Shown: positions 1 through 64,000 of the stretch, piece after piece | Numbering within the stretch: the first letter of the stretch is position 1 | Layout: every line of letters starts with the position of its first letter | NCBI GenBank assembly: GCA_963706285.1 | Contig: CAVPLU010000013.1 | Span: 104,762 to 168,761, forward strand | DNA length: 64,000 bases | Origin: Candidatus Bathyarchaeota archaeon | GTDB taxonomy: Archaea > Thermoproteota > Bathyarchaeia > 40CM-2-53-6 | Reading direction: 5' to 3' | Notes under the pieces: generated by a model | Database searches by the model: none | What the model was told of the DNA's origin: nothing | What the model saw: only the letters and a program-made list of their open reading frames with translations | Made by a program: the position numbers and the translations under genes

Positions 1-44
1 GGTCACAGGGTAAACTGAAAGCGGGTAAAAACCTAGCGCTCGGC

Positions 45-440
45 TAGCCGGCTATTTGATGAAGAGACACATTCACGCAGTCATCATGCACCTATTCCAG
101 ATAGCTTTTACATCATGCTTTTTCGTTTCGCTCGCAGCTTTCTTGATGCTAATCCCTTCCTGCATCCACACGACATTTGCAGCTCTTCTCTCGCGTCTCT
201 GACGACCGACCAGACATCTGGAGAAGGTTAGAAGAATCCCACTATGTCGACTTTCAAGTCAATCGTCAATAGCTGGAGGAGATTTTCACTTTCGAGACCT
301 CGGCTATGACCGGATTCACAGGAATCAAACTGAATCCGTGATTCAATGGACACTCAGGTATTGTGAGCTGGTTTCCAGGGAATTTCTCGATACAACAGCG
401 ACTACAGCGTTTCTCAGCTTCAGAAGCTAGTTGATGTCGC
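45..440 (-). pseudogene. Degenerate CoA-binding protein (YccU-like) relic
   Basis: Manual minus-strand translation gives fragments in different frames in the expected order (LNHGFSLIPVNP; KVDIVGFF*PSPDV; VVWMQEGI), with stops and shifts. Boundaries approximate. Confidence 0.55.
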
Positions 441-512
441 ATTTTGCGAGATTACTCATTACGACACTTGGAGAGGAAAGAATCCAACAATCGCTGCCGT
501 CAGGATTGAGAT

Positions 513-911
513 CTAGACACGTCTTCCTCTGCGTCCACCAGGTCGGCGCGTTCCGTCGTGTGGAACAGGTGTGACATCTTCGATCCGACCGATTCTGAAG
601 CCTGCTCTCGCTAACATTCGAATTGCAGCTTGCGCACCTGGGCCGGGTGTTCGCGCTCCGTGTCCGCCTGGCGCACGTACTCGAATATGTAGGGCAGTAA
701 TACCTCTGTCCTTCGCTGTTCTGGCAGCGGCACCAGCGGATTGCATCGCGGCATAGGGTGAACCTTGAAGCCTGTCCGCCTTGACGTGTTGTCCACCGGA
801 GCTTCTGGAGACCGTTTCCGCACCAGCGAGATCGGTGATGTGTACTAGCGTATTGTTGAACGAGGAGTAGATGTTCGCGATTCCCCAACGTTCAACACGT
901 TTCTCTGAGAT
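513..911 (-). CDS. rps11: 30S ribosomal protein uS11
   Basis: Frame extends upstream of the ORF-track start: [33 protein letters not shown]...[11 protein letters not shown]...[11 protein letters not shown]. Apparent ATC start 8 nt after AAGGAGG. Confidence 0.95.
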
Positions 912-1137
912 GTCTGCTTCCTCCTTCTGTGATGACGAGTCGTAGCGTACGACCCTACACCGTTTATTATAGGTTTGTCTGAGCCTGCAGACTACGCTAG
1001 ACCTTCCGGATTAACGTAATTCGCTTAACCTGCACATGCGCTTCTGCATGGCGCCGATCGTCATGCGCGATCCGGGAAGACGAAAGCACTATTTCTCGCC
1101 AAGGACGAAACGAATGGTCATGGCGGCACGCACTCGC

Positions 1138-1599
1138 TTGTCTTGTTTAGTTCGACTCGTAGAAGCATCAGACATACCGGGGATCTATGCGGTTGAAAGA
1201 GCTTGCTTCCCCGACCCCTATCCTTCGGTTTTCCTGGATGACCTGATGAAATCCTATCAGGCACAGTTCTTTGTTGCTGTGGATAATGGCGAGATTATTG
1301 GATATGCCGTGGCTTCCATAGGCGACAGATATGGGCATGTCATCTCGCTTGCGGTTAGTCCGCGCTATCGTCGAAGACGTGTGGGCACGGCCCTGATGTC
1401 GGCTCTCGAAGCAAAACTGACTCAAGAAGGGGCTGAAGAGATTCATCTTGAGGTACGAAAGGGAAACGGCGGAGCTATCTCATTCTATGAGCGCTGGGGA
1501 TACCAACCAGTATCGGAAATTCGACGTTACTACCCTGACGGCGAGGACGCTTTGGTTTTTGAGCGATCCATCGAGTCATCTGCATACCGCGATCCTTAG
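1138..1599 (+). CDS. rimI: RimI/Ard1-like GNAT N-acetyltransferase
   Basis: GHVISLAVSPRYRRRRVG, LEVRKGN, RYYPDGEDA motifs. Start approximate. Confidence 0.9.
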   Translation: MSCLVRLVEASDIPGIYAVERACFPDPYPSVFLDDLMKSYQAQFFVAVDNGEIIGYAVASIGDRYGHVISLAVSPRYRRRRVGTALMSALEAKLTQEGAEEIHLEVRKGNGGAISFYERWGYQPVSEIRRYYPDGEDALVFERSIESSAYRDP

Positions 1600-1818
1600 A
1601 GGTGAACCATCTTTAAGATCCTCAGATTCTTCCTGCTAGACCAAGAAAGACAAGATACTGTACGGGAAGGCTCAACCGTATTTTGAAGTAACCTCTGATC
1701 AAGTCGAACAGAACACTGGATTTCTAATCAAGTCGTGCCTGCAGCGACTAGAACACTAGGCGTCTTCGGCATTGGACAGGAGGAGTTACTACTTCGAGGG
1801 CAAACCTCGCTGCTGTAG

Positions 1819-2988
1819 TCAATGCCCGCCAAGTTCGGACATTGTCAGGACCTTGACATCGGCGGGTTTCTTGGCGATTTCTGACAAGCGATCGCCTACT
1901 ACGTACTTGATTTTCTTCTGGTCCGCTAGGTCAAGTATCCTTTGCGTTATGACTCCATCGAAGACTAGAGTGCTAGGCGCCTCCATGTTTGGTAGTTGGT
2001 TTGCAAGTTCGCTGACTGGTAGGCGAGCTATTTCTTTGCCCGTTTCATCAAAGATTGCTGCCTCAAGTGTTCCTTTGAGTTCCTGAGCTTTCTGAAGAAT
2101 AGGTTCAGGAAAGGTCGTTTTAGCTATGACTGGCTTCGCTTCTGCTTTTGGTGCTCCGTGTGATACGCGATCGCGTAGCGCTTTCATTATCTCCTTCGGC
2201 GTGAGCTCCTCGACCTCTTTCCCAGGCGGAGCTCGCGTCAGGTAATCCAGCTCTGTCACTTGGTCGAGTTCCTTCAGTATGAGGTCTCCACCTCTGTCTC
2301 CGTCCAGAAATGCTGTGACCTCTTTGTTCTTGCACAGCGTGATGATTGTTTGAGGAATCTTTGTGCCTTCTATGGCTACTGTGTTCTTGATTCCGCATCT
2401 GAGCAGATTTAGAATGTCCGCTCTTCCCTCGACAATTATGATTGAGCCGCTGCTCTGTACATCTGGTCCTGCGGGAAGTTTGTCAGGCCCGAATTCCACG
2501 ATCTCTGCGGATCGAATGGCTCCCCCGACTTCTTTGACCATTTCATCTGTGCTTGGTGAGCCTTCAATCACCCATTTCTTGAGGATCTCTTTGGCCTTGT
2601 CCAGGATGACTTTTCTTTTCTCTTCTCGGACATCCTCTACCTTCTCAAGGGTAACCTTCGCCGTGCAGGGTCCGATCCTATCGACGCTCTCAATGGCCGC
2701 CGCGACTATTGCGGTGGAAACTTTGTCTAGGCTAGACGGGATCATTATCTTGCCGGTAGTCTTGTCCTGTCTGGATTCCAGTTGAATCTCGATTCTCCCA
2801 ACCCTTCCGCTCTTTTGAAGTTCCCTGAGATCCAGATCAGGTCCGAATAGGCCTTCGGTCTGTCCGAAGATTGCACCGACTACGTCAGGCTTCTCAACTA
2901 CACCCTCCACTTCGAACGCCGCCAAAACGACGTACTTGGTAGTGGGCGCATACTGACTTTCTGCTCCCAATTGATTGTAAACCTCCAC
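1819..2988 (-). CDS. dnaG: Archaeal DnaG (TOPRIM, exosome-associated)
   Basis: GAIFGQTEGL, IIVEGRAD, FLDGDRGG motifs. Confidence 0.97.
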   Translation of the reverse strand: MEVYNQLGAESQYAPTTKYVVLAAFEVEGVVEKPDVVGAIFGQTEGLFGPDLDLRELQKSGRVGRIEIQLESRQDKTTGKIMIPSSLDKVSTAIVAAAIESVDRIGPCTAKVTLEKVEDVREEKRKVILDKAKEILKKWVIEGSPSTDEMVKEVGGAIRSAEIVEFGPDKLPAGPDVQSSGSIIIVEGRADILNLLRCGIKNTVAIEGTKIPQTIITLCKNKEVTAFLDGDRGGDLILKELDQVTELDYLTRAPPGKEVEELTPKEIMKALRDRVSHGAPKAEAKPVIAKTTFPEPILQKAQELKGTLEAAIFDETGKEIARLPVSELANQLPNMEAPSTLVFDGVITQRILDLADQKKIKYVVGDRLSEIAKKPADVKVLTMSELGGH

Positions 2989-3497
2989 TTATCTATCGTA
3001 TATTGCACGTAGAACGCCCCTTTCAGTCCCTACTTTCGTTCGTTACCCTTACTTCGTCGGTTAGATCGGCGACCGAAAGGATGCGAGTGAACGTGAACAG
3101 TCTATACCATGTCGGCAGGAGACATAATAAGCTACTTGCTGTCGCGTCCGTTCGCCGTGCGCTGAGACTTGCCACCTTCTCCCTGTCCCTTTGTTCGCTC
3201 TACTATCGGCCAGAGGTCACCTGACAACCTCACCACAGATGAGGTATAGGAAGGCGGCCTCATGTTCACCTTTGAATTTGACGAGCATTTGCAGCCAGGG
3301 ATGCTCGCACCTGTAAGATTGCGGAATCGAAGTCATGCGGACGAGGATTGTTCGACTCCCCCACCCATGGAACTTGAGTCTCGGACACGTGGTGACTCTT
3401 CATTCCCGCGCACAAGAAAAGTGAGAAAGAGTCAGTCAGATACTTAGTGCCTCGAGGTTTCTTGCGAAGAAAAGGAATGTGCTGATAACAGAAAAAA

Positions 3498-4046
3498 CTA
3501 GTCTCGTCTCCACTTGATGGAGCATCCGAACGGTCTAGTTTCAGCTACGGAAGCCTTCTTTCCCGCCGTGATGGCGTCGAGAGCGTTCCTAAGATCATGC
3601 GTCGTCACTTTGGAGGAGTCCCTGTTATCATCAATGCGGCCGTGGTAGACAAGCTTCCTAGCCTTGTCGAAAACGAAGGTTTCAGGTGTGCATACGGCGG
3701 AGAGCGCTCTAGCTAGGGATTGATCCTCGTCTCTAATGTAAGGAAAATTGAATCCTTTTTCCTTTGCTCGTTTGATCATATTCTCGTAGCTGTCCTCCGG
3801 ATAGTCCTTGTCATAGTTCGAATTCACGGCAACGAAGCCGACGCCTCGATCCATGTAGTCACGCTGGATGGCGATCATGCGATCCTCGTACGCCTGCACG
3901 TAAGGACAATGATTGCATGAGAGAATCAGGACCATTGTTGGGACATCTGCAAAGCTGGCGAGAGAATACCTCTTACCGTCAGTTCCGAGTAGGTCACGGA
4001 AGTCCGGTATCGTTTCTCCGATCTTCAATGCGTTCACACTAGTCAA
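3498..4046 (-). CDS. Thioredoxin-like AhpC/TSA family protein
   Basis: CNHCPYV, FNFPYIRD, YHGRIDD, GCSIKW. Confidence 0.9.
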   Translation of the reverse strand: MTSVNALKIGETIPDFRDLLGTDGKRYSLASFADVPTMVLILSCNHCPYVQAYEDRMIAIQRDYMDRGVGFVAVNSNYDKDYPEDSYENMIKRAKEKGFNFPYIRDEDQSLARALSAVCTPETFVFDKARKLVYHGRIDDNRDSSKVTTHDLRNALDAITAGKKASVAETRPFGCSIKWRRD

Positions 4047-4235
4047 TCCGGGTAGGATGGAAATGAATCATTCCGCCTCCCCACAGACATTTCTCCCCCT
4101 CACTCAGACGATTTGCCCTGCACACCAAAGGAGCTTGTTTCTTGGCACATTAGCGACTTGTGAAGCGATTTTCAATAGGATAATTCCGCTCCTAGCGAGG
4201 AGGAGTGTCACTGACGACCGCCATTAGGTTGGGGC

Positions 4236-4685
4236 TCATCTTCTCAGACGTGACGTAATCGAATGATTAGGCGGACCCCTCTTCGCTGACGAGCCGACCG
4301 CTAGTCTCTCCATGTACTTCTCGATATTCTCAATTCCCACGACCTCCGATCGAGCGAGAGCTTTCAACTGCTTCCAGATCTCGACGTTCGCCTTCACACG
4401 CAGGTGCGATAGCTCCGTGCGAAGCCGCCATGCAAGCGCTCTTCCTTCCTTGTCGAAATCAGTCAAGATTATCACTTCTGAGTGGACTGCAATAGAGTCT
4501 AGGAAATCAACAAGTCCCAAGCGTCGAGACTTGGCGCAAAATATCGGCCCCGAAATTCCTAATTTACGGAGCGTCTTAACGTCATTTGGACCTTCGACGA
4601 CAACCGGGATTCCTCGACTCGAGTGCGAAACAACGACTTCTATGAGTTCTTTAACCGCTTCAAGGCGTCGTTCTTGAGCGCTCAA
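4236..4685 (-). CDS. Stand-alone TOPRIM domain protein (RNase M5-like)
   Basis: VVVEGPND and ILTDFDKEG motifs. Confidence 0.85.
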   Translation of the reverse strand: MSAQERRLEAVKELIEVVVSHSSRGIPVVVEGPNDVKTLRKLGISGPIFCAKSRRLGLVDFLDSIAVHSEVIILTDFDKEGRALAWRLRTELSHLRVKANVEIWKQLKALARSEVVGIENIEKYMERLAVGSSAKRGPPNHSITSRLRR

Positions 4686-4699
4686 TTCGCACTTGGGTC

Positions 4700-5833
4700 C
4701 TACCGGGTGATTTCCAAGCTCATGACACGCCTGAGCAGTTCAGGGTCTTTCCCAAGTTCACGTCTTACACCCTCAAGCCTTCTCGATAGTCCGTCGGCAA
4801 CTGCGTCTTTAAGATCCTGAGGATGAAGCTGGCCAAGCTCGTATGCCTTCTTGAGCTCTTGATAATCGTCAAATCTGACGTTTCCTCCGTACTTGAGCGG
4901 CCTTTGGATTTCGAGGCTACCCACCTGAGGCAACAGGACTAGTTGAACGATTTCTAGTACGGGATTGTTCTGAGTCTCCTTGGACGGGCAATATGCGGAT
5001 CTCATTTTCTTCTTGATCTCCTCCGGTTCTTCATGAACCAGAATTGCGGTTCCAGGAATGCTTTTCGCCATCTTTGACCCAATTTCGGAGTTGTACTCAG
5101 GATTCTCATCAAGGTCGTTTGCGGTGGCTGCAGTTGCGACGGTTTGGGATTTGCCGGCAAGGCCCGGCAGGAGAGGCGTGTGTACCGAAACTGGCTTTCT
5201 TCTCTGCAGTTTCTGAGCGGATTCCCGAGCTATAATGTGTGCCTTCCTCTGATCAATTCCCGCGCAAGCGATATCAAGATCCATCTGAAATATGTCCGCA
5301 GCTTGCATGCAGGGATAAAGCAACGCTGCTGTTTCAATGTCTTCCACGTCCATTTGTCGCCCCATTATCGGAAGTGCCCTGAGCATTCTCTTAGTTGAAT
5401 TTGATTTGGCTATTCTGATTACTTTCTCCCAGTAGTCGAGAGCACCTTCAACCTCAGAGCCCAATCGATATGTGACCTTATCTCCGGTGAGTCCGAGTCC
5501 AATGAAACATTTCCTGAAATATTCGGCGCATAACCGGATGTTGTCAAGATTGGCGCCGAGTTTGTTATTGATCCATGCGTGCCAATCCGCGAGGAAGACC
5601 GTGAAATTGCAGCCCGCGTCCACCATGTCTTTGATCTTACCTCCGCAGACTAGCCCCGTTCCGATGTGCATGCCCCCGCTCGGCTCGAAGCCCCAGTAGG
5701 CTTTTGGGGCAACTGTTGTTTCCAAGAGTTGTCTGAGTTCGTCGCCTGTGATAATCTCTTCTGTACCTCTTGAGATAAGTTGTAGTCGTTGCTCCGCATC
5801 CAATGTGTAGACTCTCGCATGGAAGGTTTGCAC
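4700..5833 (-). CDS. tyrS: Tyrosine--tRNA ligase
   Basis: YWGFEPSG, HIGT, YPCMQAAD, GIDQRKAH, KMAKS. Confidence 0.97.
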   Translation of the reverse strand: MQTFHARVYTLDAEQRLQLISRGTEEIITGDELRQLLETTVAPKAYWGFEPSGGMHIGTGLVCGGKIKDMVDAGCNFTVFLADWHAWINNKLGANLDNIRLCAEYFRKCFIGLGLTGDKVTYRLGSEVEGALDYWEKVIRIAKSNSTKRMLRALPIMGRQMDVEDIETAALLYPCMQAADIFQMDLDIACAGIDQRKAHIIARESAQKLQRRKPVSVHTPLLPGLAGKSQTVATAATANDLDENPEYNSEIGSKMAKSIPGTAILVHEEPEEIKKKMRSAYCPSKETQNNPVLEIVQLVLLPQVGSLEIQRPLKYGGNVRFDDYQELKKAYELGQLHPQDLKDAVADGLSRRLEGVRRELGKDPELLRRVMSLEITR

Positions 5834-5869
5834 GTAGACCTCTTAAATGATAAGCTCAGGTTTCACCGC

Positions 5870-5982
5870 GGGCAAGAGTCCAGGGTTACCCGAGCTCCCG
5901 CCCTGTCGCCCACGACACTAACACGCGAACTTCATCGAGGGGCGTCGCCCCACTTGGTCGGCTCTCTCGGGGGTGGGCTGTT
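5870..5982 (-). ncRNA. Candidate H/ACA guide RNA
   Basis: GCCCAC/GTGGGC basal stem followed by G-ACA, K-turn-like CCGA...GATGA, apical GGGGC-GAC-GCCCC hairpin, then a second stem GGGCGGGAG/CTCTTGCCC. GC-rich intergenic gap. Confidence 0.55.
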
Positions 5983-6021
5983 TCTGGTGCCTGCAGAGAA
6001 TATGTTCTCAGCTGAATTAGA

Positions 6022-7722
6022 TTAAGGGTTCGTTGCTGCAATGTGCAATGTCCGCGTGTTCAGCTCAAACGCAGCGGCGGGGTTCTGGATTCCCCAGTTC
6101 TCTAGGACTTGGGGATGAATCTCACCCATGATTCCTACCTGTGCCTCTCCAACACGTATTGCAGCTGCACGTCCGTTCACGAAGCTTCCATGCTCTAGAT
6201 CGGTAACCTGAGCGCTCAGACCAAGGTTCGTGAGCAAGGCATCGATACAAGCTCTTGCTTCGGTGAATGAGGCCTCGGCGTGGCATGTGATGCCTGCAAC
6301 TTTTGTGATTTCTTGGACGCCGGACCCATCTCGTATAACGCAGTCGCCCGTCTCGAAGATCTTCTGAGGGTACGTAACATGAACATTGGCTGCCAGAATC
6401 TCCATTAGGCTTGGGATCAGCCAGTCTCTAAGACACGTTAGGGTCTGTACGCGTGGATTCTGGAGGTCAACAACATTTTCTGGTAACAAGTTCATTCGCT
6501 TGAAGAGTTTTTCCGGGTTGGAGAGAGTGAATGTGAGTACTTCCTGGAAGCCTAGTCCGAGCATTATTTCGCGCAGCAGATCGTTGAACTCTTGTTGTCT
6601 CGTCATGCCGCCAATCGTGGGGTGCGAAGGCCATCTTGGCTTGATTCGGTTGAGGCCATAGACAATGCCGATGTCTTCAATGACATCAACGGGATGCATA
6701 ATGTCCAACCGGTAACAGGGCACGATCACATTCAATGCGTTTTGTGATTTTCCGGACGCGCCGAATCTTGCTTTGCGCAGCAATTTCACTGCCTGAGCGA
6801 CGGTTAAGTCAATTCCAAGTATTCTCTTCATGTAGTCTAGTTCAATTCTCACGTGACCTGTTCTCAGCGTGGGCGTCATTGCACTCTTCGTCTTGCCATA
6901 CGGGTAGTGAACAATGCTCGAATAGATACTGCCGCCGCGATCGGCCAGACTGATGGTCACCATCATGAGCGCGTTCAACACTACATCGAGCGATGTGCCG
7001 GTGACTTCGACAAGCACATTGTGTGTCTGAGGAGTGATCCGGCCGAGATCGTTCGAGTTTATGATTGGAGGAAAGGAAAGCACGTTTCCTCTCGAGTCAA
7101 GCAGGATAGGCCACAAGGGATTCAGTTCCACAATGTGTCCGTACTGAATTCCTTTGGGATGTTTGACTAGGATCTCCCGAAGACTCATTCGCTCATTTGT
7201 TCCAAGAGGAATGAAGCTAATCTCCTCCGGTCTAGCTACAGCGTATCTGAGTGGCGGAGCTATCAGATCGAAGTCGTAGAGTCCGATTGATGATCTCTTC
7301 CTTCCTCGACCGTAGCTCTCATCGAGCTTGTCCTGGAGATGCATGAGGCCTCGGATTGCAGCGTCCGAAAGCCGAACGCTCTTCACTACCGAGCAGCCGA
7401 TGAATGGCCTGATTTTCTGCAGGCGAGGGTCAACCGTGATTGTTACGCCAGAAGGGCCCGCTATTGTGTAAGTCTTAGGCCCGGTCTCAAGCCCAAGAAA
7501 CCCCCGCAGGGCCCTCGCTATACCTTCTGGCGACCACAGGTCTGGTCGATTGGTATCCTTGTTCTCAAGACTGAGCTCCTCAACTCCGCTCTCTTCAGAG
7601 ATCGTGCGCGTTACATCGCACTTGATCTGATGAAAAATTTCATTCAGAGCATTGATATCTGTTGGCAACTTGCCGCGGAGCAACTCTTCGAGGTCTTCCT
7701 GCTCTACTGATATGGTGACCAT
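6022..7722 (-). CDS. pheT: Phenylalanine--tRNA ligase beta subunit
   Basis: NRPDLWS, SFPPIINS, RLDIMHPVDVIED, GEIHPQVL. Confidence 0.97.
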   Translation of the reverse strand: MVTISVEQEDLEELLRGKLPTDINALNEIFHQIKCDVTRTISEESGVEELSLENKDTNRPDLWSPEGIARALRGFLGLETGPKTYTIAGPSGVTITVDPRLQKIRPFIGCSVVKSVRLSDAAIRGLMHLQDKLDESYGRGRKRSSIGLYDFDLIAPPLRYAVARPEEISFIPLGTNERMSLREILVKHPKGIQYGHIVELNPLWPILLDSRGNVLSFPPIINSNDLGRITPQTHNVLVEVTGTSLDVVLNALMMVTISLADRGGSIYSSIVHYPYGKTKSAMTPTLRTGHVRIELDYMKRILGIDLTVAQAVKLLRKARFGASGKSQNALNVIVPCYRLDIMHPVDVIEDIGIVYGLNRIKPRWPSHPTIGGMTRQQEFNDLLREIMLGLGFQEVLTFTLSNPEKLFKRMNLLPENVVDLQNPRVQTLTCLRDWLIPSLMEILAANVHVTYPQKIFETGDCVIRDGSGVQEITKVAGITCHAEASFTEARACIDALLTNLGLSAQVTDLEHGSFVNGRAAAIRVGEAQVGIMGEIHPQVLENWGIQNPAAAFELNTRTLHIAATNP

Positions 7723-7723
7723 T

Positions 7724-9250
7724 CTAGACTAGCTCCTGCTTCCTCAGCCAATTGAGGTCTTGAGAGAAGAGCGTGCGCATGTCGTCGATTCCGGCCTTCA
7801 TCATGAAAAGGCGCTCGACACCTAGGCCCCAGGCTATCACTGGCACTTCAATTCCGAGCGGGATAGTGAGTTCCGGTCGGAAGATGCCGGACCCTCCAAA
7901 CTCAAACCAGCCCACTCCTTCTTTGTATGCCTGAAGCTCAACGCTAGGTTCTGTGAACGGGAAATAGTCTGGATTGAACTTGACTTTGTCCGCGCCAGCT
8001 ATGTCTAATGCAAATTTCTCTAATACACCCAGCAAATCTCTGAGGGTTAGATCCTCACCGACGACTATTCCTTCAACTTGATTGAATTCTGTAAGATGCG
8101 TCCTGTCGACTTTGTCTGGGCGGAAGCACCTAGCTATCGAGAAGTACTTGCCTGGGATCTGCAACTCCTTGCTGACTAGGGTTCTTGCACTCTCGGCGGT
8201 CCCGTGGCTTCTAAGAACCAGCCGAGAAGCTTCGGTCGTGGAGTAGGGGGCTCTCCAGCCTGTTGATCCCGTCTTCCAGCCGTTCTCATGCGTCTCCTTC
8301 ACGTTGTCAAGAAACGCAGCGAAGGGTGCAGAGTCTCCATGCTCCGGCGATTTTACCAGGTATATGTCGTGGACCTCGCGTGCCGGATGATCTTGGGGCA
8401 TGTAAAGCGCGTCGCAGTTGAAGAACATTGATTCAACGATGGGGCCTGTCATCTCTCTGAAGCCGAGTGCGATTAGCTTCCACTTGAGTTCGTCTAGGAA
8501 TCGTCTGTATGGTTGTTTCTTGCCTGGCCAATATGGAGCTACTTCGGCTTGCACATCATACTTTCTCAGTGTGTTTTGACGCCAGCTTCCTGTGGCCAAC
8601 ATTTCAGGTGTTAGGCTGCTGGTCTCGTGCTGAACTGCAATTCCTTGCTTCACGAGGCTCATGCCCTCCGGCGTGATCGATACGACCTTGTCTGCTCGCT
8701 CGCGGAGGGTCAATAGCCTTCTCTGCTTCAAGACTTGAAGCTCAACCTTATCCGCGGAATCTAGGGCGGACAAATCGGTTCCTTCAGATTCCGAGAGTGT
8801 GTGAAGCACTTTCTCGTCGTTTGATACCTCAGCTACTTTCTCCGCGATTATCATCGTCGCTCCGTCGGACTTTTCGAGCTTAGCCCAGCCCTTCTTCTTG
8901 AGCCATCCATAGACCACCGGAAGCATATCCGCTGGCACCTGTGCCAGATGGGCTGCCTCGGATGCTTCCATTCTCCCTCCGTGATCGACTACCGTTTTGA
9001 CGATCCTGCGCTCGGGCAATCCTCTCTGCGAGTAGTCTCGACCTTCTGTTGTAAGAGAGGCTAGTGAAACAGGTTCGTCCTTGACCAATGCGTAGCCTCG
9101 CTCGGCGAGTGCAAGGGCCGCTCGTATCACGGCGGCTTCCTCAAGTCCGGTTTCGGCTGCAACCTCCACCGACTTGGACGGCCTTTCTAGCTTTCCGAGT
9201 GCTTGAAGAGTTCTAGCTTCATGATCTCTGAGTTCTATCACAGTCACCAC
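7724..9250 (-). CDS. pheS: Phenylalanine--tRNA ligase alpha subunit
   Basis: PQDHPARE, FNQVEG, YFPFTEPS, AWGLGVER. Confidence 0.97.
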   Translation of the reverse strand: MVTVIELRDHEARTLQALGKLERPSKSVEVAAETGLEEAAVIRAALALAERGYALVKDEPVSLASLTTEGRDYSQRGLPERRIVKTVVDHGGRMEASEAAHLAQVPADMLPVVYGWLKKKGWAKLEKSDGATMIIAEKVAEVSNDEKVLHTLSESEGTDLSALDSADKVELQVLKQRRLLTLRERADKVVSITPEGMSLVKQGIAVQHETSSLTPEMLATGSWRQNTLRKYDVQAEVAPYWPGKKQPYRRFLDELKWKLIALGFREMTGPIVESMFFNCDALYMPQDHPAREVHDIYLVKSPEHGDSAPFAAFLDNVKETHENGWKTGSTGWRAPYSTTEASRLVLRSHGTAESARTLVSKELQIPGKYFSIARCFRPDKVDRTHLTEFNQVEGIVVGEDLTLRDLLGVLEKFALDIAGADKVKFNPDYFPFTEPSVELQAYKEGVGWFEFGGSGIFRPELTIPLGIEVPVIAWGLGVERLFMMKAGIDDMRTLFSQDLNWLRKQELV

Positions 9251-9345
9251 TCACTGTTTCGAATCGCTTCTGTTTGAACTTCTGGAGCTGACACGTGTTT
9301 GGGCGAGATCTCGGCTCCTGACGTAGCCTGCAATTAGTGGCGTAT

Positions 9346-9408
9346 TCAGCGGCCGGCAGGGAGCGTGAAAACGCAGTCACCGTCATCGTTGCTCCCGCAT
9401 CTCATCAT
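9346..9408 (-). ncRNA. Candidate box C/D sRNA
   Basis: ATGATGA (box C) ... CTGA (box D) spanning 63 nt in the trpS-pheS gap, with internal ATGA/GGTGAC as possible D'/C'. Confidence 0.35.
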
Positions 9409-9470
9409 TAATCTCCGGAAACGTTCGTGCCCGTAGGTACCTTTGGAACGATATATTAGTCATGCCAGAT

Positions 9471-10598
9471 TCATTCCGGTAAATCCAGGCCCTTCTTCTC
9501 AGCGAGGAATTCGTCCACATGGTCCTTTGCTCTCTCTCGCTTCGCTTGATGTTCACGGAGAAAAGGTTTCACGCGTTGAACAAGCATCTGCTTGCAATCT
9601 CCGCACAATAAGTGACCTGACATGCAGTTTCTGCGAAGCTGTTCAATCTCCTTGTCATCATCCATGAAAAGGAAATACTCATAGTAGTAGATCGGGCATA
9701 TGTCTGGATTCGCGCCTAGCCGCCTCTGCTCCTCCACGGTGGCTCGCCCTCCTGTGAACGCATTCATTACTTTTCGCTCTGCAACCTCAGGTGCATCCGT
9801 TGTGAATATCGCCGTCTCCGGCATTGAGGCCGACATTTTTCCTCCCTTACCTAGGCCCGGCAGGAACTTCGAATGTATCTGGGCAGGCTTTGGAAATCCA
9901 AGTTTCGGAGCCACATCCCTAGTAATCCTCCAGTATGGATCCTGATCGATCGCTGCTGGTATAAGACAGGGGACGCTCTTGCCGCTTGTAGCAGATGGGA
10001 GAAAGGCAGGTACCGACTGAACTGCTGGGAAGAATATGATGCCGATATTGGAGCTATCTTGGAAACCGAATACCGCTTTGACAGTCGAAAAGGTCATGTG
10101 TTTTGCGACTTTGATAGCTATTTCATAGAGGCGCTGCATGTTCTTGAGATCTGAAATGATCACTGTTCTCTTTGGATCGAACCCCATTGCTATTATGTCC
10201 AGTATGTTCTCGTACGTCCAGTGATGCGAATCATCAATGCTAGCTTCCTGACGGAACAGAAATTTCTCATCGTCAGTCAACTGAAAGAAGAGGTTCGCTT
10301 TGAAGACATCTTGGAGATGCTTTGTGAATACCCACGGAACGATGTGTCCGATATGTACTGGACCTGATGGTCCCCTGCCGGTGTAGAGTGCGAACTTATG
10401 CCCCTTTTCGTATTCGTCCAGAATCCAATTCAGGTCCCTGTGAGAGAAGAATATCTTTCTGCGGAGCTGAGTATGTAGCGTTCCTGCGTGCTTCCGGACG
10501 CGCTCTAGCAGTTCAATCGTTATTGGTTCAACGCCAAACTCACGGGTGAGCTTGTCATAGTCGATTTTCCCCGAGACTTCCCAAGGGGTTACTATCAT
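9471..10598 (-). CDS. trpS: Tryptophan--tRNA ligase
   Basis: VTPWEV, YTGRGPS, HIGH, DQDPY, KMSAS. Start set at MIVTPW; may begin a few codons upstream. Confidence 0.97.
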   Translation of the reverse strand: MIVTPWEVSGKIDYDKLTREFGVEPITIELLERVRKHAGTLHTQLRRKIFFSHRDLNWILDEYEKGHKFALYTGRGPSGPVHIGHIVPWVFTKHLQDVFKANLFFQLTDDEKFLFRQEASIDDSHHWTYENILDIIAMGFDPKRTVIISDLKNMQRLYEIAIKVAKHMTFSTVKAVFGFQDSSNIGIIFFPAVQSVPAFLPSATSGKSVPCLIPAAIDQDPYWRITRDVAPKLGFPKPAQIHSKFLPGLGKGGKMSASMPETAIFTTDAPEVAERKVMNAFTGGRATVEEQRRLGANPDICPIYYYEYFLFMDDDKEIEQLRRNCMSGHLLCGDCKQMLVQRVKPFLREHQAKRERAKDHVDEFLAEKKGLDLPE

Positions 10599-10729
10599 TT
10601 CCTCGTTATTGTTTGACAGCGATAGCCTCTCCAAGATTCCAATTACTTCATCAGTTCTAGCGCGGTCTTGCTGATCTCCCAACCCTAAATATAATGCAAG
10701 CGATAGCAATCTATTCATTTCAGGGGATT

Positions 10730-11638
10730 GTGCAACTGATTTCCAAGGACGAGCTTGAAGCATACAGGCGAGGCGGGCAAATCATCTCACAGCTTCGAAA
10801 GACCGTGCCTACGTTCGTACACGAGGGCGGGCTTATCCTTGAGCTGTGCGAACGGGTTGAGGCAGAGATTATCTCTCTCGGAGGGCAGCCTGCCTTTCCG
10901 TGCAACGTCAGCATCAACGAAGTGGCTGCTCATTACACATCACCTTGGGAGGATCCAAGTGTACTGCCAAAGGATTCCGTCATAAAAGTCGATTTTGGGG
11001 TGCACATAGATGGTTACATCAATGATTCAGCTGTCACCGTCTCGCTTAGCCCGATCCATCGTTCGATGATTGAAGTGGCTGAGGAAGCGCTTCGTGCTGG
11101 AATCACGAGAATCGCCCATGGCGTCCGATTCTCCGAAATCGGAGAACAAATCGAGAAGACGATACTACAATACGGCTGTAAACCAATCCAAAACCTAACA
11201 GGGCACAAAGTGGAGCGCTACACAATCCATGCCGGCCGATCGGTCCCGAATGTTTCTGGACCAATACCGGGGCGTTTCCAGACAGGCGATGTCTATGCAA
11301 TTGAACCCTTCGTCACCTTAAAGGATGCAGCCGGAAGAGTTGAGGATTCTGCCGAGATGTACATCTACAGGGCGGTCAAAGAAAGAGGGGCACAGTCTGA
11401 ATCAGCCAAGAGGATCGTGGAGCATGTTCGGAGAACGTATAGAACCTTGCCTTTTGCATCCAGATGGCTGTACGCGTCATTAGGCAGGGATATTGTTGAG
11501 ACCGGCTTTCCTGAGGCTGTTAACGCGAAATGCATCTCCGGATACTCTGTATTGGTTGAAGCAAGCGGCAGGGTCGTGACGCAAGCCGAGCATACGGTTG
11601 TGGTTAAAGAGAACGGCTGCGAGGTCTTGACGATCTAG
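10730..11638 (+). CDS. map: Type II methionine aminopeptidase
   Basis: AFPCN, AAHYT, KVDFGVHIDG, NLTGH, AIEPF, QAEHT. Confidence 0.96.
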   Translation: MQLISKDELEAYRRGGQIISQLRKTVPTFVHEGGLILELCERVEAEIISLGGQPAFPCNVSINEVAAHYTSPWEDPSVLPKDSVIKVDFGVHIDGYINDSAVTVSLSPIHRSMIEVAEEALRAGITRIAHGVRFSEIGEQIEKTILQYGCKPIQNLTGHKVERYTIHAGRSVPNVSGPIPGRFQTGDVYAIEPFVTLKDAAGRVEDSAEMYIYRAVKERGAQSESAKRIVEHVRRTYRTLPFASRWLYASLGRDIVETGFPEAVNAKCISGYSVLVEASGRVVTQAEHTVVVKENGCEVLTI

Positions 11639-12036
11639 GAACGATTCTTGGCGGGTTCTTCAGCATATATCGAGTCGACACGCATTGTTCCGTTGCACTG
11701 CTGACATTTGCCTACTTCTTTGTATACGAAATCGCCTTCTGAGAAGCCCCGTACCACCTTGAATCCGCAGCTTGCACAGAGGACCACGGAGAGCACCTTT
11801 ACCGCAAGGTTCCGCAGCAGTATGACTCTTCTTCGCATCTGCATGATCGAAGATACAGCTAGCACAATTGCCACTGAACTGGCGGCTGCGTAGAAGTAGA
11901 AGCTATCCATGTTGCCTTGTTGTTGGAAGCTGAAGGCGGAATACATTGCCCAAATGGCCCATGCGAGTATTATGATGCTGAATATTACCATCAGGTAACT
12001 GTACATGCTATTCTTCTTTGCTTCCACATCCGTCAC
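11635..12036 (-). CDS. Membrane protein with C-terminal Zn ribbon
   Basis: Two hydrophobic helices, then CASC and CQQC. Confidence 0.75.
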   Translation of the reverse strand: MTDVEAKKNSMYSYLMVIFSIIILAWAIWAMYSAFSFQQQGNMDSFYFYAAASSVAIVLAVSSIMQMRRRVILLRNLAVKVLSVVLCASCGFKVVRGFSEGDFVYKEVGKCQQCNGTMRVDSIYAEEPAKNRS

Positions 12037-13215
12037 CTACTGTGCGATACCCACTGTGTTCCCGATGCCGGCAACGATTACCAATTCGCCTTCCTTCGTT
12101 CTTTCCTGGATAAGGACCTTGATTCTCTGAATGACGCCCTCCGCGGCTTCAGCAATCTCCTTCTTCATTGGCGTAATTGCCTCCTGAATGCTCTGCTTGA
12201 CTATGACCGCGTAGACCGGAATCTTGTACTTCGTAGCCTCCTCCTCGATCTTGAATCGTTCCGTTCCAACTCCCCCAATTGCTGCTCCGATACCTTCTGT
12301 TATCTCTCCGGTCTTTTCGCCTTCGAATTTCAATGCGGCATCGACCATTATGACCATTGCAACCTTCCCATTGTTTTCCTCAATGACAGTTCGAATTGCA
12401 TCTCCAGGCTTGCCGACGTTGCCTCCGGGGCCTTTTGCCTTCAAGGCTATGACACGACGCCCTTCCATCGTTGTTTCTGCAACCATGACATCCTTGTCGA
12501 CCTCGCGCTTCTCGTGGTCTCTCATCAGTCTCGCCGCCACCAACGCGCCGGCTCCATCTCCGACCGGTTGACCTTGGGCGAAGGCTTTTGCAGCACCTGA
12601 GTATGCTTCTGCCTCCTGCATGATCATGGGGAGAAGCATCTGGAGCTGAAGTATCACATAGAAACTTGAAGTCTTCTTTCCAAGAAGATAGAAGTGTCTA
12701 ACTATCTTGTAGAGTAGATTGAGTGCCCAAGATGCCTCGACCAAGTTCTCGAGGTTGTTTGACTGTGCATCTGTCGCTTCTGGAGCAATTTTCTTTACAT
12801 CTGATTTGAACTTTAGATCACGCACATCCAATAGATGGTCAAGCTTCCCAATTACTCCAGCTGGATCGAGAGCAACTGGATCTATGAAGAACTGCTCAAG
12901 AAGGCCAGAGAGCGCAGGGGATGGATCATCCTTCGGTTTTCCAATCTCCTTGATTGTACGAAGAGCCAGAGCCTTCGCATCATTCTTGATGAATTCAAGT
13001 TTCCTGACAGCTCCGTCCAGCTGGAGGATCGCGATCCGGCTCTGTATCTGCTGACCAAAGAAAAAGGAGGCAAATATCATCCCGAATATAACGAGATTCA
13101 TCAGATTCGAAAGAGTACTGTTTCCTCCTGTCGGGGCGAGCTGAAGCGCCAGGTCAAATATCAAATCAGTATCCTCAATCAATCGGGCACTACAATTAGG
13201 CGGCGTTATAAACAT
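12037..13215 (-). CDS. DUF1512 family protein
   Basis: PVGDGAG, KAKGPGG, VDAALKFEGE, GIGNTVGIAQ. True start probably downstream of 13215. Confidence 0.85.
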   Translation of the reverse strand: MFITPPNCSARLIEDTDLIFDLALQLAPTGGNSTLSNLMNLVIFGMIFASFFFGQQIQSRIAILQLDGAVRKLEFIKNDAKALALRTIKEIGKPKDDPSPALSGLLEQFFIDPVALDPAGVIGKLDHLLDVRDLKFKSDVKKIAPEATDAQSNNLENLVEASWALNLLYKIVRHFYLLGKKTSSFYVILQLQMLLPMIMQEAEAYSGAAKAFAQGQPVGDGAGALVAARLMRDHEKREVDKDVMVAETTMEGRRVIALKAKGPGGNVGKPGDAIRTVIEENNGKVAMVIMVDAALKFEGEKTGEITEGIGAAIGGVGTERFKIEEEATKYKIPVYAVIVKQSIQEAITPMKKEIAEAAEGVIQRIKVLIQERTKEGELVIVAGIGNTVGIAQ

Positions 13216-13244
13216 TCATCGATAGTTCTGATAAGAAAGGTGAT

Positions 13245-13371
13245 GGGGTTGGCAGCTGTCCAAGTTTCGCGTGGCCTTGCGGAACACACTACTGCCTGAA
13301 TCGCCTGGGAGATTCACTTCCGTGTTCGGAATGGGAACGGGTCCTAGCTCCCAGCTATGGCCGCCAGCTCC
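13245..13371 (-). rRNA. rrf: 5S ribosomal RNA
   Basis: GGCGGCCATAGC...ACCCGTTCCCATTCCGAACACGGAAGTGAA...CTGCC with pairing termini. Confidence 0.95.
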
Positions 13372-13393
13372 GATAAGGAGCTTCGCCGACGCA

Positions 13394-13401
13394 TAATTAA
13401 A
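13394..13401 (-). promoter_or_regulatory. TATA box of the 5S rRNA gene
   Basis: TTTAATTA about 23 nt upstream of the 5S 5' end. Confidence 0.6.
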
Positions 13402-13802
13402 CATTGAGGGAGGGTTTTGCGTGACAACTTTCTTCGTCTATTTGGAGTTCGACGTTTCGCCTGATAACGTGTTTTTGTGGCATCGACCGGAATCCGTGCT
13501 TCAAGTCGTGAGTCCGCTAGACGACGAGAGGTTGGGCGTTGTAAAGAAAACAGAAATGGTGGCCCGGGGGAAACCTTACGGCTCCATCTAATATCCACTT
13601 AATGACTTCTCTGACATCTTCTTCAAGGCTCGCATTTAGTAACTCTTTCCTTGGCATTTCCAAGAAGCCATCACACATAGCCGTCTTCCGTTCTTCCTCG
13701 TAACCCATTCAGTCCTAGACTGCGGAGCTAAGACACCTAAGAATATTATCGGAACTGCAAAGATTCTTATGAGAATACTTTCTTGCTCCAAACTTATATT
13801 AT

Positions 13803-15053
13803 GTGAATACCGGACTTGCGGCAATAACTCAAGCTGGTTACGAGATGGGTTTTCCAGGAGCAACGAAAAACCAAACGACAGGCGTCGCACGCACCACATC
13901 CCAAAAACCACGATCCTTCCTGTTCACCTCCGAGAGTGTCACGGAGGGTCATCCTGACAAAGTCGCGGACCAAATCTCCGATGCGATCCTAGATGACATC
14001 ATCTCCCAGGATCCAAAAGCGAGGGTAGACATTGAGACCCTAATAATGAAGGGCACCGTCATAGTTACGGGTCAGGTCACCACATCCGCCTATTCGCACA
14101 TTCCTCGCATCATTCGAGGCGTCCTGCGAGATATTGGGTTCTATGATGCGAAGGTTGGTATCGACTGGGAGGCTTGCGGAGTCCTCGTCTCAATGGAAGA
14201 GCAATCGCCAGACATCGCGATGGGAGTCAATCGGGAAGATATGGGTGCAGGAGATCAGGGCATGGTCTTCGGTCATGCAACAAACGAAACCCCAGAACTA
14301 ATGCCCCTCCCAATAACCCTCGCACACAAGTTGGTTAGAAGGCTAGCGGATGTAAGAAAGCAAGGAATCCTCAAATACCTTCGACCCGACGGCAAATCAC
14401 AGGTGACGATCGAGTACCAAAATGGCACACCCAAGAGAGTGGAAGCCATTGTAATCGCAGCTCAACACGATGAAAACGTCTCAAGGGAGGAAATGAGAAA
14501 AGACATTATCGAGAAAGTGATCAAGCCCGTTATCCCGTCAGAAATGCTCGACGAGAAAACTAAGTTCTTCATCAACGAAACTGGAAGGTTCACTGTCGGC
14601 GGTACACTTGCCGACACAGGTCTTACTGGCAGAAAGATAATTGTCGACACTTATGGGGGAGTTGGAAGCCATGGCGGAGGCTGCTTCTCTGGAAAAGATC
14701 CCACGAAAGTCGACAGATCAGGCAGCTACATGGCCAGATACATCGCGAAGAATATAGTGGCCGCAGGACTCGCCGACAGATGTGACGTTCAGATCGCCTA
14801 CGCTATCGGTGTGTCGAAACCCGTCTCAGTGATGGTCTACACGTACGGCACAGGAAAAGTGCCTGATGAGAAGATTACGGAAGCGGTACTGAAAGTATTC
14901 GACATGAGGCCAAAGGCAATAATCGAACAATTGAAGCTTCTCAAACCCATCTACCGAAAAACGGCCGTTTATGGCCATTTCGGACGGGATGATCCAGACT
15001 TCACGTGGGAGAGGACGGATCGAATAGACGAACTCAGAAAACTCTGCGACTGA
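13803..15053 (+). CDS. metK: S-adenosylmethionine synthetase, bacterial/eukaryotic type
   Basis: [58 protein letters not shown]. Start may be ATG 13845. Confidence 0.97.
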
Positions 15054-15615
15054 CATATCCCCACCGAAATCAAGATATATTTTCTGCGGGCATCGCCTGA
15101 GCAAGCAGCGAGGGCACCGCATTACTGATCTGTTGGGACTTCAGTGCAAGCGGTCCTGAGAACCTGTATGTGTCACGAAAAGAATGCAGTCGTGCAGCTT
15201 CTCGCGTTGTGAAGAATCTTGCGTGATCACTATCAGGCAAACATACATCAAGCTATCATTCTGCATGTGCACAAGTAGTGTGCTATCCCACTGCTGTTCC
15301 TTGGACGTCCCGATCCTATCTCATGTGAAATACACTCTTACTGAATTGCGGTGCTCCAAAGTCAGCTGCATTGAGCATACTGGAATTCTCTAGTTCCCTC
15401 AAACCCTCCAAATTTGGCTGACGATTTTGCCGTTCTGAAAGAGCCAATACCCGGGGAAATTCTCCATGACGAAGAATTTCGGCCTTGCTTCCTTCATAAC
15501 TAACATCATCAAACGATGCATTTACCGATAGAATTTCTTCGATTGCAGCGGAAAAGTGCAACGCCAGGCGATTATGCGTGAAGAACAGCAAGCGCATCAG
15601 CGCAAAATAGTAAGT

Positions 15616-15836
15616 TGGTGGGGCCGAAGGGATTGTCATGGCGTGCCGCCATTTTGAACCCTCGACTTCCGCCGTTTTTCTTCGTCTACGGGTTTCTCCC
15701 GCGCTCCGGAAGATCGTCATCCCACATGGTCAGCAAACCCGTTGCATGCCAAAGGCTTCTGGAGCCCTTAACGGGGGTTGTCCTGTCGTCATCCCTGGCT
15801 AGATTCCGCCGAACCTTGATCATCGCCTACGGCCCC
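15616..15836 (-). tRNA. tRNA-Trp(CCA) with five introns
   Basis: Removing 15804-15826, 15768-15784, 15694-15758, 15667-15685 and 15633-15652 gives a 77-nt cloverleaf GGGGCCGTAGTCTAGCCAGGGATGACGACGGGCTCCAGACCCGTAGGTCGAGGGTTCAAATCCCTTCGGCCCCACCA. Confidence 0.92.
15694..15758 (-). ncRNA. Box C/D guide in tRNA-Trp 37/38 intron
   Basis: ACGGGTTT-G-CTGA is complementary to AAACCCGT of the precursor (N+5 rule points to C39). ATGACGA box followed by CTTCCGGAGC, a near-complement of GCTCCAGAAG. Confidence 0.75.
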
Positions 15837-16037
15837 ACTGGACGACGACGCTCTGGCCCCACCGAGCTAGACTCGCACGCGAACAACATATTTAATGTTT
15901 CACACAGAGCCGCGTTCTTGCGGCAATCCAACTCTAGACGCCCGACAAGAAAAGCCATCGACCTTCGATGACTGCCTTGTGAAGAACAGGCTCGTAATCA
16001 GTTAGTTGCGACCGAGGGCCTCAGTCAAAGCGTAGAC

Positions 16038-16598
16038 CTATACGGAGAAGACTCTCAACAAGTCTGCTTTCGTGATTATTCCCGCTACCTGCCCTCTCTT
16101 CACTACCACAACTGCCGAATGGTACTGTAAGAGAGTCGAAATCAGAGACAGCGGCGCCTTCTCGTCAATCTGAGGGAAAGCCTCAGCCATCACCTTAGAG
16201 ACAGGCATACTTGAAAGTTCTCGCGGGCTAATCCCTGATATGAGTCGATCCATGATCACTTTCTCTGCGATGCTTCCGACAATATTTCGTCCACCAAAAA
16301 CTGGCAGTTGAGAGAATCCGCTTTCCTTCATTATCGCTGCCGCTCTTGAGATAGAATCGTTCTCATCTACTCCAACAACCTTCGATTGCAGGAGATCCCT
16401 CGCATGCGGTTCCTTTTCCCTCTGCATCTTCTCCAACGTATCAAAGATGGCTTTCGTCTTGAGATAGGATGGCTCAGTCTTTCCGGCCTCTATTTTCGCG
16501 ATCATTGATTGGCTCACGCCGGCAAGCCGTGCAAGATGCTTCTGACTCAGCCCGACGATGCGTCTTCGCTTTGAGATCTCCTCAAGCCTTGGGAGCAT
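16038..16598 (-). CDS. XRE-HTH plus CBS-pair transcriptional regulator
   Basis: LARLAGVSQSMIAKIEAG; GFSQLPV; GIITKADLL. Confidence 0.92.
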   Translation of the reverse strand: MLPRLEEISKRRRIVGLSQKHLARLAGVSQSMIAKIEAGKTEPSYLKTKAIFDTLEKMQREKEPHARDLLQSKVVGVDENDSISRAAAIMKESGFSQLPVFGGRNIVGSIAEKVIMDRLISGISPRELSSMPVSKVMAEAFPQIDEKAPLSLISTLLQYHSAVVVVKRGQVAGIITKADLLRVFSV

Positions 16599-16691
16599 GG
16601 ACTCATCCGCCCTCGCAATATTCCTTCAGGAATATGTGGATCAGAACTCTATTAATAGACGCTCTGGGTGTTGTGACCGCGAGGTTTCAGA

Positions 16692-16884
16692 ATGGCGAAC
16701 ATATCCGGCGGCGTGCTCAATCAGACTCCTGTGCAAGATCAACCCATTGAGATATGCGAGAGAAAGGGGTTTGGCTATCCTGAAAGAAGTCTCCAAAAGC
16801 GTTCAAGAGCTCGCCGCTGCCGAACTCTCAAACATCAACAAATTCAGCGAGGATCTTGCCTACGGGCGCATCCCAGTCTGCTGA
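16692..16884 (+). pseudogene. mat: Internally deleted relic of archaeal-type SAM synthetase
   Basis: After GAGGT: MANISGGVLNQTPVQDQPIEICERKGFGYP (cf. archaeal MAT ERKGxGHPD), joined out of frame to LKEVSKSVQELAAAELSNINKFSEDLAYGRIPVC* (MAT-like C-terminus). Confidence 0.8.
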
Positions 16885-16980
16885 GACATAGCCGCTCACT
16901 TCCCAACATGTAGTGCCTGTTTCTCTACCCTGAGCCGGCCACCGCGCTGAATCCCAGCTTGTGAGGAGCTTCAGACAGGA

Positions 16981-18050
16981 TTGCTTTCAAGCCTGAAAGA
17001 AGAGGCTACATCAGCTTTCAGGAAAGTCGTAACAGCGCTCGTTCTGATTCTTTTGGCCTCCTACTTGATCTCGATGATCCTTGGCCCAATCCTCTTCTAC
17101 ACATCACGCGAGGGACTTGATGCTGCATCCAACCTGATCACTAAGCTCCCACTAAGCCTGTTCATGATTGCTGACTTCTCGATTCCTATGGGAACCTACG
17201 TGGGCATATTCTTCTTCATGATTTGGATGCTCTTCGCTGCCGCATTTGTTTTGGCCTGGATTGATGCTCCGAGTTTCCCCATCTCGATCAAGAAAGTCAC
17301 CCAACGAGTCAACGTAATCGGTTCAAACTACCTCATTGTTCTACCACAAGTGTCCACCATTGTGCTCGTCGCAATTGTGGTGCTTCAAGCGTTCCAGGAA
17401 TCCGCAGGCGTCCAGACAGGCAGCATCTCTTTCGAGAATCCAGTGATCGGTTTCCTGTCTGTCTCTTATGCTCCATTAGTGGAAGAGCTCAGCTACAGGA
17501 TAACAACCCTGGGTCTTCTAGATGGGCTGTATCTTGTATGGAGGACCCGGCACCAAGAACAGTACCAAGGCATCAAGGGTGCCGTCTACCTTCTAGCAGG
17601 TACAATGTGGAAACCGGACGGACCAAAGAGACTGTTAGGATTCAAGACAATTCGAGACAACGGCTTGAAAGGAATCTCGCGGATCGAGTGGCTCATTCTG
17701 ATTGCGACGTCAGGAGCTTTTGGAGCTGCTCACTATCTATACGGGGGCGGATGGGAGATCGGCAAGGTTTCCACTGCGATGATATCGGGACTTGCGTTGG
17801 GCTACGTCTATCTACGCTATGGTGCATATGCTCCCATCTTGCTTCATTGGTACTTCAACTACTATTTTGGAACCTTTGATCTCGCTTCACAACTGAACAT
17901 GCCCGAGCGCTGACCTGCTTGCTCTTGGTATAGAATTCTTGAATCTTGGCGGCGGAATCATCCTTGCATCAGGTTTGATTGTATCTTCCGTCGCCAGACT
18001 CTGGTCTGCCACGCGGCACAGGACCTAGATTCGAAGAAGAACGCCAATGA
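16981..18050 (+). CDS. CPBP (Abi/CAAX-like) intramembrane metalloprotease
   Basis: APLVEELSYR, FGAAH, HWYFN. ORF ends 17913; a hydrophobic reading continues in another frame to about 18050. Confidence 0.8.
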
Positions 18051-18256
18051 CCTTCCAAATATTCACGATTCGAACCCTGAAAGCCTACCATCGCAGGCGC
18101 CGGAGTGTATATCACCGCCAAGTTCATGTGCATTTGTAGGCTTTGCAGCAGACGGAACGATCCTATCAAGAGTGTATCTGCGGGAGAATCCTTGGCATGA
18201 AAACTGATACAAGAGCGATAAAACTCGATACTGAGAGAAACGCCGGACATGATGAG

Positions 18257-20715
18257 ATGAGGCTTCCTCCTAGATATGAGCAGTCCACGCTTGAGGCGTC
18301 ATGGCAGAAGAACTGGGAGCAGACTGGTATCTATCACTATGACGCGAGCGACCGTTCGAGACCAACCTACTCGATCGACACGCCTCCACCTTACCCAAGC
18401 GGGGAATTTCATATGGGAAACGCTCTCAACTGGTGCTATTTCGACTTCGTTGCCCGCTACAAACGAATGCGCGGATACAACGTCCATTTCCCTCAGGGGT
18501 GGGATTGCCATGGTCTTCCGACGGAGGTTAGGGCCGAACGCACCTTCAACATCAAGAAACGAGACATATCGGTTGACAAATTCCGCGAGATTTGTGTGAA
18601 ACTGACCACCGAGTATATCGAGAAAATGAAAACCGCGATGCAGTCTATGGGATATTCAATCGACTGGAACCTTGAATACCGAACCATGGATCCCGAATAC
18701 TATAAGCTGACGCAACTTTCGTTTCTACAACTCCTCAAACGTGGACTCCTCTACAGAGGAGAACATCCAGTGAACTGGTGCCCAAGGTGTGAGACGGCAA
18801 TCGCGGAGGCAGAGGTTGAATATGTCAGAAAGCAAAGGTACCCTCCTCGACATTCCTCTTCTCCACACAAAAGGGCGACTTAGTCGTCGCAACCTCACGC
18901 CCAGAGTTCATTCCTGCCTGTGTGGCATTGGCGGTGAACCCGACCGACACCCGTTACGCGGGATATGTTGGAAACGAAGCCGTGGTGCCTCTTGTGGATC
19001 GCAGGATTCCCATCCTGAAGGATGAGCTCGTTGACGTTAGTTTCGGCAGTGGCGTCGTGATGATATGTACGTTTGGCGATAAGACCGATGTCCGCTGGCA
19101 ACACAAATATGCCCTTCCAGTTGTGAAACTCCTGGACGCGCAAGGGCGGTTAACGCAAGAAGCGGGAAAATATGCAGGACTCAAGATCCAAGAGGCACGG
19201 AAGGCAATCGTCGAGGACCTAAAGAATGCTTCAAAGATAGGTGGATCAAAACCAATTGAACGCGAGATAGGCACCTGCTGGAGATGCCACACTCCAGTCG
19301 AGATCCTGTCAGCTCCACAGTGGTTCATGAAGACCAAAGATATGACGAACGAGATAGTCGAATGGACCAACAAAGTCACTTGGGTGCCAGATTTCTCCAA
19401 GAACAGGATGATAGAGTGGGCAAAGTCTCTCGACTGGGACTGGGTAATTTCTAGGCAGAGACTGTTCGGAACCCCGATACCAGTTTGGTACTGTCGCAAG
19501 TGTGAGCAAATATTCGCTGGAAAAGAGGAATGGCTGCCCGTCGACCCACGCTCCCAGAAACCACCGGCAGGATCCTGCCCACACTGTGGATCAACCGAGT
19601 TCATCGGTGACCAAGATGTTATGGACACTTGGATGGACTCATCAATCACATGCGCCGTCCACGCTGGGTGGCCAGCAAAGGTTGATGAATTTCAGAGACT
19701 ATTTCCCGCAGACCTCCAACCCAATGGTCTGGACATCATACGGACATGGGATTACTATCTGATGGCAAGACACCTTGCCCTATTTGGACAGGCACCGTAC
19801 AAGACTGTCCTCGTAAACGGTATGGTTCGTGGCGCCGACGGCAGAATGATGCACAAATCGTACGGCAACTACGTAGAAGTCACAGAGGCGATCATGAAGT
19901 ATGGAGCAGACTCCGTCAGGCAATGGGCAGCGGCGGGGGGATCCACGGGCTACGACATCCCTTACAGATGGGCAGACGTTGAGTACGGCCGCAAGTTCCT
20001 GACAAAACTATGGAATGCTGCTCGGCTAATACTCTCTTCGCTCCAAGACTACGACTCCGCCCTCGCAGCTCCGAAGCTGGACTTGCTCGACAGATGGCTG
20101 TTAAGTAAACTCAACAACCTTATCAAGACCTCCACGGCCGCTTTTGAGAACTTCCAATTCAGCGTCGCCACAGAATCTACGAGAAACTTCATTTGGCATG
20201 ATCTCTGTGACCAATATCTGGAAGCAGTGAAATACAGGCTATATGCCGAGCATTCCCCAGAGAGCGAAAACCGAAGAGCCGCTCAGTACACCCTATTCCA
20301 GACTCTGGAAGTTGTTCTGAGACTGCTCACCCCTATCTGCCCTCACGTCACGGACGCTCTTTATCATGAGCTCTGCCATGACCGGCCAAACGTTAGAAGC
20401 ATCCACTCGGATGCCTGGCCCCTTGCAAATGATGAGCTCATTGATCCGGAATCCGAAAGAAATGGATCGATCATTGTTCGAATACTCTCAGAAGTCCGTC
20501 GCTTGAAGTCAGAGAAACGACTCTCAATGAAGGCCCCCATCAAGAGATTAACAGTCGAATCAACAGAAGAAGTGATGTGCGTACTCCGCGAACATGTAGA
20601 CGCCATTTGTCAGATAGCCGTTGTCGAACAGGTTGAGATCGTTCCCATCAAACGGCCAATGGATGATTTGCCCCCACAGAAGGACAACGACATCCGGCTC
20701 TCCGTACAATTCTAG
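18257..20715 (+). CDS. valS: Valine--tRNA ligase (two +1 shifts near 18827 and 18875)
   Basis: IDTPPP, HMGN, GWDCHGLP, DWVISRQR, MMHKS across the split ORFs. Confidence 0.95.
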
Positions 20716-20765
20716 GCGCGAAGTCTTTAATACATAATCTCAGTTTGTTAGGGCGGCGATCTTCC

Positions 20766-21053
20766 ATGAAGATAACTGAGCTAACACCGGGGATGAAAGG
20801 AGTCAATGTCGAGGGCAGAATTACGGAGAAGGGAGAACCCCGACAGGTCCAGACCAGATACGGCGAGAGTAGAGTAGCCGATGCTATCTTGACAGACGAT
20901 TCTGGATCGATCAAGCTGTCTCTATGGAATGAGCAGATAGACAACTTCAAAATCAATGATGAAGTACGGATTGAGAATGGCTACATCACAAGCTTCAGAG
21001 GCGAAGCACAACTTTCCCCGGGAAGAACAGGGCGCCTTACGCTAAAGCAATAG
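20766..21053 (+). CDS. ssb: Single OB-fold ssDNA-binding protein
   Basis: ILTDDSGSIKLSLWNEQ, IENGYITSFRGE. Confidence 0.88.
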   Translation: MKITELTPGMKGVNVEGRITEKGEPRQVQTRYGESRVADAILTDDSGSIKLSLWNEQIDNFKINDEVRIENGYITSFRGEAQLSPGRTGRLTLKQ

Positions 21054-21129
21054 TAGCAAGAGATAGCTTTCACGGCACCTAGCTAGCGCTCCGCGAATAA
21101 CGGAGCCCCGGGTAGGAGTAATTTCTGAT

Positions 21130-22011
21130 ATGAGCGAAGACGAGAGACTCGCCAAGATCAAAGATTTACTTGATTCTACGCTCGCTGAATTCGAGTCCGT
21201 CTTCAAGTCCGCAGGGACTTTTGATCAGTCGCGAGTGGGAAACGGTTGGACACCTTCAAACATTCGAATCCAGACGTATATGATCGACCCCATGTCATTT
21301 GATCAGGCTCGGAAGATTGCAGAATCGCGGAAAGCTAGAGCCTTTGGACCTTTTGGATGGCTACGAGTACGGCCTGGCCGAATGCACTTGATAGGTGAAC
21401 CTACACTGGTCTTCTTTCCGTTTTGGCGTGTGAGGGGATATCACGAATGCTTCTACTTCCGAGGGAAGACGTACACGACGACTGTCCCAGATGATGTCAT
21501 GGCCGTCCAAATGGGCGGGCGAATGCGAGCATTGACTTCACAGCTCAAAGCTGAACGTTCTGTTATGGCTAGAGCAAGAAATGTGCTCAAGCGAACTCTG
21601 ACGGCGCGAGCTGAGCCTAGATATTTCACAGTCGACGGCGCTATAGAACTTGCACGTCAATTCAGTGATGCATCGGTCATTGTCAACGGAGAGGGTAAGG
21701 AGGATGTTTCGATGGAGTACCTGCTTGAGAAAAAGCCACAAATGCATCATATGGAGGAAGATCGCGAGCGAGGTGAACAGAAACCGGCTATCAAGTTCGC
21801 CCCGTTGGCTTTGCAGGCGGAAGATGTTGTGCGGGTTCTTCATGGCAGAGTGGTGAAACCACCACCTGTCTTCAACAAGATATTGACGAATAGGTTTGAG
21901 GTCACAGAACTTAGTCTTATTGAATTGCCAATCTATGTTTTCACATACAGGTATCTTGGCAGAGAGAAAGAACTCCGAATTCACGGGGTAACGGGCGAAT
22001 TGCTGAGGTAG
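21130..22011 (+). CDS. Hypothetical protein
   Basis: 293-aa ORF following an SD-like AGGAG. Confidence 0.7.
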   Translation: MSEDERLAKIKDLLDSTLAEFESVFKSAGTFDQSRVGNGWTPSNIRIQTYMIDPMSFDQARKIAESRKARAFGPFGWLRVRPGRMHLIGEPTLVFFPFWRVRGYHECFYFRGKTYTTTVPDDVMAVQMGGRMRALTSQLKAERSVMARARNVLKRTLTARAEPRYFTVDGAIELARQFSDASVIVNGEGKEDVSMEYLLEKKPQMHHMEEDRERGEQKPAIKFAPLALQAEDVVRVLHGRVVKPPPVFNKILTNRFEVTELSLIELPIYVFTYRYLGREKELRIHGVTGELLR

Positions 22012-23501
22012 CGCCAAATCGATGGGTGATTCGGGCGCCGTCTGAACGCGGATAGAGTCCGCTTCGTCTCAAGATACAGGCGTCGCCAGAATTTCGAAAG
22101 CAGCCATCTAGCCACAAGAAGCACAGCTGCGACTACAATGACTATCTCGAGCAATGTGTAAGGTTCCGTGGCTACTTCAAGAAAGCTTGACCCTGAGTTG
22201 CCGTAGATATCCGTAGCCTCGACGTTCAGTCTCCAACTTCCAAGTCTTAGCAGATCGCCCCAAGAGAAGGCGTACTTGATTATCCAGACAGGGGTCGTTT
22301 TGTCATGAGTTACTGTCGCGTTCATCTTTGAGTCTGAAGCGTTCAACCAAGCTCGGACTGTTGCATTAGTGACTGTTGTGCCATCGGGGTAGGTGACTTC
22401 TGCATATGCCGTAAGTGTGTCGAACGGGACTTGGTAGCGGGTAGAATTCGAGACAGAACCTACCAAAAGCGTTGCAGGAGTCACGGTGAAGCTACTTGTC
22501 TCGACGTCCTTTCCTGGTCCAGTGTTCCCTTTCCCGTCGTCAAAGGCCTTGGCCAACATTAGGAACTTGTAGTTCACATCAAGTGATGCGTTCTGTGGGA
22601 TTCTGTACTGAGCAGTCCAAATCCCACTCGTCGTCCCCGAGATTGCGAGGCTAAGATCTTCTGTTTTCAGCTGCCCTGCATACAACGCAACCGGTTTAAG
22701 GCCGCTCCTGACGCTAACAACTTCGGAAGAGTCAGGGTATCGTATGATGAACTCGGCAGAGGCCGCCTGCGTTCTCTCGTAGGAGGTATGTGGCGCAACA
22801 TTGACTGAAACATTCAGGAGTGCCGGGGTCACACTGAACTTCGACAGAGAGACGAACTCTGCGTTTGGAGAATCATATGTCCCCACGCCATCTATGAAAA
22901 CGGTGTAGGATTCAGGCATGGCGTCCGACGGAATCTTCCAAGTCGCAGCAAAAGTACCTGTTTGATTTGCTGCAATTGTTGTGTCATAGACGAAAGCTGC
23001 TGAGGGGTTTCGGATGGTAACCTTCAAACTAGCTTTGGGGAGGACACCGCCACCGACGGCCTTTACAATCTCCGTGCGTTGATATACGTACTTGTCAGTC
23101 CCCCATATTCCGTAGTGCGCACGAGCTATTGCAACATCCGATTTAGTTGAGTTGGAAATGCTGACCAAGTAGGTTCCTAGGGTAGCATTCGGTTCGATCG
23201 GCAACGAAATGGAAGGCGGGATCTGTCCCTTATCTGTCGCTGCAAATGTGAGGCCCGTTCCGCGAGTTGCGTTGTCGATTGGGCTCCGAAGCCACACTGC
23301 GTACGTTCCGTTTCGAACGAAACCGTCGCCTTGAAGCAGAACCTGCTTGTCGCGTAGCGTGTACAAAGGTTGGTCCGTTGTCAGAGAGGAGCGAGCCTGC
23401 GCCATGACAGGAAATGGAAAACATGTGACGATGACGACGGCGACTAGTGTCATGACCATTGCCATCGCTCTCAGTCTCATTCGCTTTCGCCTCCCTTCCA
23501 A
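21981..23501 (-). CDS. Secreted, membrane-anchored beta-rich surface protein
   Basis: Signal peptide, repeated T(D/Y)..YxR and YPD motifs, C-terminal transmembrane helix. Confidence 0.75.
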   Translation of the reverse strand: MEGRRKRMRLRAMAMVMTLVAVVIVTCFPFPVMAQARSSLTTDQPLYTLRDKQVLLQGDGFVRNGTYAVWLRSPIDNATRGTGLTFAATDKGQIPPSISLPIEPNATLGTYLVSISNSTKSDVAIARAHYGIWGTDKYVYQRTEIVKAVGGGVLPKASLKVTIRNPSAAFVYDTTIAANQTGTFAATWKIPSDAMPESYTVFIDGVGTYDSPNAEFVSLSKFSVTPALLNVSVNVAPHTSYERTQAASAEFIIRYPDSSEVVSVRSGLKPVALYAGQLKTEDLSLAISGTTSGIWTAQYRIPQNASLDVNYKFLMLAKAFDDGKGNTGPGKDVETSSFTVTPATLLVGSVSNSTRYQVPFDTLTAYAEVTYPDGTTVTNATVRAWLNASDSKMNATVTHDKTTPVWIIKYAFSWGDLLRLGSWRLNVEATDIYGNSGSSFLEVATEPYTLLEIVIVVAAVLLVARWLLSKFWRRLYLETKRTLSAFRRRPNHPSIWRYLSNSPVTP

Positions 23502-23792
23502 TCTTTTGCCACATAACAGCTTCTGAGCTGGTAAATAACCAAATCAGACGCATTTGGATCTGAAATGGTCAAGTTCGGAGCTGAACCATATCCGACTCAC
23601 CGTTGTACCTGCGTAGCCAGGTGCCGGCAACTTCACCTAGCGATCTATCCTGTTAACTGAAAGCAAGGTTGATGCACACATTTCTTAGGTTTGGGACACG
23701 CCCTACGGACTAGGCGGACATCCTGATTTCTCTCCTACTACCATTGAAGAGTCAACGGCATGGGAACTCGACCATTTCGAACGAAGTCTGAA

Positions 23793-23914
23793 TGGCGCCG
23801 GGAGAGGGATTTGAACCCTCGCGGCCCCAAAGGACCACAGGCTTTGTGTCCTCGATTCCAGGCCTTGGCTCCTCAAGTTGGGATCTGCCCCGTACCAGGC
23901 TCGGGAATCCCGGC
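23793..23914 (-). tRNA. tRNA-Ser(GGA) with two introns
   Basis: GCCGGGA/TCCCGGC-G-CCA, long variable arm, CAGGC/GCCTG anticodon stem. Introns of 21 nt (about 29/30, 23864-23884) and 12 nt (anticodon loop, 23844-23855). Confidence 0.9.
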
Positions 23915-24008
23915 GTCGATCAACCGTAGATGTTCGACACCGACCAGTAGCTACTGAACCGTCATAAAGATTCTCATGAAAGCACAACTCACCCGAGGCT
24001 GCGAGTGT

Positions 24009-25019
24009 TCAGTCGCGCCACATCTTGGGGTAAGTTCCGCGAGGCATTAGGACCCTCGTCACTTTGGCAGCAAGCCCTTTCTCTTGTTGAATGATCGACT
24101 CGCTAGAGATCAGTGTCCTAGCTAGAGCCACCGCCTCGCCTTTCAGCGTCATGATAGCTGCTATCGAGTCTTTCTGAAACGGGTCCTCTACGCTGACGAC
24201 TCCAGGAACCGCGAGACTGGCTCCGTGGCAAACGGAGTCTACCGCGGAATCGCGAATACAAATCTTCGGGATGTACTCCAGCGCATCCTCTACTGGTCTG
24301 ACCAAATCCCTGACCATGTTCTCGTCCCCTTCAAGCAACCTTGCATGAGCGTCGACGACTTCATGAAGAGTGTGTAGTCCAGTTGAATCCGTAAAGGGCC
24401 CCGATCTCGTTCTCCTGAGCTCCTGCATGTGAGCCCCTGGACCCAACACTTCGCCAATGTCTGAGCAAAGCTTCCGGATGTACGTCCCAGCTTGGCACCC
24501 CACTTTGTACAAGACGCGGTTTCCGTCTCTTTCTAGCAGATCGATATAGTATATGGTTCGCTTGCGTGATTCTCGCTTAACGGAGGCTCGAAGCGGCGGT
24601 TTCTGATATATCTCTCCGGTGAATTCTCCTAAGACTCGGTTCAGGTCTTCATTCGAGACTTCGCCATGAAGTATCATGAGGCATACGTATTCCTTTCCGG
24701 ACTGCAGAAAAACTTGTACTGATTTGGTGGCATCCTGAAGTGCAACTGGAAGTACGCCGGTTACTATGGGATCTTCCCAGCAGATACTGCTTCTAGGGTC
24801 CCGCCGTGACCAGCATGTTCCACTTCAAGGATCTTCTTGGCCCAAGCAGTGACTTCGTGACTTGACGGTCCGGCAGGTTTGTCGAGGTTGATTATTCCGA
24901 ATCTCATGCGATCTTGAATTGGTCGATCGGCAGGCTTGTTGCCGTACTTCGGATCAGTTGACTTCCTCGCACTTCTTGACGACGGTACGCTTGACCTCCC
25001 ATGGAGGCGAGATTTTCAC
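24009..25019 (-). CDS. cbf5: H/ACA pseudouridine synthase Cbf5 with 20-nt intron
   Basis: INLDKPAGPSSHEV, AGHGGTL[D]PIVTGVLP, GTYIRKLC, PUA domain. Also a +1 shift near 24965. Confidence 0.95.
24773..24792 (-). other. BHB-type mRNA intron in cbf5
   Basis: CCCT AG/A AGCAG-TAT-CTGCT GGGA AG/AT. Excision restores the GAT (Asp) codon and the reading frame. Confidence 0.88.
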
Positions 25020-25141
25020 ATATAGCACCGCTTACACAATGCACGTCGACATATTAAGAGAAGCCCATGCCACGGACATGCCTTCCGGTATAGATCAAGA
25101 AAGCGTTGATTGCCGAGGATTTATGATGTTCTCTTGTCCGG

Positions 25142-25417
25142 TCACGGCTTCACTTCTGATTTCATGAAACCGGTCTTCTTAGCTTTCTCCAGCGCTTTAG
25201 CAATTTCCTCGTCAGCCGCGCCCTTCTTTATCTCGACTCGCTCTGGAGTAGCTTCGATATGTTGGATGTTTACTCGGCGTCGCTTCACTTCGGTCAGCTT
25301 GGGGGGGCCGGTCACCAACGCGAAGTTCTTGTCTATGACGTCGACTACTACACATTTCTTGCCGGCCTCTCTTCCTGATAGTTTGACGCATATTCTGCCA
25401 ACATCAAATCCTGTCAT
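25142..25417 (-). CDS. rpl14e: 50S ribosomal protein eL14
   Basis: [21 protein letters not shown]. Confidence 0.96.
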
Positions 25418-25507
25418 GACAGCGCCACCTTCTTCGCGGGTCTGCTTAGATCATTCGATCCACTAATAAGCTTACCACAACGGCGAGCACCCGTGACCGC
25501 ATGAGAT

Positions 25508-26056
25508 TCACTGTGGATTGTGTCGACGCACGATCTCATGAATCTTGGACAAGAGTTCTGCACTCGCATTCTCAACGGAACGGTTTCCTGTGTCAACTAT
25601 GATATTGTACGGTGACAGATCATCTATGTCAATCTCATAGTACCGTTTGTACCTTTCACGCTGTATGCGCTCACGTTCGACGGTCTGTTTGCGTGCGGTT
25701 TCATGGTCTAAGTGATCCCTGTTTGCGATTCTCGCGATTCTCTCTTCGTCAGGGGCTTTCAAGTAGATACGTATCTGCGCGAGATTCTTGGCCATCCATG
25801 CTGCGAGTTGGCCTTCAATTACAGCATCTCCCTTCGCAGCCTCTGTTGCACTTCGTTCGTCGATCATGCGGTCGATTTCGGGAGAGTTCGCCGCCTCTTT
25901 GCTCAGTTCCTCTAGGCTGAGGGCTTTCTCCTCTGCGAGGGTTCTGAACAATTGGCCTGCCGAAACGTACCTGAGCTTGAACTGTTTAGCAATCATTTTG
26001 GCGTACGTGGACTTTCCTGTTCCGTGAGGGCCTCCGATCGTTACGACCAAGCCCAT
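25508..26056 (-). CDS. cmk: Cytidylate kinase
   Basis: GPHGTGKST P-loop, SAGQLFR, operon position. Confidence 0.92.
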   Translation of the reverse strand: MGLVVTIGGPHGTGKSTYAKMIAKQFKLRYVSAGQLFRTLAEEKALSLEELSKEAANSPEIDRMIDERSATEAAKGDAVIEGQLAAWMAKNLAQIRIYLKAPDEERIARIANRDHLDHETARKQTVERERIQRERYKRYYEIDIDDLSPYNIIVDTGNRSVENASAELLSKIHEIVRRHNPQ

Positions 26057-26320
26057 CTATGCGGAGCCCCGAGCTTTGGCCCTGAGTAGGCTCCTCAGAC
26101 AAGTGGCACAGATGCTTCCACCATATGGGCGCGAGGGCGCTCTGCTGCTTTTCGGGACCCGATGTAATCTCGTGAAAGCGGTTCCATGAAGGATCCCGCC
26201 ACAGACTCTGCACCGGGCCATTCCCTTACGTCGTCTGCCATAGGCCAGTGATCTCCTTCCTCCAGGCAGACGTACACGTGTTCGTTTGGCAGACCTTGAT
26301 CTCTTCGATCGAACTGGCAA
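26057..26320 (-). CDS. rpl34e: 50S ribosomal protein eL34
   Basis: RLPGG, CRVC, RPYGGSICATC. Confidence 0.95.
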   Translation of the reverse strand: MPVRSKRSRSAKRTRVRLPGGRRSLAYGRRRKGMARCRVCGGILHGTAFTRLHRVPKSSRAPSRPYGGSICATCLRSLLRAKARGSA

Positions 26321-26321
26321 C

Positions 26322-26828
26322 TCAAATATCCTCCGGATTGACCCCGAGTATTCGCGATAGTGGAAGGCTAATGGTGAAGGAGCATATTAGGTACCAGTAG
26401 AAGAAGGATAGGTTAGCACCGGCAAACGGGATCTGGATCGGTGAATACGCAACAACTGCCTGCCCAAATGAACCGCTCAGCACGATCCAGACAAGCCAGA
26501 AGGGTATGATGAAGATGAAGCTAACTTTCATTCGTTCCATTGCCACTTGGCTCTGCAACTTCATCATTGCCTGCTGTTTCTTTGTGAGTTGCGCGAGCAG
26601 TTTCTTATTGTTGCTCTTTTGGGCTGCGGCGAACTCTTTTCTCCAAGCATTGACCTCTTTTGTCACGACGGCCGCTCGCTTCACGTCAACAAGGAATCTA
26701 TTGGATGCATTAGTTATCAAGGCAAGCACTCCTGCGACCATTAGAGTGAACAGCGTTGATGCTGGGATGGAGTGGTAGGGCTGCAGCACATCCATGAGCA
26801 ACTTCCAGATTGTGTCAATTGGCTCCAA
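26322..26828 (-). CDS. DUF106 / EMC3-TMCO1 family membrane insertase
   Basis: Transmembrane-coiled coil-transmembrane layout, YWYLICS, downstream of secY. Confidence 0.88.
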   Translation of the reverse strand: MEPIDTIWKLLMDVLQPYHSIPASTLFTLMVAGVLALITNASNRFLVDVKRAAVVTKEVNAWRKEFAAAQKSNNKKLLAQLTKKQQAMMKLQSQVAMERMKVSFIFIIPFWLVWIVLSGSFGQAVVAYSPIQIPFAGANLSFFYWYLICSFTISLPLSRILGVNPEDI

Positions 26829-26831
26829 TCC

Positions 26832-28252
26832 CTATTCCCCCAGGAAAGCTCTCGCTGCCGGGTAGAGTTCAGTAACTCGTTCTCGAACAAGGAGTTGGTA
26901 GTACTGTTCGATGATGCCGACAGTCAGGAGTATTCCGGTTCCCGAACCGAAGGCTCCGAGGAAATCTGCTGAAGCAGCGATTACGCCGATGATTATTGCT
27001 CCTAGTATTGTAACGACAGGGATGTATCTTTGAAGAAGTTGTCGGATGGGTATCTGTGATCGTCTGTACCCTTGAATCTGCATGCCGGAGTCCAAGAGCT
27101 GTTTCGCAACTGTGTTCGCGTCCATCCCGCCAACTTCCACCCATGTCATCGCGAAGAAGACGCAGAATACTACCAGAAGCAGTGCGTAGATGCCTGCTCG
27201 AAGTGGATCCTCCAAGACTCCGGGTAGGTTGCGAGGAGGCACCACATAGTAGACGAGCCCCCCGGTGGGTTGGTATTGCTGGTTGGAGACAGTGAACTTC
27301 CCAAGCAAGTTCAGCCAGAAGTTCGTGTTTGCCTGATTGTATCTGGACCATATTATTTGTGAGATGAAGTAGATGTTTCCGAAGAGCGCCGCCGCAAATA
27401 TGACCGGGATGTTGGACACGTAGAGTAGTTTAAGCGGGAACTTTCCTTTGAATCCTCGGTACTTCGCGTATGAGACAGGCACTTCTACTCTCAGTCCGTT
27501 GCAGTAGATTATGACTCGCGAAGACCACGAGAGTGGTGAAGAACATAACCATGTCAGGGAGACCCTGTGAGCGGTAGAAGATGTTCAGGACCGTGTCGCC
27601 TCTTGGTTATTCCTTGAACGAAGGCTATGATGGCACCGTATAGTTTTCCATCGCCCATCGGCCCCATTGGAGCTATCGAGTCCCACCAGATCGACTGAGC
27701 AACTCCGGCGGCGATGAAGAGGCTTATTCCACTTCCGAGGCCCCAGCCTTTTTGTAGCAACTCATCCAACAGCATCACGATCATTCCAGCGACTACCAAC
27801 TGGATGAGTATGATAGCCTGGGTCTGCAGTGTGATGTTGCCGTAGGTGCCGCCTATGAGATAGGCTGAAGCCTCAAAGATCGTCATAACGACGGATAGAA
27901 TCTTGCTGGCGCTCGTGAACATGGACCGATCCTCAGGGTTAGTCATGTCAATGTTTACCATCCGCGAGCCGGCAAGAACTTGCAGTATGAGGCCTGCTGT
28001 GACGATCGGGCCTATCCCTAGCTCCATCAGTGTGCCGCGGTTGGAGGCGAAGATCACTCTGAGTGCTCCCAGAGGATCCGTCTGGGTCATTCCTTGAGTG
28101 CCATACAGTGGCACATGGGACATAACGAAGTAGATTATCAGCGCCATTGCAGTCCAGAATATCTTCTCATTGAAGTTTACTTTCCTGTCAGGGGCGGAAA
28201 TATTCGGGAAGAATCGCGCTAAGGGTTTGAATAGTTCTATGAATCGCACCAT
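26832..28252 (-). CDS. secY: Protein translocase SecY (two +1 shifts near 27604 and 27516)
   Basis: LMELGIGPIVTAG, GSGISLFIA, YVSNIPVI, GSGTGILL. Confidence 0.96.
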
Positions 28253-28264
28253 GAGGCCGTACTC

Positions 28265-28702
28265 CTATGGCGTGGCTTTTTCGACTCGGCCTCCGGCCGC
28301 TTCGATCTTCGCGGCCGCGGATTTCGAGAAACTGTCTATTTTCACGAGCATCGGAATTTGTATCTTCCCGGAGCCCAGGAGCTTGGTGAACCCGAGGGCC
28401 TGCAAGTCCAAGAGCTTCTTTCCCTCGTGCTCGGTCACCGCGTGCGCGCAATCTCGGCGTACGAGCATGTCCTCAAGCTGGCCAACACTCGCAATGAACC
28501 TCCGCTTATCCTCCAATTTGGGCAGAAGACGCTTCTGTTTCATCTGGATTCCATAGCGGATCACTGCGCTCTTCTTGCCTCTGAACAATCCGGCATTGCC
28601 GTGGCCGCCGAGCATTCCGCTTCCTCTATGCTGTCCAGAGGTTCCCCAGCCATGGGTTCTGCTGCCTCTTTGCTTCCTCACTTTCCTCTTGCGAGTTGCC
28701 AT
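28265..28702 (-). CDS. rpl15: 50S ribosomal protein uL15
   Basis: RGSRTHGWG, KLLGSG, KIEAAGG. Confidence 0.96.
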   Translation of the reverse strand: MATRKRKVRKQRGSRTHGWGTSGQHRGSGMLGGHGNAGLFRGKKSAVIRYGIQMKQKRLLPKLEDKRRFIASVGQLEDMLVRRDCAHAVTEHEGKKLLDLQALGFTKLLGSGKIQIPMLVKIDSFSKSAAAKIEAAGGRVEKATP

Positions 28703-28816
28703 GTGTTGGTCCTCTGACAGCGTGATCTGCAAACGTCCAGTATTCGGATTCGAAGCACTCACACCGACACTTCAGATAAAGGTTTTGTGAAGTATCAAGA
28801 CGTAGCTGAGCAGCAT

Positions 28817-29769
28817 CTACTTAGCGAGTTTCCGCTGCAGTCGCCGGATCATGTCCTCGGTCATTCGAGGGAGGTCGAACTTGGGTTCCCAGTTCCATTC
28901 TTCCTTTGCGGCGGAATCATCCAGAGATCTTGGCCAAGAATTCGCTATCGCCTGCCTATAATCGGGTTTGTAATCGCATGTGAATGTCGGGATGATCTTC
29001 GGTTATGGAGTCCGCGAGTTCACGAGCTAAGAAGCTCATCGAATTGACATTAAAGACTCGATGCTTCAACCGTAAACCATCTGCCTCAGCGAGGTCCATC
29101 AGCGATTTGATCGCATCGGGCATGTACATCATCGGTAGAACGGTGTCCTCTCGCACAAAACATGTGTAGCGTTTGCCTTCCACGGCAGCGTAGTACATCT
29201 CAACAGAGTAGTCCGTGGTGCCTCCTCCTGGCATGGTCTCGCTGCTGATGACGCCAGGAAGACGGACACAGCGATAGTCAACCCCAAACTTCCTGAAGTA
29301 GTATGTTCCCAACAGTTCTCCAGTCACCTTCGTGATACCGTACATAGTGGACGGCAATAGTACCGCATCATTCGGGTACGTTGTCGCGAGGAACCCCAGC
29401 GCCAAAGACGGCGATTGAACTTGCTGTCATAAGGCGTTCGAGTTTGTGTATTCGTGCAACTTCTAGAACGTTGAGCACTCCACCCATGTTGACCTCGTAG
29501 CACAACTGAGGGTTCAATTCGCCGACTGCTGAAAGAATCGATGCCATGTGGTATATTGTGTCAACACCATTGTCCACAACCTCCTTTTCCAGTTGATCTC
29601 TGTCAAGGACGTTTAGGTACTGAAATGGCCCCGAGTCGATGAATTCCTTGGTCGGTTTGGTCTTGTGTCCTGCTGCAATTACGCGATCTCTTCCGTACTT
29701 CTCTCTAAGTGCCTGAACTAGTTCAGTGCCGATCTGACCGACCGCTCCTGTCACAAGTATCTTATTCAC
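28817..29769 (-). CDS. tdh: SDR-type L-threonine 3-dehydrogenase (shifts near 29372 and 28985)
   Basis: GAVGQIG, SSIAVFG, YGITK, PGGGTTDY, MMYMPDA; divergent from kbl. Confidence 0.85.
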
Positions 29770-30030
29770 CTAGCGCAACCTCCATCAAGCACAGAGCCTC
29801 ACCCTTATCAACCGAAACTTCACTCGACATCATAAGCGTACTTTTCTGACCCCGTTGGCTCCTGATTTTATCGCTTACGTTATGCCTTGTTAGGTCTCAA
29901 CCTCGTTTTCTCTCTTGTCTTTTTGCCTGATGCTTTTGTTGAATTGGCTCCAGAAGGTCGAAAGCCTATTATCGGCCGTGACGTTGCAGCAGTCTGTTTT
30001 CAGAAAGTTCATAGGCTGATCATATTGGAT

Positions 30031-31215
30031 ATGCCAAAAGATAGATTGGCTTTCCTTCGCGAGGAGTATTTGTCTCTCGAAGCAGCCGGCTTGGACTGGA
30101 AGCTTCGAACGCTTCAAGGCAACAGTGCACCTCGTTGCATAGTTGACGGCAAAAGCGTGCTTATGCTTTGCTCCAACAACTACCTGAACTTAACGAATCA
30201 TCCCAAGCTGAAGGAAGCAGCAAAGAGAGCGATCGACACGCACGGCGTGGGTTCCGGGTCTGTAAGGGCGATAGCAGGGAATATGGACCTTCATCTTCAA
30301 CTTGAGAAGAAGCTGGCAGAGTTCAAGCATGCTGAAGCTGCTCTTGTGTATTCAACAGGGTTTGCAGCAAACGCTGGCCTCGTACCTCAACTTACGGGTG
30401 AGGGCGATATCATAATCAGCGATGAGCTGAATCACGGAAGCATTATCGACGGCGTTCGCCTAAGCAAGGCGGAGAAGACCGTCTACAGACACTGCGACGC
30501 CAATGACTTGGAGAGGGTCCTCAAGGAAACACGAAGCAAGTACAGAAGAACGCTTGTGATCTCAGATGGCGTCTTTAGCATGGATGGCGATATCGCGCCG
30601 TTCGACAAGATAACGGAACTCGCGTCGGAGTTCGGAGCAATCACGTACGTTGACGACGCACATGGAGACGGAGTGCTAGGCGAGAAGGGGAGAGGGATAG
30701 CTTCTCATTTCCGGATCGAAGGCAAGATCGATATCGAGATGGGTACCTTCTCCAAGGCGTTCGGGGTGGTGGGGGGATATGTTTCAGGAAGTGAAGACCT
30801 CAGGAGATTTGCGTTCAACAAGTCACGCACATGGCTCCTAAGCGCCTCTCATCCACCACCAGTGACTGCAGCATGCACTGCAGCTTTGGAGGTTGTGGAA
30901 AGCGAACCCGAGCATCTTGAGAATCTCTGGAAGAATACTGGTTACTTCAAGAAGAAGCTTCGAGGGATGGGCTTCGACATAGGTGACAGCCAGACGCCGA
31001 TCACGCCAGTAATCGTTGGGGAAAGCTCAGTTGCACAAGAGATGAGCACAATGCTGTACGATGAGGGCGTCTTCGCGCTACCAATTGTCTTTCCGATGGT
31101 TGCACGCAACAAGGCTCGGATTCGCACGATGATGAGTGCAGGTCACACGAAAGCGGATCTTGATGAGGCACTCGCTGCCTTTGAGAAGATCGGTCGCAAA
31201 CTGAGACTTCTGTGA
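30031..31215 (+). CDS. kbl: 2-amino-3-ketobutyrate CoA ligase (glycine C-acetyltransferase)
   Basis: CSNNYL, SDELNHGSIIDG, DGVFSMDGD, VDDAHG, GTFSKAFG. Confidence 0.88.
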   Translation: MPKDRLAFLREEYLSLEAAGLDWKLRTLQGNSAPRCIVDGKSVLMLCSNNYLNLTNHPKLKEAAKRAIDTHGVGSGSVRAIAGNMDLHLQLEKKLAEFKHAEAALVYSTGFAANAGLVPQLTGEGDIIISDELNHGSIIDGVRLSKAEKTVYRHCDANDLERVLKETRSKYRRTLVISDGVFSMDGDIAPFDKITELASEFGAITYVDDAHGDGVLGEKGRGIASHFRIEGKIDIEMGTFSKAFGVVGGYVSGSEDLRRFAFNKSRTWLLSASHPPPVTAACTAALEVVESEPEHLENLWKNTGYFKKKLRGMGFDIGDSQTPITPVIVGESSVAQEMSTMLYDEGVFALPIVFPMVARNKARIRTMMSAGHTKADLDEALAAFEKIGRKLRLL

Positions 31216-31224
31216 TGCGTTCGT

Positions 31225-31863
31225 TCATCGAATCCAGTCGTCATGGGTGACTGTGCTGTAGGTATTTCGCAGAGCATCATATACGGCGAGCGCGGTTGAG
31301 GCTAGTGTGCTAGTGGATCCATAGGTTCGAGTCCAGCAGTCTCTCACGCCAGCCAATGTCAACACCGTCTTCATGATTTCTCCACCAACCAGCCCAAGGC
31401 CTCGCGGGCCTGGTATGATATCAACTCGTACGCTGCCGCACTTACCTGTGACTCGGAACGGGAGCGAGTGAGATTGGCCGCAGCCGCATTCCCAGCTACC
31501 GCATCCACGTCTGACGGGGATTATCCTGAGCTTCGCCTGAAGTGTTGCTTTGTCTATGCCTGTTCTGACTTGCTTAGCTTTTCCATCGCCTACCCCGAGA
31601 TACCCGTTGCCATTCCCTACGGCAACAACTGCCCTGAATCGCGACTTTTCTCCAGCGTCTGTTTGCTTCTGAACGAAACCGATTCCGAGAACTTCTTGCT
31701 TCAGATCGGGCAGCAGCACATCAACAATCTCAGGTTCCATAACACGGAGTCCTTGCGTGAAGACTTCATCGAGTGACAGAACCTGGCCGATCTGCACCAT
31801 CTTGCCGAGCTTGGTTTTCGGTACCCAGCCCGCTTCTCGTTGTTGTGTGGGTGTGTACGACAT
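31225..31863 (-). CDS. rps5: 30S ribosomal protein uS5
   Basis: WVPKTKLG, QKQTDAG, RRGCGSWEC. Confidence 0.97.
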   Translation of the reverse strand: MSYTPTQQREAGWVPKTKLGKMVQIGQVLSLDEVFTQGLRVMEPEIVDVLLPDLKQEVLGIGFVQKQTDAGEKSRFRAVVAVGNGNGYLGVGDGKAKQVRTGIDKATLQAKLRIIPVRRGCGSWECGCGQSHSLPFRVTGKCGSVRVDIIPGPRGLGLVGGEIMKTVLTLAGVRDCWTRTYGSTSTLASTALAVYDALRNTYSTVTHDDWIR

Positions 31864-31867
31864 GAGT

Positions 31868-32311
31868 CTATCGCTTCCTTGATAGTTTGTGTGCTTCGAT
31901 GTACTCGTTGAGATGTGAGGCGCTTCTAAAAGATCCGCCTTTCGCCATAAGGAACAGTTTCCTGTAGGTTTGTGTTGGTATCATGTGTTTGTCTCTCAAT
32001 TCTCGCAATCTGTTGCGGATTGCTCGAATGCGTAGCATCCATGCAGTTTTCCGCGGAAGACTGGCACCCTTTCTTGAACCTAAGCCACTTCGTCTTCCAG
32101 CTCTTTTCTTCAACTTGACCGCACGCGCTCTTCCCCTGCTGACTCCCGTTTCAGGATGGGTACGGATTGCTCCTTCATGTATCAGCTTGCGAATCTCCGT
32201 GCGCGTTATTGCTGAACTGATTGCATCCATGTCTTCTGGGTCCAGCCAAATTCTGTTCTCGCCCACTTTTAGGATATTGGCGGCGATACGCCTTTGCGAT
32301 CTAGCACTCAT
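31868..32311 (-). CDS. rpl19e: 50S ribosomal protein eL19
   Basis: QRRIAA, RIWLDP, GVSRGR, AKGGSF. Confidence 0.97.
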   Translation of the reverse strand: MSARSQRRIAANILKVGENRIWLDPEDMDAISSAITRTEIRKLIHEGAIRTHPETGVSRGRARAVKLKKRAGRRSGLGSRKGASLPRKTAWMLRIRAIRNRLRELRDKHMIPTQTYRKLFLMAKGGSFRSASHLNEYIEAHKLSRKR

Positions 32312-32760
32312 TCTATTTTCGCTCCAGTCGTTGCGGGGGTTTCCTCTTCCGACTTCGTAGGTTCAACGTCTTTGACTACTAGCTCTGAGGTCGGAGTAGG
32401 TTCAGGCTTCTTTGTCCTGGGATTTGCCACTTTCAGCTCTAGTGTCTGAGCTCTATCGATGATGGCGATTCTGTTTCTCTCGCCGACTGTGTGGCTAATC
32501 TTAACGATCTGAGTCTTCGCATTGATTCCTTCGAGGTCGGCCGGTCGCCTCACAATGACCTCTTCAAGACCGGAGGGATGAAGACCTCGCTCTTTTCGAT
32601 TTCGTTTGTAGCCTACCTTGACGATCTTAGGCCAGCCTCTCATTCCTAGCCTCATTTTGCTGGTCTTGCCTCGTGGGCGTCTCCATGATTTCTTGACTCT
32701 GATCCAACGCCAGCTTTCTTGTCGAACAAAATGGGGGGTGCTGCGCTTTTTCTCTGTCAA
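32308..32760 (-). CDS. rpl32e: 50S ribosomal protein eL32
   Basis: FVRQESWR, WRRPRG, GLHPSG. TTG start at 32760. Confidence 0.96.
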   Translation of the reverse strand: MTEKKRSTPHFVRQESWRWIRVKKSWRRPRGKTSKMRLGMRGWPKIVKVGYKRNRKERGLHPSGLEEVIVRRPADLEGINAKTQIVKISHTVGERNRIAIIDRAQTLELKVANPRTKKPEPTPTSELVVKDVEPTKSEEETPATTGAKIE

Positions 32761-32761
32761 C

Positions 32762-33313
32762 TCACATGCCTTCTTTGCGTTCGAAGAGGTAAATGCCGTC
32801 AAGGAAGACTCGTTGATCCTTCTCCTTGATCTTCGTGCATTGTTCAATGTTGGCTGCCGTTTGGCTTACGTCCTGGAGACTGATTCCCTGGATGATTACC
32901 TCGTCGCCTGCCGCTTTCACTTTCGAGTCTCCAACAATTCGGGCGATACGCGGGGTCTTCTCGCCTGTGAAGTTCTCTATCAGTAATTTTCGTTCTTTGT
33001 CATTTACTTTTAGGGTGACTGGGAAGTGAGCGTGGACAACCTTCATCTTGAATGTGAATCCTGACTCAACGCCTTTGACTATGTTGCGAATCCTAGCCGC
33101 CGCTGTTCCCGCCTTTGCGATGTCTGCCTTTCGTGGCCACGATGATGTGACACGGACTTGCCCCTTCCCAACTTCCATGATGCATGGTAGGTGGGATAGA
33201 TCCTCTTCCAACGTGCCTTTCGGGCCTGATGCTTTTACCTTTCGGTTAGGGATCTCGACTGTGACGTCCGCTGGAATCTCAACGATTCGCTCTACAAGTT
33301 CTGTCGGCGCCAT
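32762..33313 (-). CDS. rpl6: 50S ribosomal protein uL6
   Basis: GPKGTL, AHFPVT, NFTGEK, DQRVFLDGIY. Confidence 0.97.
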   Translation of the reverse strand: MAPTELVERIVEIPADVTVEIPNRKVKASGPKGTLEEDLSHLPCIMEVGKGQVRVTSSWPRKADIAKAGTAAARIRNIVKGVESGFTFKMKVVHAHFPVTLKVNDKERKLLIENFTGEKTPRIARIVGDSKVKAAGDEVIIQGISLQDVSQTAANIEQCTKIKEKDQRVFLDGIYLFERKEGM

Positions 33314-33323
33314 CTCTTGTCAT

Positions 33324-33488
33324 CTACATGTACTTCTTGAATCCCAATGTCGGGGCTAGTTCCCTGAAACATTGTCTGCACAAATTAAGCCCGTACTTTC
33401 GTATGATGGCATCATATTGGCCGCAACGTCTGCACGCGCGGCTTCCTTTGCCGTATTTTTTCTTCCTCGGCATTTTCTTCTTGGCCAC
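33324..33488 (-). CDS. rps14: 30S ribosomal protein uS14 (Zn-binding)
   Basis: Not in the ORF track. Manual translation: [54 protein letters not shown]. Confidence 0.96.
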
Positions 33489-34036
33489 TATTGTTGACCC
33501 CCAACGATCTCTGTGCCGAAATTGCTTCGGACGAACCGGATTGCTTCCTCTTTCGTGACCAAGTGGCTCCGTCCTACTCTGCTCTGTCTGATTCTTCGTC
33601 TCTTAACACGGAAACCGGGCCTTTCCATTGTTGCGATGACGTCGAACCCAATTATGCCGAGTTCAGGGACGTACTTGGTGCCCGGCACTTCAATATGCTC
33701 CTTCACTCCAAATGCGAAGTTACCCTGCCGATCAAAGTTCGATTCTTTCAAGCGATTTCCAACTGCTTCCAAGGCTCTCTTCATGAACTGGGCTGCCTTT
33801 TCTCTGCGCAGTGTGACTTTGCAGGCGATAGGTTCTCCTTCTCTGATTCCAAAGTCTTTGACTGTTCGCTTTGCTCGCTGGGAAGAGGGCTTCTGCCCTG
33901 TAAGCTCGCCAAGGATCTTTCTTGCCTTCTCAAGCTCTTCCCCTGACTTTCCGACACCTATGTGGACGGTAAGCTTCTCAAGCCTAACCTGCCGCATTGG
34001 GTGTTCCTTTGCCGGGGTTTCTTGGACTGCTTGCAT
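33488..34036 (-). CDS. rpl5: 50S ribosomal protein uL5
   Basis: [27 protein letters not shown]. Confidence 0.97.
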
Positions 34037-34038
34037 CT

Positions 34039-34795
34039 CTATGCCTCGCCTTCAATCTTGATTATTGGTTTCTCTTCGCCCACAACGAAGAGATAGTCGG
34101 CGATGGTTTCGAATCTGTTTCCGGAGGGGTCTTCGATCAACGCTGTTGCTCTTCTAGCCGCAGTGCTGGGCTCAAGCTTCATGATCCTTCCGTGCCTCCC
34201 GAGGTTTCTTCCGGACGTGACGATCGCGTACGCTCCTTCAGCAAACTTCAGGTGGCCTACTATCTTTTGAGCCGGGATGCTGATCCTCACTGTATCCCTC
34301 GTCTTGTACGTGTCCTCCCTTGGGGTTCGTGAGTCTTGGATAGGTATTGCAATGCTTCTGCCATCATGTAGATTGAGCTGGACATGGCCTTTCCTCAACG
34401 TGCTCTTGTTTTCAATCCTGCAGAGTTTGGTGTCCGCTTCGTCCTTTGATATTCGCACTGCTGTCAGGCCTTTGCCAACTGCGGGAAGAATCCGATAGCT
34501 CACGTTCGCGTCCGGGTATTCCGACAACATCCATCAAGCCTGTCGGAAACTTGTGTTCACGTCGAATCTTACCGTCTACGCTGACTCGGTTCTGAGCGAG
34601 GATAATCTTACTTTCTCGCGCGTTTCTCGCATAGCCAAGCATGTCCCTCAGTAGGCTTGAAAGTGGGATGCAGGCCTTCTGAGCGTGGGGACCAGGAATT
34701 GGCCTAATAGCCCACTGCGACTCCTTGACATGAATTCGCCAAAACCGCGGCGACTTCTCTCGCTTGAGATGCCTCTTTCCGCCCTTCTTTCCCAT
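34039..34795 (-). CDS. rps4e: 30S ribosomal protein eS4 (shift near 34520)
   Basis: MGKKGGKRHLKR, PGPH, GLMDV, QLNLHDG. Confidence 0.96.
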
Positions 34796-34798
34796 TCC

Positions 34799-35192
34799 CT
34801 ATTCAGCCTCCGTCTTTTCAACGACGGTCTTCGGCTCTTTGAGCGAATCTGCTCGCCATTTGTCGTCCAAGTTCAATCTCGTTATCATGACCTTTGTGCA
34901 GTGAACAGAAACCTTTTCCGAGGTGCCAGCGACCTTCTCTCGGGTCACGCCTTCCACGAAGAGCCTCTGCCTCGTAGTATCTATGTCCGAGACTTTCCCT
35001 TCTACTCCAGAGAAGTCGCCGCGGACAATTCGAACTGTATCACCGGTTCTCACCGGGACTGATCTTCTCGCCATACGTTGTTCTGAGCTCCACCGACAGG
35101 GGTGCAGCAAGGAATTTGTGTCTCTGCCAACTGTGCGCAGAATATCGCGCTTTTCTTTGTTTGCTTGGTCGAGTCGAGGCTCTTGTATGCAT
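34799..35192 (-). CDS. rpl24: 50S ribosomal protein uL24 (shift near 35070)
   Basis: PSKQRK...APLS in one frame; RTGDTVRIVRGDF in the next. Confidence 0.95.
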
Positions 35193-35198
35193 TACTTT

Positions 35199-35636
35199 TC
35201 ACACCACTATGTTCGCGATGTTGGCAACTCTAGGCCACCTCTCTGCTGCCTCTCGGGCGACCGGGCCTCTAATTTCCGTTCCCTTAAGCTCGCCCTCTGG
35301 TGTCATGATCACTGCGGCATTATCCTCGAACTGAATTCTGACGCCCTCAGGCCGGTTAAACGGTCTTCTTTGACGCACCACCACAGCCGGGAACATTTGG
35401 CGCCGGAGCTCAGGGGTCCCCTTGGATACGGAGACCATTATCATGTCACCGACGCATGCTGCTGGAACTCGTCTGAGTCGACCGTGGTATCCCATGACGT
35501 TGATGACTTTCAACTGTTTCGCGCCGGTATTATCAGCGCAAAAAATTCTGCTTCCTAGTGGTAGACCGCGTGCTACGTGCGGCCTATACTCTACCATTCC
35601 CTTTGCGCTGACTGCTCTCGTTCTCGGCGCTGGCAT
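35199..35636 (-). CDS. rpl14: 50S ribosomal protein uL14
   Basis: ADNTGAK, FEDNAAVI, GPVAREAAERW. Confidence 0.97.
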   Translation of the reverse strand: MPAPRTRAVSAKGMVEYRPHVARGLPLGSRIFCADNTGAKQLKVINVMGYHGRLRRVPAACVGDMIMVSVSKGTPELRRQMFPAVVVRQRRPFNRPEGVRIQFEDNAAVIMTPEGELKGTEIRGPVAREAAERWPRVANIANIVV

Positions 35637-35703
35637 ATCATGTCACTTTGGATTTTCGGCAAAGAGCGAACTATTCTTCTTTAATGTTTTGATAGTGTCG
35701 CGC

Positions 35704-36033
35704 CTAAGCACTTAGAAGGACCTTCTCGATTGCCACAAATGTGACTTCTTTGCTGACTGGTCGACATTCCATTATTCTCACGCGGTCGCCGTCTTTCAAT
35801 TCTAAGCAGGGCGGGTTGTGCGCGAGAATCCTGCTGCGACGACGTTCGTAGCGCATGTATTTCTTTGCGTAGTGCAGGTGTCCCCTCTCGACTGTGACAG
35901 TGCCGCTCATCTTCGTGCTCACAACCGTCCCATCGAGCATCTTTCCTCTTACTGGAAGAGTGCCGTGGAACGGACAGTTCGGATCTTCACAGGGCTTCTG
36001 AGGTCGTTTTACTCCGATTCCTATTTCTCGCAT
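35704..36033 (-). CDS. rps17: 30S ribosomal protein uS17
   Basis: CEDPNCPFHG, ECRPVSK. Confidence 0.97.
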   Translation of the reverse strand: MREIGIGVKRPQKPCEDPNCPFHGTLPVRGKMLDGTVVSTKMSGTVTVERGHLHYAKKYMRYERRRSRILAHNPPCLELKDGDRVRIMECRPVSKEVTFVAIEKVLLSA

Positions 36034-36315
36034 CACCATTTCCTCCCTCTTGCCTTCATCCTGTTTTCAGGTCTCCCGACAAGCTTGGCTCCTTCAACTT
36101 CCACAATGGAACCATCAGGCAAATCAAACCTGAATACCGCGATCTCCTTTCGGGATCATCTTCACGCCTTCCCTCGTGCTTAGCTTGACAGTGTTCCTCG
36201 TCTCATCGACGATTCGCCCACGAGTGCCCACGATCAGAGCATTCGAACTTCGCGCAACAATTGTCTTCAATCCAATCAGCTCGTGTCTCAAGATATTCTC
36301 TGGTCTGATCGGCAT
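36033..36315 (-). CDS. rnp1: RNase P protein Rpp29 (shift near 36145)
   Basis: RHELIGL, GRIVDETRNT, then VEGAKLVGRPENR in another frame. Confidence 0.92.
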
Positions 36316-36530
36316 TACTCCTTCACGGGCGACTTGGTCGCCTTGGTCTCCATGGTGAGAAGTCTTGCAATTGTCTTTCGCAATTCTCTGATCCGTGCTG
36401 GGTTCTCGATTCGGCCCCCAGATTCGACTGTGGTACGCATCTTGGCAAGCTCGATTCTAAGCTCCCTGAGCTTCTTATGCCGCTCATCTGGCAGAAGCTG
36501 AGCTCTCTCACGCTTTCGCAGTATCGGCAT
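36315..36530 (-). CDS. rpl29: 50S ribosomal protein uL29
   Basis: ENPARIRELRKTIARLLT. Confidence 0.96.
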   Translation of the reverse strand: MPILRKRERAQLLPDERHKKLRELRIELAKMRTTVESGGRIENPARIRELRKTIARLLTMETKATKSPVKE

Positions 36531-37194
36531 CTTCCTCTGTCTCCTCGCTCTTTTCTTCGGTTTCGGCTGCGGTTTCCTTTGGAGGTTCGGGTGCCTCGCC
36601 CGGAGTTCTCAGCTCAGGCTTGTCTGGGAACCGTGCTCCTGGTGGAAGGATTCGCACGGTTATACCAAATAGTCCCTGCTTCAACTGGATGTCAACCACT
36701 GCCCTCTTGACTTGCTTGAGCACGGGGTCCCCGACGCTTGGGAGGTAACCGTCCTTGAATTTCTCATATCTGGCGCGCTCGGTGGTCAATTTTCCACGGA
36801 TTGCAACGTCAACTCCGAGCGCTCCTGCGCCCATCGCTCTTTGAAGTGCCCAGTAGGCGGCTCTCCTGAAGTGGATGCCGCGCTGCAAGGCGGAGGCGAT
36901 TTGAGAACCAACAACCATAGGATCCAGGTCGGGGACTTCAATGGCCGCGACGGATACCTGTGGATTCTCCATTCCAAATGTCTGTTCAAAGACCTGGGTA
37001 AGATCACGAATGCTCTGACCGCGTCTTCCTATTACCATGCCCGGCTTCGCAGCGTAGATAACAACTCTCGTTCCGAGCGGGGTCTTGGTCATCTCCACTT
37101 TGCTATAGCCGGCTTTCTTGAGCTCACCGGCTAGGTAGGAGTCAATCTCGGCTTTTTTCATATTGTCACGTACAAAGTACTTGCTGACTGACAT
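36508..37194 (-). CDS. rps3: 30S ribosomal protein uS3
   Basis: KH domain PGMVIGRRG, GALGV, GKL. Confidence 0.97.
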   Translation of the reverse strand: MSVSKYFVRDNMKKAEIDSYLAGELKKAGYSKVEMTKTPLGTRVVIYAAKPGMVIGRRGQSIRDLTQVFEQTFGMENPQVSVAAIEVPDLDPMVVGSQIASALQRGIHFRRAAYWALQRAMGAGALGVDVAIRGKLTTERARYEKFKDGYLPSVGDPVLKQVKRAVVDIQLKQGLFGITVRILPPGARFPDKPELRTPGEAPEPPKETAAETEEKSEETEEDADTAKA

Positions 37195-37658
37195 CACGCT
37201 TGTGCCTCGTATCCGATCAGTTCGATATGGGTGAGAGTGTTGAAGGATGGGCTTGATCTGCCAAAGGCCCGTGGGACATAGTTCCTCGTCTTCATGCCTC
37301 GTTGACTTGCTGCGTGAATTATCCTGAGTCTGTCAACGTCTAGGCCTTTGTATTCGGCGTTCGATTGCAGTTCCTCCAGCAGTCCGAGGATCCTGGTAGC
37401 AGCTTTGGCCGGATACCGGCCTGCATGCCACCGTTCTTGGCTCTTGTGAGGTACTTCTGTCTTGTAGCGTCGATACGGGATCGGTCGTTTCTTGGAGACG
37501 ACATCTTCGAGAAGCCGCTTCGCATCATCCAGTCGCATGCCTCTAATTGTGCAGCAGATTTCTGTTGCGGCTTTGGGCGAGATGCGGAGCTCGCGCCCTG
37601 AACACCTCACAGACCGTTCTGGGTCCATCTCCTTTACTGAATACGCCCAGTTTGGCAT
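37194..37658 (-). CDS. rpl22: 50S ribosomal protein uL22
   Basis: RISPK, GRYPAKA, PRAFGRSS. Confidence 0.97.
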   Translation of the reverse strand: MPNWAYSVKEMDPERSVRCSGRELRISPKAATEICCTIRGMRLDDAKRLLEDVVSKKRPIPYRRYKTEVPHKSQERWHAGRYPAKAATRILGLLEELQSNAEYKGLDVDRLRIIHAASQRGMKTRNYVPRAFGRSSPSFNTLTHIELIGYEAQA

Positions 37659-37758
37659 GCTCTTCTCCGCCAGTATCTCCGAACGCATGGACGGAGCACC
37701 ATAAAAACCAATGCCTTTCCCGCAGTCCTAGGAATTGATTGAGCAATGACACGTCTTC

Positions 37759-38271
37759 GTGAGCAACGATTATTACGTCTGCTCTTCACCATCGAATTTG
37801 TTCATCACGGTGAGACACAGTTTGGCTTCTGGAAGGGAAGATCAACGAGCGATCGAAGCGGAGCTGAAGGGAACCACGCTCCGAGTCTACTGGGAAGTAT
37901 TCAAATCGCCAAAGCCGGTAGGCGTCAGAGAGGTGCAGCGCCTAATCCATTTTTCTAGCCCCAGTACTGCACTCTATCATCTGGAGAAGCTCCGTGAACT
38001 CGGAGTAGTGAGAAAGGACGAGTACGGCCATTACGAGCCTCTCGAAGAAATCCAGCCCAGCCAGTTTCGCATGTTTCTTCGCATCGGCCGCGTCATCTTG
38101 CCCAGGTACGTTTTCTACGCGGTATTCTTTGTGGCAGCTGTCGTGATGTACATTGTGCAGTCGCTTCTCGCAGGCTCGGATGTGAGCGTGATGGCTCTGA
38201 TCTTTGGATTTAGCGCCGCGCTGGTCTGCACCTATGAAGCGGTTAGGATTTGGAGGGACAAGATGATATGA
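37759..38271 (+). CDS. Winged-helix regulator with two C-terminal transmembrane helices
   Basis: GVREVQR...SSPSTALYHLEKL, hydrophobic C-terminus. Start perhaps TTG 37822. Confidence 0.85.
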   Translation: MSNDYYVCSSPSNLFITVRHSLASGREDQRAIEAELKGTTLRVYWEVFKSPKPVGVREVQRLIHFSSPSTALYHLEKLRELGVVRKDEYGHYEPLEEIQPSQFRMFLRIGRVILPRYVFYAVFFVAAVVMYIVQSLLAGSDVSVMALIFGFSAALVCTYEAVRIWRDKMI

Positions 38272-38314
38272 GCTCGGTGGGAATTTTCGACTTGTTCCAA
38301 ACTCTAGATTTAAT

Positions 38315-38617
38315 TTGCGAACGCTACCCGAGAGACAGAGGGCATTAAGTTTGAGGAAAGAACTATCACTCGCAATCATCGCGATAGTATTGGCGCTCAT
38401 CGCTGTGCAAAGCGCGAGCCTCCTGCAGAATCCCTCAGCTGCGGCACTAGTGAAGGGCGCATCAGTGCCCGAGACGAGTCCTGTGTCCGAGACAAGTGCC
38501 CGTCTGCAGATAGATCAATCGACCTATCTCTCATTGAATCAGACTGTCTCGTGGGTGGTCCTAGGTCCACTTGCAATAGCCGCGCTATGTTACATTCTTG
38601 TCAGGAGAAGGATGTAG
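38315..38617 (+). CDS. Small membrane protein
   Basis: N- and C-terminal hydrophobic helices, ends in RRRM. Confidence 0.65.
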   Translation: MRTLPERQRALSLRKELSLAIIAIVLALIAVQSASLLQNPSAAALVKGASVPETSPVSETSARLQIDQSTYLSLNQTVSWVVLGPLAIAALCYILVRRRM

Positions 38618-38687
38618 TCACCTGATGGCAACATAAACGCGAATTGCTGACGCGTGATGCCCCCTGAACTGTGGGGCAATCCCAAGT

Positions 38688-39080
38688 CTACTTCAGAGGA
38701 ACATACATTGAGCTTCTAGACGCGCCGATGCCTGGTGTTCCATGAACCACTTTCTTGTTTGTGATAACGAACTCTCCAAGGTAATGGCCAACCATCTCAG
38801 GTCTGATAGCGAGAGAGCTGAATTCTTTGCCGCTATGGACGAGCAGAGTCTTTCCAACCATTTCTGGAAGGATGATCATGTCCCTGCAGTGGGTCTTGAT
38901 CGGTTTGGCTGCTTCTCTCCCGGATATACGTATCTGTTCAAGGAGTAGCCTCTGCTGGTCCGTGAGCCCCTTCGTGAGCGATCGTCTTTGGCGAGCTGGA
39001 AGCAGCTTGATGAACTCGTCCATGGACATCTGCTGAAGGTCATTGATCGTGTGTCCACGATACGTAAACTCTTTCGGCAT
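38688..39080 (-). CDS. rps19: 30S ribosomal protein uS19
   Basis: [25 protein letters not shown]. Confidence 0.97.
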
Positions 39081-39136
39081 TACTTGATCACTTCTCTGAA
39101 CCTGCTCGACATTGATTAACCAAGACAAAAGAGTTT

Positions 39137-39406
39137 CTAGAGAATGCCCAACCTAACGGCTAGGTCTGAGGCCTTGTAGTCTGAGGCAAGCTTGACGTAG
39201 GCTTTCTTTCGCCCCTCTGGGGTCACAACAGAATTCACGCGATCAACTCTCACTTCGTATAGTTCTTCAACAGCTCGGCGTATGTCATTCTTAGATGCAT
39301 CAGCGTCGACAATGAAGGTGATTTTGTTCTCAGCTTCGATCAAAGTGACTGCATCCTCGGAGACCAGCGGATATTTGATCACTTCTTGAATGCTCTTTAC
39401 TGGCAT
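39137..39406 (-). CDS. rpl23: 50S ribosomal protein uL23
   Basis: [23 protein letters not shown]. Confidence 0.96.
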
Positions 39407-39407
39407 G

Positions 39408-40199
39408 CTAGTTCCCCTGCGCAGCGAATCGGTTCTCAACGAATTCTAAAGCGGACTTTGTCCAGACTGTGAGCCTTCCAGCATGAGTGCCAGGAGCAAG
39501 ATCCTCGACGTTCAGATTCGATACCTCAACGATATCGACGCCGGTCAGGTTGCGAGCTGCTTTCCCAATCCCTTCATCTTTCAATACGACGAGCAATGGA
39601 CCTCGCGGATGTTTGATTCGTCTACCTCTCACGCGTCCTCTGCCTGCACGTATCTTTGCACCGCTGCGTGCCCTCGTGACATCATCCCAGAGGCCAAGTT
39701 CTTCGAAAGCCTTCCTAGCCTCCGTCGTGGTCTTCAACTTCTGGAATTCGTCTGAGACCACCAATGGGATACTAGGTACCTTCTTGAATTCGTGGCCCCT
39801 GGACGCGACGAGATCTTTGGAGGCTGTTGCGGCTATGGCTGACCAAAGAGCCAGAAGGCGCTCCTTCTTGTTGATGCGCTTCGCGAGTCTTCGCTGTGGC
39901 GACGGTGCATGAGTCAAGCGGCCTTTGACGGTCATGGGTGCGAAAGCGGCTCTATTTGCGCCCTTGATCCTCGGAACTCGAGCGAGGTCTTTGCCGACCC
40001 CAACAGACTCGGCAGTCGTTCGCTTTCCAGCCATCGGGTTCCTGCCCTGTGGTTGGTATGTTCTGCTGTGAAGAGCGACAACGACTTTCTGTATCACGTC
40101 TGGGCGGAACGGTGCTGAGAAAACGGAGGGCAAACCAATGTTTTCATGGGGTTTGCCGCTGATATCGTAGATTTCTATGTTCTTGGAAGGAGATGTCAA
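39408..40199 (-). CDS. rpl4: 50S ribosomal protein uL4
   Basis: [24 protein letters not shown]. Confidence 0.97.
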
Positions 40200-40202
40200 G
40201 GC

Positions 40203-41205
40203 TTAGCGCCCCTGAACGGATTCTAGGCTTAGGTAATCGAACGTGGGTGGAGGCGCATCTGTGCCTCTGGCTCCACGCCGGAGAGTTATCGCTCTCCTTG
40301 CCGGGCCAGGGACAGTGCCGTTTATCATTACGTATTCAGCTTTGATTTCTCCGTATCTGATGAATCCTCCCTTCGGCGTCACGTCCTTGCCCTCCTGCCC
40401 GATCTTGACCACTTGCTTGTTGTACTCGGTCCTCTGATGGAAACCCATCTGCCCTGCGCGTGGAACTGAATACATGACATAGTGAGGAGTCCATCCTCCA
40501 ATCGAGCCGACCTGCCTAACCGTCTTTCTTGCCTTGTGAAACTTGCGACGAATTCCAAATCGTTTCACTGGCCCTTGAATCCCTTTACCCTTAGTTACCC
40601 CGATCACGTCTAGCCAGTCGCCTTCCTTGAAGGTGTCAGAGATCTTGACCTCCTTCCCAAGTTGATTTCGGGCATACTCGAATTGCTCTCTTGGCGTCGC
40701 AGCCGCCCAGTTTCACTTCGAGGAGTTCAGGCGTCTTCCTGCCGAGGCGGACTATCTTAGGCTGGGTTGCTAGCAGTATTCTGATCTCGCTGAGCTTTTC
40801 AAGTGAAGACTCTATTTTCGTCAGCCTTTCGCCGTGATTGATAGATTCTGGCAAGGACAGAAGACGCATCAATTCCTTCTGCGGTTTCTCCATCCAAGCC
40901 TCGCCAAGCGTCTGAAGCCCTTTCGGAGTCTTCACGTAGGCTCTCAGCGCCACTGCAACCATCGGTGGTGTCTCGACGATCGTGATTGGAAACGAAATCT
41001 CCTTTCCAAATGTGAGAGAGCCTTCTCTATTGTCAACCCCAACGGCGGTTCTCATCCCCGCCTTGTACCCAACAAATGCCAACGGCTTCGCCTCTTTGAT
41101 GCCGGTCGGCCAGTATCTTACATGCCCGATCCAGCTGGAGGCTCTCGCTCTCGGAAGGTATGCAAGTGAACCTCGTCTTGGAGCAGAAACTTTCCTGTGT
41201 CCCAT
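40203..41205 (-). CDS. rpl3: 50S ribosomal protein uL3 (shift near 40702)
   Basis: PRRGSL, GYKAGM, TKGKG, GQMGFHQRTEYNK. Confidence 0.97.
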
Positions 41206-41215
41206 GTCAGCTCAC

Positions 41216-42101
41216 CTATCCGCTAATTGTATTCAAGAATGCAAGAGCCGAGTAGACCGCTTCTTCAGTTCGGACGCTCTGCGTTCCTTGATCTGGAACA
41301 AAGTTCACAGTGAATGCTGCAACCGTGCTGAGTTTCATGACCCTCTTGTGCGATGATCTCATGAAGTCCTCGTTTCGGGGAGCCGAATGCAAGGAGTACA
41401 CTGGAAGCTCCCGTTATCGATGTCCTCAATTGCTCAAGCACTGCGTCCACTTTCTCTCCGAGTCTTGACGTGGCGATAACCACGTCCGGCCCGCTCTCTT
41501 GAATGAACCTCCCCAGAGGAAGGTTCTTCAACGTAACCCGGAAGCCCCAATATATGTCTATCCGGCTGTGATCGATCAACTCAGCGACGATCTTCGGAGC
41601 CACTCTGTTGATCCGAACAGACACACGAGATCCACGATCGAGTCTTGCAGGGATTTCCGCGAGCGATCCAACTCCGATGTCAACCCGACTAATTTGCGCG
41701 TTCACCTCCGTCACCACTCCCTCTCTGAGGTCGCCGACCTTCAAATCGGATGGTCTGGGAGAGACTGGATGATTAGGAGTGCGAAGAGGCGGGAGAATCC
41801 CCGCGAAACGCAACTCAGGATTCATTCGCACCAGATGCTTTCTCAAGTGTTGGGGCGTTTCCATGTAGCTAAGCACTGAGTCAATGAAGTGTCCTTGACT
41901 TGCTGATTCACCAGCCGGTAGGTCGGCGTAGATCACAACTTCGTCGACTCTGAAGATTCCGAGCGCCCGCCCAAGGAAACCGAGCCGACTCGTCTTTTCC
42001 CGGAGGTGAGGGATGTCGGCGACGAATGAACATGGAACCGCCACCGTGAGCTTCCATCGTCTCTTAAGAGGAGGAGCGTACGCCTGCCCGAGCGCGTTCA
42101 T
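41216..42101 (-). CDS. SPOUT RNA methyltransferase DUF171 (shift near 41335)
   Basis: IFRVDEV, ETPQHLRK, GILPPLRTPNH, NFVPDQGTQSVRTEEA. Confidence 0.9.
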
Positions 42102-42191
42102 ATCTGAAGTACCGAGTCAAGAGAATGAAGGTTGGACTGATGTACTTTGCTTGTCTCGGGACTAGTAGGGTGCTCGAAATCCAGATCGGGT

Positions 42192-42635
42192 TCAGAGATC
42201 AAGGATATACCGGGCGACGTACCCTTTCCGAGCAGCGCTTACTTCCATTCGATGATAGGTGACCGCCTTTATCTCAACCTTCGCAGGATGGCGACCCCTC
42301 ACGAAGATGCCTCCCTGTGCCTCCGCGACAAGGCGCACATTTTCGTTCTGTTCCTCGATCTTCTCTACATGAAACTTCGAATAGACTTTTCCATCTAGGT
42401 CAAACTTCAGCAGGAGCTGCTCAAGCCAATCGTGAAGGAGAGAGACCCGATCATGAGCAGTCACCTCAAACTGATCTGTGAATTCGGACTTGATCGCGGT
42501 CGGATCGGTCATAACATCGAACATTGCAAACGCAGACTCCTCAAAAACGGCAGCAAGCGTCGGCGCATGCACTTCGACATACGCATCAGTCATGTGTGGT
42601 AGAAGCTTGTGTCGTGAACGCCCCTGCTTTGGCAT
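42192..42635 (-). CDS. Archease (RtcB tRNA-ligase cofactor)
   Basis: HMTDA, EIKAVTYH, C-terminal ILDL. Confidence 0.93.
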   Translation of the reverse strand: MPKQGRSRHKLLPHMTDAYVEVHAPTLAAVFEESAFAMFDVMTDPTAIKSEFTDQFEVTAHDRVSLLHDWLEQLLLKFDLDGKVYSKFHVEKIEEQNENVRLVAEAQGGIFVRGRHPAKVEIKAVTYHRMEVSAARKGYVARYILDL

Positions 42636-42773
42636 GAGATCTTCGACATGACAACCGTATTCGGACGTAAATGCGTTCTTGCGCGCCTCACTTGTCAACT
42701 CGGACAGTTTCCGTCGGCAAAGTCTTTTAGATGACTCGGTCTCGATACAGATCTTGTGGTGCCGGGAACACCT

Positions 42774-42931
42774 GCCGGGATATGAGTGATAGTCTCGCAT
42801 CCCGAAGGCCGAGTGGATTAACGACCCATGGTGGTCGGTCTATAGGCGCAGGCCTTGAGTCCGCAAAATGCCGGTCTGGAGAGCCTGTGGCCCTTTGGGC
42901 CTCGGGGGTTCGAATCCCTCTCCCGGCGCCA
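42774..42931 (+). tRNA. tRNA-Ser(TGA) with three introns
   Basis: Removing 42782-42806 (8/9), 42821-42843 (21/22) and 42860-42881 (37/38) gives an 88-nt cloverleaf with long variable arm, G73 and CCA. Confidence 0.9.
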
Positions 42932-42939
42932 AATCTACG

Positions 42940-43461
42940 TGACAGAGCGGCAAGACTGCACGAACCGGAGGGAGCAATACTCGTGCCCTACACGCTCGAA
43001 GATCTCACTCGTCTTACTGTAAAACGGAATTTCTGCATACTTGCAACCCATGGGCTTTACGGGCCTCATATGGCTGGCGTTTGTTACTTACTCGCGATCT
43101 TGACCTCTACATTCCAACTAGCGCAAATACGTCTAAAGCTCGTAACATCCGGCGCATCCAGAGGGTAGCAGTTCACATTCCTGTGCCTTGGCCAAGGATA
43201 CCTGCTCCACAATTCAGTTTCGAGGAAATGCTGAGATCCTGCCCATTAGCGATGCCAACGCCAATGGAGGCAATCGATCGAGCATCTCGTGCTATGCGTG
43301 GCGTCTTTCGTCGTCTTATTGAAAACGTCGACACACAGAAGTGGGGAGAGATTATCTGGATACATGTTCGCCCCAGAAAGCGCATCGAGACTTCCATGAT
43401 CGGTGTACCCTTGACAATCATCTTCCTGACGAGGAAAAGGCCATGCTCCATTTCGACGTAA
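42940..43461 (+). pseudogene. Pyridoxamine-5'-phosphate-oxidase-like FMN-binding protein, multiply frameshifted
   Basis: FCILAT..GPHMAGVCY, then LYIPT..TSKARNI in another frame. Could be assembly errors. Confidence 0.5.
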
Positions 43462-43508
43462 CGTGGATTGTTAGAACAGGGTGCCGTCAGAATTACGTTG
43501 AAATGAGG

Positions 43509-44484
43509 TCAAACGTACGCTTTCTTGAAGTACCTGTACTCGGCTACTTTCTTTGCGTCATCGATGGCTCTCGCTGTTACAAGTGCCTCATCGGCACTGC
43601 ATAGCGGCGCGATCACCGATCCTTTCTTGACAGATTCCGCAAAGCGTTGAAGCATGATGTTGATGGGTTCCTCCCTCGGAAGCTCAAAGGTCGTCTCCAC
43701 ATTCCTTGAGAGCTGTTCGAGATCCTCGAAACTTTGGGGCCTCTTGCGAAGTTTAGGTGGAGGAAACCCAATCTTAAGGGCGGCGGGGGTGTACGTAACC
43801 TCATAGTACTCCTGGTCGGTGTCAAGTTCGAGACGACGTCTACGTATGTTCGTGCGCCGAACCTCGACGTTCGATCTCGTATTTCCGTAGTCAAGTTCGA
43901 CCATGCATTCGTACTCTGGTTTTCCTTCTTGCTCAGTCGTCAGAATTGCGCTCCTGACTCTAGGCTCTGCACGGAAGAGATGGTAAGCCATGTCAATACT
44001 GTGGGAACCCAAATCTAGGAGCACCCCTGCGCCATCGGTCGATGATGGAGCCATGCCAATACGGATCTCTCTCGATCTCACAACATCCTTGAGATCGGCG
44101 ATTTCACGTAGCTTCACAATCGCGGGGTTCACACGCTCGACGTAACCCACGATCACCAGCCTTCCCGATCGTTTCTGAGCTTCAACAATCTGGAGACTCT
44201 GGCCAATGGTCGCTCCCATTGGTTTCTCGACGAAGATATCAAGACCATGTTCAAGGGCACTCACCGCAATCTTCGCATGACTTGAAGGCCACGTCGCGAC
44301 CACAAGGACGGAGAGATCAAGCTTGAGGAGAGCGTCGAGATCTGTGAAGGTTCGGAAGGGTGCTTCACTCAATTGAGCTGGATTTGAGTCATAGACACCC
44401 TCGAACTTTGAATCCAAGCTCGGCGAGTTTGCGTGCAATGAGCTTTCCTCTGCCCCCGAAACCTGCGATTCCGAAACTCTCCAC
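43509..44484 (-). CDS. Gfo/Idh/MocA oxidoreductase (shift near 44398)
   Basis: GIAGFGGRG in the upstream frame, VEKPM, GYVERVNP, DLGSHSID. Confidence 0.88.
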
Positions 44485-44648
44485 ACGTTTCACCCATCGC
44501 TGTTGACTGTGCAACGCCACCTAAAGATATGGCGTGCGCTTCAGTCGGCTCAACGGGCAAAGATCACCTCACGCCACCCACGGGGCGAGTACAATGTGTC
44601 CGCCATTTGAGCAAGTGTTTTCTGTGTACTCAGGCATCATTCAAAGAC

Positions 44649-44900
44649 ATGGCCCCAGTGAAACCTCTGGTTTCGTACCTACTGCTATTGGTCGATGTTG
44701 GCAGGGAGCATAGCGTCGCGAAGGAGCTGCGGAGACTTCCCGGCGTCACAGAAGCGCAAGTTGTCTATGGAGAATTTGACGTCGTGGCCAGAATTGAACT
44801 AGGCGAGGTCGCACTTATGGATGAGACAATAACCATGGCTCGCAAGCTGCCGGGGGTCACAAGGACTTCAACTCTAATCTCTTCGGGGATCCAGATCTAG
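44649..44900 (+). CDS. Stand-alone Lrp/AsnC ligand-binding domain
   Basis: VYGEFDVVARI, GVTRTSTLI. Confidence 0.88.
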   Translation: MAPVKPLVSYLLLLVDVGREHSVAKELRRLPGVTEAQVVYGEFDVVARIELGEVALMDETITMARKLPGVTRTSTLISSGIQI

Positions 44901-45048
44901 AAATCCACTCTCATTGCGGGCCAGGGAACGTATAGGTTCTGGTTCGAGTCTGCACCTTGTGATATCGAAACGTCCGCCGCCTAGCTATTTCTGCTAGATG
45001 ACAGAGAGACCACATACCCACGTTTGGCCGGTAGAGCACCGTCTTCGG

Positions 45049-45450
45049 CTAAAGATACTTCTTCAGGACCGCTTCAATTTGCTCTTTCGGCACGGCACCA
45101 ATTATCCGTTCGGCCTCGACTCCATTCTTGATGATCAAGATCGTCGGTATGCTTTGTATATTATACTTCATTGCAGTTGACGGATTCTCGTCCACATTCA
45201 GTTTCGCGAAAGTCATCGCTGAACCATACTCTCTGGCCAATTCCTCCACAATAGGCGCTATCATCCGACACGGGTAGCACCAAGCAGCCCAACAGTCCAC
45301 CGCGACAATTGGATTTGCCTTTATTGTCGTGTCGAAATTGGCGTCAGTAATCTCGATTGGGTCTCGCTTTGGGGCCGACGGTTGGGGCTTGTCGGAACGG
45401 CTCATCATCTCACTGATCTTTCGGGTTCTTATCCGCTCCAGTTCATCCAT
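45049..45450 (-). CDS. trxA: Thioredoxin
   Basis: WAAWCYPC, KLNVDEN, IQSIPT. Confidence 0.95.
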   Translation of the reverse strand: MDELERIRTRKISEMMSRSDKPQPSAPKRDPIEITDANFDTTIKANPIVAVDCWAAWCYPCRMIAPIVEELAREYGSAMTFAKLNVDENPSTAMKYNIQSIPTILIIKNGVEAERIIGAVPKEQIEAVLKKYL

Positions 45451-45563
45451 CGTGTGACGCACGGCATCAACCGGAAATGCAGGCACTGATATTAGGGTGA
45501 CTATCTCCGTAAGATCAAACGAACAGCGTCCCTTCTTTGATGGTCAAAATTCATGGATGTCGA

Positions 45564-46943
45564 CTAAGTGCTCTCGTAAGCTCCAGCAAGCGACCGCAGC
45601 TTTCCGACAGGTCTCGTGAGCATTGCGCGTTGATTCTTGGCAGACTGGGTTGAACGCGAAAACGAAGTGGATACCTGTGGAGCGGTGCCGTTCTGGGAAA
45701 CGGATTCTCCGAGGCTCTTGGTGAGACTACGAAAGAGGTTCCTGGTTTGTTCCGGATATATCGTTTTGATGAACAGGGCTAGCCAGATTAGTTGCCGGCC
45801 TGCTGCAAACCATTGCACTGGACTGGTGGGAGCAAGGGGATTTCCCAGGTTCAACGGAGAGCTGAACCATAGTACGATTACTAGTGCGTTCATTATTTCG
45901 GCGAGATAGATTATCGGCAATGAGATTGTTGGTATGAGAACATAGAATGGGAGGAGTATGAGAGCCATTTGAGGTGTGACGACGTAGCTGCCCACAAGCC
46001 ACGCTATATTCATGAGGAAAGAGCGTTCGATTACTCGAGTTGGACGATCCTTGTATTGTTTCTTGAGTGTGCCTGTGACGCCCTTGTAGACGAGGTAGAG
46101 AAGAACTGCCAGGGCTAGATAGTGGGCATTTGGATCCATTTGATTGAAGATGAAGATAAGCCAGGAATCCTCTATCCCCCATCCTGCATGATATGTCCAT
46201 GTTTCAAACCAGCCTGGGAAGTTCGCTAGAATGAAGGGAAGATTGAGCAACGCGAAAACAGCGACTGGCGCGAGGAGAGCTTTCAATCTGCCCTTCCAGT
46301 TGCTTTCCTCAAGCATGTATACTGGAATCAACATACATGGGTAGAGCTTCGCTGCTATTCCGAATCCCAGACTAAGCGCTGATTTCGTCTTGTCACCTTT
46401 CAGATGATAATAGATTGACAGAGTGGCGAAGAAGATTGCAATTATGTCCCAGTTGTAGACTGTGAACATTAGAAAAGACGGGGCAATTAGGAAGGCCTTC
46501 CAGATCCTTCCTTTCTCGACCCCGAGGAGACGAACCATCTTGTACGTGACTATGATTGTTCCAATGGCAAAAAGGTAGAGCACGCCGTCCATCGCTAGAA
46601 CGTAGCAGTTAAGCGCGGTGGAGAAATCCGGGACATAGAGTCGTACTGAGGAAGTAACATACACTAGGAAACCAACGAGCACGGGATATTCGAACATGAA
46701 CTGATAGTACGGTATCAGATGTGGGCCAGTTCCAATCCCGTTGCGCCAGAAGACGCTCGCTATGTCGGTGTAGTGATTTGGAACAACCGCCGGCAGGTGT
46801 TCCCACACGCCAACTAGGAAAACCATCGTCGCGGCGGCCAGTATCTCGATCAGCTCACGCTGAGATCCATTCCCTGCGCTTTGCCGATCCATGCCTCTTA
46901 ACCCGGCTCTAAACGAATGATGAAAAGGTGTAAGATTTTCCAT
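45564..46943 (-). CDS. GT-C fold membrane glycosyltransferase (GT87/DUF2029-like)
   Basis: YTDI, FEYPV, YNWD, AAKLYP, many transmembrane helices. Confidence 0.8.
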   Translation of the reverse strand: MENLTPFHHSFRAGLRGMDRQSAGNGSQRELIEILAAATMVFLVGVWEHLPAVVPNHYTDIASVFWRNGIGTGPHLIPYYQFMFEYPVLVGFLVYVTSSVRLYVPDFSTALNCYVLAMDGVLYLFAIGTIIVTYKMVRLLGVEKGRIWKAFLIAPSFLMFTVYNWDIIAIFFATLSIYYHLKGDKTKSALSLGFGIAAKLYPCMLIPVYMLEESNWKGRLKALLAPVAVFALLNLPFILANFPGWFETWTYHAGWGIEDSWLIFIFNQMDPNAHYLALAVLLYLVYKGVTGTLKKQYKDRPTRVIERSFLMNIAWLVGSYVVTPQMALILLPFYVLIPTISLPIIYLAEIMNALVIVLWFSSPLNLGNPLAPTSPVQWFAAGRQLIWLALFIKTIYPEQTRNLFRSLTKSLGESVSQNGTAPQVSTSFSRSTQSAKNQRAMLTRPVGKLRSLAGAYEST

Positions 46944-47101
46944 ATCTGTCTGTTGGTTCTCGCTGATCGATTATGAACTCCAACAAAACCTGAATAACCT
47001 GACAACGGGAGAACGCACGCCATTCCGCGAGCCATCAATCAGGAAGTACGATTCGACAGCTCGTTTGAGCTCTCACGAGAGCGATCTGCCAAGGGCCTGC
47101 T

Positions 47102-47662
47102 TCAGGCGTATGATATTAGGGCCTTTTCTTCAAGAGTCTTCTGCAATATTCCGATGGCTCTGTTGACTTCCGCCTCCTTCTTCGCACCTGTACAAACGAG
47201 TTTGCCGCTTGCAAAGAGGAGAATGACAACTTTCGGGTCGACCATTCTGTAGATCAAACCCGGAAACTGCTCGGGCTCGTACATCGTTTTCTGCAGCGAA
47301 TATGTTGATTTCTCGAGGTCGATACTGCCGCCGAGTCCGGCGGAAGCGACAATGTTCTGGATTTGGGTTTCCGGTTTTCCTAAGATGACTATTCCATTTC
47401 TCTTGAGCTCGTCGACGACTTTTGTAACTGCCTTCCTTGCCTGCCTTTCAGACTTCGCTCCAGTGCAAACCATCTTCCCAGAACTGAAGATTAACGTCGC
47501 AGTCTTCGGCTTCTTGAGACGATACACAAGTCCAGGGAACTGTTCAGGCCTGTACTCGACTCCTGGAAACACTCGCACGATCGAGTTCAGGTCTATGTTC
47601 TGTTTCAGTGTTGCTGACGCGACGACGTTCTCTATGTTGATGAATTCTTTCCCTTTGGGCAA
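47102..47662 (-). CDS. tbp: TATA-box binding protein
   Basis: Two repeats NV/IVASA...YxPEQFPGL...IFSSGKMVCTGAK. Confidence 0.98.
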   Translation of the reverse strand: MPKGKEFINIENVVASATLKQNIDLNSIVRVFPGVEYRPEQFPGLVYRLKKPKTATLIFSSGKMVCTGAKSERQARKAVTKVVDELKRNGIVILGKPETQIQNIVASAGLGGSIDLEKSTYSLQKTMYEPEQFPGLIYRMVDPKVVILLFASGKLVCTGAKKEAEVNRAIGILQKTLEEKALISYA

Positions 47663-47768
47663 AGGGCGTCGACTCCAGCGCTATTTAAAGGCGATTTATA
47701 AAGGAAGATTATATAAACACGCCTCAGCCCCCAGCGACTTTCTCAACTTGGACCGATCGCGACATGAC

Positions 47769-48362
47769 CTACTCATGAATTGAATTCGACAATTGGCTCC
47801 GCGACCTGCTGCTCTTTCTTGAATCGTAGTACTCGAAGACAATCATGAGAAAGATCAGGAATGCTATCAGAATGATACCCAAGGGGCCCTGAAGCGCCAA
47901 AGTGACATATCCGACATACGGGATCTTCGTAACTAGGACTCCTTTCACGTTGGCCTCGGGAACGCCTGGCGACCAAGGATCTGCTGCCGAATTGTGATCC
48001 CCCTTCGTTTGAAAGTACAACGTGTTCCCTTCCTTGACTATTCCGATTACTCGATGTATGATGTCAATCGAACCGCTTGGGCTTCTGAAAATGATGATTG
48101 TACCGACCGTTATCGTACTCGGGTCTACACCTTTGACGATCACTATGTCGCCTACGTTTAGTGTGGGCACCATGCTTGTGCTTGGGACCACCATTATCGG
48201 TGATTCTGTCTTCATTGCAACTCTCGCAACAGCCATTCCACCATACGTGATTAGGAAGACCAGTCCTACTAGGATTGCAACACGAGCGATCGGATTCTTC
48301 TTGATGATGACGAGAATGTGACTCAGTGTGCTAGGCCCCGCAACTTTCGGGCCTCCTGTCAA
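47769..48362 (-). CDS. sec11: Signal peptidase I (Sec11 type)
   Basis: STSMVP, IIHRV, TKGDHN. Confidence 0.93.
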   Translation of the reverse strand: MTGGPKVAGPSTLSHILVIIKKNPIARVAILVGLVFLITYGGMAVARVAMKTESPIMVVPSTSMVPTLNVGDIVIVKGVDPSTITVGTIIIFRSPSGSIDIIHRVIGIVKEGNTLYFQTKGDHNSAADPWSPGVPEANVKGVLVTKIPYVGYVTLALQGPLGIILIAFLIFLMIVFEYYDSRKSSRSRSQLSNSIHE

Positions 48363-48423
48363 AGCGTCCCTTAGATATCAGTTTCGCCCTGAGAATGCAG
48401 CGCTGCTAGAAAACCCTTCATCA

Positions 48424-48765
48424 TCAATGTAGTTCGTCCTGCATGGTTTGGATTAGCTTCACAAGTTCCGCAGTCATCCTTTCGCCTGCTGAAAGGAATT
48501 CAAGACCGTTTTGCGTGATTTGATATATCCTTCTCCCGCGTCCTTTCTCGGATTCCCAGACACCTTCGATTCTGCCGCTGTCCTCAAGCGAGTGCAGCAA
48601 TGGGTACAATGTTCCGGCACTAAGATAGACTTTGAACCTGTCTCGTATGGCCATGTTGATCTCGTATCCCCAACGAGGTTTCGCTTTGAGAAGGCGGAGT
48701 ATGATCAAGTCTAGGTTGGCCTTAACCGAACGTTCCCTCCAAGCTTTCTCAACATCTCTGGCCAT
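48424..48765 (-). CDS. PadR family regulator
   Basis: WGYEI, SAGTLYPLLHSLE, RRIYQIT. Confidence 0.93.
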   Translation of the reverse strand: MARDVEKAWRERSVKANLDLIILRLLKAKPRWGYEINMAIRDRFKVYLSAGTLYPLLHSLEDSGRIEGVWESEKGRGRRIYQITQNGLEFLSAGERMTAELVKLIQTMQDELH

Positions 48766-48921
48766 CTGGAAGAACTCCGCATCGAGTCAACTGAGACGTT
48801 TGTGCAATTGGTGGATGACCGTAAGTGGCTCGCGCATATATTTGAGTTGAGGCCCTCGGTGACCTGACACTTCGACTAGCAACTCTATAATAGCACACAA
48901 TCAGACGCGATAGCGTGCAAT

Positions 48922-50032
48922 ATGTTCCGGCTCACCCATCTGAATCCGAGTGATCAGGATGAGATGCACGAGAGACTCTCTTGGTATGAGAAGGTCTCAA
49001 GGAACCTTCGCCCCGCAAAATACCAAATTGCCAGACGGGTGGCATGTGACATTGATTTGGACAAAGCGCCTGACGAAATACTATGGAAAGAACACAAACG
49101 CCTCAGTGAGGCGGCCCGTACCCTGTTGAATGCACTGGACTCAGAGAAACGCACTCTTGCGGAAACACCCCTAGCCCGGATCAGTTACCTGGATCTAAAG
49201 GTGAAACTGCTTAGACAAATGATCCGCCGATGCGTGTTCTGCGAATGGAGGTGCGAAGTCGACCGCGTCTCTGGAATGAAGAAGGGTGCGTGCAAACTCG
49301 ATAGCACGAGTCGGGTGAGCACTTGGTTTCCTCATTTTGGCGAAGAACCACCACTGGTAGGTCGAGGCGGATCGGGCACGATATTCTTCAGTTCATGCAC
49401 ATTCAGGTGCGCATTCTGTCAAAACTGGGACATATCCCAAGATCCATTGAGTGGGGCACCTGTCGATTCTGGACAGTTGGCACTCATCATAAGAAGTCTC
49501 AGCGCGGACGGAGTCTTGAATGTCAACTTTGTCGGAGGAGACCCCACTCCAAACCTGCACACCATAGTCGAAGCGATGAACCAGCTCGACTTGAACGTAC
49601 CTATGCTATGGAATAGTAACATGTACTGCTCCCAGGAGACGATGCAGCATACTTGCAGATCTCATAGACATATGGTTGCCCGACTTCAAGTACGGGAACG
49701 ACACGTGTGCCATCAGACTTTCCAAGGCCCCGCGATATCTCGAAGTTGTTGCCAGAAACCATGAATTCGCACAACTGAATGGAGACATGATCATTCGACA
49801 CCTCGTGATGCCGAAACATTTTGAATGTTGCACCAAACCCGTTCTTCGTTGGGTGTCGGAGCATTGTCCGCGGGCGCTCGTGAACATAATGGGGCAATAC
49901 CGTCCCGACTACAAGGTTTCGACTGAGCGCTCCAATTACTCGGAGATCACGAGGAGACCAACTGCCGAGGAGATGAGAGCTGCCTACGAATACGCCGACG
50001 CTGTCGGTCTAGTGTATTCGCCAGTATCGTAG
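48922..50032 (+). CDS. Radical SAM protein, PflX-like (shift near 49650)
   Basis: CTFRCAFC, HFGEE, GSGTIFF, PDFKYG, IIRHLVMP. Confidence 0.9.
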
Positions 50033-50042
50033 GATGCGGGAA

Positions 50043-50609
50043 CTATTTCGTAGCGTATTTTGCGACTGCTTCCTTGAAGATGTCTCTTCCAGTTACGTCG
50101 TTCGCTACTATCGCCGGAAAATCGCGAACCGTTAAGCGTCGAATCGCCTCGGTCCCAAGATCCTCGAAGGCAATCAATTCAGACTTCACGACTTGTCTAC
50201 CGAGCAGCGCACCAGTCCCGCCGATTGCTACCAGATAGACAGCTTTGAATTTCTTCATAGCGTCGATTACTTCGGGGGCTCTTGGGCCTTTGCCTATAGT
50301 CGCTTTCAGGCCAAGCTCGACGAGCCTGGGAGTGTAAGGGTCCATTCGATACGATGTAGTTGGGCCAGCTGCTCCAATGGGTCTTCCCGGACGCGGCGGC
50401 GTCGGTCCCACATAGTATATGACTTCGCCTTTCAGCGAAAATGGAAGATCCTTCTTTGTTTCAATGAGCTCGAAAAGTCGCTTATGCGCTGCATCGCGTG
50501 CAGTGTAGATTGCGCCATCAATGAGGACTTTGTCACCAATCTGAAGACTGGACACGTCTGAGTCGTTCAGAGGAGGTTTCAACTTGATTGTTCTAACCGG
50601 TTCAGACAT
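50043..50609 (-). CDS. Class I fumarate hydratase / tartrate dehydratase beta subunit
   Basis: TARDAAH, GPTTSYRM, IGKG. Confidence 0.92.
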   Translation of the reverse strand: MSEPVRTIKLKPPLNDSDVSSLQIGDKVLIDGAIYTARDAAHKRLFELIETKKDLPFSLKGEVIYYVGPTPPRPGRPIGAAGPTTSYRMDPYTPRLVELGLKATIGKGPRAPEVIDAMKKFKAVYLVAIGGTGALLGRQVVKSELIAFEDLGTEAIRRLTVRDFPAIVANDVTGRDIFKEAVAKYATK

Positions 50610-50622
50610 CGCAATCTCCTCC

Positions 50623-51465
50623 TTACAGGACCACTGTCTTCTGTCTATGTGCGTGACAGTCCATGTTGACTGCAACAGGCAGGCTTGTGATGTGACAGGG
50701 CAGGGTCTCAATATGAACCTCGATGGCCGTGGTTCTTCCGCCTAGTCCCATTGGGCCTATCCCAAGTTTGTTGATCTCACTGAGCAGTTCCGCCTCAAGT
50801 TGTGCGTAGAAGGGATCCGGATGCGGCTCACCAACTTCTCTCAGAAGAGCCTTTTTCGCAATCATGCAACATTGATCGAATGTTCCTCCGAGACCGACCC
50901 CGACGAGAACAGGGGGGCACGGGTTACCACCTGCATTCTTGATTGTACTCACAACGAACTTTTCCACACCTTTCACCCCGTCTGCAGGAGTCAGCATCTT
51001 GAAGGCGCTCATGTTTTCGCATCCTCCGCCCTTCGCCAAGAACGATAGCTTCAGCTTGTCACCTGGGACGAGCCACAATGTGACCATCGCCGGCGTGTTG
51101 TTGCCGGTGTTCTTCCGTCTCAGAGGATCCGCAACTATCGAGAACCGAAGGTATCCCTCACGATACCCATCAGCCACGCCCTTGTTTATCGCGTCGATAA
51201 GGCTTCCGCCTTCGACGTGAACATCCTGACCTATCTCGACAAAAAAGACTGCGTCCCCAGTGTCCTGGCAAATCGGGTAGCCTTCTTCACGGGCGATTCG
51301 TGAATTATCGACCAGCTGCTGGAGGACCTCTTTGCCAAGCGGCGATGTTTCCGCCTGCTGAGCTGATTTGAACTTCTCCACCATTTTGTCACTGAGGTTG
51401 TAGGTTGCCTCTATGCACATGCGTTTCGTTTGTTCGGCGATGTCCTCGAACTTAATTGTCTTCAT
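50623..51465 (-). CDS. Class I fumarate hydratase / tartrate dehydratase alpha subunit
   Basis: PICQDTG, KGGGCEN, GGNPCPP, GIGPMGLGG, CHAHR. Confidence 0.92.
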   Translation of the reverse strand: MKTIKFEDIAEQTKRMCIEATYNLSDKMVEKFKSAQQAETSPLGKEVLQQLVDNSRIAREEGYPICQDTGDAVFFVEIGQDVHVEGGSLIDAINKGVADGYREGYLRFSIVADPLRRKNTGNNTPAMVTLWLVPGDKLKLSFLAKGGGCENMSAFKMLTPADGVKGVEKFVVSTIKNAGGNPCPPVLVGVGLGGTFDQCCMIAKKALLREVGEPHPDPFYAQLEAELLSEINKLGIGPMGLGGRTTAIEVHIETLPCHITSLPVAVNMDCHAHRQKTVVL

Positions 51466-51740
51466 CTACTCACTCTCTTCGCGTGTAGGACACTTGCACG
51501 AAGTGACATCGTAGCGCTCATATCTATGATGAAGGGAAAGTGAATACAGTACTTATCTCCGCTCGAAGAATATGGTAATATTATCAGAAGGATTGGACAT
51601 CCACAATCGCTTGCACTCAACCCGAACTACTAAGATGTGCCGCATGGGACTGATCCGCCGTCTAACGGTGGAGGGGCATGCAAGAAAGCCTAAAATCACG
51701 TTCTTCTCAATAACGTCGACATAGCCATTGAGGGTGTACT

Positions 51741-53144
51741 ATGAAGGCTGAGTATGACGCAGTAGTAGTCGGAGCCGGCGTCGCAGGGTGCTTGGCTGCG
51801 ACTGCACTCGGTACCCACGCGAAAGAGTCTAAAGTCCTGCTGATCGACAGGAACCCCAAGACAGAGCCTGGCAAGAAGACGCCCCTGGGGTGGATATGTG
51901 GCGATGCCATGAATGCGACTCATGCCAAGTTCGTCCATGAAAGGCTCGGGATTACCTTCGGACCGCCCGAAATTGAGAATCGTGTCGACTCGGTCGTCGT
52001 TTGTTCACCTGACAAGAAGATAAGCCACCCGATCGAAGGTTCGGGATTCCTACTGGATAGACCGAAGTTTGCACGCCGCTTGCTAAATGAGGCCCTCGGA
52101 GCCGGAATCGAGTACCAAGATAAGACTCAGGCAGTGGGTCTCTTGACTGAAGGCGACTCCGTTACAGGGGTCGTCTGTCAAATTCAAGAAGGCAGCCAGA
52201 CACAATCACGCAAGATTCCCTCAAGACTTGTGATAGATGCATCAGGGATGTCAACGGTACTTAGACGGAATCTCGGCATTCGAAGCTACATCGAGAAAGA
52301 GTTACACAAAGATGATGTAGAACCAACGATTCGCATGAATGCTCGACTTGCCGATGACTCAAAAGTTGACACGTCTCGATGCGAGATATACTTGGATTCA
52401 GAAAAAGCCCCTGGAGGTTACCTGTGGATATTTCCAAAATCAAGCAACAAAGTCAATCTGGGTCTCGGTGTCCAGCAGAGGCGGTCCGACAAACCCCTCG
52501 ATACCTTGCTCAAAGAATGGATCGCTGATACGCCTGTCCTTAGAGGCTTGACACCACTCACAGATGACGGCAACGCGCCCGGAGCATGGCCGGTCTCGGT
52601 TCGACATCAGAACGATAGCTTGGTCGCAAATGGATTCATGATAGTGGGAGACGCCGGTTGGTTTCCGAACCCCATAAGCGCCGGCGGAATAGGGCCAGCC
52701 ATGACCGGCGGGGTGATAGCAGGCGAAGTCGCGGCTGCCGCGCTGCAGAGCGGCGACGTCAGCGAAGCAAACTTGTGGGAGTACAATACGAGATACGTTG
52801 AGGAGTATGGAAACAAGACTGCCGCGCTTGAGGCGTTCAGAATCTACCTGCAGACTTTGGACAATTCCGAACTCAACTATGGGCTGCGCAATTTTGTGAC
52901 CAACAAGGAGGCGGTTGCCTTCACTTTTGGTGAGATTCCTGAAATGAGCTTCGCTGATAAGATCGTGAAAGTGGCCCTTGGCCTGGGCAAATTGACTGCC
53001 TTCCGAAACCTCGTGTTTTCAGTCTCAAAGATGAACGCGCTCAATCGGCTGTACAGCGAATACCCGAAGACGCCGTCCAATTTCAGCGAATGGAAGAAGA
53101 AAGCGGACGCACTCCTTAATGAGGTCAGAGCCAGGTTTCGGTAA
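51741..53144 (+). CDS. Geranylgeranyl reductase family flavoprotein
   Basis: GAGVAG, ICGDA, PGGYLWIFPK, VGDAG, GGIGPA. Confidence 0.9.
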   Translation: MKAEYDAVVVGAGVAGCLAATALGTHAKESKVLLIDRNPKTEPGKKTPLGWICGDAMNATHAKFVHERLGITFGPPEIENRVDSVVVCSPDKKISHPIEGSGFLLDRPKFARRLLNEALGAGIEYQDKTQAVGLLTEGDSVTGVVCQIQEGSQTQSRKIPSRLVIDASGMSTVLRRNLGIRSYIEKELHKDDVEPTIRMNARLADDSKVDTSRCEIYLDSEKAPGGYLWIFPKSSNKVNLGLGVQQRRSDKPLDTLLKEWIADTPVLRGLTPLTDDGNAPGAWPVSVRHQNDSLVANGFMIVGDAGWFPNPISAGGIGPAMTGGVIAGEVAAAALQSGDVSEANLWEYNTRYVEEYGNKTAALEAFRIYLQTLDNSELNYGLRNFVTNKEAVAFTFGEIPEMSFADKIVKVALGLGKLTAFRNLVFSVSKMNALNRLYSEYPKTPSNFSEWKKKADALLNEVRARFR

Positions 53145-53172
53145 TATGTAGCGGGCCCACAAGCCCCATGTG

Positions 53173-53639
53173 TTAGCCATGACCAATCGAATCATGATGC
53201 GGCATCATGTTCTCGACCCAGTACGCCTTTTCAGAAGTGACCTCCTTTTTCCATATTGGGATCTCTTTCTTCACGCGCTCCACCGCCTCTTCCAGAACGG
53301 GAAAAACGAACTTGCGCCGAGTCCCGAGAACCACAATTGTCAAGCTCTCATCTCCAACTCCGAGCCTATCGACCACATGATGGATTGAGATGTCTACGAT
53401 TCCTTCCCTCTTCGCAAGATCATCTCGGAGTTCCTGCAGCTTCTGAACTGCTACCTCCTTGAAGGCTTCGTATTCAAGATACTGAACTTTGCTACTTGAA
53501 GATACGACGGGGTCATCCCTTACTATGCCGATGAACGTCGCGATTGCGCCTGCTTTAGCGGAGTCAGGCTATTTCGGATTTCACGCATGACCTGTTCGGC
53601 ACTGATATCTCCGCGAGAATGGATGCCGACGGTGCCCAA
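53173..53639 (-). CDS. moaE: Molybdopterin synthase catalytic subunit (shift near 53570)
   Basis: GAIATFIGIVR, LEYEA, VKKEIPIWKKE. Confidence 0.9.
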
Positions 53640-53716
53640 GAATCCCACTGTGCATGACTAGATAGGCGCTGATATGAAAACATCTCTCGCCCATGACGAG
53701 TGGATTACATTTGCAA

Positions 53717-54436
53717 CTATGGAATGAGAGGAGTAACCAAGAAGAGCACCATCGCACATGCGAACGGTACAGTGAAGTTGTCGAATGGCCTAATTGGACC
53801 GATCGTCAATGCCTCGGCAACAGTACCTACAAGGGCTCCCAAGAAGCAAAGAATGAAAATCGAAAATAGATCTGCGGATGTAATTCCTGTGAACAATGCG
53901 AGAGCGTATGAGACCAGAGCTCCCAAGAAAGCGAAGACAAACATCATCGCGGAGCCTTCAAACGACTTGTCTGAAAATGGGTAAAGATGCCTATTCTTGA
54001 GCGAAGGCGTAATCGCGGATGCGGCACCGTCGCCCCATGCCATCACCATCGTTGCAGCCATTATGATTGGCTTTTGACTCCAAAGAGCGACAAGTAAGGC
54101 GCCAATCGATATGATGTAGAAAACTGGCCCGTATGAGTGTAATCGCGAGTATCGCTTCTCATCGATCATTGACTGAGTCAGGAAGCTCTGCTTGCGGAGA
54201 GCGAATGAAAGGGCAGTAATTAGCCCCATTCCGATCGGGAGCAGAAGAGGATAGATAACACTCGAGAACAAAGGCACGAAGAGGATTGAATCTCCAGCGA
54301 ACAGGTGAATAGCTCTTCGCGTCGTGTAGGCGCCGAGGTTCAGTTTCCTTCTCAGAAATTCAACTGCACCTATTAGGAGAATCACAAGCACAAAAACCAG
54401 AACCGCGAGACTCAGATCAAAAAGAGAGAGTTGCAA
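53717..54436 (-). CDS. Phytol/dolichol kinase-like membrane protein (CTP-dependent)
   Basis: RRAIHL, AWGDGAAS, KSFEGS, FDNFTVP. Confidence 0.85.
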   Translation of the reverse strand: MQLSLFDLSLAVLVFVLVILLIGAVEFLRRKLNLGAYTTRRAIHLFAGDSILFVPLFSSVIYPLLLPIGMGLITALSFALRKQSFLTQSMIDEKRYSRLHSYGPVFYIISIGALLVALWSQKPIIMAATMVMAWGDGAASAITPSLKNRHLYPFSDKSFEGSAMMFVFAFLGALVSYALALFTGITSADLFSIFILCFLGALVGTVAEALTIGPIRPFDNFTVPFACAMVLFLVTPLIP

Positions 54437-54524
54437 GGCTCAGCACATTTCTGAAGCGATATATACTATGGTGGTTCTGCTCTGAATAAATAACATGCAA
54501 TGACGATTAGAGAAAACGCAGCCG

Positions 54525-55374
54525 ATGACAGAAATGGTTGACTTCGCAATCGTACTCGTTGCCGGCGCAATTTGTGCAGCCCTCGCAGTGGGAGCTTGGA
54601 GGACTCACATCCTTGACGAAGGCGGCGCCATCAGCGCATTTCTCATAGGCTTCGTGACTTTCGTCGTTCCTGCCGACGGCTGGAAATGGTTCGTTGTGCT
54701 CCTGGTTTTCCTTTCGGTTTCGAGCTACATGACACACTACAAGTATCAGGCAAAACGGAAGAAAGGATTCGCACAAGAGAAAGGCGGAGCACGCGGCTGG
54801 CCGAATGTCACCGCGAACGGCGTGGTCGCTGGACTCGTGGTACTGCTCATTCCCTTCTTTCCGCGAGAAACGATAATCTTGGCTGCGTTTCTAGGCGCCG
54901 TAGCGACGGCAAACGCAGACACATTAGCGACGGAGATCGGACTCCTGAACCCAAGCGACCCGCAGATTGATCACGGACTGGAGGAGGATCGTTCCCGCTG
55001 GAACATCTGGCGGCGTCTCCCTCTTTGGCGAGCTTGCCACGCTGCTCGGAGGCTTGGTTGTCGGTATTGTTGCTGGACTTTTGGGAATGACGGGCAATCC
55101 TGGTTGGCCCCTTGCTGTCTTGATCGGCACGACGATGATTGCAGGCTTGGTTGGATGCTCTGTCGACAGCATCATTGGAGCCACCGTTCAGGGAATCTAC
55201 AAATGCAGCATCTGCAACAAAATCACAGAGAACCGCAGACATTGCGGAGCCCCATCGATTCCGCTGAAGGGGCATAGGCTCATCGATAACAATGTCGTTA
55301 ATCTGATCGCGACAATCTTCGGGGCGGCATTTGCTGTCTTCAGTTCTAGTTTTCGGATGAGTACTCAAGCGTAA
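54525..55374 (+). CDS. DUF92 / TMEM19 membrane protein (shift near 54965)
   Basis: RGWPNVTANG, ADTLATEIG, GTSGGVS, DSIIGATVQ, DNNVVN. Confidence 0.9.
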
Positions 55375-55723
55375 GCTGCATCATACAGAAACAGTTGACA
55401 GATTTCGGATCAAGCAGGCCTTATTATCCGGTTCAACCTCACACGAACTTGGCGACAATGAAGATTCAGAGTTACGCAAGATGGCTGTGATTTGAAGGCA
55501 TTATTCTGAGTCGCCGCTCATCGTGCAGAATGACAGGTGAACATTGACGATTCTTCTCTGACCCATGTGAAAACGCAAATGGTTATAAGATAAAGTAGGC
55601 TTACTGACATCTTATGCAGTTCTTCATGGCGATAACAGGGACAGGTTTGGGTAAATTTCGCTCTGGTGGGGCTCTCGCATTCTTATATAGGATAGACGGG
55701 CTGGATGAAAGGTTGGGATCTAC

Positions 55724-57448
55724 TTGGTGAAATTGTCTCGTTGGCTGACTCTTCTCATTCTCATGCTGAGCGTTGTCTCCCTGGCGACGCCTGCTCAAGC
55801 CGCACTGACCTACACGATTTCCGCCGTTGACTGGACGAGCACCACAGGCCAAATGGCAGGATTTGTGACCAATCGGATCAGTGTGACCAGCTCGGGCACG
55901 GGCACCACGCCCAATACAGTTACGCTGTATTTGTCGGACTATTACTATGGGTCATACTACGGATCATACTATGGGTTCTTTTCTCCTAGTCAACTGACTT
56001 TCACTGGTCCTGGGCAGACCAAGATCTCCACCCTTACGATTCCGCTTCCGGACCCAGCCCAGGTCTGCCCTGGTCAGCAGGGCGCATATTTGTTCACCAA
56101 CTCCTTCATGGTCCTGGGAAAGGATTCAGGAGGTACCACGATATCTGGTCCGACGCTGACAATCAATCTGCTGCCAACCTACGGTCAACTGACCGTTCAC
56201 ATCGTGCCGACTAAGACTTCATACATGAAGGGTGAAACGGTCACTCTCAACATGGATTCCAATCTCCCAGCACAGTACTCTCTGACGGTGAAAAAGCCGG
56301 ATGGCAGCGAATGGGGGAACGCACAAGGAATCTTCACGCCTCTATCTGCGACTTTCTCAAAGACCGCGGCTGATCCTCTGGGAACCTACACTGCACAATT
56401 GACTGCTACCTATTGTGGGACAGCTCAGGCTACCGCAACGTTCGCGATTCTTCCCAACACTTATGACATCACCATCTCGTTGGCCGGGCTCTCTACAAAT
56501 TCGACCGCATTGCTCGTGGATGGAAGCAAAGTAGCCGATATGAAGGGCGGGGACGTGAAAGTGCTAAGTTATGCGATTGGCAGCTCACACACGTTTCAAG
56601 TCGATCAATACATCACCGGGGCAACCGGCTACAGATACTACTGCGCATCGAACAGTTGGACAGCCAACGCGGCAGGATCCAACGTGTTCAACTATGTCAC
56701 GCAGGTCTACTTGAATGTGAGTGTAGAACCGGCTGGCATTACCGACGTGACTACCTCAGGTTGGTACGCTAAAGGAGCAACGCGCATCAATCTCCGCGGT
56801 TCCCTGCTGAAGTTGAGGGCACAAAAGGCACGAAGTACGTCTTCACCGCCTGGACCATTGATGGGACACAAAGATCCGGCAACGGGTTTGCAGTAGTCAT
56901 GGATGCGCCTCACGCGATCGTTGCAAAATTCGATACAATGTTTATGCTGACTGTCGTCTCTGAGTACGGGAACCCCACAGGTAGCGGCTACTACAAGTCC
57001 GGGGATACCGCACCATTTTCGGTGACTTCTCCAGTCGGCTTTGGAATACGTGAAGTCTTTGTTGAGTGGAGGGGCGATTATGCCGGCAAGAATCCGAACG
57101 GCTCAATCATGATGGACGGACCGAAGACTGTAACCGCCGTCTGGACAACAGACTACTTCCAAATCTATCTAATCGCTGGGGGCGTCATCGCCGCCATAGC
57201 CATCGTCGGTCGCTCTGCTCCTTTTGATGAGAAGAAGACGCGGACCATCAGCTGTTAAACCACCTCCGCCACCACCACCTCCGCCACCTGAAGCTTCTGG
57301 AACCGCAGAATCGGTTATGCCAGTTCCAGAAACTGAGACTGTGACGAAGCCACCAGTCTCCATTGCGTTACGATGCACGAACTGCGGTCACGAGCTGAAG
57401 CAAGGACTGGTCTACTGCCCAGAATGCGGCCAGAAACAAACCGACTAG
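55724..57448 (+). CDS. Secreted surface protein with transmembrane anchor, Pro-rich linker and Zn ribbon (several shifts)
   Basis: Signal peptide, GWY/GSGYY repeat units, PPPPPPPPPP, CTNC...CPECG across three ORFs. Confidence 0.7.
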
Positions 57449-57541
57449 CTACTGATCCGCTGACCCGACCCCAATTCTTTCATTTCTCTATACTGAGTCC
57501 TAGGGCTGACTATACCAAATCAATGGAAAAATCGCCGTCGA

Positions 57542-58312
57542 ATGGAAAGAATGACATTGAGTGCACAAAAAGACACAGACCCGACCGAACAAGCGAAGAC
57601 AATTGTAAGAATAGCGCAAGAGAATGGAGTAACGCTGAGAGTCATTGGAGGGTTGGCAATCAGATTCCACTGCCATGGTCCCCACTCTCAACATCTGCGA
57701 GATTACCAGGATATCGACTTTTTTGGTTTCAGGATAGAAGTCGACAGAATCAAGATAGTCTTTGAAAAGATGCACTATCTGCCAAACAGAAAGTACAACA
57801 TGCTGTACGGCGCAACTCGTTTGCAGTTCATACTCGGGGAATCACAGAATAGCGTCGACGTTTTCCTTGACAGATTCATAATGGATCACACAATTGATTT
57901 CAGGCCGCGTCTTCGATTGGACGACCTGACGATACCGATCACAGATCTGTTATTGACCAAGCTACAGATTGTGAAATTGAATGAGAAAGACGTGAAGGAT
58001 ATTGTGGCAATTGTGGAAGACCATGAACTTGGGCATGTCAACGATCATGAAACGCTCAATCTAGAGTACATGGCACAACTATGTTCGCGAGATTGGGGCC
58101 TGCATAAGACCGTTACCGACAACATACGAAAAATCGATCCCATGACGAAAGTGTTGGGAATGGAAGAAAGCAGAAATCTGATGCAGAAGCTGAACACGAT
58201 TCTGAGCAGCCTCATTACGGCGAAGAAAGGACTCAAGTGGACAATTAGAAACCTGATCGGCGAGCGAGTCAAGTGGTATGATGAGGTCGAAATGGGAGAA
58301 GACGAAGTGTGA
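57542..58312 (+). CDS. Nucleotidyltransferase-fold protein
   Basis: IGGLA...DIDF, LLLTKLQ, KDVKD. Confidence 0.75.
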   Translation: MERMTLSAQKDTDPTEQAKTIVRIAQENGVTLRVIGGLAIRFHCHGPHSQHLRDYQDIDFFGFRIEVDRIKIVFEKMHYLPNRKYNMLYGATRLQFILGESQNSVDVFLDRFIMDHTIDFRPRLRLDDLTIPITDLLLTKLQIVKLNEKDVKDIVAIVEDHELGHVNDHETLNLEYMAQLCSRDWGLHKTVTDNIRKIDPMTKVLGMEESRNLMQKLNTILSSLITAKKGLKWTIRNLIGERVKWYDEVEMGEDEV

Positions 58313-58592
58313 CGCGCGAGTATCGGTTCTGCATGAAGAGAGGATTAGGCTTCGAAAATGCGGGTGACCGCTCTTGAAATTCCGAGGGCCTGTTGCTCCC
58401 CTGAGCTTCAATTGCCCTTTTCTTGAAGTCGTCGAATCTGTCCTTGTCTGCCGTTAGTCCCATGTGATCCCAAATGATCTGTGACAGCCAGTCGCAATAT
58501 TGAACCTGCCAAAGAGATCTCGTTCGAAGGCTGCACCAGGAATCCATAAGTCACGGTCGTCATTGTTCCGGTCTTGCTGAAAGGAGAATGAG

Positions 58593-59117
58593 ATGATGGA
58601 TTCTTTCTGGACTCATGGAAACGTCGCTTCGGTTCAAACAGGGAATGCGAACCAAAATGCAAGGATACAATCTATCGAGCGACGAGGATGGGGCACAGTT
58701 ATCCATGTAGAGACCCCGAGCCAGGGGACTTTCCATCGCCTGTGGTACGATCCATATGACTTCTACGTTCACCTCCCCTTGACAAACGGCGTTCTGCTTG
58801 GTGACAGGAGACCAACAGTGAGACGAGTGTTCGTCATGTGGACAGCGAACAGCCGCGGCGTCGACATAGAACGCGTCGACGTCTGGGATGGTGCAAACCT
58901 GAAAGCGACAATCAGGCCCACCCATGATCAGGTACACAGTTTCGACAATGATCTTTCACATTGGAACCGAAATCTGCACCCCAACGTAAACCAGTGGGAG
59001 GTTAATCCACAATTCCCTGTTCAGTTCGGCGTGGGAATATCAATCCACTTCCACGTAAATCACGTCGAACAGGGAGTTGATTTCACCATCTCGGCAGCAG
59101 GGGTCGACCTAGAATAG
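58593..59117 (+). CDS. Hypothetical beta-rich protein
   Basis: 174-aa ORF after AAGGAG; WTHGN start, SAAGVD end. Confidence 0.7.
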   Translation: MMDSFWTHGNVASVQTGNANQNARIQSIERRGWGTVIHVETPSQGTFHRLWYDPYDFYVHLPLTNGVLLGDRRPTVRRVFVMWTANSRGVDIERVDVWDGANLKATIRPTHDQVHSFDNDLSHWNRNLHPNVNQWEVNPQFPVQFGVGISIHFHVNHVEQGVDFTISAAGVDLE

Positions 59118-59330
59118 AATGGAGCCGCCAAACGAATCCGATATTCTGGCCCTAGCAGTTCAAATTGCTGACAGCCGTGGAACATAATCTACTTCGCGAT
59201 CACCTTGATGCGGCCAATCATCTACTACGTCAACTGCCAGCGCGAGAACAGGAAGAGAGCCTCATCTGTCAGTGTTTGAGGCTGGAATCACCGGGACGAT
59301 CGAGAAACGACGCGGCTGGCTAGCGCTGAA

Positions 59331-60032
59331 TTACCTAAGTCCCAGAAAGAACGTTGCCGCTGTAAGGAGTAGAATCAATCCGCTCACCTTGGGGATCAGG
59401 TGTTCATACTTGTTGAGTCGTGTTTGAACCTGAGAGTAGGCTATGACCGAGAATACCGATATGCCGACCAAAGCTGCCGTGACCGCGAGAGCATAGGTCA
59501 GCATGAGTATCAACGGATCTATCCCGCCAACCGCAAACGCTAGCAGAGCAAACTCCTCCTCATGGGCGAAACCAAGTATCAATGCGAAACCTGCGATACT
59601 AGCCAAAGAAATGAACACCTTCTTCGTGTGCCTATGATTGTGAACGTGAACGGAGCCATCACTATGAGTGTGTGGGTGACTGTGTTCTCGTCCCTCAAAG
59701 TCATCGTGTAAATGGCCATGGTTCTCCTCCAGCTCCGTCTTTGGTTTCTCAATCAGGAATCGTACGGCCAAGATAACAAGCGCACCTCCAGCAATGATGT
59801 TGATGTATGGAATTGAGAACGAAAAGACGGCTCTCAGAACAACGTAAACTGCAACAACAGCTACCGACGAGACCAAGTGCGCCATTGAGATGACCCATCC
59901 TGACAGAAACGCTTTTGTCAAGGGATGTGGTCGACCGCTCGCATAGAGCATAGCAACGGGCCAACCGTGCCCAGGTTCCAGTCCGTGCAGAAAACCAATC
60001 GAGGCGACAGCTAAGTACGCGGCTTCGATCAT
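59331..60032 (-). CDS. His-rich Ni/Co transporter (NicO/RcnA-like)
   Basis: LHGLEPGHGW, His-rich loop, GFAHEEE. Confidence 0.85.
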   Translation of the reverse strand: MIEAAYLAVASIGFLHGLEPGHGWPVAMLYASGRPHPLTKAFLSGWVISMAHLVSSVAVVAVYVVLRAVFSFSIPYINIIAGGALVILAVRFLIEKPKTELEENHGHLHDDFEGREHSHPHTHSDGSVHVHNHRHTKKVFISLASIAGFALILGFAHEEEFALLAFAVGGIDPLILMLTYALAVTAALVGISVFSVIAYSQVQTRLNKYEHLIPKVSGLILLLTAATFFLGLR

Positions 60033-60190
60033 GCGCAGACACGACTAAGAGTCGAATTTACAAGTTGTGCCTCACTGACATCTACCCAGGCTCAGGGGTC
60101 AACATCCACGATTGCATGCCAGTGCAGTGTCGCTATTTCTCAAGGATCAGCTGAGCCATGTTGCCAATTGAACTTTTCGACGTGCCATCC

Positions 60191-60935
60191 TAGAGGTAGA
60201 GGTACACGATGTTGACTTGCGCGGTTACTGTGATCGATCCTGAGGGCACTACAGGCGTGCTGGGAGGTACAACACCGCCTGACACGTCTCTTTGTCTCTG
60301 CTACGTAGATTGGCCCCCAGTAGTTCGTTGATAATGACGCGATGCCTATGACGAACCCGCCCGTAGCACCTACGATTGCGTCAGCTTGTCCACGAGCATC
60401 CTCAACGGCTTTCTTGTATGCTTGAGCGCGTAGACTGTTGTAGGTTGCGTCCTTGAAACTGAATCCGATGTAGTCGATCTGGGTGACACCTGCCTGAACT
60501 ATCTTGTCGATGACATTGCCAACTCTGGAGAGGTCATCGACGGTGACTTGGATTGATTGGATCACTTCATACCCGATTATTTCTCCAGCTCGTCGCAGTC
60601 GGCGGGAACGTGGGGCAGTAGCCTTCCTTACAGTAGTCAGTCTGGTTGTAGACTGGATTTAGCGAGTATCCGCTCGTGGTGATGGCTTCCTTGGCGATAC
60701 CCTCAGCCGTCAGCGCTGCCATGACTTTGTCCATAATCGCTGCTTGTTTAGAGACAGCGTTGGCCGCTAGGACATCTTGTATTCGGACGGTGAATGCGAT
60801 CTGTCCTTGATCTGGTGTAGCGCTTACTGTACCCGTCCCTGATACGGAGATTCGTGGTATTGCGAAGTAGTAGAGGAAAACGCCTAGCACAACTATTGCT
60901 ACCAAACTGATGGCGATTACACGTTTACGCATCAT
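60191..60935 (-). CDS. SIMPL (DUF541) domain protein (frameshifted)
   Basis: ISVSGTGTVSATPD, YSLNPVY, VIDKIVQAG, AVEDAR. End approximate. Confidence 0.85.
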
Positions 60936-60976
60936 ATCTCACGACCTATTCACCTGAGCCACCCCAAGATGAATCA

Positions 60977-61016
60977 AACGATTAGAACATCGCTTCGAAC
61001 GATTAGAACAGCGCTT
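60977..61016. repeat. Direct repeat AACGATTAGAACA(T/G)CGCTT x2, period 21
   Basis: Copies start at 60977 and 60998. Confidence 0.85.
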
Positions 61017-61144
61017 TCAGGTCCATGGAAAAGGCCGATCATATGTGGTATTTGGAAGACCCTATGCTAGCTGTCATATGATTAGGTCTCCTCCTTTCTA
61101 TTCCACTTGCGGATTCTTATGCGACATGAACATGCTGTAATGAT

Positions 61145-61579
61145 ATGACAAACTGGCGAGAGATCCATAGCTCAAGGCATCTCATTGGCAGACTACAGTA
61201 TGGCTCTGACTTGCTGGACGAGATCACGAGAATATGCAGGGAAGAGAAAGTCCAACTGGGACGGGTCGAGGCCTTAGGTGCAGTCAGCAAAGCAAGACTT
61301 GCCTACTATGATCAACAGGCAAGAGAGTACAGATTCATCGACATGGAGAATGAATTCGAGATAACAAAGCTCGTTGGAAATGTGTCTCTGAAAGACGGGG
61401 AACCGATGGTTCACGCACATGTGACGCTAGCAGATAGAGAGGGTAGAGCGTACGGAGGACATCTAGCCCCAGGCACAGTAGTTTTCGCCTGTGAGTTCAT
61501 CATAGAAGCCTTCGAAGGATCCTTGCTCACGCGTTCCTACGATGTGGAGACTGGTCTTCAACTCTGGAGTATGAAATGA
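61145..61579 (+). CDS. PPC (DUF296) domain protein
   Basis: LGAVS, LVGNVS, VHAHVTL, YGGHL. Confidence 0.92.
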   Translation: MTNWREIHSSRHLIGRLQYGSDLLDEITRICREEKVQLGRVEALGAVSKARLAYYDQQAREYRFIDMENEFEITKLVGNVSLKDGEPMVHAHVTLADREGRAYGGHLAPGTVVFACEFIIEAFEGSLLTRSYDVETGLQLWSMK

Positions 61580-62423
61580 AGATCTAGTCGAACTTCCTTG
61601 ATGCCGAGACGCTCTCCGTTATTTCGAGCAGTAGCTTAAGGCTGAAAAGAAAAGATATGAGCCGTAGCGGCAACATGAGCACCCCTCCGTCATCGTCGAA
61701 CTGTCAACGAAGCTATAGCTCGTCAGGACCCCGGTGCGTTTGCGAAGGCTGACGCTGGTTTTAGACGCTGTTTTGGCTCCCGGGACTGCCTTCCTCTGTC
61801 TAAGATAAGGGTAATGTGGGTAAGGTGCGTCGCGTTCTCTCTTTTCTTCATACCCACAGGGTACACGCACAGCGTGTAATTTTCACCATTTGCAGATGAA
61901 GAATAGGGGTGTTTTGACCCCCCACATGCCTAATCATACGGTGTACCACGACGACATACGACGACGGCTTGCCAGGCTAGCCTATACTTTAGATTGTATA
62001 GCCTTAACTCGTGGCTTCCATGCCTTTCATTTGAGAACATGAGCGCACTAGGGTGTTGTAGGCGGCCACTTTACGAGTCTGTGCCTAAATCGTCATTGGA
62101 GCTTGCGCAGGATCAGTTTCGCAGGGCATTCCATCAGCCTGTCACTGAAACCTGGCGCTGCAGCAGTTGTGGCACTGTAGTAGTTATGCCAAGGGCGACT
62201 TGAAGGTTAAGTGGCTGCCGACGAGCAGGCAACTGCTCTAAACTCAAAGGTTGCTGTTTTGCGCATGTTTCCCGTGTGGGTGATGACGACGCCTGCCAGG
62301 GCTGGCTATGTGTGTTCGCGACTGCAAAATGGCAGTTGACTTCCGGTTGTTATAGGTGCAGCTTTTCATATGAACCTGCAGTAATGATGGAAGGCGATTG
62401 CGGTCATATTGGTGGTGAATATT

Positions 62424-62603
62424 ATGAGCGATAGAAACAAGCGTTTCTCATTCAAGTGCAGCGACTGCGGCAAAGAAGAATCCGTGCCTTTTCCAGTCGA
62501 TAAGACGAGACCATTCAGATGTCAGGATTGCCTCCAGAAATACCGTGAAGCGGGCATAAGCCGACGGAGGACTCGAACAGGCAGAGGAGGGGGGAATCGA
62601 TAA
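62424..62603 (+). CDS. Small Zn-ribbon protein (CxxC-x17-CxxC)
   Basis: CSDCG...VPF...RPFRCQDC after GGTGA. Confidence 0.75.
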   Translation: MSDRNKRFSFKCSDCGKEESVPFPVDKTRPFRCQDCLQKYREAGISRRRTRTGRGGGNR

Positions 62604-62851
62604 GCTACGCGTTTAGATGTAGCAACTGCGGCACGATTGTGAGGCCTGAGAATCAGCGGGTTGTCGAAGGCCGCGAGTTGTGTAAGTGGTGCGCTGAGGC
62701 TGAGAAGGACCGACTCAGGGCGTAATGTTCGCGGTTACAGGCGTAATCCACAAGCGATAGCACTTACAGCCGTAACCGGCTGGCCCGTAATGTGCCACAT
62801 ACGTTATACCCCCATTAGGGGACTCTCTCCGACGTACAAGGATGGAAATCG

Positions 62852-63131
62852 CATGGTAGCGGATAGGCATGCAATTCCAGACGACCTGCACGAGAGAATC
62901 AGACTCATAGAGAGAGCCATAGAGAACAGATGCAGGAGTCTCCGAGTCAAGACTGAAGAACAACATATTCAGATCAGTGGTGCTGCCGGAAGATTGTCAA
63001 AAGAGGAGAAAGCTGCGCTTCGCGAGCTAGGAATACGACACACAACCTACGGAGCAAGGTTGTACAAGGAACACGACGAATACCGAAGCTACGTCAAGCA
63101 TTTGATCGAACGGAGATTGATTGAACGCTGA
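62852..63131 (+). CDS. Hypothetical basic helical protein
   Basis: C-terminal part of ORF 62661-63131 from ATG near 62853. Confidence 0.5.
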
Positions 63132-63685
63132 GCAAGACGAGCCACTAACACGGGGAGCCCCGGGCATCCCCGACGTACACGTATAGCTGCTGCCCATGCA
63201 TGAGAGATTGGTATCTCATCTACGACTAAGACGAGGTTGCAGGGTCAGCATGCTATCCTTCTCTATCTTATCTGGGTGTGAGTTCTTTAATGGTCTAGGT
63301 AGACGGGGGTTCGCTCAGTGGGCGAATGCTCGGGATGCATTCGTGACGGGAATTGTGTTCTTCAGGAAATGGGAGCGAAAACAGGCAGTTGTAGATGGCG
63401 TGTCGAAAAGCTGGATGCAGCATAACCGAGTGTGATGTGATTGAGCGGTTCAAGTGTTACCGTTGTGGAAATCTACACGCGGAACAAGACAAAGTGGGGC
63501 TAGGCAGACAGCAGGAGTCCATGCAAAGTCTCAAATCCTGACCAGTCCCATAGTCTAGTTGCTTTCTGAGACGTCACTGTTTGCCTATTTGGCGTTCGCT
63601 ACTTTCTCTGCTCGTCAAGGAGCGCCGAGGAAGGGCGCTATGATACGAAGTACCCGAACTCGAGAAAGGGAGGTGAGAATGAGTA

Positions 63686-63961
63686 ATGGGCAAGTTTCTG
63701 GCTGTTCATACGCTACCGGGGCCGACAACAGTTGATGAGGCGGCTCCAATTGCTAAGGCAGTTAAGGCCGGTTCAGGCGCGGACGCCTACTGGATTGGTA
63801 GTTGGCTCCAGATGAATGAGGTAGGCAAGATAACGAAACTATTCTGCGAATGGGACGCAAAAGACGCTGAAACCATACGTAGAGTCGTCGGAAAGATTCC
63901 CGGGCTTCCAACAGACGGAGTATACCCGATGGGCAAGGTGGATGCAGAGTCCTACAGGTAG
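63686..63961 (+). CDS. DUF4242-like small protein
   Basis: FLAVH, KLFCEWDAKDAE; strong GGAGGTGA SD. Confidence 0.75.
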   Translation: MGKFLAVHTLPGPTTVDEAAPIAKAVKAGSGADAYWIGSWLQMNEVGKITKLFCEWDAKDAETIRRVVGKIPGLPTDGVYPMGKVDAESYR

Positions 63962-64000
63962 CCCTCCCTAATCCTCCTCCAATTTTCTTTCTATCTTTCT

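Follow-up and report, generated by a model that had tools for sequence, protein, structure and literature searches.

Probable recent xenologous displacement of the archaeal S-adenosylmethionine synthetase gene by a bacterial-type metK in a Bathyarchaeia genome

S-adenosylmethionine (SAM) synthetase is an essential enzyme and is usually treated as a stable marker, archaea carrying a divergent MAT and bacteria and eukaryotes carrying MetK. In xenologous (non-orthologous) gene displacement, a genome gains a foreign isofunctional gene, carries it for a short time alongside the native one, and then loses the latter. The 3' ends of tRNA genes serve as insertion sites for integrative elements in archaea, and some CBS pairs bind SAM. 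In eukaryotes, MAT and MATX show a punctate, mostly mutually exclusive distribution, for which differential loss or lateral spread has been discussed (PMC3923989). A divergent archaeal MAT family has been described (PMC3853416), and archaeal MAT is treated as the archaeal enzyme in another paper, in which a term search gave no mention of 'Bathyarchaeota', 'horizontal' or 'bacterial-like' (PMC8727953). MetK is also named among the auxiliary genes of archaeal proviruses (bioRxiv 10.1101/2025.11.27.691053). A literature search, outside which lay subscription journals and supplementary files, found no paper on the replacement of mat by metK in Bathyarchaeia.

The window analysed here is a 64-kb stretch of DNA from the Bathyarchaeia genome G000. 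Comparisons were made with relatives of the same genus (g1), namely G003, G006, G007 and the sister species G004, and with the sister genus g4. Gene identities, synteny, deletion boundaries, genome distribution, tree incongruence and a synonymous-site difference could be established, and the explanation that we consider highly probable is a recent xenologous displacement of the essential SAM synthetase of G000. The patchy, near-exclusive distribution of MetK and MAT is shared with other displacements of this kind. Unlike in the usual case, several stages are found at once in close relatives and the donor appears to be a sister genus, not a distant organism. The eukaryotic paralogues MAT and MATX differ in that here PF01941 proteins stand against MetK within one archaeal class, and transfer is backed by synonymous-site and synteny evidence.

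The metK gene was found at 13803-15053 on the forward strand as a stop-free open reading frame of 416 aa, and was recognized by Pfam, TIGR01034, the solved structure 7r3b and nucleotide identity to G004. The domains PF00438 (residues 39-136), PF02772 (147-263) and PF02773 (265-404) follow each other in order with near-whole profiles (E 2e-38 to 6.6e-68), and the protein scored 577.6 bits over positions 1-376 of 377 of TIGR01034, above the equivalog cut-off of 309.4. For 7r3b, the top solved relative (E 2.6e-148, residues 39-412 aligned), the stretches GHPDK and GAGDQG are identical and GGGCFSGKD aligns to GGGAFSGKD; these and the glycine-rich GGGxFSGKD loop we take to be conserved active-site stretches of MetK. 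Judged by its sequence, MetK is an intact, typical member of the bacterial/eukaryotic-type family, as the first-pass annotation had proposed. It now appears to do the job of archaeal MAT, in which case it would supply all SAM of the cell. Translation probably begins at the ATG at 13845, for a protein of 402 aa, because the TATA-like box TTATATTA (13794-13801, forward strand), a putative promoter element read from the sequence, abuts the GTG at 13803 and many close relatives are listed at 402 aa.

In G003, G006 and G007, an intact mat gene of 403 aa lies between two neighbours that are also present in G000. On the left, divergent from the mat slot, is an intact gene of 186 aa with an HTH_3 domain and two CBS domains (16038-16598, reverse strand; PF01381, E 3.1e-9; PF00571, E 6.6e-15 in two stretches), here called the HTH-CBS gene; on the right is a CPBP/Rce1-like membrane protease gene (16981-17913, forward strand), assigned by PF02517 (E 5.7e-8) and synteny. 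The same slot of G000 holds a relic of archaeal mat at 16692-16884 on the forward strand, recognized by alignment, PF01941, tblastn and blastn. Its nucleotides 1-92 correspond to nucleotides 1-92 of the 1209-nt mat of G007 and its nucleotides 88-193 to nucleotides 1104-1209, so that a 5' part of 92 nt and a 3' part of 106 nt are fused with an overlap of 5 nt, CCTGA at 16779-16783, where the equivalents in G007 read CCAGA and CCTGA. These boundaries were taken from pairwise local alignments, the relic 3' part having been misplaced against the full genes in a MAFFT multiple alignment. In total 1016 nt are missing and 193 of 1209 nt remain; since 1016 is not divisible by three, the 3' part is out of frame. 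Against G003, G006 and G007, nucleotide identity is 73-75% in the alignment that covers the HTH-CBS gene and extends across the 5' part of mat, and 74-78% in the 3' part.

A GAGGT lies 7 nt upstream of the relic ATG, and the GHPD motif is not kept, the relic having GFGYPE where G007 has GIGHPD and G003 GKGHPD. The N-terminal frame matches only positions 3-31 of the 395 of PF01941 (E 5.7e-4; 19.3 bits, the match being too short to reach the curated 27 bits), and the relic is no full-length PF01941 protein of about 400 aa. Thus both of its ends belong to the divergent archaeal family, full-length members of which occupy the same slot in relatives, unlike which it keeps 193 of about 1209 nt. When the MAT of G007 was searched by tblastn against the whole G000 genome, only the two relic pieces were found (E 1.5e-8 and 3.9e-8), all else being at E 1 or above, and a PF01941 profile scan of the genome gave no match at E 0.001 or better. 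The first-pass annotation had described a 193-nt relic with a Shine-Dalgarno sequence, both terminal pieces of MAT, tyrosine in place of the histidine of GHPD and an out-of-frame fusion at CTGA near 16780, all of which was confirmed. It had also attributed the loss of about 1 kb to microhomology; the missing 1016 nt and the 5-nt overlap are borne out, and the deletion may have been mediated by microhomology. The microhomology measures only 5 nt and is deduced from relatives, not from the true ancestor.

Among 41 close relatives, PF01941 was found in 31 and PF02773 in seven, never both in the same genome, the MetK holders being G000 and G004 in g1 and all five g4 genomes. The other g1 genomes carry mat in seven of nine cases and metK in none. 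Over 401 Bathyarchaeia genomes, PF02773 occurs in 103 and PF01941 in 271; by reading the two tables together, 97 genomes have MetK only, 265 MAT only, six both and 33 neither, so that 97 of the 103 MetK holders are without MAT. This near-exclusive distribution (97/265/6) suggests that MAT and MetK are functionally interchangeable in the host. The genomes with both genes include G108 (a single-contig genome), G093, G354 and G212. In the g4 genomes G019, G023 and G335 the order is HTH-CBS gene, divergent metK and CPBP gene, which places metK in the slot of mat. In G004, metK has the reverse orientation and is flanked by tRNA-Trp and by the remaining 32 codons of the HTH-CBS gene, and there is no mat remnant. 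The metK genes of G000 and G004 are thus at different sites and in opposite orientation, and mat was lost by different deletions. A second, independent mat relic was found in the MetK holder G119 (family f27), retaining PF01941 positions 2-95, with one TGA, and 311-395, with the middle missing. Fragments of MetK in G231 and G101 were considered as relics and rejected, as they belong to genes truncated by the ends of their contigs.

It could be argued that a full-length mat is in fact present in G000, that assembly produced the 1-kb gap by collapse or from the consensus of a minority strain, and that metK is an addition rather than a replacement. The genome is a metagenome bin with 89.2% completeness and 7.5% contamination, which leaves room for an unassembled mat elsewhere, and it contains probable indel errors: frameshifts absent from relatives were seen in the ValRS gene and in the CPBP gene, the latter relative to G004, with the C-terminal part resuming in another frame from about 17903. 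The 1-kb deletion is therefore on firmer ground than any single-base frame claim, including the out-of-frame state of the relic; neither the frame at the relic junction nor the degraded state of a methylase gene near metK is certain. At most 0.31 of the sampled words occurred in any public sequencing run found, and the contigs from four wetland runs were all short with none across 16692-16884, which speaks neither for nor against the deletion; as no spanning read or contig was obtained, the deletion rests on one assembly. An overlap of 5 nt, however, cannot make an assembler collapse 1 kb of unique sequence, and the relic is unique in the genome. The change of histidine to tyrosine is as expected under relaxed constraint, G004 lost mat independently and completely, G119 has the same kind of relic, and MetK without MAT is the rule among MetK holders. 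We consider such an artefact very unlikely.

The open frame of 73 codons at 16692-16913 might alternatively be a new small functional gene or a regulatory leader under selection. A promoter-like TATA box, a palindrome, the SD-like GAGGT and the open frame have all been kept. Against this, the whole region has been deleted in G004, the second half of the frame is the out-of-frame 3' end of mat, and no family match extends past the MAT N-terminus; this possibility can hardly be credited.

The reading as displacement needs refinement as to location: the slot of mat holds the relic, and metK of G000 is not in that slot but in a 2.24-kb island (13373-15612) at the 3' end of a probable tRNA-Trp. The earlier placement of metK between the 5S gene and the tRNA-Trp 3' end was correct. 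The left border is the 5S rRNA gene (13247-13368, reverse strand; Rfam RF00001, 80.6 bits, E 1.6e-15). The right border is the 3' end of a probable intron-bearing tRNA-Trp (about 15613-15836, reverse strand), which runs from GGGGCCGTAG to CGGCCCCACCA with the anticodon loop CTCCAGA and shows 86-91% nucleotide identity to four same-genus genomes, compared with about 66-75% in the coding flanks. Its identity rests on sequence reading and a six-genome alignment because neither ARAGORN nor Rfam (at both thresholds) made a call there. The island is absent from same-genus relatives, in which the 5S and tRNA-Trp genes lie about 80-160 nt apart. In blastn comparisons with G003, G006 and G007, alignment of the window ceased at 13372-13405 and resumed at 15613-15616, the stretch between being unmatched, and a public contig (run X3) links 13372 to 15615, its shorter side being just 27 nt. 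In the alignment the six genomes are conserved up to the CCA end of the probable tRNA gene, at which the insertion borders, and are all unalike immediately past it.

Convergent with metK, the island carries fragments of a C5 cytosine DNA methylase gene (15070-15521, reverse strand), either a pseudogene or damaged by assembly indels. PF00145 positions 273-318 match 15070-15240 (31.7 bits, E 1.4e-7) and positions 97-126 weakly match 15399-15521 (E 0.018), both on the reverse strand, and a genome scan gave 29.1 bits for the region with one TAG inside. The fragments occupy different frames, which contain stops; the N-terminal third is missing, and no single frame has the full motif set. A tblastx comparison with the methylase gene on contig C14 of G000 yielded no match.

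Like tRNA-targeting elements, the island starts exactly past the CCA of a probable tRNA gene, and an integrative element may have carried it. Unlike such elements, it has no integrase or convincing att repeat. A search of the reading frames in 13344-13708 and 15070-15521 for a recombinase gave only the methylase fragments at E up to 0.1, and a single perfect 12-nt direct repeat was seen at 13429 and 15677, 2248 nt apart, of which about 0.2 pairs would be expected by chance according to our own estimate. The island flanks (13369-13802 and 15054-15612) gave nothing by tblastx against the g4, G004 and g1 loci, and only themselves by blastn against their own genome. Among viral contigs the best MetK was 56% identical and no viral vehicle was found; among metagenome contigs the best match was 83% identical, with no closer donor context. 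Given the lack of an integrase and of a convincing att repeat and the distant viral MetK, a mobile-element vehicle is a lead, not a finding. A contig of 341 nt in run X5 (about 90% similar) leads from 15503 back into 13417 through 16 additional letters; a 2.09-kb metK element that is circular or tandemly repeated could give such a junction, which is a lead from one short metagenome contig. In G004, an open reading frame after the same tRNA end shows weak similarity to XerA-type recombinases (E 2e-6; 27.6 bits, cut-off 220).

Phylogenetic trees of MetK and of the flanking genes are in conflict. Six concatenated flanking proteins separated g1 from g4 (100/100) and grouped G000 and G004 as sister species (96/96). 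In a MetK tree of 123 rows, G000 and G004 grouped together (99) as sister to G335 of g4 (99) and were nested in g4 (96), inside a Bathyarchaeia clade of 60 rows (SH-aLRT 100); a careful tree of 29 rows gave supports of 100/99, 100/99 and 96/95. A g4-only MetK clade was rejected (lnL lower by 34.6, p-AU 0.0039), the g4 group for this test having been chosen after the first tree. The path from G000 to g4 measures 1.6 in the flanking proteins and 0.13-0.16 in MetK, that from G000 to G004 0.35 and 0.037-0.043, respectively. Because MetK is slow-evolving, protein distances alone overstate recency, and the age argument leans on fourfold sites, at which G000 and G004 are 0.91 identical in metK (199 sites) versus 0.22-0.46 in seven syntenic flanking genes with 69-79% nucleotide identity. 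The two metK genes are 95.8% identical over 13779-15053, their similarity beginning at 13779 and ending at the stop codon. These comparisons support a transfer of metK younger than the split of G000 and G004.

Inheritance of both genes from the ancestor of g1 and g4, or of G000 and G004, followed by differential loss with no recent transfer, would agree with the occurrence of genomes with both genes (G108, G093, G354 and G212), with G000 and G004 being sister species on flanking genes and with the generally slow evolution of MetK. It is contradicted by the position of the G000 and G004 proteins inside g4 beside G335, by the fourfold contrast, by the fact that metK of G000 and metK of G004 share neither site nor orientation, with similarity ending at the stop codon, and by the presence of mat in seven of the nine other g1 genomes, none of which has metK; we hold it to be quite improbable. 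Direct transfer from a bacterium into G000 is extremely improbable. The protein does belong to the bacterial/eukaryotic MetK family, and the nearest bacterial sequences, from Desulfurellales, Thermodesulfovibrio, Acidoferrales and Syntrophorhabdaceae genome bins, are 60-65% identical. Yet the closest sequences are archaeal (97, 96, 94, 91 and 90% identity, and 87% to G335), G000 lies deep inside the single clade of sixty Bathyarchaeia MetKs, the upstream palindrome and TATA box are common to the G000 and G335 loci, and the GC content of the island (0.45-0.52) is the same as that of its surroundings. The data support another Bathyarchaeia genus as immediate donor of metK, the bacterial origin being deeper. 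Of the earlier proposal of a recent replacement of archaeal MAT after horizontal gain, transfer, recency and displacement are supported, while the immediate donor would be archaeal (g4) and not a bacterium.

With recent displacement as the preferred reading, the following course can be proposed. The g1 ancestor would have made SAM with archaeal MAT, encoded between the divergent HTH-CBS and CPBP genes. Bacterial-type metK may have entered Bathyarchaeia much earlier, and in g4 would already have been in the slot of mat. From a g4 lineage related to G335, a metK copy with its own TATA box and upstream palindrome would have reached the G000 lineage after its split from G004, arriving in the 2.24-kb insertion at the tRNA-Trp 3' end together with the remains of a C5 DNA methylase gene. 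The presence of two synthetases would have made mat dispensable, and the gene would then have been destroyed by loss of 1016 nt between two copies of CC(T/A)GA. G004 would have received an almost identical metK at another site in opposite orientation, and would have lost mat wholly by a different deletion. This path of acquisition and later loss requires genomes with both genes, and such genomes exist (e.g. G108).

The HTH-CBS protein shows 78-80% amino acid identity to its counterparts in G003, G006 and G007 over residues 1-185. A motif search revealed an operator-like palindrome, ATTCTTATGAGAAT (13763-13776), 17 nt upstream of the metK TATA-like box, and a second one, ATTCCTTCAGGAAT (16620-16633), between the HTH-CBS gene and mat, 16 nt upstream of the TATA-like TATTAATA (16650-16657). 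These are the only two matches to ATTCYNNNNRGAAT in the window, where 0.32 are expected and two were reached in 7 of 100 shuffles. Both synthetase genes thus have the palindrome ATTCY-N4-RGAAT upstream of their TATA box, at a distance of 16-17 nt, and it is also found upstream of metK at g4 loci. Its intergenic half-sites are invariant in G000, G003, G004 and G007, and 10 of 12 mat loci, drawn from several families of the order, have it in the matching position. This sharing suggests control by the HTH-CBS protein, a candidate SAM-responsive regulator, which may still control metK in G000 through the transferred palindrome. Solved relatives of the protein are CBS proteins such as 9zni, 5awe and MJ1225 (3kh5). 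Like CBS ligand sensors, it has a CBS pair, here combined with a DNA-binding domain, HTH_3. Its gene is linked to either kind of SAM synthetase gene, mat or metK, and a conserved palindrome lies in between. No characterised family matches the whole protein. No paper on such a regulator of archaeal MAT was found in the literature, subscription journals and supplementary files being outside the search.

A tentative extension, which we rate as possible and somewhat less than evenly likely, is that these parts form a portable SAM-control module, in which the HTH-CBS protein would sense SAM via its CBS pair and bind ATTCY-N4-RGAAT, and metK would have spread as an operator-carrying cassette, perhaps on a small element with a C5 methylase that integrates at tRNA-Trp. 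Its scope is this order for SAM control and the class for the spread of metK. If true, a cassette carrying its operator would plug into the resident regulator anywhere, which would explain the repeated replacement of mat both in its slot (g4) and outside it (G000).

About a quarter of the 401 sampled Bathyarchaeia genomes use the bacterial-type enzyme, and the type of MAT is an unsafe lineage marker in this class. The group of close relatives displays the stages of the exchange, from genomes with both genes through two deletion relics (G000 and G119) and one complete loss (G004) to in-slot replacement (g4). The locus would thereby offer a dated, mechanistically readable case of the replacement of an essential gene, caught almost as it happens, and SAM-responsive transcription control in archaea gains a testable candidate in the HTH-CBS protein with its palindrome.

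The sequence at 13803-15053 on the plus strand of the window (G000:C13:104762-168761, G000 being the source genome) encodes a complete bacterial/eukaryotic-type SAM synthetase, MetK, with all three MetK Pfam domains and a TIGR01034 score of 577.6 bits against a cut-off of 309.4. Alignment with the solved chain 7r3b (E 2.6e-148) also covers the conserved active-site stretches, and the intact bacterial-type metK reported at this position in the first-pass annotation is thereby confirmed. The TATA-like box at 13794-13801 (plus strand) abuts the GTG at 13803, and 402 aa is the listed length of many close MetK relatives, which points to the ATG at 13845 as the probable true start; transcription of metK is predicted to begin near 13822-13828. 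Among named MetK loci, the nearest ones come from Bathyarchaeia genome bins, and public proteins with 97, 96, 94, 91 and 90% identity to the G000 protein were found, the 94% one being encoded on a 200-kb contig.

The archaeal SAM synthetase gene, mat, is present as a 193-nt relic at 16692-16884 (plus strand), delimited by alignment to the 1209-nt mat of G007, a genome of the same genus (g1). The first 92 nt of the relic correspond to mat nucleotides 1-92 and its nucleotides 88-193 to mat nucleotides 1104-1209; the two halves overlap by five bases, CCTGA, at 16779-16783, and 1016 nt are gone relative to the G007 gene, as read from one assembly. The 5' frame matches PF01941, the archaeal MAT family, at positions 3-31 (E 5.7e-4), and the conserved GHPD of MAT reads GYPE. 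Both relic pieces aligned in a tblastn search of full MAT against the whole of G000, which returned nothing beyond them. The retention of both ends of MAT with a loss of about 1 kb, and the replacement of His by Tyr in GHPD, had been noticed from the sequence and hold in the alignment. Of the out-of-frame fusion proposed at CTGA near 16780, the junction itself stands, while the frame looks insecure, as does the decay of a neighboring methylase gene, because the assembly (2.13 Mb in 21 contigs; completeness 89.2%, contamination 7.5%) probably contains indel errors. The ValRS gene occupies two frames, 18143-18883 and 18922-20715, with a break at 18826-18853, and the C-terminus of the CPBP protease gene shifts to another frame at about 17903; both are single continuous ORFs in G007 and in G004, the sister species of G000. 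These frameshifts are probably assembly indel errors and not real pseudogenes. The loss of 1 kb of unique sequence is a different kind of event from such an error.

In three genomes of the same genus (G003, G006 and G007) the genes follow the order DUF1512, 5S, tRNA-Trp, a YchF-like GTPase gene, an HTH-CBS gene on the minus strand (HTH_3 plus two CBS domains), a divergent mat, CPBP and ValRS, with mat coding for a full 403 aa between HTH-CBS and CPBP in all three. This order is kept in the window save for three differences: mat is a relic, the YchF-like gene is absent, and there is a 2.24-kb insertion. The YchF-like gene is missing from G004 as well; in G000, 200 nt are left at its position (15837-16037) and the sole match is a paralogue at C13:19273-20463 with 43% identity. 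In G335, of the sister genus g4, about 1.3 kb lies at the corresponding position between tRNA-Trp and HTH-CBS. In three g4 genomes (G019, G023 and G335), metK occupies exactly the slot of mat, transcribed divergently from HTH-CBS and lying upstream of CPBP. In G004, metK is inverted and located between tRNA-Trp and a 32-codon HTH-CBS stump, and no trace of a mat remnant was found at this locus.

Among 41 close relatives, including G000, PF01941 was detected in 31 genomes and the MetK domain PF02773 in seven, with no genome holding both; the MetK holders are G000, G004 and all five sampled g4 genomes. In a class sample of 401 genomes, PF02773 was present in 103 and PF01941 in 271. Comparison of the two tables by reading gave 97 genomes with MetK only, 265 with MAT only, six with both and 33 with neither, the last figure not being evidence of absence because many of the 401 genomes are incomplete. 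The six are G212, G093, G101, G108, G119 and G354, and in G101 the MetK match is a fragment truncated at the end of a contig. The genome G119, of family f27, has an intact bacterial-type MetK and a broken mat at about 2143-2734 of its contig C278 (L326), in which PF01941 positions 2-95 (with one TGA) and 311-395 survive and about 215 middle residues are gone. This is a second mat relic, in another family and independent of that of G000.

A MetK tree of 123 rows, from which eight examined candidate loci were left out, placed 60 Bathyarchaeia sequences in one clade (SH-aLRT 100), with G000 and G004 together (99), sister to G335 (99) and nested within g4 (96). For the same three groupings a careful tree of 29 rows gave 100/99, 100/99 and 96/95. 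A tree constrained to a g4 clade that excludes the g1 sequences is worse by 34.6 log-likelihood units (p-AU 0.0039, the g4 group having been chosen after the first tree was seen). Six concatenated flanking proteins, in contrast, split g1 from g4 at 100/100, and the path from G000 to g4 is 1.6 on their tree versus 0.13-0.16 for MetK. The conflict between the two trees supports the proposed horizontal gain and points to a g4-like archaeon as the immediate donor. The bacterial origin of metK is older, its nearest sampled relatives being Syntrophorhabdaceae/Syntrophaceae at weak support. Two MetK matches are listed for G330 (family f17), a further Bathyarchaeia row of the 123-row tree; the copy on its contig C2 (L204) groups with Chloroflexota (Anaerolineae), outside the Bathyarchaeia clade, and represents either bin contamination or a separate transfer.

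The flanking genes group G000 and G004 as sister species (96/96), separated by a path of 0.35. Their metK genes share 96% nucleotide identity and 91% identity at 199 fourfold-degenerate sites, versus 69-79% and 22-46%, respectively, for seven neighboring syntenic genes, in agreement with the recent replacement first proposed. The near-identical block runs from 13779, in the TATA region, to the metK stop codon and is abrupt at both ends. Since metK is far more alike than its neighbors and lies at different sites, the two species gained the same allele after their divergence and lost mat by different deletions. The upstream block shared with G335 is 16 bases longer in G000 than in G004, palindrome included, which argues against G004 as the donor of G000.

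The insertion carrying metK spans 13373-15612, between the 5S gene and a probable tRNA-Trp at 15613-15836 (minus strand), where the first-pass annotation had placed metK. The tRNA, for which ARAGORN and Rfam gave no call, was recognized in a six-genome alignment conserved from GGGGCCGTAG to CGGCCCCACCA; the alignment is conserved up to the CCA and unrelated directly beyond it, and therefore the island begins exactly at the tRNA 3' end. Several inserted stretches of the tRNA carry box C/D-like motifs (GATGACGA ... CTGA), reminiscent of the guide RNA that the tRNA-Trp intron encodes in archaea. Convergent with metK are C5 DNA methylase fragments in different frames, matching PF00145 at positions 273-318 (31.7 bits) and 97-126 (E 0.018). 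The GC content of the island is unremarkable, and neither an integrase in it nor a close viral MetK was found. A perfect 12-nt direct repeat, TTTCTTCGTCTA, occurs at 13429-13440 near the left end and at 15677-15688 inside the tRNA, with a spacing of 2248 nt; it may be what is left of an att site, and its occurrence is within chance. A 341-nt public contig (run X5) with about 90% similarity connects 15503 back to 13417 through 16 additional letters, a single weak observation that hints at the junction expected of a circular or tandem 2.09-kb metK element. An inventory of archaeal provirus auxiliary genes includes MetK (bioRxiv 10.1101/2025.11.27.691053) and may bear on the vehicle of the island. 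In G004, a 381-aa ORF starts directly beside the tRNA-Trp 3' end (C55, L029, 768-1913, minus strand) and weakly resembles XerA, a tyrosine recombinase of archaea (E 2e-6, 27.6 bits versus a cut-off of 220), and in G335 3.5 kb separates the 5S gene from tRNA-Trp. The tRNA-Trp 3' end may serve as a hot spot for integration.

The palindrome pattern ATTCYNNNNRGAAT has exactly two matches in the 64-kb window (0.32 expected; two reached in 7 of 100 shuffles), and the weight of the observation lies in their placement. One, at 13763, precedes the TATA-like box of metK by 17 nt; the other, at 16620, precedes that of mat by 16 nt and lies 22 nt from the start codon of HTH-CBS. Of 12 mat loci, drawn from several families of the order, 10 have the palindrome in the matching intergenic region, and nine of 12 f1-g4 metK loci examined have it upstream of metK. 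Outside family f1 it precedes metK in only two of 36 MetK loci, with HTH-CBS adjacent in one of the 36. The HTH-CBS gene of G000 (16038-16598) is intact, and some CBS pairs can bind SAM. From this arrangement we infer that the HTH-CBS protein may regulate the synthetase gene, be it mat or metK, and that metK would have retained its putative operator when imported. No characterized family or paper matching this protein as a whole was found. In its form ATTCY-N4-RGAAT, the palindrome has 23 copies in the 2.13 Mb of G000, about twice the chance expectation; if it is bound, the protein may have further targets.

No published description of the class-wide MetK/MAT pattern in Bathyarchaeia was found in a literature search. 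The displacement of the archaeal mat by metK in G000 is well supported; the process is a known one in evolution, and this new case of it is unusually well resolved.

What the first reader, a model, noticed from the sequence alone, without database searches (positions are those of the whole stretch)
15616..15836. tRNA-Trp split into six exons by five BHB introns
Seen: 144 of 221 nt are intron, and each junction has BHB geometry. 10/11: CCGT AG/G...GCGG AA/T (23 nt). 28/29: GACG AC/A...CGTT AA/G (17 nt). 37/38: CTCC AG/A...GGAG AA/A (65 nt). 45/46: CCGT AG/A...GCGG AA/G (19 nt). 59/60: TTCA AA/A...TGAC AA/T (20 nt, one mismatch). The spliced product is a clean 77-nt cloverleaf with exons of only 8-19 nt. 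Knowledge: multi-intron tRNAs occur in Thermoproteales, to my recollection with up to three introns, and 10/11 is not a commonly listed site. Inference: this may be among the most fragmented cis-encoded tRNAs, and standard annotation would probably miss it.
Basis: partly seen in the sequence, partly recalled or inferred. Interest (0 to 1): 0.93.

Follow-up and report, generated by a model that had tools for sequence, protein, structure and literature searches.

The report
Five-intron tRNA-Trp gene in Bathyarchaeia
This is a real tryptophan tRNA gene cut into six short pieces by five small introns, the highest count reported for one tRNA gene, and it is inherited across many soil and wetland Bathyarchaeia whose tRNA genes are almost all interrupted.

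Summary
On the minus strand, window 15836-15616, removing five segments of 23, 17, 65, 19 and 20 nt leaves a 77-nt sequence that ARAGORN calls tRNA-Trp(CCA). ARAGORN and Rfam find nothing at the unspliced locus.

My own cloverleaf-plus-BHB parser finds no solution with four or fewer introns.

Relatives fix the junctions without using the splicing motif. Among 71 distinct homologous genes, 40 have five introns, 11 four, 19 three and one two. Exons are nearly invariant, and absent introns are cleanly absent. The central BHB helix is kept, and the inner helices change by compensatory substitutions.

56 of 67 named records are Bathyarchaeia. The genome has two EndA paralogues and RtcB.

All 40 tRNA loci parsed in this genome carry introns, on average 2.45 per gene. 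Trp is the only one with five.

The field's standard reference says up to three introns. An October 2026 Asgard preprint reports up to five. I found no Bathyarchaeia report.

Splicing was not observed directly.

The parts
15616..15836 (-). Whole tRNA-Trp(CCA) gene, 221 nt, with encoded CCA at 15618-15616.
   Evidence: It is the only CCA-anticodon tRNA among the 40 parsed loci. blastn-short with the spliced sequence found no second locus.
15827..15836 (-). Exon 1, tRNA positions 1-10.
   Evidence: It is contiguous with exon 2 in homologues that lack intron 1, for example L009, L010 and L030.
15804..15826 (-). Intron 1, 23 nt, at 10/11. Central helix CCGT:GCGG; bulges AG/G and AA/T.
   Evidence: In homologues the central helix is 4/4 in 38 of 38, and inner-helix pair 2 occurs as AT 17, GC 10, TA 2, GT 2, CG 1.
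15785..15803 (-). Exon 2, positions 11-28 including 17a.
15768..15784 (-). Intron 2, 17 nt, at 28/29. Central helix GACG:CGTT; bulges AC/A and AA/G.
   Evidence: In homologues 18 of 51 have 4/4 and 33 of 51 have 3/4. Inner-helix pair 1 is paired in 38 of 38 and pair 2 in 36 of 38, with six pair types.
15759..15767 (-). Exon 3, positions 29-37, containing anticodon CCA.
15694..15758 (-). Intron 3, 65 nt, at the canonical 37/38 site. Central helix CTCC:GGAG; bulges AG/A and AA/A. It carries a conserved core resembling a box C'/D' guide RNA.
   Evidence: It is present in 71 of 71 homologues, although the collection pattern demanded it.
15730..15740 (-). Inside intron 3: antisense element GGGTTTG followed by a D'-like CTGA. 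The fifth base upstream of the box pairs with C39.
   Evidence: The alignment of 61 distinct introns shows this block conserved. A weak Rfam sR40 match of 14.8 bits, against a threshold of 50, covers it.
15698..15720 (-). Inside intron 3: C'-like ATGACGA (15720-15714), a 12-nt antisense element to the anticodon loop (15713-15702), and a degenerate D-like CGGG (15701-15698). The fifth base upstream of the D-like box pairs with C34.
   Evidence: The D-like box reads CTGA, CAGA or CGGA in some homologues, such as L040, L069 and L009.
15686..15693 (-). Exon 4, positions 38-45, 8 nt.
15667..15685 (-). Intron 4, 19 nt, at 45/46. Central helix CCGT:GCGG; bulges AG/A and AA/G. This is the same exon context, CCGTAG, as intron 1.
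   Evidence: The central helix is 4/4 in 70 of 70 homologues. Inner-helix pair 2 is AT 18, GC 15, plus others.
15653..15666 (-). Exon 5, positions 46-59.
15633..15652 (-). Intron 5, 20 nt, at 59/60 in the T-loop. The junction can slide by 2 nt without changing the product; the BHB register selects 59/60. Central helix TTCA:TGAC has one mismatch. The inner hairpin has 5 bp and the outer helix is the T-stem.
   Evidence: In homologues the inner-helix pairs 1-3 are paired in 38 of 38.
15616..15632 (-). Exon 6, positions 60-76 including CCA.
15855..15863 (-). 5' leader element GGTGGGGCC, a copy of the acceptor 5' strand. It is perfectly complementary to tRNA positions 67-75, that is, the acceptor 3' strand, the discriminator and the CC of CCA.
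   Evidence: In 50 of 70 homologues the 60-nt leader holds at least 7 nt complementary to positions 66-75, against 1 of 70 in a control window. Its function is unknown.
15889..15900 (-). TATA-like box AAACATTAAATA, 53-64 nt upstream of G1. It would give a leader of about 35-40 nt.
   Evidence: The block is conserved as AAACATTA[A/T]ATA in the six same-genus homologues. Promoter function is inferred, not tested.

Best explanation
This is the organism's functional tRNA-Trp(CCA) gene. It is most likely transcribed from a TATA-like promoter as a precursor of about 260 nt that contains five introns.

Each intron sits in a bulge-helix-bulge or relaxed BHB motif. Four bases of upstream exon pair with four bases near the intron's 3' end, and a 3-nt bulge on each side holds a cut site. 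The splicing endonuclease, here probably a heterotetramer of one catalytic and one non-catalytic EndA paralogue, cuts both bulges of each motif. RtcB then joins the six exons of 8-19 nt into a 77-nt tRNA.

The motifs of introns 1 and 4 borrow bases 5-8 and 40-43. These belong to the acceptor and anticodon stems of the mature tRNA, so the precursor must refold as splicing proceeds.

The canonical 37/38 intron also carries a conserved guide-like core resembling box C'/D'. Its antisense elements place C34 and C39 at the methylation position, as in the known tRNA-Trp intron guide of Euryarchaeota.

What is shown: the gene anatomy, the junctions, conservation, and presence of the enzymes. What is inferred: transcription start, cleavage, ligation, splicing order and methylation.
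For: 1. The spliced 77-mer is called tRNA-Trp(cca) by ARAGORN.

2. In the genome-wide run, real tRNA parses score 35-64. The best of 32 decoy parses on reversed sequence scores 13.

3. The junctions are confirmed without using the motif. A spliced alignment over 99 loci gave 89 full-length genes and 71 distinct sequences, with 5, 4, 3 or 2 introns in 40, 11, 19 and 1 of them. Of the 40 five-intron genes, 34 have the window's five sites and 6 have a D-loop intron in place of 10/11. Where an intron is missing, the exons abut exactly.

4. The motif is under constraint. The central helix is 4/4 in 38 of 38 at site 10/11 and in 70 of 70 at site 45/46. The inner helices at 10/11, 28/29, 45/46 and 59/60 stay paired through several different pair types. 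Each of the window's five junction pairs scores in the top 0.085-1.45% of random genomic pairs.

5. The machinery is present.
- There are two PF01974/PF02778 proteins. The 186-aa one best matches crenarchaeal-type EndA chains at E=4e-40. The 174-aa one has His where the first has the motif Tyr.
- RtcB is present.
- Fibrillarin and Nop5 are present.

6. No second tRNA-Trp was found. blastn-short gave no other multi-exon locus. Trp is the only CCA anticodon among the 40 parsed loci.

7. In three of four metatranscriptome runs, short contigs of 153-164 nt lie on the unspliced gene only, within 15644-15838. This is a weak hint of a precursor transcript.
Against: - No spliced junction, circular intron or mature tRNA read was seen. 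The RNA data were assembled contigs from close relatives at 90-99% identity. They could be DNA carry-over, and they showed no joints.
- Forced BHB folds of the local junctions are stable (-3.5 to -23.0 kcal/mol). None is the local minimum at 37 C; they lie 1.4 to 8.5 kcal/mol above it.
- Introns 3 and 4 each lack one flanking helix.
- The genome is a draft estimated 89% complete and 7.5% contaminated, so an intact Trp gene in the missing part cannot be excluded.
- RtcB appears in two overlapping frames.
- For the guide-RNA reading, no C box was found at the 5' end of the intron, the D box is degenerate, and the Rfam match is far below threshold.
Confidence: 0.93

Rival explanations
1. The locus is a decaying tRNA pseudogene that has accumulated insertions. 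The working tRNA-Trp lies elsewhere, for example in the unassembled part of the genome.
For: The genome is estimated 89% complete. No spliced reads were seen.
Against: - The exon sequence is nearly invariant across 71 distinct homologues from several families, while the introns diverge in sequence and length.
- The intron bases that pair with the exon are conserved, and the inner helices covary.
- No other Trp locus was found in this genome.
- In the more complete relatives searched, the interrupted gene is the hit that was found. G039, for example, is listed as 100% complete and has one match.
Confidence: 0.02
2. Fewer than five of the segments are removed. One or more stay in the mature RNA as an expansion, so the tRNA is long and unusual and not six-exon.
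For: Introns 2 and 4 have weak motifs, with forced folds of -3.5 and -4.4 kcal/mol. Standard tools leave such insertions inside 'mature' Asgard tRNAs (preprint section 2.1).
Against: - Every one of the five segments is absent, with exact exon joining, in some homologue.
- No cloverleaf parse exists with four or fewer removals.
- Each segment interrupts a stem or a conserved loop, so keeping it would break the D-stem, the anticodon stem or the T-loop.
Confidence: 0.03
3. There is a sixth processing element. The conserved copy of the acceptor 5' strand in the leader would mark another intron-like segment or an EndA-dependent 5' maturation step, making the gene more fragmented than five introns.
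For: The leader element is conserved in 50 of 70 homologues against 1 of 70 in a control window. A shorter copy also occurs upstream of 7 of 40 tRNA genes of this genome against 0 of 40 random windows.
Against: The two copies are direct repeats, so the two strands of a would-be central helix are identical and cannot pair. I found no BHB register that keeps the mature sequence (my inspection of the sequences printed). The parser at up to six introns added no better solution.
Confidence: 0.04

Closest known systems
Multi-intron tRNA genes of Thermoproteales (for example Pyrobaculum calidifontis, Thermofilum pendens)
   Same: [quoted passage not shown] Each intron is bounded by a BHB or relaxed BHB motif, and the genomes have a two-subunit EndA. 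Related introns occur at sites that share exon context.
   Different: The literature read here gives at most three introns per gene and 1.54 per gene in the richest genome. This gene has five and this genome about 2.45 per parsed gene. The lineage is Bathyarchaeia, not Thermoproteales.
[quoted passage not shown]
   Same: Nearly every tRNA gene is interrupted. The mean is 2.0-2.4 intervening sequences per gene, with up to five in one gene. Many are D-arm introns that annotators miss (preprint 10.64898/2026.10.13.758758, sections 1 and 2.1 and passages read; Nat Commun paper, passages read).
   Different: It is a different phylum-level lineage, and the preprint text does not mention Bathyarchaeia. 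That preprint found no general sign of intron copying. Here one homologue (L018) has near-identical introns at two sites of the same gene. I could not see which Asgard gene has five, because supplements were closed.
[quoted passage not shown]
   Same: It is the same tRNA and the same 37/38 intron, with antisense elements that put position 34 and position 39 at the methylation site (review PMC11408192, passage read; this locus). Fibrillarin and Nop5 are present.
   Different: The intron is shorter (57-83 nt). Only the internal C'/D'-like pair is clear, the terminal C box was not found, and the D box is degenerate. The Rfam sR40 score is 14.8 bits against a threshold of 50. The host is not a euryarchaeon. 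My belief that sR40 is the Pyrococcus tRNA-Trp intron guide is recalled, not checked.
Split and permuted tRNA genes (Nanoarchaeum equitans, Caldivirga maquilingensis, Cyanidioschyzon merolae)
   Same: The tRNA information is broken into small pieces that are rejoined at BHB motifs.
   Different: Those pieces are transcribed from separate loci or in permuted order. Here all six exons are collinear in one 221-nt gene.

Membership tests
tRNA-Trp | Cloverleaf with anticodon CCA after intron removal. | tested here: met
   ARAGORN calls it tRNA-Trp(cca), 77 bases. My parser gives a D-loop of 9 nt, a variable loop of 5 nt and a unique parse.
tRNA-Trp | Score against a tRNA covariance model (tRNAscan-SE or Rfam RF00005) on the spliced sequence. 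| not testable with these tools
   The covariance-model tools here accept only stored, unjoined sequence. The unspliced locus gives no RF00005 hit.
Archaeal EndA-spliced (BHB) tRNA intron | [quoted passage not shown] | tested here: met
   The central helix is 4/4 for introns 1-4 and 3/4 for intron 5, in the correct register. Random sites match this 0.085-1.45% of the time.
Archaeal EndA-spliced (BHB) tRNA intron | Strict hBHBh' form, with both flanking helices of at least 2 bp. | tested here: not met
   Only introns 1 and 5 meet it. Intron 2 has an outer helix of 1 bp, intron 3 an inner helix of 0, and intron 4 an outer helix of 0. These three are relaxed motifs.
Archaeal EndA-spliced (BHB) tRNA intron | Motif maintained in evolution: conserved exon-pairing bases and covarying inner helix. 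| tested here: met
Archaeal EndA-spliced (BHB) tRNA intron | A splicing endonuclease of a type able to cut non-canonical sites, (alpha-beta)2 or epsilon2, encoded in the genome. | tested here: inconclusive
   Two EndA paralogues of 186 and 174 aa, each with both Pfam domains. One resembles crenarchaeal catalytic chains, and the other has His at the position of the motif Tyr. Subunit assembly and the specificity loop were not examined. The rule itself comes from the abstract of PMC5829648 (listing).
Archaeal EndA-spliced (BHB) tRNA intron | An RNA ligase (RtcB) to join the exons. | tested here: met
   PF01139 matches at E=2.6e-97 and 1.6e-77, but in two adjacent, overlapping frames. This could be a frameshift or an assembly error; I did not resolve it.
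Archaeal EndA-spliced (BHB) tRNA intron | Spliced product or excised intron observed as RNA. | tested here: inconclusive
   Only assembled contigs of four metatranscriptome runs could be laid. They cover the unspliced form and show no joints.
Box C/D guide RNA | C (RUGAUGA) and D (CUGA) boxes at the termini plus internal C' and D' boxes. | tested here: not met
   The internal D'-like CTGA and C'-like ATGACGA are conserved. No terminal C box was found, and the D box is degenerate. Rfam sR40 scores 14.8 bits against 50.
Box C/D guide RNA | Antisense element placing the target five bases upstream of a D or D' box. | tested here: met
   My reading of the alignment: the fifth base upstream of D' pairs with C39, and the fifth base upstream of the D-like box pairs with C34. 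The second duplex has a constant mismatch at A36.

The most novel reading that the evidence does not exclude
A soil and wetland order of Bathyarchaeia would be a further, independent hot spot of tRNA intron proliferation, beside Thermoproteales and three Asgard families. About 2.4 introns sit in each tRNA gene, and none of the 40 tRNA loci parsed in this one genome is intron-free.

Its tRNA-Trp has kept a five-intron, six-exon layout across several families. That makes it the most fragmented collinear tRNA gene with comparative proof of every junction.

In this lineage the precursor would also carry a conserved leader element that pairs with the acceptor 3' strand, the discriminator and the CC of the CCA end. 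This could hold the precursor open so that exon bases 5-8 and 40-43 can form the splice motifs before the acceptor and anticodon stems close. That would be a built-in order of processing.

The 10/11 intron would have arisen by copying the 45/46 intron into the second CCGTAG site.
Probability: 0.3. Interest if true: 0.78.

Novelty: new member of a known kind. Interest (0 to 1): 0.62.

Why it matters
The field's standard reference states that archaeal tRNA genes hold at most three introns. Five have been reported only in an October 2026 preprint on Asgard archaea.

This locus shows the same extreme in Bathyarchaeia, a very widespread archaeal group for which my searches found no description of tRNA introns. 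Every junction is fixed by natural intron-minus relatives, not by the splicing motif. That avoids the circularity the preprint warns about.

It also has a practical consequence. In this genome ARAGORN finds no tRNA in the 64-kb window, which holds at least two. Rfam finds 16 tRNA genes in a genome where my parser found 40. tRNA counts used as quality measures for Bathyarchaeia genome bins are therefore likely too low.

The set of 71 homologues with two to five introns is a ready natural series for studying intron gain, loss and splicing order.

Tried and rejected
- **Whole-precursor fold.** The fold of the full 221-nt precursor gave -85.8 kcal/mol and z = -2.35. It forms the acceptor stem but does not display the five BHB motifs together, so it says little either way.
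- **Local folds.** The BHB-constrained structures are stable but are not the local minimum.
- **Leader repeat as a sixth intron.** I rejected this because the repeat is direct and cannot form the central helix (my inspection).
- **General copying between the 10/11 and 45/46 introns.** Same-gene identity averages 0.55 against 0.53 for cross-gene pairs. Only L018 (16 of 17 identical) and perhaps L017 (0.75) stand out. The window's own pair (0.65) is not above background.
- **Looser BHB filter.** It found no additional tRNA, 33 loci in both runs.
- **RNA runs.** Four metatranscriptome runs were laid. One gave nothing and three gave unspliced contigs. No joints were seen, and the flanks had no cover. 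This does not show absence of splicing.
- **ARAGORN's two other 'Trp' calls in intron mode (C1 and C3).** My parser reads them as Arg(TCG) and Gly(TCC), each with three introns.
- **Unparsed tRNA-like loci.** Four loci seen by ARAGORN or Rfam were not parsed: C4:424466-424581, C4:191214-191342, C16:56049-56190 and C1:1-150. Several expected anticodons are missing, including Asp, Tyr and the initiator. The census is therefore a lower bound, and I cannot exclude another gene with five or more introns. The spans of those four loci (116-150 nt) leave room for fewer.
- **Unavailable sources.** PMC92551 is not held. Supplementary tables of the Asgard papers, which may list the five-intron genes, were not available.

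Full report
**What is at the locus**

Cutting the 221-nt stretch, window 15836-15616, at the stated points gives exons of 10, 19, 9, 8, 14 and 17 nt and introns of 23, 17, 65, 19 and 20 nt. The joined 77-nt product is called tRNA-Trp(cca) by ARAGORN, with a normal cloverleaf and an encoded CCA end.

The unspliced locus is invisible to ARAGORN, which finds 0 genes in the whole window. The Rfam library finds only a 5S rRNA in the window.

The locus lies between a SAM synthetase gene (13803-15053, plus strand) and an HTH/CBS gene (16038-16598, minus strand). Two mechanical ORFs overlap it and have no Pfam match.

**Is it more than chance?**

Each junction has the register expected for the archaeal splicing endonuclease. 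Four exon bases pair with four intron bases that precede the last two intron bases, and a three-base bulge sits on each side. The counts are:

| Intron | Central helix pairs | Inner helix h' | Outer helix h |
|---|---|---|---|
| 1 | 4/4 | 3 | 2 |
| 2 | 4/4 | 2 | 1 |
| 3 | 4/4 | 0 | 3 |
| 4 | 4/4 | 2 | 0 |
| 5 | 3/4 | 5 | 5 |

Random site-and-length pairs from the same genome reach each score in 0.085-1.45% of 40,000 draws.

I also wrote an exhaustive parser. It walks back from a 3' end through a standard cloverleaf and may jump over any BHB-like segment. Over the whole genome the true tRNA parses score 35-64. The next real-sequence parses score 17 or less, and the best of 32 parses on reversed decoy sequence scores 13.

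**Evidence from relatives**

A DNA search of 41 related genomes found the locus in 35. A pattern scan of species-representative genomes found 67 more contigs. Of their record titles, 56 say Bathyarchaeia or Bathyarchaeota, 6 say archaeon or Crenarchaeota, and 5 name bacteria. Those last five are probably mis-binned contigs; that is my inference.

I aligned the spliced sequence to each locus with a gap-tolerant aligner that knows nothing about BHB motifs. This gave 89 full-length genes of 99 loci, and 71 distinct sequences. Ten loci were dropped because they were cut by contig ends or were not Trp.

Introns per gene among the 71:
- five introns: 40 genes
- four introns: 11 genes
- three introns: 19 genes
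- two introns: 1 gene

The set is biased, because the pattern required the 37/38 and 45/46 introns.

Seven sites are used in all: 10/11, the D-loop, 26/27, 28/29, 37/38, 45/46 and 59/60. Thirty-four genes have the window's five sites, including genes from other families of the order. Six have a D-loop intron in place of 10/11.

Exons are almost invariant. Where an intron is missing, the flanking exons are simply contiguous. This proves the junctions up to the small sliding ambiguity at 59/60.

The intron bases that pair with the exon are conserved: GCGG or ACGG in 38 of 38 at 10/11, and GCGG in 70 of 70 at 45/46. The inner helices keep pairing through different base pairs. At 10/11, for example, pair 2 occurs as AT 17, GC 10, TA 2, GT 2 and CG 1 of 37. 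The canonical intron shows no adjacent inner helix and relies on the anticodon stem as its outer helix.

**Machinery**

The genome encodes two proteins that each carry both EndA domains.
- The 186-aa protein matches crenarchaeal-type EndA chains in the PDB at E=4e-40. By my reading of the sequence it has the Tyr/His/Lys motif context.
- The 174-aa protein is more divergent and has His where the first has the Tyr.

This fits a heterotetrameric enzyme. According to the abstract of PMC5829648 (listing), that is one of the two types able to cut non-canonical introns. Assembly was not tested. The organism names behind the PDB codes are recalled, not given by the tool.

RtcB is present, but in two overlapping frames. 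Fibrillarin and Nop5 are present side by side.

**The canonical intron looks like a guide RNA**

Across 61 distinct 37/38 introns the 5' third is variable, but a core is conserved. In order, it reads:
- GGGTTTG followed by CNGA
- a short hairpin
- GGRATGANGA
- about 12 nt containing GGAGCG
- a loosely D-like tetramer

The first antisense element pairs with the end of the intron plus positions 38-43 and puts C39 five bases from the D'-like box. The second pairs with positions 31-37 and puts C34 five bases from the D-like box.

It fails strict membership. No terminal C box was found, and the Rfam sR40 match scores only 14.8 bits against a threshold of 50.

**Genome context**

The parser was run with a required CCA end. 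It was then run without that requirement, on seeds outside long ORFs. Together the runs recovered 40 tRNA loci and 38 distinct mature sequences.

| Introns per gene | Genes (of 38) |
|---|---|
| 1 | 8 |
| 2 | 13 |
| 3 | 10 |
| 4 | 6 |
| 5 | 1 |

- No gene is intron-free. The total is 93 introns, a mean of 2.45 per gene, with a median length of 21 nt.
- tRNA-Trp is the only gene with five introns. None needed six.
- By comparison, Rfam finds 16 tRNA hits in this genome.
- The census is a lower bound. At least four tRNA-like loci were not parsed, and several anticodons are missing.
- The load matches the 2.0-2.4 per gene reported for three Asgard families. It exceeds the 1.54 of Pyrobaculum calidifontis (preprint section 2.1).

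**RNA data**

Only assembled contigs of public metatranscriptomes could be laid. In three of four runs, contigs of 153-164 nt at 90-99% identity lie on the unspliced gene, between 15644 and 15838, and do not extend into the flanks. No joints were seen.

This is a weak hint that the precursor is transcribed in close relatives. It says nothing about splicing.

**Literature**

- The 2024 wetland Asgard paper reports 92-95% of tRNA genes with introns and over half with several (passages read).
- The October 2026 preprint reports up to five in a single gene (outline, sections 1 and 2.1, and passages read). Its text does not mention Bathyarchaeia.
- Two full-text searches combining Bathyarchaeia/Bathyarchaeota with tRNA-intron terms returned no paper describing tRNA introns in this group.
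- A search for 'five introns' or 'four introns' with archaeal tRNA splicing terms returned only a red-alga paper and unrelated work.
- Supplements were closed, so per-gene tables of the Asgard studies were not seen.

**Verdict**

This is a genuine, conserved, five-intron tRNA-Trp gene.

It is a new member of a known kind, not a new kind. The splicing logic is the standard archaeal one, and the count of five ties a very recent preprint. The lineage, the depth of comparative support, and the genome-wide intron load in Bathyarchaeia appear to be undescribed.

Two side observations deserve follow-up: the guide-like core of the canonical intron, and the conserved leader element complementary to the tRNA 3' end.

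Noticed in passing
window 42774-42931 (+): This is a second interrupted tRNA gene in the window, tRNA-Ser(TGA), with three introns of 25, 23 and 22 nt and an encoded CCA. My parser found it (score 44). ARAGORN and Rfam missed it.
   Followed up: partly
window 15855-15863 (-), and leaders of L002-L099: The 5' leader of tRNA-Trp holds GGTGGGGCC, complementary to tRNA positions 67-75 including the discriminator and the CC of CCA. At least 7 complementary bases occur in 50 of 70 homologues, against 1 of 70 control windows. Shorter copies of the acceptor strand lie upstream of 7 of 40 tRNA genes of this genome. Its function is unknown.
   Followed up: partly
L018 (G031:C5), introns at 10/11 and 45/46: The two introns of one gene are identical in 16 of 17 bases. 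Both sit after the same exon hexamer, CCGTAG. This looks like a recent copy from one site to the other.
   Followed up: partly
G000 whole genome: All 40 parsed tRNA loci are interrupted, with a mean of 2.45 introns per gene. Common sites are 37/38, 30/31, the D-loop, 21/22 and the T-loop. At least seven genes lack an encoded CCA, while most have it.
   Followed up: yes
G000 C4:105729-107043 (-): RtcB matches in two adjacent, overlapping frames (profile positions 1-243 and 236-426). This suggests a frameshift, an assembly error or a split gene.
   Followed up: no
G000 C20 versus C4, and C1 versus C6: Identical tRNA genes appear on two contigs: Met CAT and Thr GGT on C4 and C20, and near-identical Arg TCG on C1 and C6. 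This fits the 7.5% contamination or strain duplication estimated for this draft.
   Followed up: no
window 13247-13368 (-): A 5S rRNA gene scoring 80.6 bits lies 2.2 kb from the tRNA-Trp gene on the same strand.
   Followed up: no
L044, L046, L064, L089, L091: Five contigs carrying this archaeal tRNA-Trp gene are filed under bacterial names (Methylomirabilota, Acidoferrum, 'bacterium', Dormiibacterota, Acidiferrales). They are probably mis-binned contigs.
   Followed up: no

What the first reader, a model, noticed from the sequence alone, without database searches (positions are those of the whole stretch)
15855..15863. Leader-encoded anti-acceptor element before tRNA-Trp
Seen: the minus-strand leader has GGTGGGGCC, whose GGGGCC lies 24 nt upstream of the same sequence at G1. 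It is perfectly complementary to the tRNA's 3' GGCCCC-ACC. A TATA-like TTAAATA near 15888-15894 would start transcription just before it. The 10/11 BHB helix needs acceptor-strand bases 5-8 (CCGT). Inference: the leader sequesters the 3' acceptor strand, which frees the 5' strand to form the BHB and may delay end-maturation or charging until splicing is done. I do not recognise this as a described mechanism.
Basis: partly seen in the sequence, partly recalled or inferred. Interest (0 to 1): 0.88.

Follow-up and report, generated by a model that had tools for sequence, protein, structure and literature searches.

The report
Leader decoy for tRNA acceptor strand
The transcribed leader of a five-intron archaeal tRNA-Trp gene carries a copy of the tRNA's first bases that can pair with the tRNA's own 3' end; the same arrangement recurs at other tRNA genes with an intron next to the acceptor stem, so it looks like a built-in folding aid for splicing.

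Summary
GGTGGGGCC lies at 15863-15855 (- strand), 24 nt before G1 (15836), and is the exact complement of the gene's 3' end, GGCCCCACC. This 9-mer occurs nowhere else in the 64 kb window.

The gene is a tRNA-Trp(CCA) with five BHB introns (10/11, 28/29, 37/38, 45/46, T-loop). The 10/11 BHB uses acceptor bases C5-U8 in 22 of 22 relatives.

- **Trp across the order:** a leader GGGG[CT][CT] is present in 22 of 22 loci with the 10/11 intron and in 2 of 8 without it.
- **Arg(CCG):** 12 of 12 loci with the 9/10 intron have the element, against 0 of 12 without.
- **Ser(UGA):** 9 of 15 loci with the 8/9 intron have it, against 0 of 9 without.
- **Own genome:** 6 of 7 tRNAs with an intron before position 13 have a leader matching their own acceptor sequence, against 1 of 29 others (classification corrected by hand afterwards).
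- **Folding:** with the leader, the leader:3'-strand helix replaces the acceptor stem. Without it, the BHB central helix never forms.

I read it as a cis-acting acceptor decoy that permits the alternative fold needed to splice 5'-proximal introns. Still untested are the TSS, any splicing effect, and any delay of end-maturation or charging. I found no prior description.

The parts
15953..15973 (-). Terminator-like hairpin plus T-run, upstream of the tRNA promoter. It probably ends the upstream gene.
   Evidence: consensus scan only.
15889..15895 (-). TATA-like TTAAATA, preceded by AAACA. The predicted TSS is about 23 nt downstream, 0-5 nt before the decoy.
   Evidence: AAACATTA[AT]ATA is conserved at the same 25-nt distance in 7 of 7 own-genus loci. 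The TSS is not mapped.
15855..15863 (-). Acceptor decoy GGTGGGGCC. GGGGCC copies G1-C6, and GGT pairs with A73-C74-C75.
15837..15854 (-). Leader spacer. GTCGTCGTCC (15849-15840) is antisense to GGGATGACGAC of exon 2 (15795-15785).
   Evidence: MFE. Duplex energy is -18.9 kcal/mol against a shuffled mean of -8.8, with 0 of 300 shuffles as low.
15827..15836 (-). Exon 1, tRNA positions 1-10 (GGGGCCGTAG).
15804..15826 (-). Intron 1 (10/11, 23 nt). Its GCGG pairs with C5-U8 as the BHB central helix.
15785..15803 (-). Exon 2, positions 11-28. It contains a C-box-like ATGACGA at 15792-15786.
   Evidence: the C-box reading is direct from the sequence.
15768..15784 (-). Intron 2 (28/29, 17 nt). Its BHB central helix uses G23-G26.
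15759..15767 (-). Exon 3, positions 29-37, including the anticodon CCA.
15694..15758 (-). Intron 3 (37/38, 65 nt) with C/D-box-like elements. The guide AACGGGTTTG plus CTGA lies at 15743-15730, and a second ATGACGA at 15720-15714.
   Evidence: by eye. The Rfam sR40 hit is weak: 14.8 bits against a gathering score of 50.
15686..15693 (-). Exon 4, positions 38-45 (ACCCGTAG).
15667..15685 (-). Intron 4 (45/46, 19 nt). It has the same flanks as intron 1 (CCGTAG| ... GCGGAA|).
15654..15666 (-). Exon 5, position 46 to mid T-loop.
15634..15653 (-). Intron 5 (T-loop, 20 nt). The exact cut position is ambiguous within a run of A.
   Evidence: Loci L025 and L026 lack this intron.
15616..15633 (-). Exon 6: T-loop and T-stem 3' side, the 3' acceptor strand CGGCCCC, A73 and an encoded CCA. 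GGCCCCACC (15625-15617) is the decoy's target.
42757..42767 (+). Second decoy in the window. TGGTGCCGGGA is complementary, with G-U pairs, to TCCCGGCGCCA, the 3' end of the tRNA-Ser(UGA)-like gene at 42774-42931, which has an intron at 8/9.

Best explanation
The 5' leader of the pre-tRNA-Trp is a cis-acting acceptor decoy. It starts at or within a few bases of the transcript's 5' end. It carries a copy of acceptor bases 1-6, extended so that it also pairs with A73-C74-C75, and it base-pairs with the 3' acceptor strand.

This removes the normal partner of the true 5' strand. C5-U8 can then pair with the 3' end of the 10/11 intron and form the 4-bp central helix of the bulge-helix-bulge motif, which the splicing endonuclease cuts.

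In the window's genus the spacer behind the decoy also pairs with the D-loop and D-stem part of exon 2, closing the domain that holds exon 1, intron 1 and the start of exon 2. After splicing, the real acceptor stem and D-arm can form and displace the decoy. RNase P, whose RNA is present in the genome, can then remove the leader.

Shown here:
- the complementarity;
- its conservation;
- its association with 8/9-10/11 introns;
- its match to each tRNA's own acceptor sequence;
- the predicted fold switch.

Inferred, not shown:
- transcription of the element;
- any effect on cleavage;
- the order of events.
For: 1. **Specificity.** The 9-mer occurs only in the leader and, as its complement, at the same gene's 3' end. 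The expected count is 0.23 per 64 kb.

2. **Trp across the order.** Of 30 loci, 22 of 22 with the 10/11 intron have GGGG[CT][CT] 11-25 nt before G1. Of the 8 without the intron, 2 have it, and both of those carry a D-loop intron. The four loci with no D-arm intron have none. The variants GGGGTC, GGGGTT and GGGGCT all still pair with GGCCCC through G-U. Spacers have diverged completely.

3. **Arg(CCG).** 12 of 12 loci with a 9/10 intron have CGGGCGG(G), TGGGCGGG or GGGCGGG 11-14 nt upstream. 0 of 12 loci without that intron do. In family f10, genera g16 and g18 have both intron and decoy, while g14 has neither, for Trp as well as Arg.

4. **Ser(UGA).** 9 of 15 loci with the 8/9 intron have the element, against 0 of 9 without.

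5. **Own genome.** Of 36 distinct tRNA candidates, 7 have a leader complement of at least 7 nt to their own 3' strand plus N73. Six of the 7 have an intron before position 13. Acceptor sequences differ and each leader matches its own: GGGGCC, GCCGGGA, GGGCGGG, GCCGGGG, GGGGCTG, GGGCCC. The unedited rule gave 6/12 against 1/24 (p = 0.003). After hand correction it is 6/7 against 1/29 (p = 2e-5). With swapped leaders, P(k>=7) is 5.6%.

6. **Distant AT-rich genome G051.** Of 26 tRNAs, only 1 reaches 7 nt or more, and it has an early intron. Its Trp (L023) also has the decoy.

7. **Extension beyond the copied bases.** Pairing runs on to N73 and CCA (GGT:ACC in Trp; TGGT:GCCA in Ser), which a plain duplication of the 5' strand does not explain.

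8. **Folding.** The leader:3' helix replaces the acceptor stem. In the own genome, acceptor probability falls from 1.0 to 0.0-0.04 in 4 of 6 decoy tRNAs when the leader is added.

9. **Same BHB logic in all three families.** The central helix uses acceptor bases 3-6, 4-7 or 5-8 (read from the sequences).

10. **Promoter geometry.** The TATA lies about 19-25 nt before the decoy in intron-bearing loci, and about 23-28 nt before G1 in intron-less loci.

11. **Processing enzymes.** Two EndA-domain genes are present, and RNase P RNA scores 183.7 bits.
Against: There is no experimental datum. The TSS is unmapped. RNA-library contigs cover only 15644-15808 and say nothing about the leader.

In the window's own gene the predicted probability of the BHB central helix is only 0.08 even with the leader. 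It is at or below 0.17 in 9 of 19 loci.

Six Ser loci (g2, g3) keep the 8/9 intron without a decoy, and their MFE keeps the acceptor stem. One G000 tRNA (C4+155572, break after position 10) has only an imperfect element, and one G051 early-break tRNA has none.

Two Trp loci without the 10/11 intron still carry the element. One initiator-like tRNA without an early intron has an 8-nt match.

Relatives are not independent, so the Fisher values overstate significance. The 'early intron' class in G000 was corrected by hand after the data had been seen.

Exon partners are invariant within a tRNA family. Covariation is therefore seen between paralogous tRNAs, not within one family.

Energies were computed at 37 C with arbitrary leader starts.
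Confidence: 0.6

Rival explanations
1. Gate or end-protection element. The leader:3'-end panhandle is selected mainly because it hides the CCA end and the RNase P site of a still unspliced, misfolded precursor. That would block RNase P, exonucleases and aminoacylation. It would not be needed for BHB formation itself.
For: Pairing extends over N73 and CCA. The decoy sits at the predicted 5' terminus. In 9 of 19 Trp loci the leader abolishes the acceptor stem without giving a high BHB probability. Six Ser loci splice, presumably, without a decoy.
Against: This reading does not explain why the element is tied to introns at 8/9-10/11 rather than to introns in general. tRNAs with D-loop, anticodon or T-loop introns in G000 mostly lack it. 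The two readings are not exclusive.
Confidence: 0.2
2. Neutral by-product. The upstream copy would be a relic of the DNA event that created the 5'-proximal intron, such as a local duplication or the conversion of a leaderless gene, with no RNA-level function.
For: It is a direct repeat of the gene's first 6-7 bases. The TATA-to-GGGGCC distance in intron-bearing loci equals the TATA-to-G1 distance in intron-less loci, as if the decoy were the old gene start. Some decoys read GGGGCCGAAGA, close to exon 1. Intron and decoy appear together.
Against: The element is retained across at least five families while the spacers diverge completely. Its substitutions are the G-U-compatible ones. Complementarity extends upstream of the repeat to N73 and CCA in Trp, Ser, Arg and others. 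It arose at 7 different tRNAs. Spacers range from 0 to 19 nt.
Confidence: 0.12
3. The upstream copy is the real 5' exon of a leaderless transcript, and the spacer plus the proximal copy form a sixth intron.
For: The repeat makes the two readings give the same mature sequence. The predicted TSS is at the decoy.
Against: Spacers are only 0-6 nt long in L041, L025, L023, C12-91515 and the Ser gene, which is too short for a BHB hairpin. No BHB appears at the leader in any MFE. Most decoys lack positions 7-10. RNase P RNA is present.
Confidence: 0.03
4. Chance complementarity.
For: Acceptor stems are G+C-rich and similar to each other. Swapped leaders reach 7 nt in 5.6% of pairs.
Against: all argue against chance.
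Confidence: 0.01

Closest known systems
Leader/trailer pairing of split and permuted tRNA precursors (Nanoarchaeum equitans, Caldivirga, Thermofilum pendens, Cyanidioschyzon merolae). Passages seen in PMC4090602, PMC4033280, PMC3218864 and PMC3728597.
   Same: A non-tRNA flank base-pairs in the precursor so that the splicing endonuclease gets its substrate.
   Different: In those systems leader and trailer pair with each other, form the BHB themselves, and are cut off by the endonuclease. Here the leader pairs with a mature part of the tRNA (the 3' acceptor strand and CCA). It lies outside the BHB, mimics the 5' acceptor strand, and is presumably removed by RNase P.
Alternative precursor folds of archaeal tRNAs with non-canonical introns. 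tRNAscan-SE 2.0 adds 60 nt of flank to find BHBs near the ends (PMC8450103, passages).
   Same: The BHB of a non-canonical intron is built from exon bases, so the mature fold must be broken.
   Different: In the text I could read, no dedicated partner for the displaced strand is described.
Synthetic RNase P riboswitch leaders (PMC7897497 and PMC8925977; abstracts in the listing only).
   Same: A designed 5' leader switches pre-tRNA processing by alternative base-pairing.
   Different: Those are artificial, ligand-driven and bacterial. They sequester the leader, not the 3' acceptor strand, and have no link to splicing.
Anti-terminator / anti-antiterminator logic of attenuators and T-box leaders (recalled, no call).
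   Same: Mutually exclusive helices are decided by an upstream competitor strand.
   Different: That logic acts on transcription or translation of mRNAs, not on the maturation of a tRNA.
Box C/D guide in the pre-tRNA-Trp intron of Haloferax and other Euryarchaeota (recalled, no call).
   Same: It is the same gene and the same 37/38 intron, with guides that face C34 and position 39.
   Different: It concerns the intron, not the leader. Here one C-box-like motif overlaps the D-stem, and membership is not established.

Membership tests
Archaeal BHB intron (10/11 intron) | Two 3-nt bulges carrying the cut sites, separated by a 4-bp helix. | tested here: met
   In 22 of 22 loci CCGT pairs with RCGG at 4 of 4 positions, with bulges AG|N and NN|T.
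Archaeal BHB intron (10/11 intron) | Flanking helices on both sides of the central helix. | tested here: inconclusive
   The inner helix is present in 21 of 22 and covaries. The outer helix is weak. In the L003 MFE it is made by the leader's 3' end plus G1-G3 paired with exon 2.
tRNA-Trp | Cloverleaf with anticodon CCA after intron removal. | tested here: met
   ARAGORN calls the 77-nt spliced product tRNA-Trp(cca), with A73 and an encoded CCA.
Split-tRNA-type leader | The leader forms a BHB at the leader-exon boundary and is removed by the endonuclease. | tested here: not met
   No BHB forms at the leader in any MFE. Spacers are 0-6 nt in several genes.
Permuted tRNA | The 3' half is encoded upstream of the 5' half. 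| tested here: not met
   The upstream element is a 6-11 nt copy of the 5' strand. The gene is collinear.
tRNA-gene att-site repeat of an integrated element | A direct repeat of tens of bases of the tRNA flanking an inserted element with an integrase. | tested here: not met
   The repeat is 6-7 nt and the copies lie 0-25 nt apart. I did not search for integrase genes.
Box C/D sRNA (Rfam sR40 and others) | Score at or above the family's gathering threshold; C and D boxes with a guide. | tested here: inconclusive
   sR40 scores 14.8 bits against 50. ATGACGA (twice), CTGA and guide complementarity to exons 3 and 4 are seen by eye only.
Heterotetrameric (alpha-beta)2 splicing endonuclease as the acting enzyme | Two different EndA-domain subunits. 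| tested here: met
   Two PF01974 matches, at 87.9 and 44.8 bits, lie in open frames of 200 and 181 aa. Subunit type and activity were not tested.

The most novel reading that the evidence does not exclude
An archaeal order uses a class of 'acceptor-decoy' leaders. Whenever a tRNA gene has an intron at 8/9-10/11, whose BHB must borrow the 5' acceptor strand, the very 5' end of the transcript encodes a surrogate 5' strand that holds the 3' end, CCA included. In some genera the leader also carries an antisense to the D-arm. The leader would then act as a built-in RNA chaperone that programmes an ordered path: fold, splice, strand exchange, then RNase P. This would be what allows tRNA genes to be broken into as many as six exons.
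Probability: 0.5. Interest if true: 0.8.

Novelty: new variant of a known kind. Interest (0 to 1): 0.72.

Why it matters
It is unclear how a splicing endonuclease finds a BHB that has to be built from bases normally locked in the acceptor stem. It is equally unclear how heavily fragmented tRNA genes fold correctly.

A conserved, gene-specific decoy in the leader would be a simple answer that can be tested directly. It would add a new function to pre-tRNA leaders, which are usually treated as disposable.

It also gives gene finders a signature for tRNAs that ARAGORN and the Rfam tRNA model miss in these genomes. Only 17 Rfam hits were found, against at least 36 candidates.

The same locus shows a tRNA gene with five introns. 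The papers I could read give three as the archaeal maximum.

Tried and rejected
- **ARAGORN with introns on the genome and Rfam tRNA on the genome.** Both miss or mis-call most multi-intron genes, so I wrote a finder based on the T-arm plus acceptor complementarity. That finder needs a TTCRA T-loop and 7 of 7 acceptor pairs, so it is incomplete.
- **First D-arm classifier.** It lumped D-loop introns with early ones and gave no association (p = 0.2-0.7). I replaced it. That rule's G10 criterion wrongly flagged five tRNAs with C10 or other non-G10 D-stems, which I reclassified by hand afterwards.
- **RNA evidence.** The look-up of sequencing runs listed 6 RNA runs holding 18-26% of the sampled words. 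Read laying on X15, X16, X17 and X19 laid 3 contigs, at 95-99% identity, covering only 15644-15808. There were no joints, no starts, and nothing over the leader. This gives no information on the TSS or on splicing.
- **Organism.** The archaeal AmoA family was not found in G000 or in five relatives, but the control genomes were silent too, so nothing follows. The lineage is not determined.
- **sigma-70 promoter scan.** It is irrelevant for an archaeon. Only its terminator-like hit was used.
- **Literature.** Four full-text searches and passages of PMC4090602, PMC4033280, PMC4390854, PMC8450103, PMC3728597, PMC3241643, PMC3293823 and PMC3218864 gave no description of a leader that pairs with the 3' acceptor strand. 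Marck & Grosjean 2003 is not held. Sugahara 2008 and Fujishima 2010 were not looked up. Supplements, for example the tRNAscan-SE 2.0 intron tables, are closed. Any of these could hold a prior mention, or tRNAs with more than three introns.
- **Sixth-intron and att-repeat readings.** Both were rejected; see the rival explanations and the membership tests.

Full report
**What is there**

On the minus strand the window holds a tRNA-Trp gene that ARAGORN's default scan misses. G1 is at 15836 and the encoded ...CGGCCCCACCA ends at 15616.

Comparison with 29 homologous loci from about 60 related genomes shows blocks of invariant sequence separated by variable inserts. Removing five inserts of 23, 17, 65, 19 and 20 nt leaves 77 nt. 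These inserts lie at positions 10/11, 28/29, 37/38, 45/46 and in the T-loop. ARAGORN folds the 77-nt product as a perfect tRNA-Trp(cca).

Each of the three small non-canonical introns has bulge-helix-bulge geometry that is conserved while the inner helix covaries:
- **10/11:** central helix 4 of 4 pairs in 22 of 22 loci; inner helix present in 21 of 22, with 9 closing types.
- **28/29:** central helix at least 3 of 4 pairs in 30 of 30 loci.
- **45/46:** central helix 4 of 4 pairs in 27 of 27 loci.

The genome has two EndA-domain genes and an RNase P RNA.

**The observation**

GGTGGGGCC is at 15863-15855. Its GGGGCC lies 24 nt before the same hexamer at G1-C6, and the whole 9-mer is the exact complement of GGCCCCACC (C67-C72, A73, C74, C75).

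In the 64 kb window the 9-mer occurs only there and, as its complement, at the gene's own 3' end. The expected count is 0.23.

TTAAATA at 15895-15889 is 25 nt upstream of the element. It is conserved, with the same spacing, in 7 of 7 loci of the genus. A terminator-like hairpin lies just upstream of it. A start about 23 nt after an archaeal TATA box would put the TSS 0-5 nt before the element. That spacing is established knowledge and was not measured here.

The 10/11 BHB does use C5-U8, so it competes with the acceptor stem.

**Is it more than chance, and is it tied to the intron?**

*Trp across the order.* 22 of 22 loci with the 10/11 intron carry GGGG[CT][CT] 11-25 nt before G1. Of the 8 loci without that intron, 2 carry it (L008, L009; both have a D-loop intron). 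Two have a degenerate GGAGTC or GGAGCC (L015, L016; also with a D-loop intron). The four with no D-arm intron have nothing. The variants seen (TC, TT, CT) all keep pairing with GGCCCC through G-U, while the spacers are unalignable between families.

*tRNA-Arg(CCG).* 12 of 12 loci with a 9/10 intron have a decoy of their own acceptor, (C/T)GGGCGG(G), 11-14 nt upstream. 0 of 12 loci without that intron do. Four loci could not be parsed.

*tRNA-Ser(UGA)-like gene, also in the window at 42774-42931.* 9 of 15 loci with the 8/9 intron have a decoy. That is 8 of 8 in the genus, reading (T)GGTGCCGGGA, 10-11 nt and reaching over the CCA. 0 of 9 without the intron have one. Five loci could not be parsed.

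*Exceptions.* The six Ser loci with the intron but no decoy are all in genera g2 and g3. There the intron forms its own hairpin, and the predicted fold keeps the acceptor stem.

*Own genome.* My finder gave 36 distinct tRNA candidates. A leader complement of at least 7 nt to the gene's own 3' strand plus N73 occurs in 7. Six of these are the genes whose canonical sequence breaks before position 13. A seventh early-break gene has only an imperfect element.
- The unedited rule gives 6/12 against 1/24.
- After I reclassified five wrongly flagged tRNAs by hand, it is 6/7 against 1/29.
- Swapping leaders between tRNAs gives at least 7 nt in 5.6% of pairs.

*Distant AT-rich genome G051.* 1 of 26 parsed tRNAs reaches at least 7 nt, and it has an early intron. 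A second early-break tRNA there has none.

Relatives are not independent, so the p-values are descriptive only. The pattern nevertheless repeats in different families. Within family f10, genera with and without the intron differ in the decoy for both Trp and Arg.

**Structure**

With the leader included, the partition function puts the leader:3'-strand helix at 0.69-1.00 and the acceptor stem at 0.01 or below in 19 of 19 Trp precursors that have the 10/11 intron.

The BHB central helix has probability 0.0 in all 19 when the leader is cut off. With the leader it is 0.48-1.0 in 10 of 19 and at most 0.17 in 9 of 19, including 0.08 for the window's own gene.

In the own genome, adding the leader drops the acceptor probability from 1.0 to 0.0-0.04 in 4 of 6 decoy tRNAs. 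Most other tRNAs keep their acceptor stem, with some noisy exceptions.

In the window's genus the spacer after the decoy (GTCGTCGTCC, 15849-15840) is antisense to GGGATGACGAC of exon 2. The duplex energy is -18.9 kcal/mol against -8.8 for shuffles. Such spacer-exon 2 pairing is significant at p <= 0.05 in 13 of 22 Trp loci, so it is lineage-specific and not universal.

In all three tRNA families the BHB central helix is made from acceptor bases (3-6, 4-7 or 5-8) and the last four intron bases before the 3' bulge. For Trp this was counted. For Ser and Arg I read it from the sequences.

**Mechanism**

The best reading is an acceptor decoy. The transcript's first bases hold the 3' strand and CCA. 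This frees the true 5' strand for the BHB of an acceptor-proximal intron. After splicing, the full acceptor and D-arm fold wins, and RNase P removes the leader.

The complementarity, its conservation, its gene-specific sequence, its link to intron position and the predicted switch are shown. Transcription of the element, its effect on cleavage and the order of events are inferred.

The rivals are:
- a gate that mainly hides the ends until splicing is done, which is compatible with the main reading and cannot be separated from it here;
- a neutral relic of the event that made the intron, which is argued against by retention with G-U-compatible changes, by the extension over N73 and CCA, and by seven independent genes;
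- a sixth intron in a leaderless transcript, which is argued against by 0-6 nt spacers and the presence of RNase P RNA.

**Comparison with what is known**

Leader-trailer pairing that builds a BHB is known for split and permuted tRNAs (passages). Here the leader pairs with a mature strand, stays outside the BHB and mimics the 5' acceptor strand.

tRNAscan-SE 2.0 extends candidates by 60 nt to find introns near the ends. That shows flanks are known to matter, but it describes no decoy.

Four full-text searches and eight papers' passages gave no prior description. Key older papers and all supplements could not be read.

I class the finding as a new variant of a known kind: alternative pairing by a precursor flank in BHB-dependent processing.

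**Verdict**

Confidence in the decoy-for-splicing mechanism is 0.6. Interest is 0.72.

Noticed in passing
window 15616-15836 (-): The tRNA-Trp gene has five introns in six exons. The papers I could read give three as the most known for archaeal tRNA genes (PMC8450103 passage; PMC3293823 introduction). The 28/29, 37/38 and 45/46 introns are present in all 30 related loci. The 10/11 intron is absent from 8 of the 30, and the T-loop intron from L025 and L026.
   Followed up: partly
window 15804-15831 and 15667-15691 (-): Introns 10/11 and 45/46 have the same exon flank (CCGTAG|) and the same intron 3' end (GCGGAA|). This looks like the copying of an intron between two sites in one gene that share a 6-nt sequence.
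   Followed up: partly
window 15786-15792, 15714-15720 and 15730-15743 (-): C/D-box-like elements are present. One ATGACGA overlaps the D-stem 3' strand of exon 2, and a second lies in the 37/38 intron. A guide AACGGGTTTG followed by CTGA faces AAACCCGT (positions 38-43). A second stretch, CTTCCGGAGC, faces the anticodon loop with one mismatch. The Rfam sR40 hit is weak, at 14.8 bits.
   Followed up: partly
window 42757-42931 (+): A second decoy leader (TGGTGCCGGGA, 11 nt, covering the CCA) lies before a tRNA-Ser(UGA)-like gene with an 8/9 intron. A TATA-like CTTTTAGA lies about 25 nt upstream of the decoy.
   Followed up: yes
G000 C4:264371 (+), outside the window: An initiator-like tRNA (A1:U72) has an 8-nt leader complement to its 3' strand but no obvious early intron. 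It is the one exception among the 29 tRNAs without an early intron. Its fold keeps the acceptor stem (0.97).
   Followed up: no
loci L048, L049, L053-L055, L057: The Ser genes of genera g2 and g3 keep the 8/9 intron without a decoy. Their intron makes a longer hairpin of its own, possibly a different way of presenting the splice sites.
   Followed up: partly
window 13247-13368 (-): A 5S rRNA gene scores 80.6 bits. It lies 2.2 kb from the tRNA-Trp gene.
   Followed up: no
G000 whole genome: The Rfam tRNA model reaches its threshold at only 16 places, and ARAGORN mis-assigns many genes. For example it calls the tRNA-Cys(GCA) at C12:81727-81828 a tRNA-Val. Standard annotation of this lineage will lack many tRNAs.
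   Followed up: partly

Follow-up and report, generated by a model that had tools for sequence, protein, structure and literature searches.

The tRNA-Ser(UGA) gene and its leader

The window, a stretch of 64,000 nucleotides of a Bathyarchaeia genome (referred to below as G000), contains three tRNA genes, namely tRNA-Ser(UGA), tRNA-Trp(CCA) and tRNA-Ser(GGA). Their features are as follows:

42724..42731, + strand: TATA-like box CTTTTAGA, read by eye, the putative promoter of the pre-tRNA-Ser(UGA)
42757..42767, + strand: tRNA-Ser(UGA) leader element TGGTGCCGGGA, made up of TGGT followed by a second copy of GCCGGGA, the 5' acceptor strand
42768..42773, + strand: spacer ACACCT from the element to the mature 5' end, variable in orthologues (acacct, acggat, acgcac)
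42774..42781, + strand: exon 1, positions 1-8, GCCGGGAU, in which 42774-42780 is the 5' strand GCCGGGA
42782..42806, + strand: intron 1 (8/9), 25 nt, its boundary set by intron-less orthologues reading GCCGGGATGGCCGAG
42807..42821, + strand: exon 2, the 5' part of the D-arm
42822..42844, + strand: intron 2 (D-loop), 23 nt, placed by comparison with orthologue L030, with a boundary uncertain by about 1 nt
42845..42859, + strand: exon 3, the 3' part of the D-arm and the anticodon arm to position 37
42860..42881, + strand: intron 3 (canonical 37/38), 22 nt, missing from orthologues L018 and L019
42882..42931, + strand: exon 4 including the encoded CCA, its last 11 nt (42921-42931, TCCCGGCGCCA) being the partner of the leader element
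15616..15836, - strand: tRNA-Trp(CCA) gene, interrupted by introns at about 10/11, in the T-loop and at further sites
15855..15863, - strand: tRNA-Trp leader element GGTGGGGCC, complementary to positions 67-75
23793..23914, - strand: tRNA-Ser(GGA), the comparison gene, with the acceptor stem of tRNA-Ser(UGA), the D-arm directly after it and no strong element

The exon boundaries of tRNA-Ser(UGA) are fixed by orthologues that lack individual introns. Splicing in silico gives an 88-nt product that ARAGORN, with the intron option off, identifies as tRNA-Ser(tga), and the spliced sequence has the cloverleaf, the 7-bp acceptor, the long variable arm and the anticodon UGA of a class II tRNA gene. 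The leader element TGGTGCCGGGA (42757-42767) and the 3' end TCCCGGCGCCA (42921-42931) can form 11 contiguous antiparallel pairs, of which T42760 opposite G73 is the sole non-Watson-Crick pair, and the TGGT part of the element is complementary to G73-C74-C75-A76. An 11-nt leader pairing that includes CCA and contains one G-U had been claimed in the initial annotation and proved exact. Its statement that the 8/9 intron uses acceptor bases 3-6 was borne out as well, as CCCG at 42801-42804 in intron 1 pairs with C3-G6 in the minimum-energy fold and constitutes the central helix of the splice motif.

With a degenerate form of the pairing pattern (TGGYGYYGGGR), four matches were found in the window against 0.39 expected, a number reached by none of 100 shuffles, two of the four being merely the reverse complements of the two tRNA-Ser 3' ends. 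Genome-wide there were 19 matches in 4.27 million positions, which puts the probability that any one 40-nt leader contains a match at about 2e-4. Four extra matches (C3, C10, C12 and C18) were considered as missed tRNA genes and rejected, since a T-arm was absent in all of them.

The pairing is also specific to the cognate tRNA. With RNAduplex, the tRNA-Ser(UGA) leader bound its 3' end with -23.3 kcal/mol, a value attained by none of the 38 leaders that belong to genes with a different acceptor, and the tRNA-Trp duplex reached -23.1 kcal/mol (rank 0 of 38). In the tRNA-Trp gene the central helix of the intron at about 10/11 is formed by C5-U8 with GCGG. The initial annotation had used tRNA-Ser(GGA) as a negative control. 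This held for its shared acceptor stem and its lack of an acceptor-proximal intron, but not fully for its leader, in which GGTGTCG (23935-23941) shows a weak partial complementarity of 7 pairs including 2 G-U (-12.5 kcal/mol); this duplex ranks 6 of 38 and lies within the background. That the element differs in sequence from that of tRNA-Trp and tracks its own tRNA was confirmed more widely, each of eight acceptors having its own matching leader (GCCGGGA, GGGGCCG twice, GGGCGGG, GCCGGGG, AGCCCGG, GGGCCCG and GCCGCCG).

Association of the element with intron position

Default ARAGORN reported no tRNA gene in the window, and neither did ARAGORN -i, which made 26 calls genome-wide, most of them mis-modelled. 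The Rfam tRNA model gave 16 matches above the cut-off, plus fragments; at the gathering threshold it missed the three tRNA genes of the window, as did default ARAGORN. We therefore used a custom finder that looks for a T-arm, a 7-bp acceptor and an optional T-loop intron. Genes interrupted in the T stem or in the 3' acceptor strand escape it, and both censuses given below are therefore incomplete. The labels for acceptor-proximal introns came from a regular expression that mislabelled three G000 genes and four tRNA-Cys rows, and all counts use labels corrected by reading (for tRNA-Cys, L175 and L180 with the intron, L193 and L201 without it).

In G000, 40 tRNA genes were scored, and an element was called strong when the leader:3'-end duplex was -16 kcal/mol or stronger. 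Seven of the eight genes with a first intron at 8/9-10/11 have a strong element, often extending through N73-CC-A, as compared to none of the 31 genes with the D-arm directly after the acceptor, among which the strongest duplex was -14.3 kcal/mol (Fisher p = 5.2e-7). Non-cognate combinations of leader and 3' end reached -16 kcal/mol in 57 of 1476 cases. The second census covered G039, an independent whole genome of family f8 with 31% GC and 39 tRNA genes. Its two genes with an acceptor-proximal intron scored -18.3 and -19.9 kcal/mol, and the other 37 scored 0 to -11.1. These counts agree with the initial proposal that the leader goes with an intron using the 5' acceptor strand; the survey of tRNA genes against intron position that it had called for thus shows that such leaders are not equally common in genes lacking an acceptor-proximal intron (0/31 and 0/37), with exceptions in both directions (see below).

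We also compared five orthologue sets from 41 genomes, counting as strong a duplex of -15 kcal/mol or stronger. Among these sequences, which are distinct but not phylogenetically independent, a strong element was present in 10/10 tRNA-Arg(CCG) genes with the intron and 0/8 without it, in 17/17 and 0/6 tRNA-Cys genes, in 9/9 and 0/11 genes of the AGCCCGG tRNA, in 14/21 and 0/8 tRNA-Ser(UGA) genes, and in 11/11 and 7/13 tRNA-Trp genes. Intron and element are jointly absent in several lineages for tRNA-Ser, tRNA-Arg, tRNA-Cys and the AGCCCGG tRNA. As judged from the sequences, the link between element and intron is strong, yet not absolute either way. An intron without an element is found in the G000 gene C4+155573, where the intron lies at 9/10, the central helix occupies positions 3-6 and the best leader duplex in the predicted transcript is -9.4 kcal/mol, and in seven tRNA-Ser(UGA) genes (genera g2, g3 and g5) that keep the 8/9 intron while the leader folds on itself into a hairpin, those of g2 and g3 also having a stronger helix within the intron. 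Conversely, an element without an acceptor-proximal intron occurs in G000 at C3-61464, as a young tandem copy of the 5' strand, and in the tRNA-Trp genes of g2, g3 and f5 (7 sequences), where it is conserved and often reaches A76.

These tRNA-Trp genes, in which no intron touches the acceptor, would be expected if the leader:3'-end helix served timing or protection, that is, if it hid the 3' end and blocked RNase P (perhaps also aminoacylation or exonucleases) until the body of the precursor had been processed, with help to splicing being secondary or irrelevant. That the helix often spans C74-C75-A76 fits the same explanation, as does the report that in bacteria a leader:3'-RCCA pairing extending the acceptor stem inhibits RNase P (PMC9433436). 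A general device of this kind should not, however, be confined to introns at 8/9-10/11. Nearly all G000 tRNA genes have introns elsewhere (D-loop, anticodon loop, T-loop), yet the 31 genes without an acceptor-proximal intron lack a strong element, as do the 37 such genes of G039, and the tRNA-Cys elements leave N73 and CCA uncovered. We regard timing or protection as an unlikely main role.

With regard to the distribution of the element, a class-wide tRNA-Ser pattern gave matches in 21 of 401 genomes, a count in which G000 itself scores 0 because the pattern does not suit genus g1 (GATAT does not fit ATWA). Of 10 loci taken from further families within the class, 7 were confirmed to have the tRNA-Ser(UGA) architecture, and the other three showed no 3' end under a quick match. 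A phylum-wide tRNA-Trp-type pattern matched in 27 of 401 genomes, against about 17 matches for a reversed-pattern control; among the 9 out-of-class loci with this pattern that were inspected, none carried the element outside the Bathyarchaeia and all 9 were not tRNA genes.

Conservation, promoter-like boxes and likely origin of the element

The tRNA-Ser element is kept as YGGTGCCGGGA in 8/8 genus-level orthologues. More generally, the elements are conserved across genera and families and beyond the order, next to spacers that have diverged in sequence and that, in tRNA-Cys and tRNA-Ser, range from 0 to 13 nt in length. The complement ends at A76 or C75 and never enters the trailer. Counted over the eight positions opposite 73-66, 313 bases agreed with the perfect complement, 23 differed from it in a way that still permits G-U pairing (18 C>T, 5 A>G) and 32 differed incompatibly; reading of the class strings places the former within the helices and the latter at the helix ends. 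Since the 3' strand is invariant within one tRNA family, the changes in pairing are one-sided and true compensatory changes are impossible there.

TATA-like boxes were picked by eye and with a loose regular expression, with several mis-picks. They are located 19-30 nt 5' of the element interval, although the element itself lies anywhere between 11 and 41 nt before +1; in ordinary genes they lie about 30-37 nt before +1. In 11 of 12 tRNA-Ser orthologue rows the box lies 26-30 nt from the 11-nt element, and the twelfth row shows a mis-picked box. The boxes thus appear to track the element and not the mature 5' end, and the position of the box at tRNA-Ser(UGA) predicts a transcription start about 2-4 nt 5' of the element. 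Transcription of the leader is suggested by these promoter-like boxes; a search of public RNA runs gave small shares only, and four runs contained contigs of relatives only, with 88-95% likeness and without joints or defined ends. Together with the censuses and the orthologue sets, the conserved element beside diverging spacers and the placement of the boxes lend support to the initial proposal that the element is selected for function, as far as genomic comparison can tell.

The element likely originated as a tandem microduplication of the 5' strand. Abutting tandems such as GCGGCC|GCGGCCG, which is limited to G000 and its closest relative, GGGCCC|GGGCCCG, GCCGGGA|GCCGGGA in L011 and GGGCGGGTAT|GGGCGGGTAT in L152 and L153 fit such an event, and the leader of a Pro-like gene copies the start of the D-arm too. 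They could be taken to mean that the element has no function, being left over from intron origin or from replication slippage in which the initial 6-10 nt of the gene were duplicated in tandem, and that it persists as harmless sequence in a leader due to be cut off by RNase P. A simple duplication is insufficient as an explanation, since the extension opposite N73-C74-C75(-A76) is absent from any duplicated exon. The conservation beyond the order beside diverged spacers, the G-U-compatible nature of the changes within helices, the boxes shifted along with the element and the joint absence of intron and element in several lineages likewise argue against a leftover, which we consider improbable.

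Identical 7-mers are indistinguishable in the mature sequence, and G000 does have an intron inside an acceptor stem (C13:56558). For these reasons exon 1 might in truth be the upstream copy, with the downstream one lying in a longer intron, in which case the gene models would be wrong and no leader element would exist. However, no U8 follows the upstream copies, while intron-less orthologues do have U8 (tRNA-Ser GCCGGGAUGG, tRNA-Cys GCCGGGGUGG, tRNA-Arg GGGCGGGUAG), and many upstream copies are incomplete (tRNA-Trp without G7, L030 without A7, L156, L157 and L160 without G7). In tRNA-Arg the geometry of bulge and helix suits the downstream copy only, and splicing in silico from the downstream copies yields intact tRNAs. 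This explanation is therefore hardly credible. A mini-intron between the two tRNA-Ser copies, with a central helix GGTG/CACC, was rejected as it would give a wrong mature sequence.

Folding of the precursors and the proposed role of the leader helix

Both the minimum-energy and the centroid fold of 42753-42931 pair C3-U8 with AUCCCG and the leader with the 3' end (z = -5.03). The pre-tRNA-Ser with its leader folds with -92.3 kcal/mol and contains the 11-bp leader:3'-end helix together with the pairing of C3-U8 to the intron, whereas the precursor lacking the leader folds with -77.0 kcal/mol and loses the splice helix. The minimum-energy folds of tRNA-Trp, tRNA-Cys, the AGCCCGG and GGGCCCG tRNAs and the Pro-like gene also contain the leader helix. 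Before splicing, the conformer with the leader helix was favoured over the native acceptor by 11.5 (tRNA-Ser), 7.2 (tRNA-Arg) and 6.3 (tRNA-Cys) kcal/mol. With the adjacent intron removed it was still ahead by 6.2, 3.8 and 3.3 kcal/mol, respectively, a result that also accords with a helix acting in timing or protection; as the leader helix thus remains favoured by about 3-7 kcal/mol, secondary-structure energies alone leave the switch back to the native acceptor stem unexplained.

The introns show the 4-bp exon:intron central helix of archaeal bulge-helix-bulge introns. As read from the sequence, this helix is formed by C4-G7 with CCCG in tRNA-Arg, by C5-U8 with GCCG in the AGCCCGG tRNA and by C4-G7 with CGGG in the GGGCCCG tRNA, and has 3 of 4 pairs in tRNA-Cys. 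tRNA-Arg(CCG) reads as a complete hBHBh' motif with the bulges UAU and AUG, 5 bp in h and 5 bp in h', using all positions 1-7. In the predicted fold of tRNA-Ser(UGA) the bulges fit, but h is limited to 2 bp and there is a break in h', so that the motif is of the relaxed form. The spliced products are recognised as intact tRNAs in silico, and the genome encodes an RNase P RNA and two EndA paralogues, the genes of the two-subunit endonuclease being located at C12:149004-149243 and C6:75200-75433. Given that the central helix at 8/9, 9/10 and 10/11 uses the acceptor nucleotides 3-6, 4-7 and 5-8, respectively, it excludes the acceptor stem. The splicing endonuclease needs a helix made partly of exon nucleotides which, near the acceptor, are already used by the tRNA fold, a problem that is seldom addressed.

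In our opinion, the element is probably a cis-acting decoy strand, selected in the leader, that leaves the 5' acceptor strand available to the bulge-helix-bulge motif. This reading builds on the sequences of the elements, which are conserved, specific to the cognate tRNA and associated with acceptor-proximal introns, and on the thermodynamic preference described above; transcription of the leader, an effect on endonuclease cleavage and the resolution step are what it would predict. Transcription would begin a few nucleotides 5' of the element. The true 5' strand, made next, would pair with the 3' part of the intron to give the 4-bp central helix. The 3' acceptor strand, transcribed last, would otherwise invade this short splice helix, but the leader would offer it a longer partner (7-11 bp), so that the splice site would stay formed for the two-subunit splicing endonuclease. 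Once the intron is out, the advantage of the leader helix would drop and the native acceptor stem could form, aided by tertiary folding, and removal of the leader by RNase P would make the switch irreversible.

More tentatively, the elements may represent an undescribed class of pre-tRNA element in the Bathyarchaeia, a leader "anti-3'-strand" that would act as an intramolecular RNA chaperone, make introns with a conflict between motif and acceptor tolerable and impose the order splicing, acceptor folding, RNase P cleavage. If so, the element would have let introns colonise positions 8/9-10/11, its emergence through a microduplication of the 5' strand would be one step in the gain of tRNA introns, and the principle may extend to other heavily interrupted archaeal tRNA sets. 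A decoy strand would be a concrete, testable and genome-encoded answer to the problem that is easily recognised, predicts the order of precursor processing and suggests a route by which new introns could be fixed. A leader copy of the 5' strand with a displaced promoter is moreover a new signal for gene finding where standard tools miss most tRNA genes.

The logic of such a decoy is shared with alternative-pairing switches, among them attenuators, anti-terminators and the rRNA leader in its role of temporary folding partner. In these, competition for a downstream strand by a segment further upstream settles during transcription which helix is formed, each excluding the other. These switches act in other molecules and processes, none of them in tRNA splicing, and may serve as an analogy only.

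Introns at 8/9, 9/10 and 10/11 are of the archaeal noncanonical kind (Thermoproteales, Asgard and others), for which a 4-bp exon:intron central helix and 3-nt bulges with the cut sites have been described (bioRxiv 10.64898/2026.10.13.758758). As far as this literature was searched, the motif is treated locally and a leader element resolving the conflict between motif and acceptor does not appear. Likewise, in the open full-text literature searched we found no colinear tRNA gene with introns for which a leader pairing with the 3' acceptor strand had been described.

Complementary leaders and trailers are known from archaeal split tRNAs and from permuted tRNAs (Nanoarchaeum, Caldivirga, Staphylothermus, Thermofilum and red algae; PMC4090602, PMC3218864 and PMC4033280). 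In these systems, flanking non-tRNA sequence likewise complements part of the precursor, serves the structure required by the endonuclease and is conserved as pairing, and an unusually distant promoter or long leader is a genomic clue. There, however, the bulge-helix-bulge is built by leader and trailer themselves, which are base-paired to one another and removed by the endonuclease. Here, in contrast, the leader pairs with mature sequence (the 3' acceptor strand and NCCA), contains no splice site and is presumably cut off by RNase P; it is proposed to act indirectly, through sequestration of a competing strand. tRNA-Ser(UGA) itself was rejected as a split or permuted gene, being colinear from 42774 to 42931 with a leader that copies the 5' strand, not the 3' half.

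In bacterial pre-tRNAs, leader nucleotides also reportedly pair with the discriminator and CCA of their own tRNA and affect 5' maturation (PMC9433436), but this pairing continues the native acceptor helix. The elements described here instead replace the native 5' strand over 7-8 bp from 0-30 nt upstream, and the two helices are mutually exclusive. A leader/3'-RCCA stem extension was accordingly rejected for tRNA-Ser(UGA), in which ACACCT precedes +1 and the pairing segment at -17 to -7 competes with positions 1-7. Ordinary genes here often show pairing of 1-3 leader nucleotides to N73-C74(-C75), as in L119, where GGT directly precedes +1.

Complementarity between the leader and the 3' end of tRNA-Ser(UGA)

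The genome from which the window derives (2.13 Mb in 21 contigs, of which C13 carries the window; completeness 89%, contamination 7.5%) has uncultured Candidatus Bathyarchaeia MAGs as its nearest named relatives. Three heavily interrupted tRNA genes were located in the window by sequence reading combined with a purpose-written finder, and the intron boundaries of tRNA-Ser(UGA) were set by orthologues lacking single introns.

Interrupted tRNA genes in the window and introns of tRNA-Ser(UGA)
15616-15836, minus strand, tRNA-Trp
23793-23914, minus strand, tRNA-Ser(GGA)
42774-42931, plus strand, tRNA-Ser(UGA)
42782-42806, plus strand, tRNA-Ser(UGA) intron at 8/9
42822-42844, plus strand, tRNA-Ser(UGA) D-loop intron
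42860-42881, plus strand, tRNA-Ser(UGA) intron at 37/38

Neither default ARAGORN nor Rfam at its gathering threshold returned any of these three genes, and ARAGORN with introns allowed detected 0/3. Across the genome the Rfam tRNA model exceeded its threshold at 16 places, where at least 41 tRNA genes are present; tRNA counts from automated annotation of genomes of this kind will be far too low. After in silico removal of its three introns, the Ser(UGA) gene gave an 88-nt tRNA-Ser(tga) that ARAGORN recognised, and we hold a wrong gene model to be very improbable.

The segment TGGTGCCGGGA (42757-42767) is complementary to the 3'-terminal TCCCGGCGCCA (42921-42931) over 11 contiguous positions with one G-U pair, exactly as the initial annotation had claimed when both sites were read. 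By chance, 0.39 matches to the degenerate pairing pattern would be expected in the window, and 4.27 million genomic positions contain 19, so that the probability of meeting it by chance in one particular 40-nt leader is about 2e-4. The cognate duplex (-23.3 kcal/mol; energies refer to leader:3'-end duplexes) is stronger than the duplex with any of the 38 leaders from genes whose acceptor differs. The proposed use of acceptor bases 3-6 by the 8/9 intron was also borne out, as CCCG of this intron (42801-42804) pairs with C3-G6, and this helix and the leader:3'-end helix occur together in both the minimum-energy and the centroid fold of the predicted transcript 42753-42931 (z = -5.03; equalled by 0/200 shuffles).

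tRNA-Ser(GGA) had been put forward as a negative control without such a leader. As an internal paralogue control it holds energetically, its -12.5 kcal/mol lying within background as against -23.3 for Ser(UGA), but the partial complementarity is notable for a control: GGTGTCG (23935-23941, minus strand) can form 7 pairs, including 2 G-U, with positions 69-75, and a TATA-like box about 50-56 nt upstream would put this segment inside a leader of about 25 nt.

Intron position, splice motif and precursor folding

Complementarity was then surveyed against intron position, as the initial annotation had recommended. Forty of the 41 tRNA genes collected from the genome were scored (one lies at a contig end, and the near-identical copies carried by contig C20 were excluded); CCA is encoded in 34/40. 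The first intron lies at 8/9, 9/10 or 10/11 (acceptor-proximal) in eight genes and inside the stem in one, while in 31 the D-arm follows the acceptor directly. Seven of the eight acceptor-proximal-intron genes gave duplexes of -16.2 to -23.3 kcal/mol, each ranking 0 or 1 among foreign leaders, whereas the 31 genes without such an intron gave -1.7 to -14.3 (7/8 versus 0/31; Fisher p = 5.2e-7, Mann-Whitney p = 2.5e-5). Non-cognate combinations of leader and 3' end reached -16 or stronger in 57/1476 cases. Two tRNAs with the 5' acceptor strand AGCCCGG provided a further paralogue control, the copy with the intron giving -16.5 and the copy without an intron at that position -7.8. There were two exceptions: C4+155573 has a 9/10 intron and no element inside the predicted transcript, and C3-61464 carries a tandem GCGGCC|GCGGCCG (-14.3) without an acceptor-proximal intron.

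The splice motif could be read from the sequence in 6/8 acceptor-proximal-intron genes, and in all six its 4-bp central helix occupies acceptor nucleotides.

Position of the central helix of the splice motif
Ser and Cys, acceptor nucleotides 3-6 (Cys with 3/4 pairs)
Arg and GGGCCCG tRNA, acceptor nucleotides 4-7
Trp and AGCCCGG tRNA, nucleotides 5-8

Arg(CCG) has a complete hBHBh' motif; its outer helix takes in G1-G3 as well, so that the whole 5' strand is engaged. Since the central helix is built from acceptor nucleotides, splice motif and acceptor stem are mutually exclusive; introns deeper in the D-loop are free of this conflict. For the Ser, Trp, Cys, AGCCCGG, GGGCCCG and Pro-like precursors, the fold of lowest energy pairs the leader with the 3' end; when the leader is removed, the acceptor stem forms at the expense of the splice helix.

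In our view the element probably acts as a leader-encoded decoy: it would hold the 3' acceptor strand and so free the 5' strand to build the splice motif of the adjacent intron. Under constrained folding the leader conformer had the lower energy before splicing, its advantage over the native acceptor being 11.5 (Ser), 7.2 (Arg) and 6.3 (Cys) kcal/mol; once the acceptor-proximal intron was removed, the advantage was 6.2, 3.8 and 3.3 kcal/mol, respectively. In secondary-structure terms, splicing thus weakens leader pairing without inverting the preference, and the switch to the native acceptor would have to be completed by tertiary interactions together with irreversible RNase P cleavage. Genes for a full-length archaeal RNase P RNA (183.7 bits) and for two EndA paralogues are present in the genome.

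With regard to the promoters, the TATA-like box of ordinary genes is placed about 30-37 nt before the mature 5' end (+1). In element-bearing genes the box is farther upstream and keeps a fairly constant spacing to the element: to the 11-nt segment it measures 19-25 nt for most Trp genes, 26-30 nt for Ser and 18-21 nt for Cys, whereas element and +1 are 11 to 41 nt apart. These distances come from automated picking that includes some obvious mis-hits. Given this spacing, the element would be at the extreme 5' end of the predicted primary transcript.

Related genomes, conservation and exceptions

G039, a genome of another family (100% complete, 31% GC), has 39 detectable tRNA genes, all of which were surveyed. 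Its two acceptor-proximal-intron genes, Trp and the GCCGCCG tRNA, gave -18.3 and -19.9, and the remaining 37 gave 0 to -11.1 kcal/mol. Orthologues showed a similar association.

Genes with a strong element, with and without the acceptor-proximal intron (41 genomes of the order, 10 families; sequences are distinct, not independent)
Arg(CCG), with intron 10/10, without 0/8
Cys, with intron 17/17, without 0/6
AGCCCGG tRNA, with intron 9/9, without 0/11
Ser(UGA), with intron 14/21, without 0/8
Trp, with intron 11/11, without 7/13

In the class, a Ser(UGA) architecture pattern that accidentally excluded genus g1 matched in 21/401 sampled genomes; 7/10 loci fetched from other families are tRNA-Ser(UGA) with an 8/9 intron and a leader complement, identical to TGGTGCCGGGA in one of the seven. 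A phylum-wide search for the Trp-type arrangement yielded nothing credible outside the class, 9/9 inspected loci not being tRNA genes.

The Ser element of genus g1 is YGGTGCCGGGA in 8/8 genes, with a variable 6-nt spacer and upstream flank, and four genera retain the Cys element GCCGGGG(G), their spacers (5-13 nt) being unrelated in sequence. Departures from the perfect complement are mostly C>T or A>G and preserve a G-U pair (Ser, T or C opposite G73; Trp, GGGGTT, GGGGCTG, GGGGTCG; AGCCCGG tRNA, GGTAGCTTGG). Opposite positions 73-66 there were 23 G-U-compatible and 32 incompatible changes, the latter lying at helix ends as read from the class strings. This pattern bears signs of selection on an RNA helix. 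Together with both censuses, the orthologues and the wider class, it supports and generalises the earlier proposal that the leader is selected for function and follows its own tRNA.

A neutral duplication relic is quite unlikely. Abutting tandem copies of the 5' strand do occur, one confined to the source genome and its nearest relative, and point to microduplication as the origin of the element. The complement often reaches N73, C74 and C75, sometimes A76, and never includes the 3' trailer; the N73-C74-C75-A76 complement belongs to no duplicated exon.

The Ser(UGA) genes L018-L020, L025, L026, L028 and L029 (genera g2, g3 and g5) keep the 8/9 intron with a conserved leader GACCTGAA[GC]GCGGG. 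In the four genes that were folded, this leader makes a hairpin of its own and does not pair with the 3' end, apart from -1 and -2 opposite G73 and C74. Conversely, Trp genes of g2, g3 and family f5 have a conserved element, paired to the 3' end in the lowest-energy fold, and introns that do not touch the acceptor. The intron is thus a strong predictor of the element, not an absolute one, and the element may have a second role (RNase P timing or 3'-end protection) or outlive the intron. That such timing or protection is the function of the leader:3'-end helix is the main rival to the decoy, and we rate it as rather unlikely.

Known systems and further observations

In bacteria, leader:3'-RCCA pairing is reported to extend the acceptor stem and slow RNase P (PMC9433436), whereas the element here replaces the native 5' strand; and in split and permuted tRNAs complementary leaders and trailers form the splice motif themselves (PMC4090602, PMC3218864, PMC4033280), whereas the present genes are colinear and the leader has no splice site. 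The element is a variant of a known theme, precursor flanks shaping archaeal tRNA splicing substrates. No description of it was found in searches of the open full-text literature, including the accessible part of a 2026 Asgard interrupted-tRNA preprint (bioRxiv 10.64898/2026.10.13.758758). Should the mechanism be confirmed, the element may represent a new class.

The gene with an intron inside the acceptor stem (at about 3/4) lies outside the window at C13:56558-56725 (plus strand; orthologue locus L342). Its exon GCG and the first four intron nucleotides, GTCG, mimic a complete 5' strand that could pair with the 3' strand, an arrangement that looks like the same principle with the copy carried by the intron. 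Two other loci outside the window, C4:81082-81354 (minus strand) and C5:14250-14536 (plus strand), have in common a conserved hairpin-like element (about 55 nt) that immediately precedes tRNA 3'-half look-alikes (T-arm and 3' acceptor strand), with no matching 5' strand within 450 nt; they could be split tRNA halves or integration-site remnants. Near-identical tRNA gene copies with slightly different flanks on C20 and C4 (e.g. C20:1503-1610 and C4:222230-222337) are consistent with strain heterogeneity or with the contamination estimate.

In the window, tRNA-Trp has four interruptions; one of these is a T-loop intron and another a large intron in the anticodon loop (GGATGACGA ... TTCAGGAGCG ... 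GTGAAGA) whose sequence is kept across the order and which presumably resembles a box C/D guide RNA, as does the known archaeal Trp intron. At 13247-13368 on the minus strand lies a free-standing 5S rRNA gene (Rfam RF00001, 80.6 bits).
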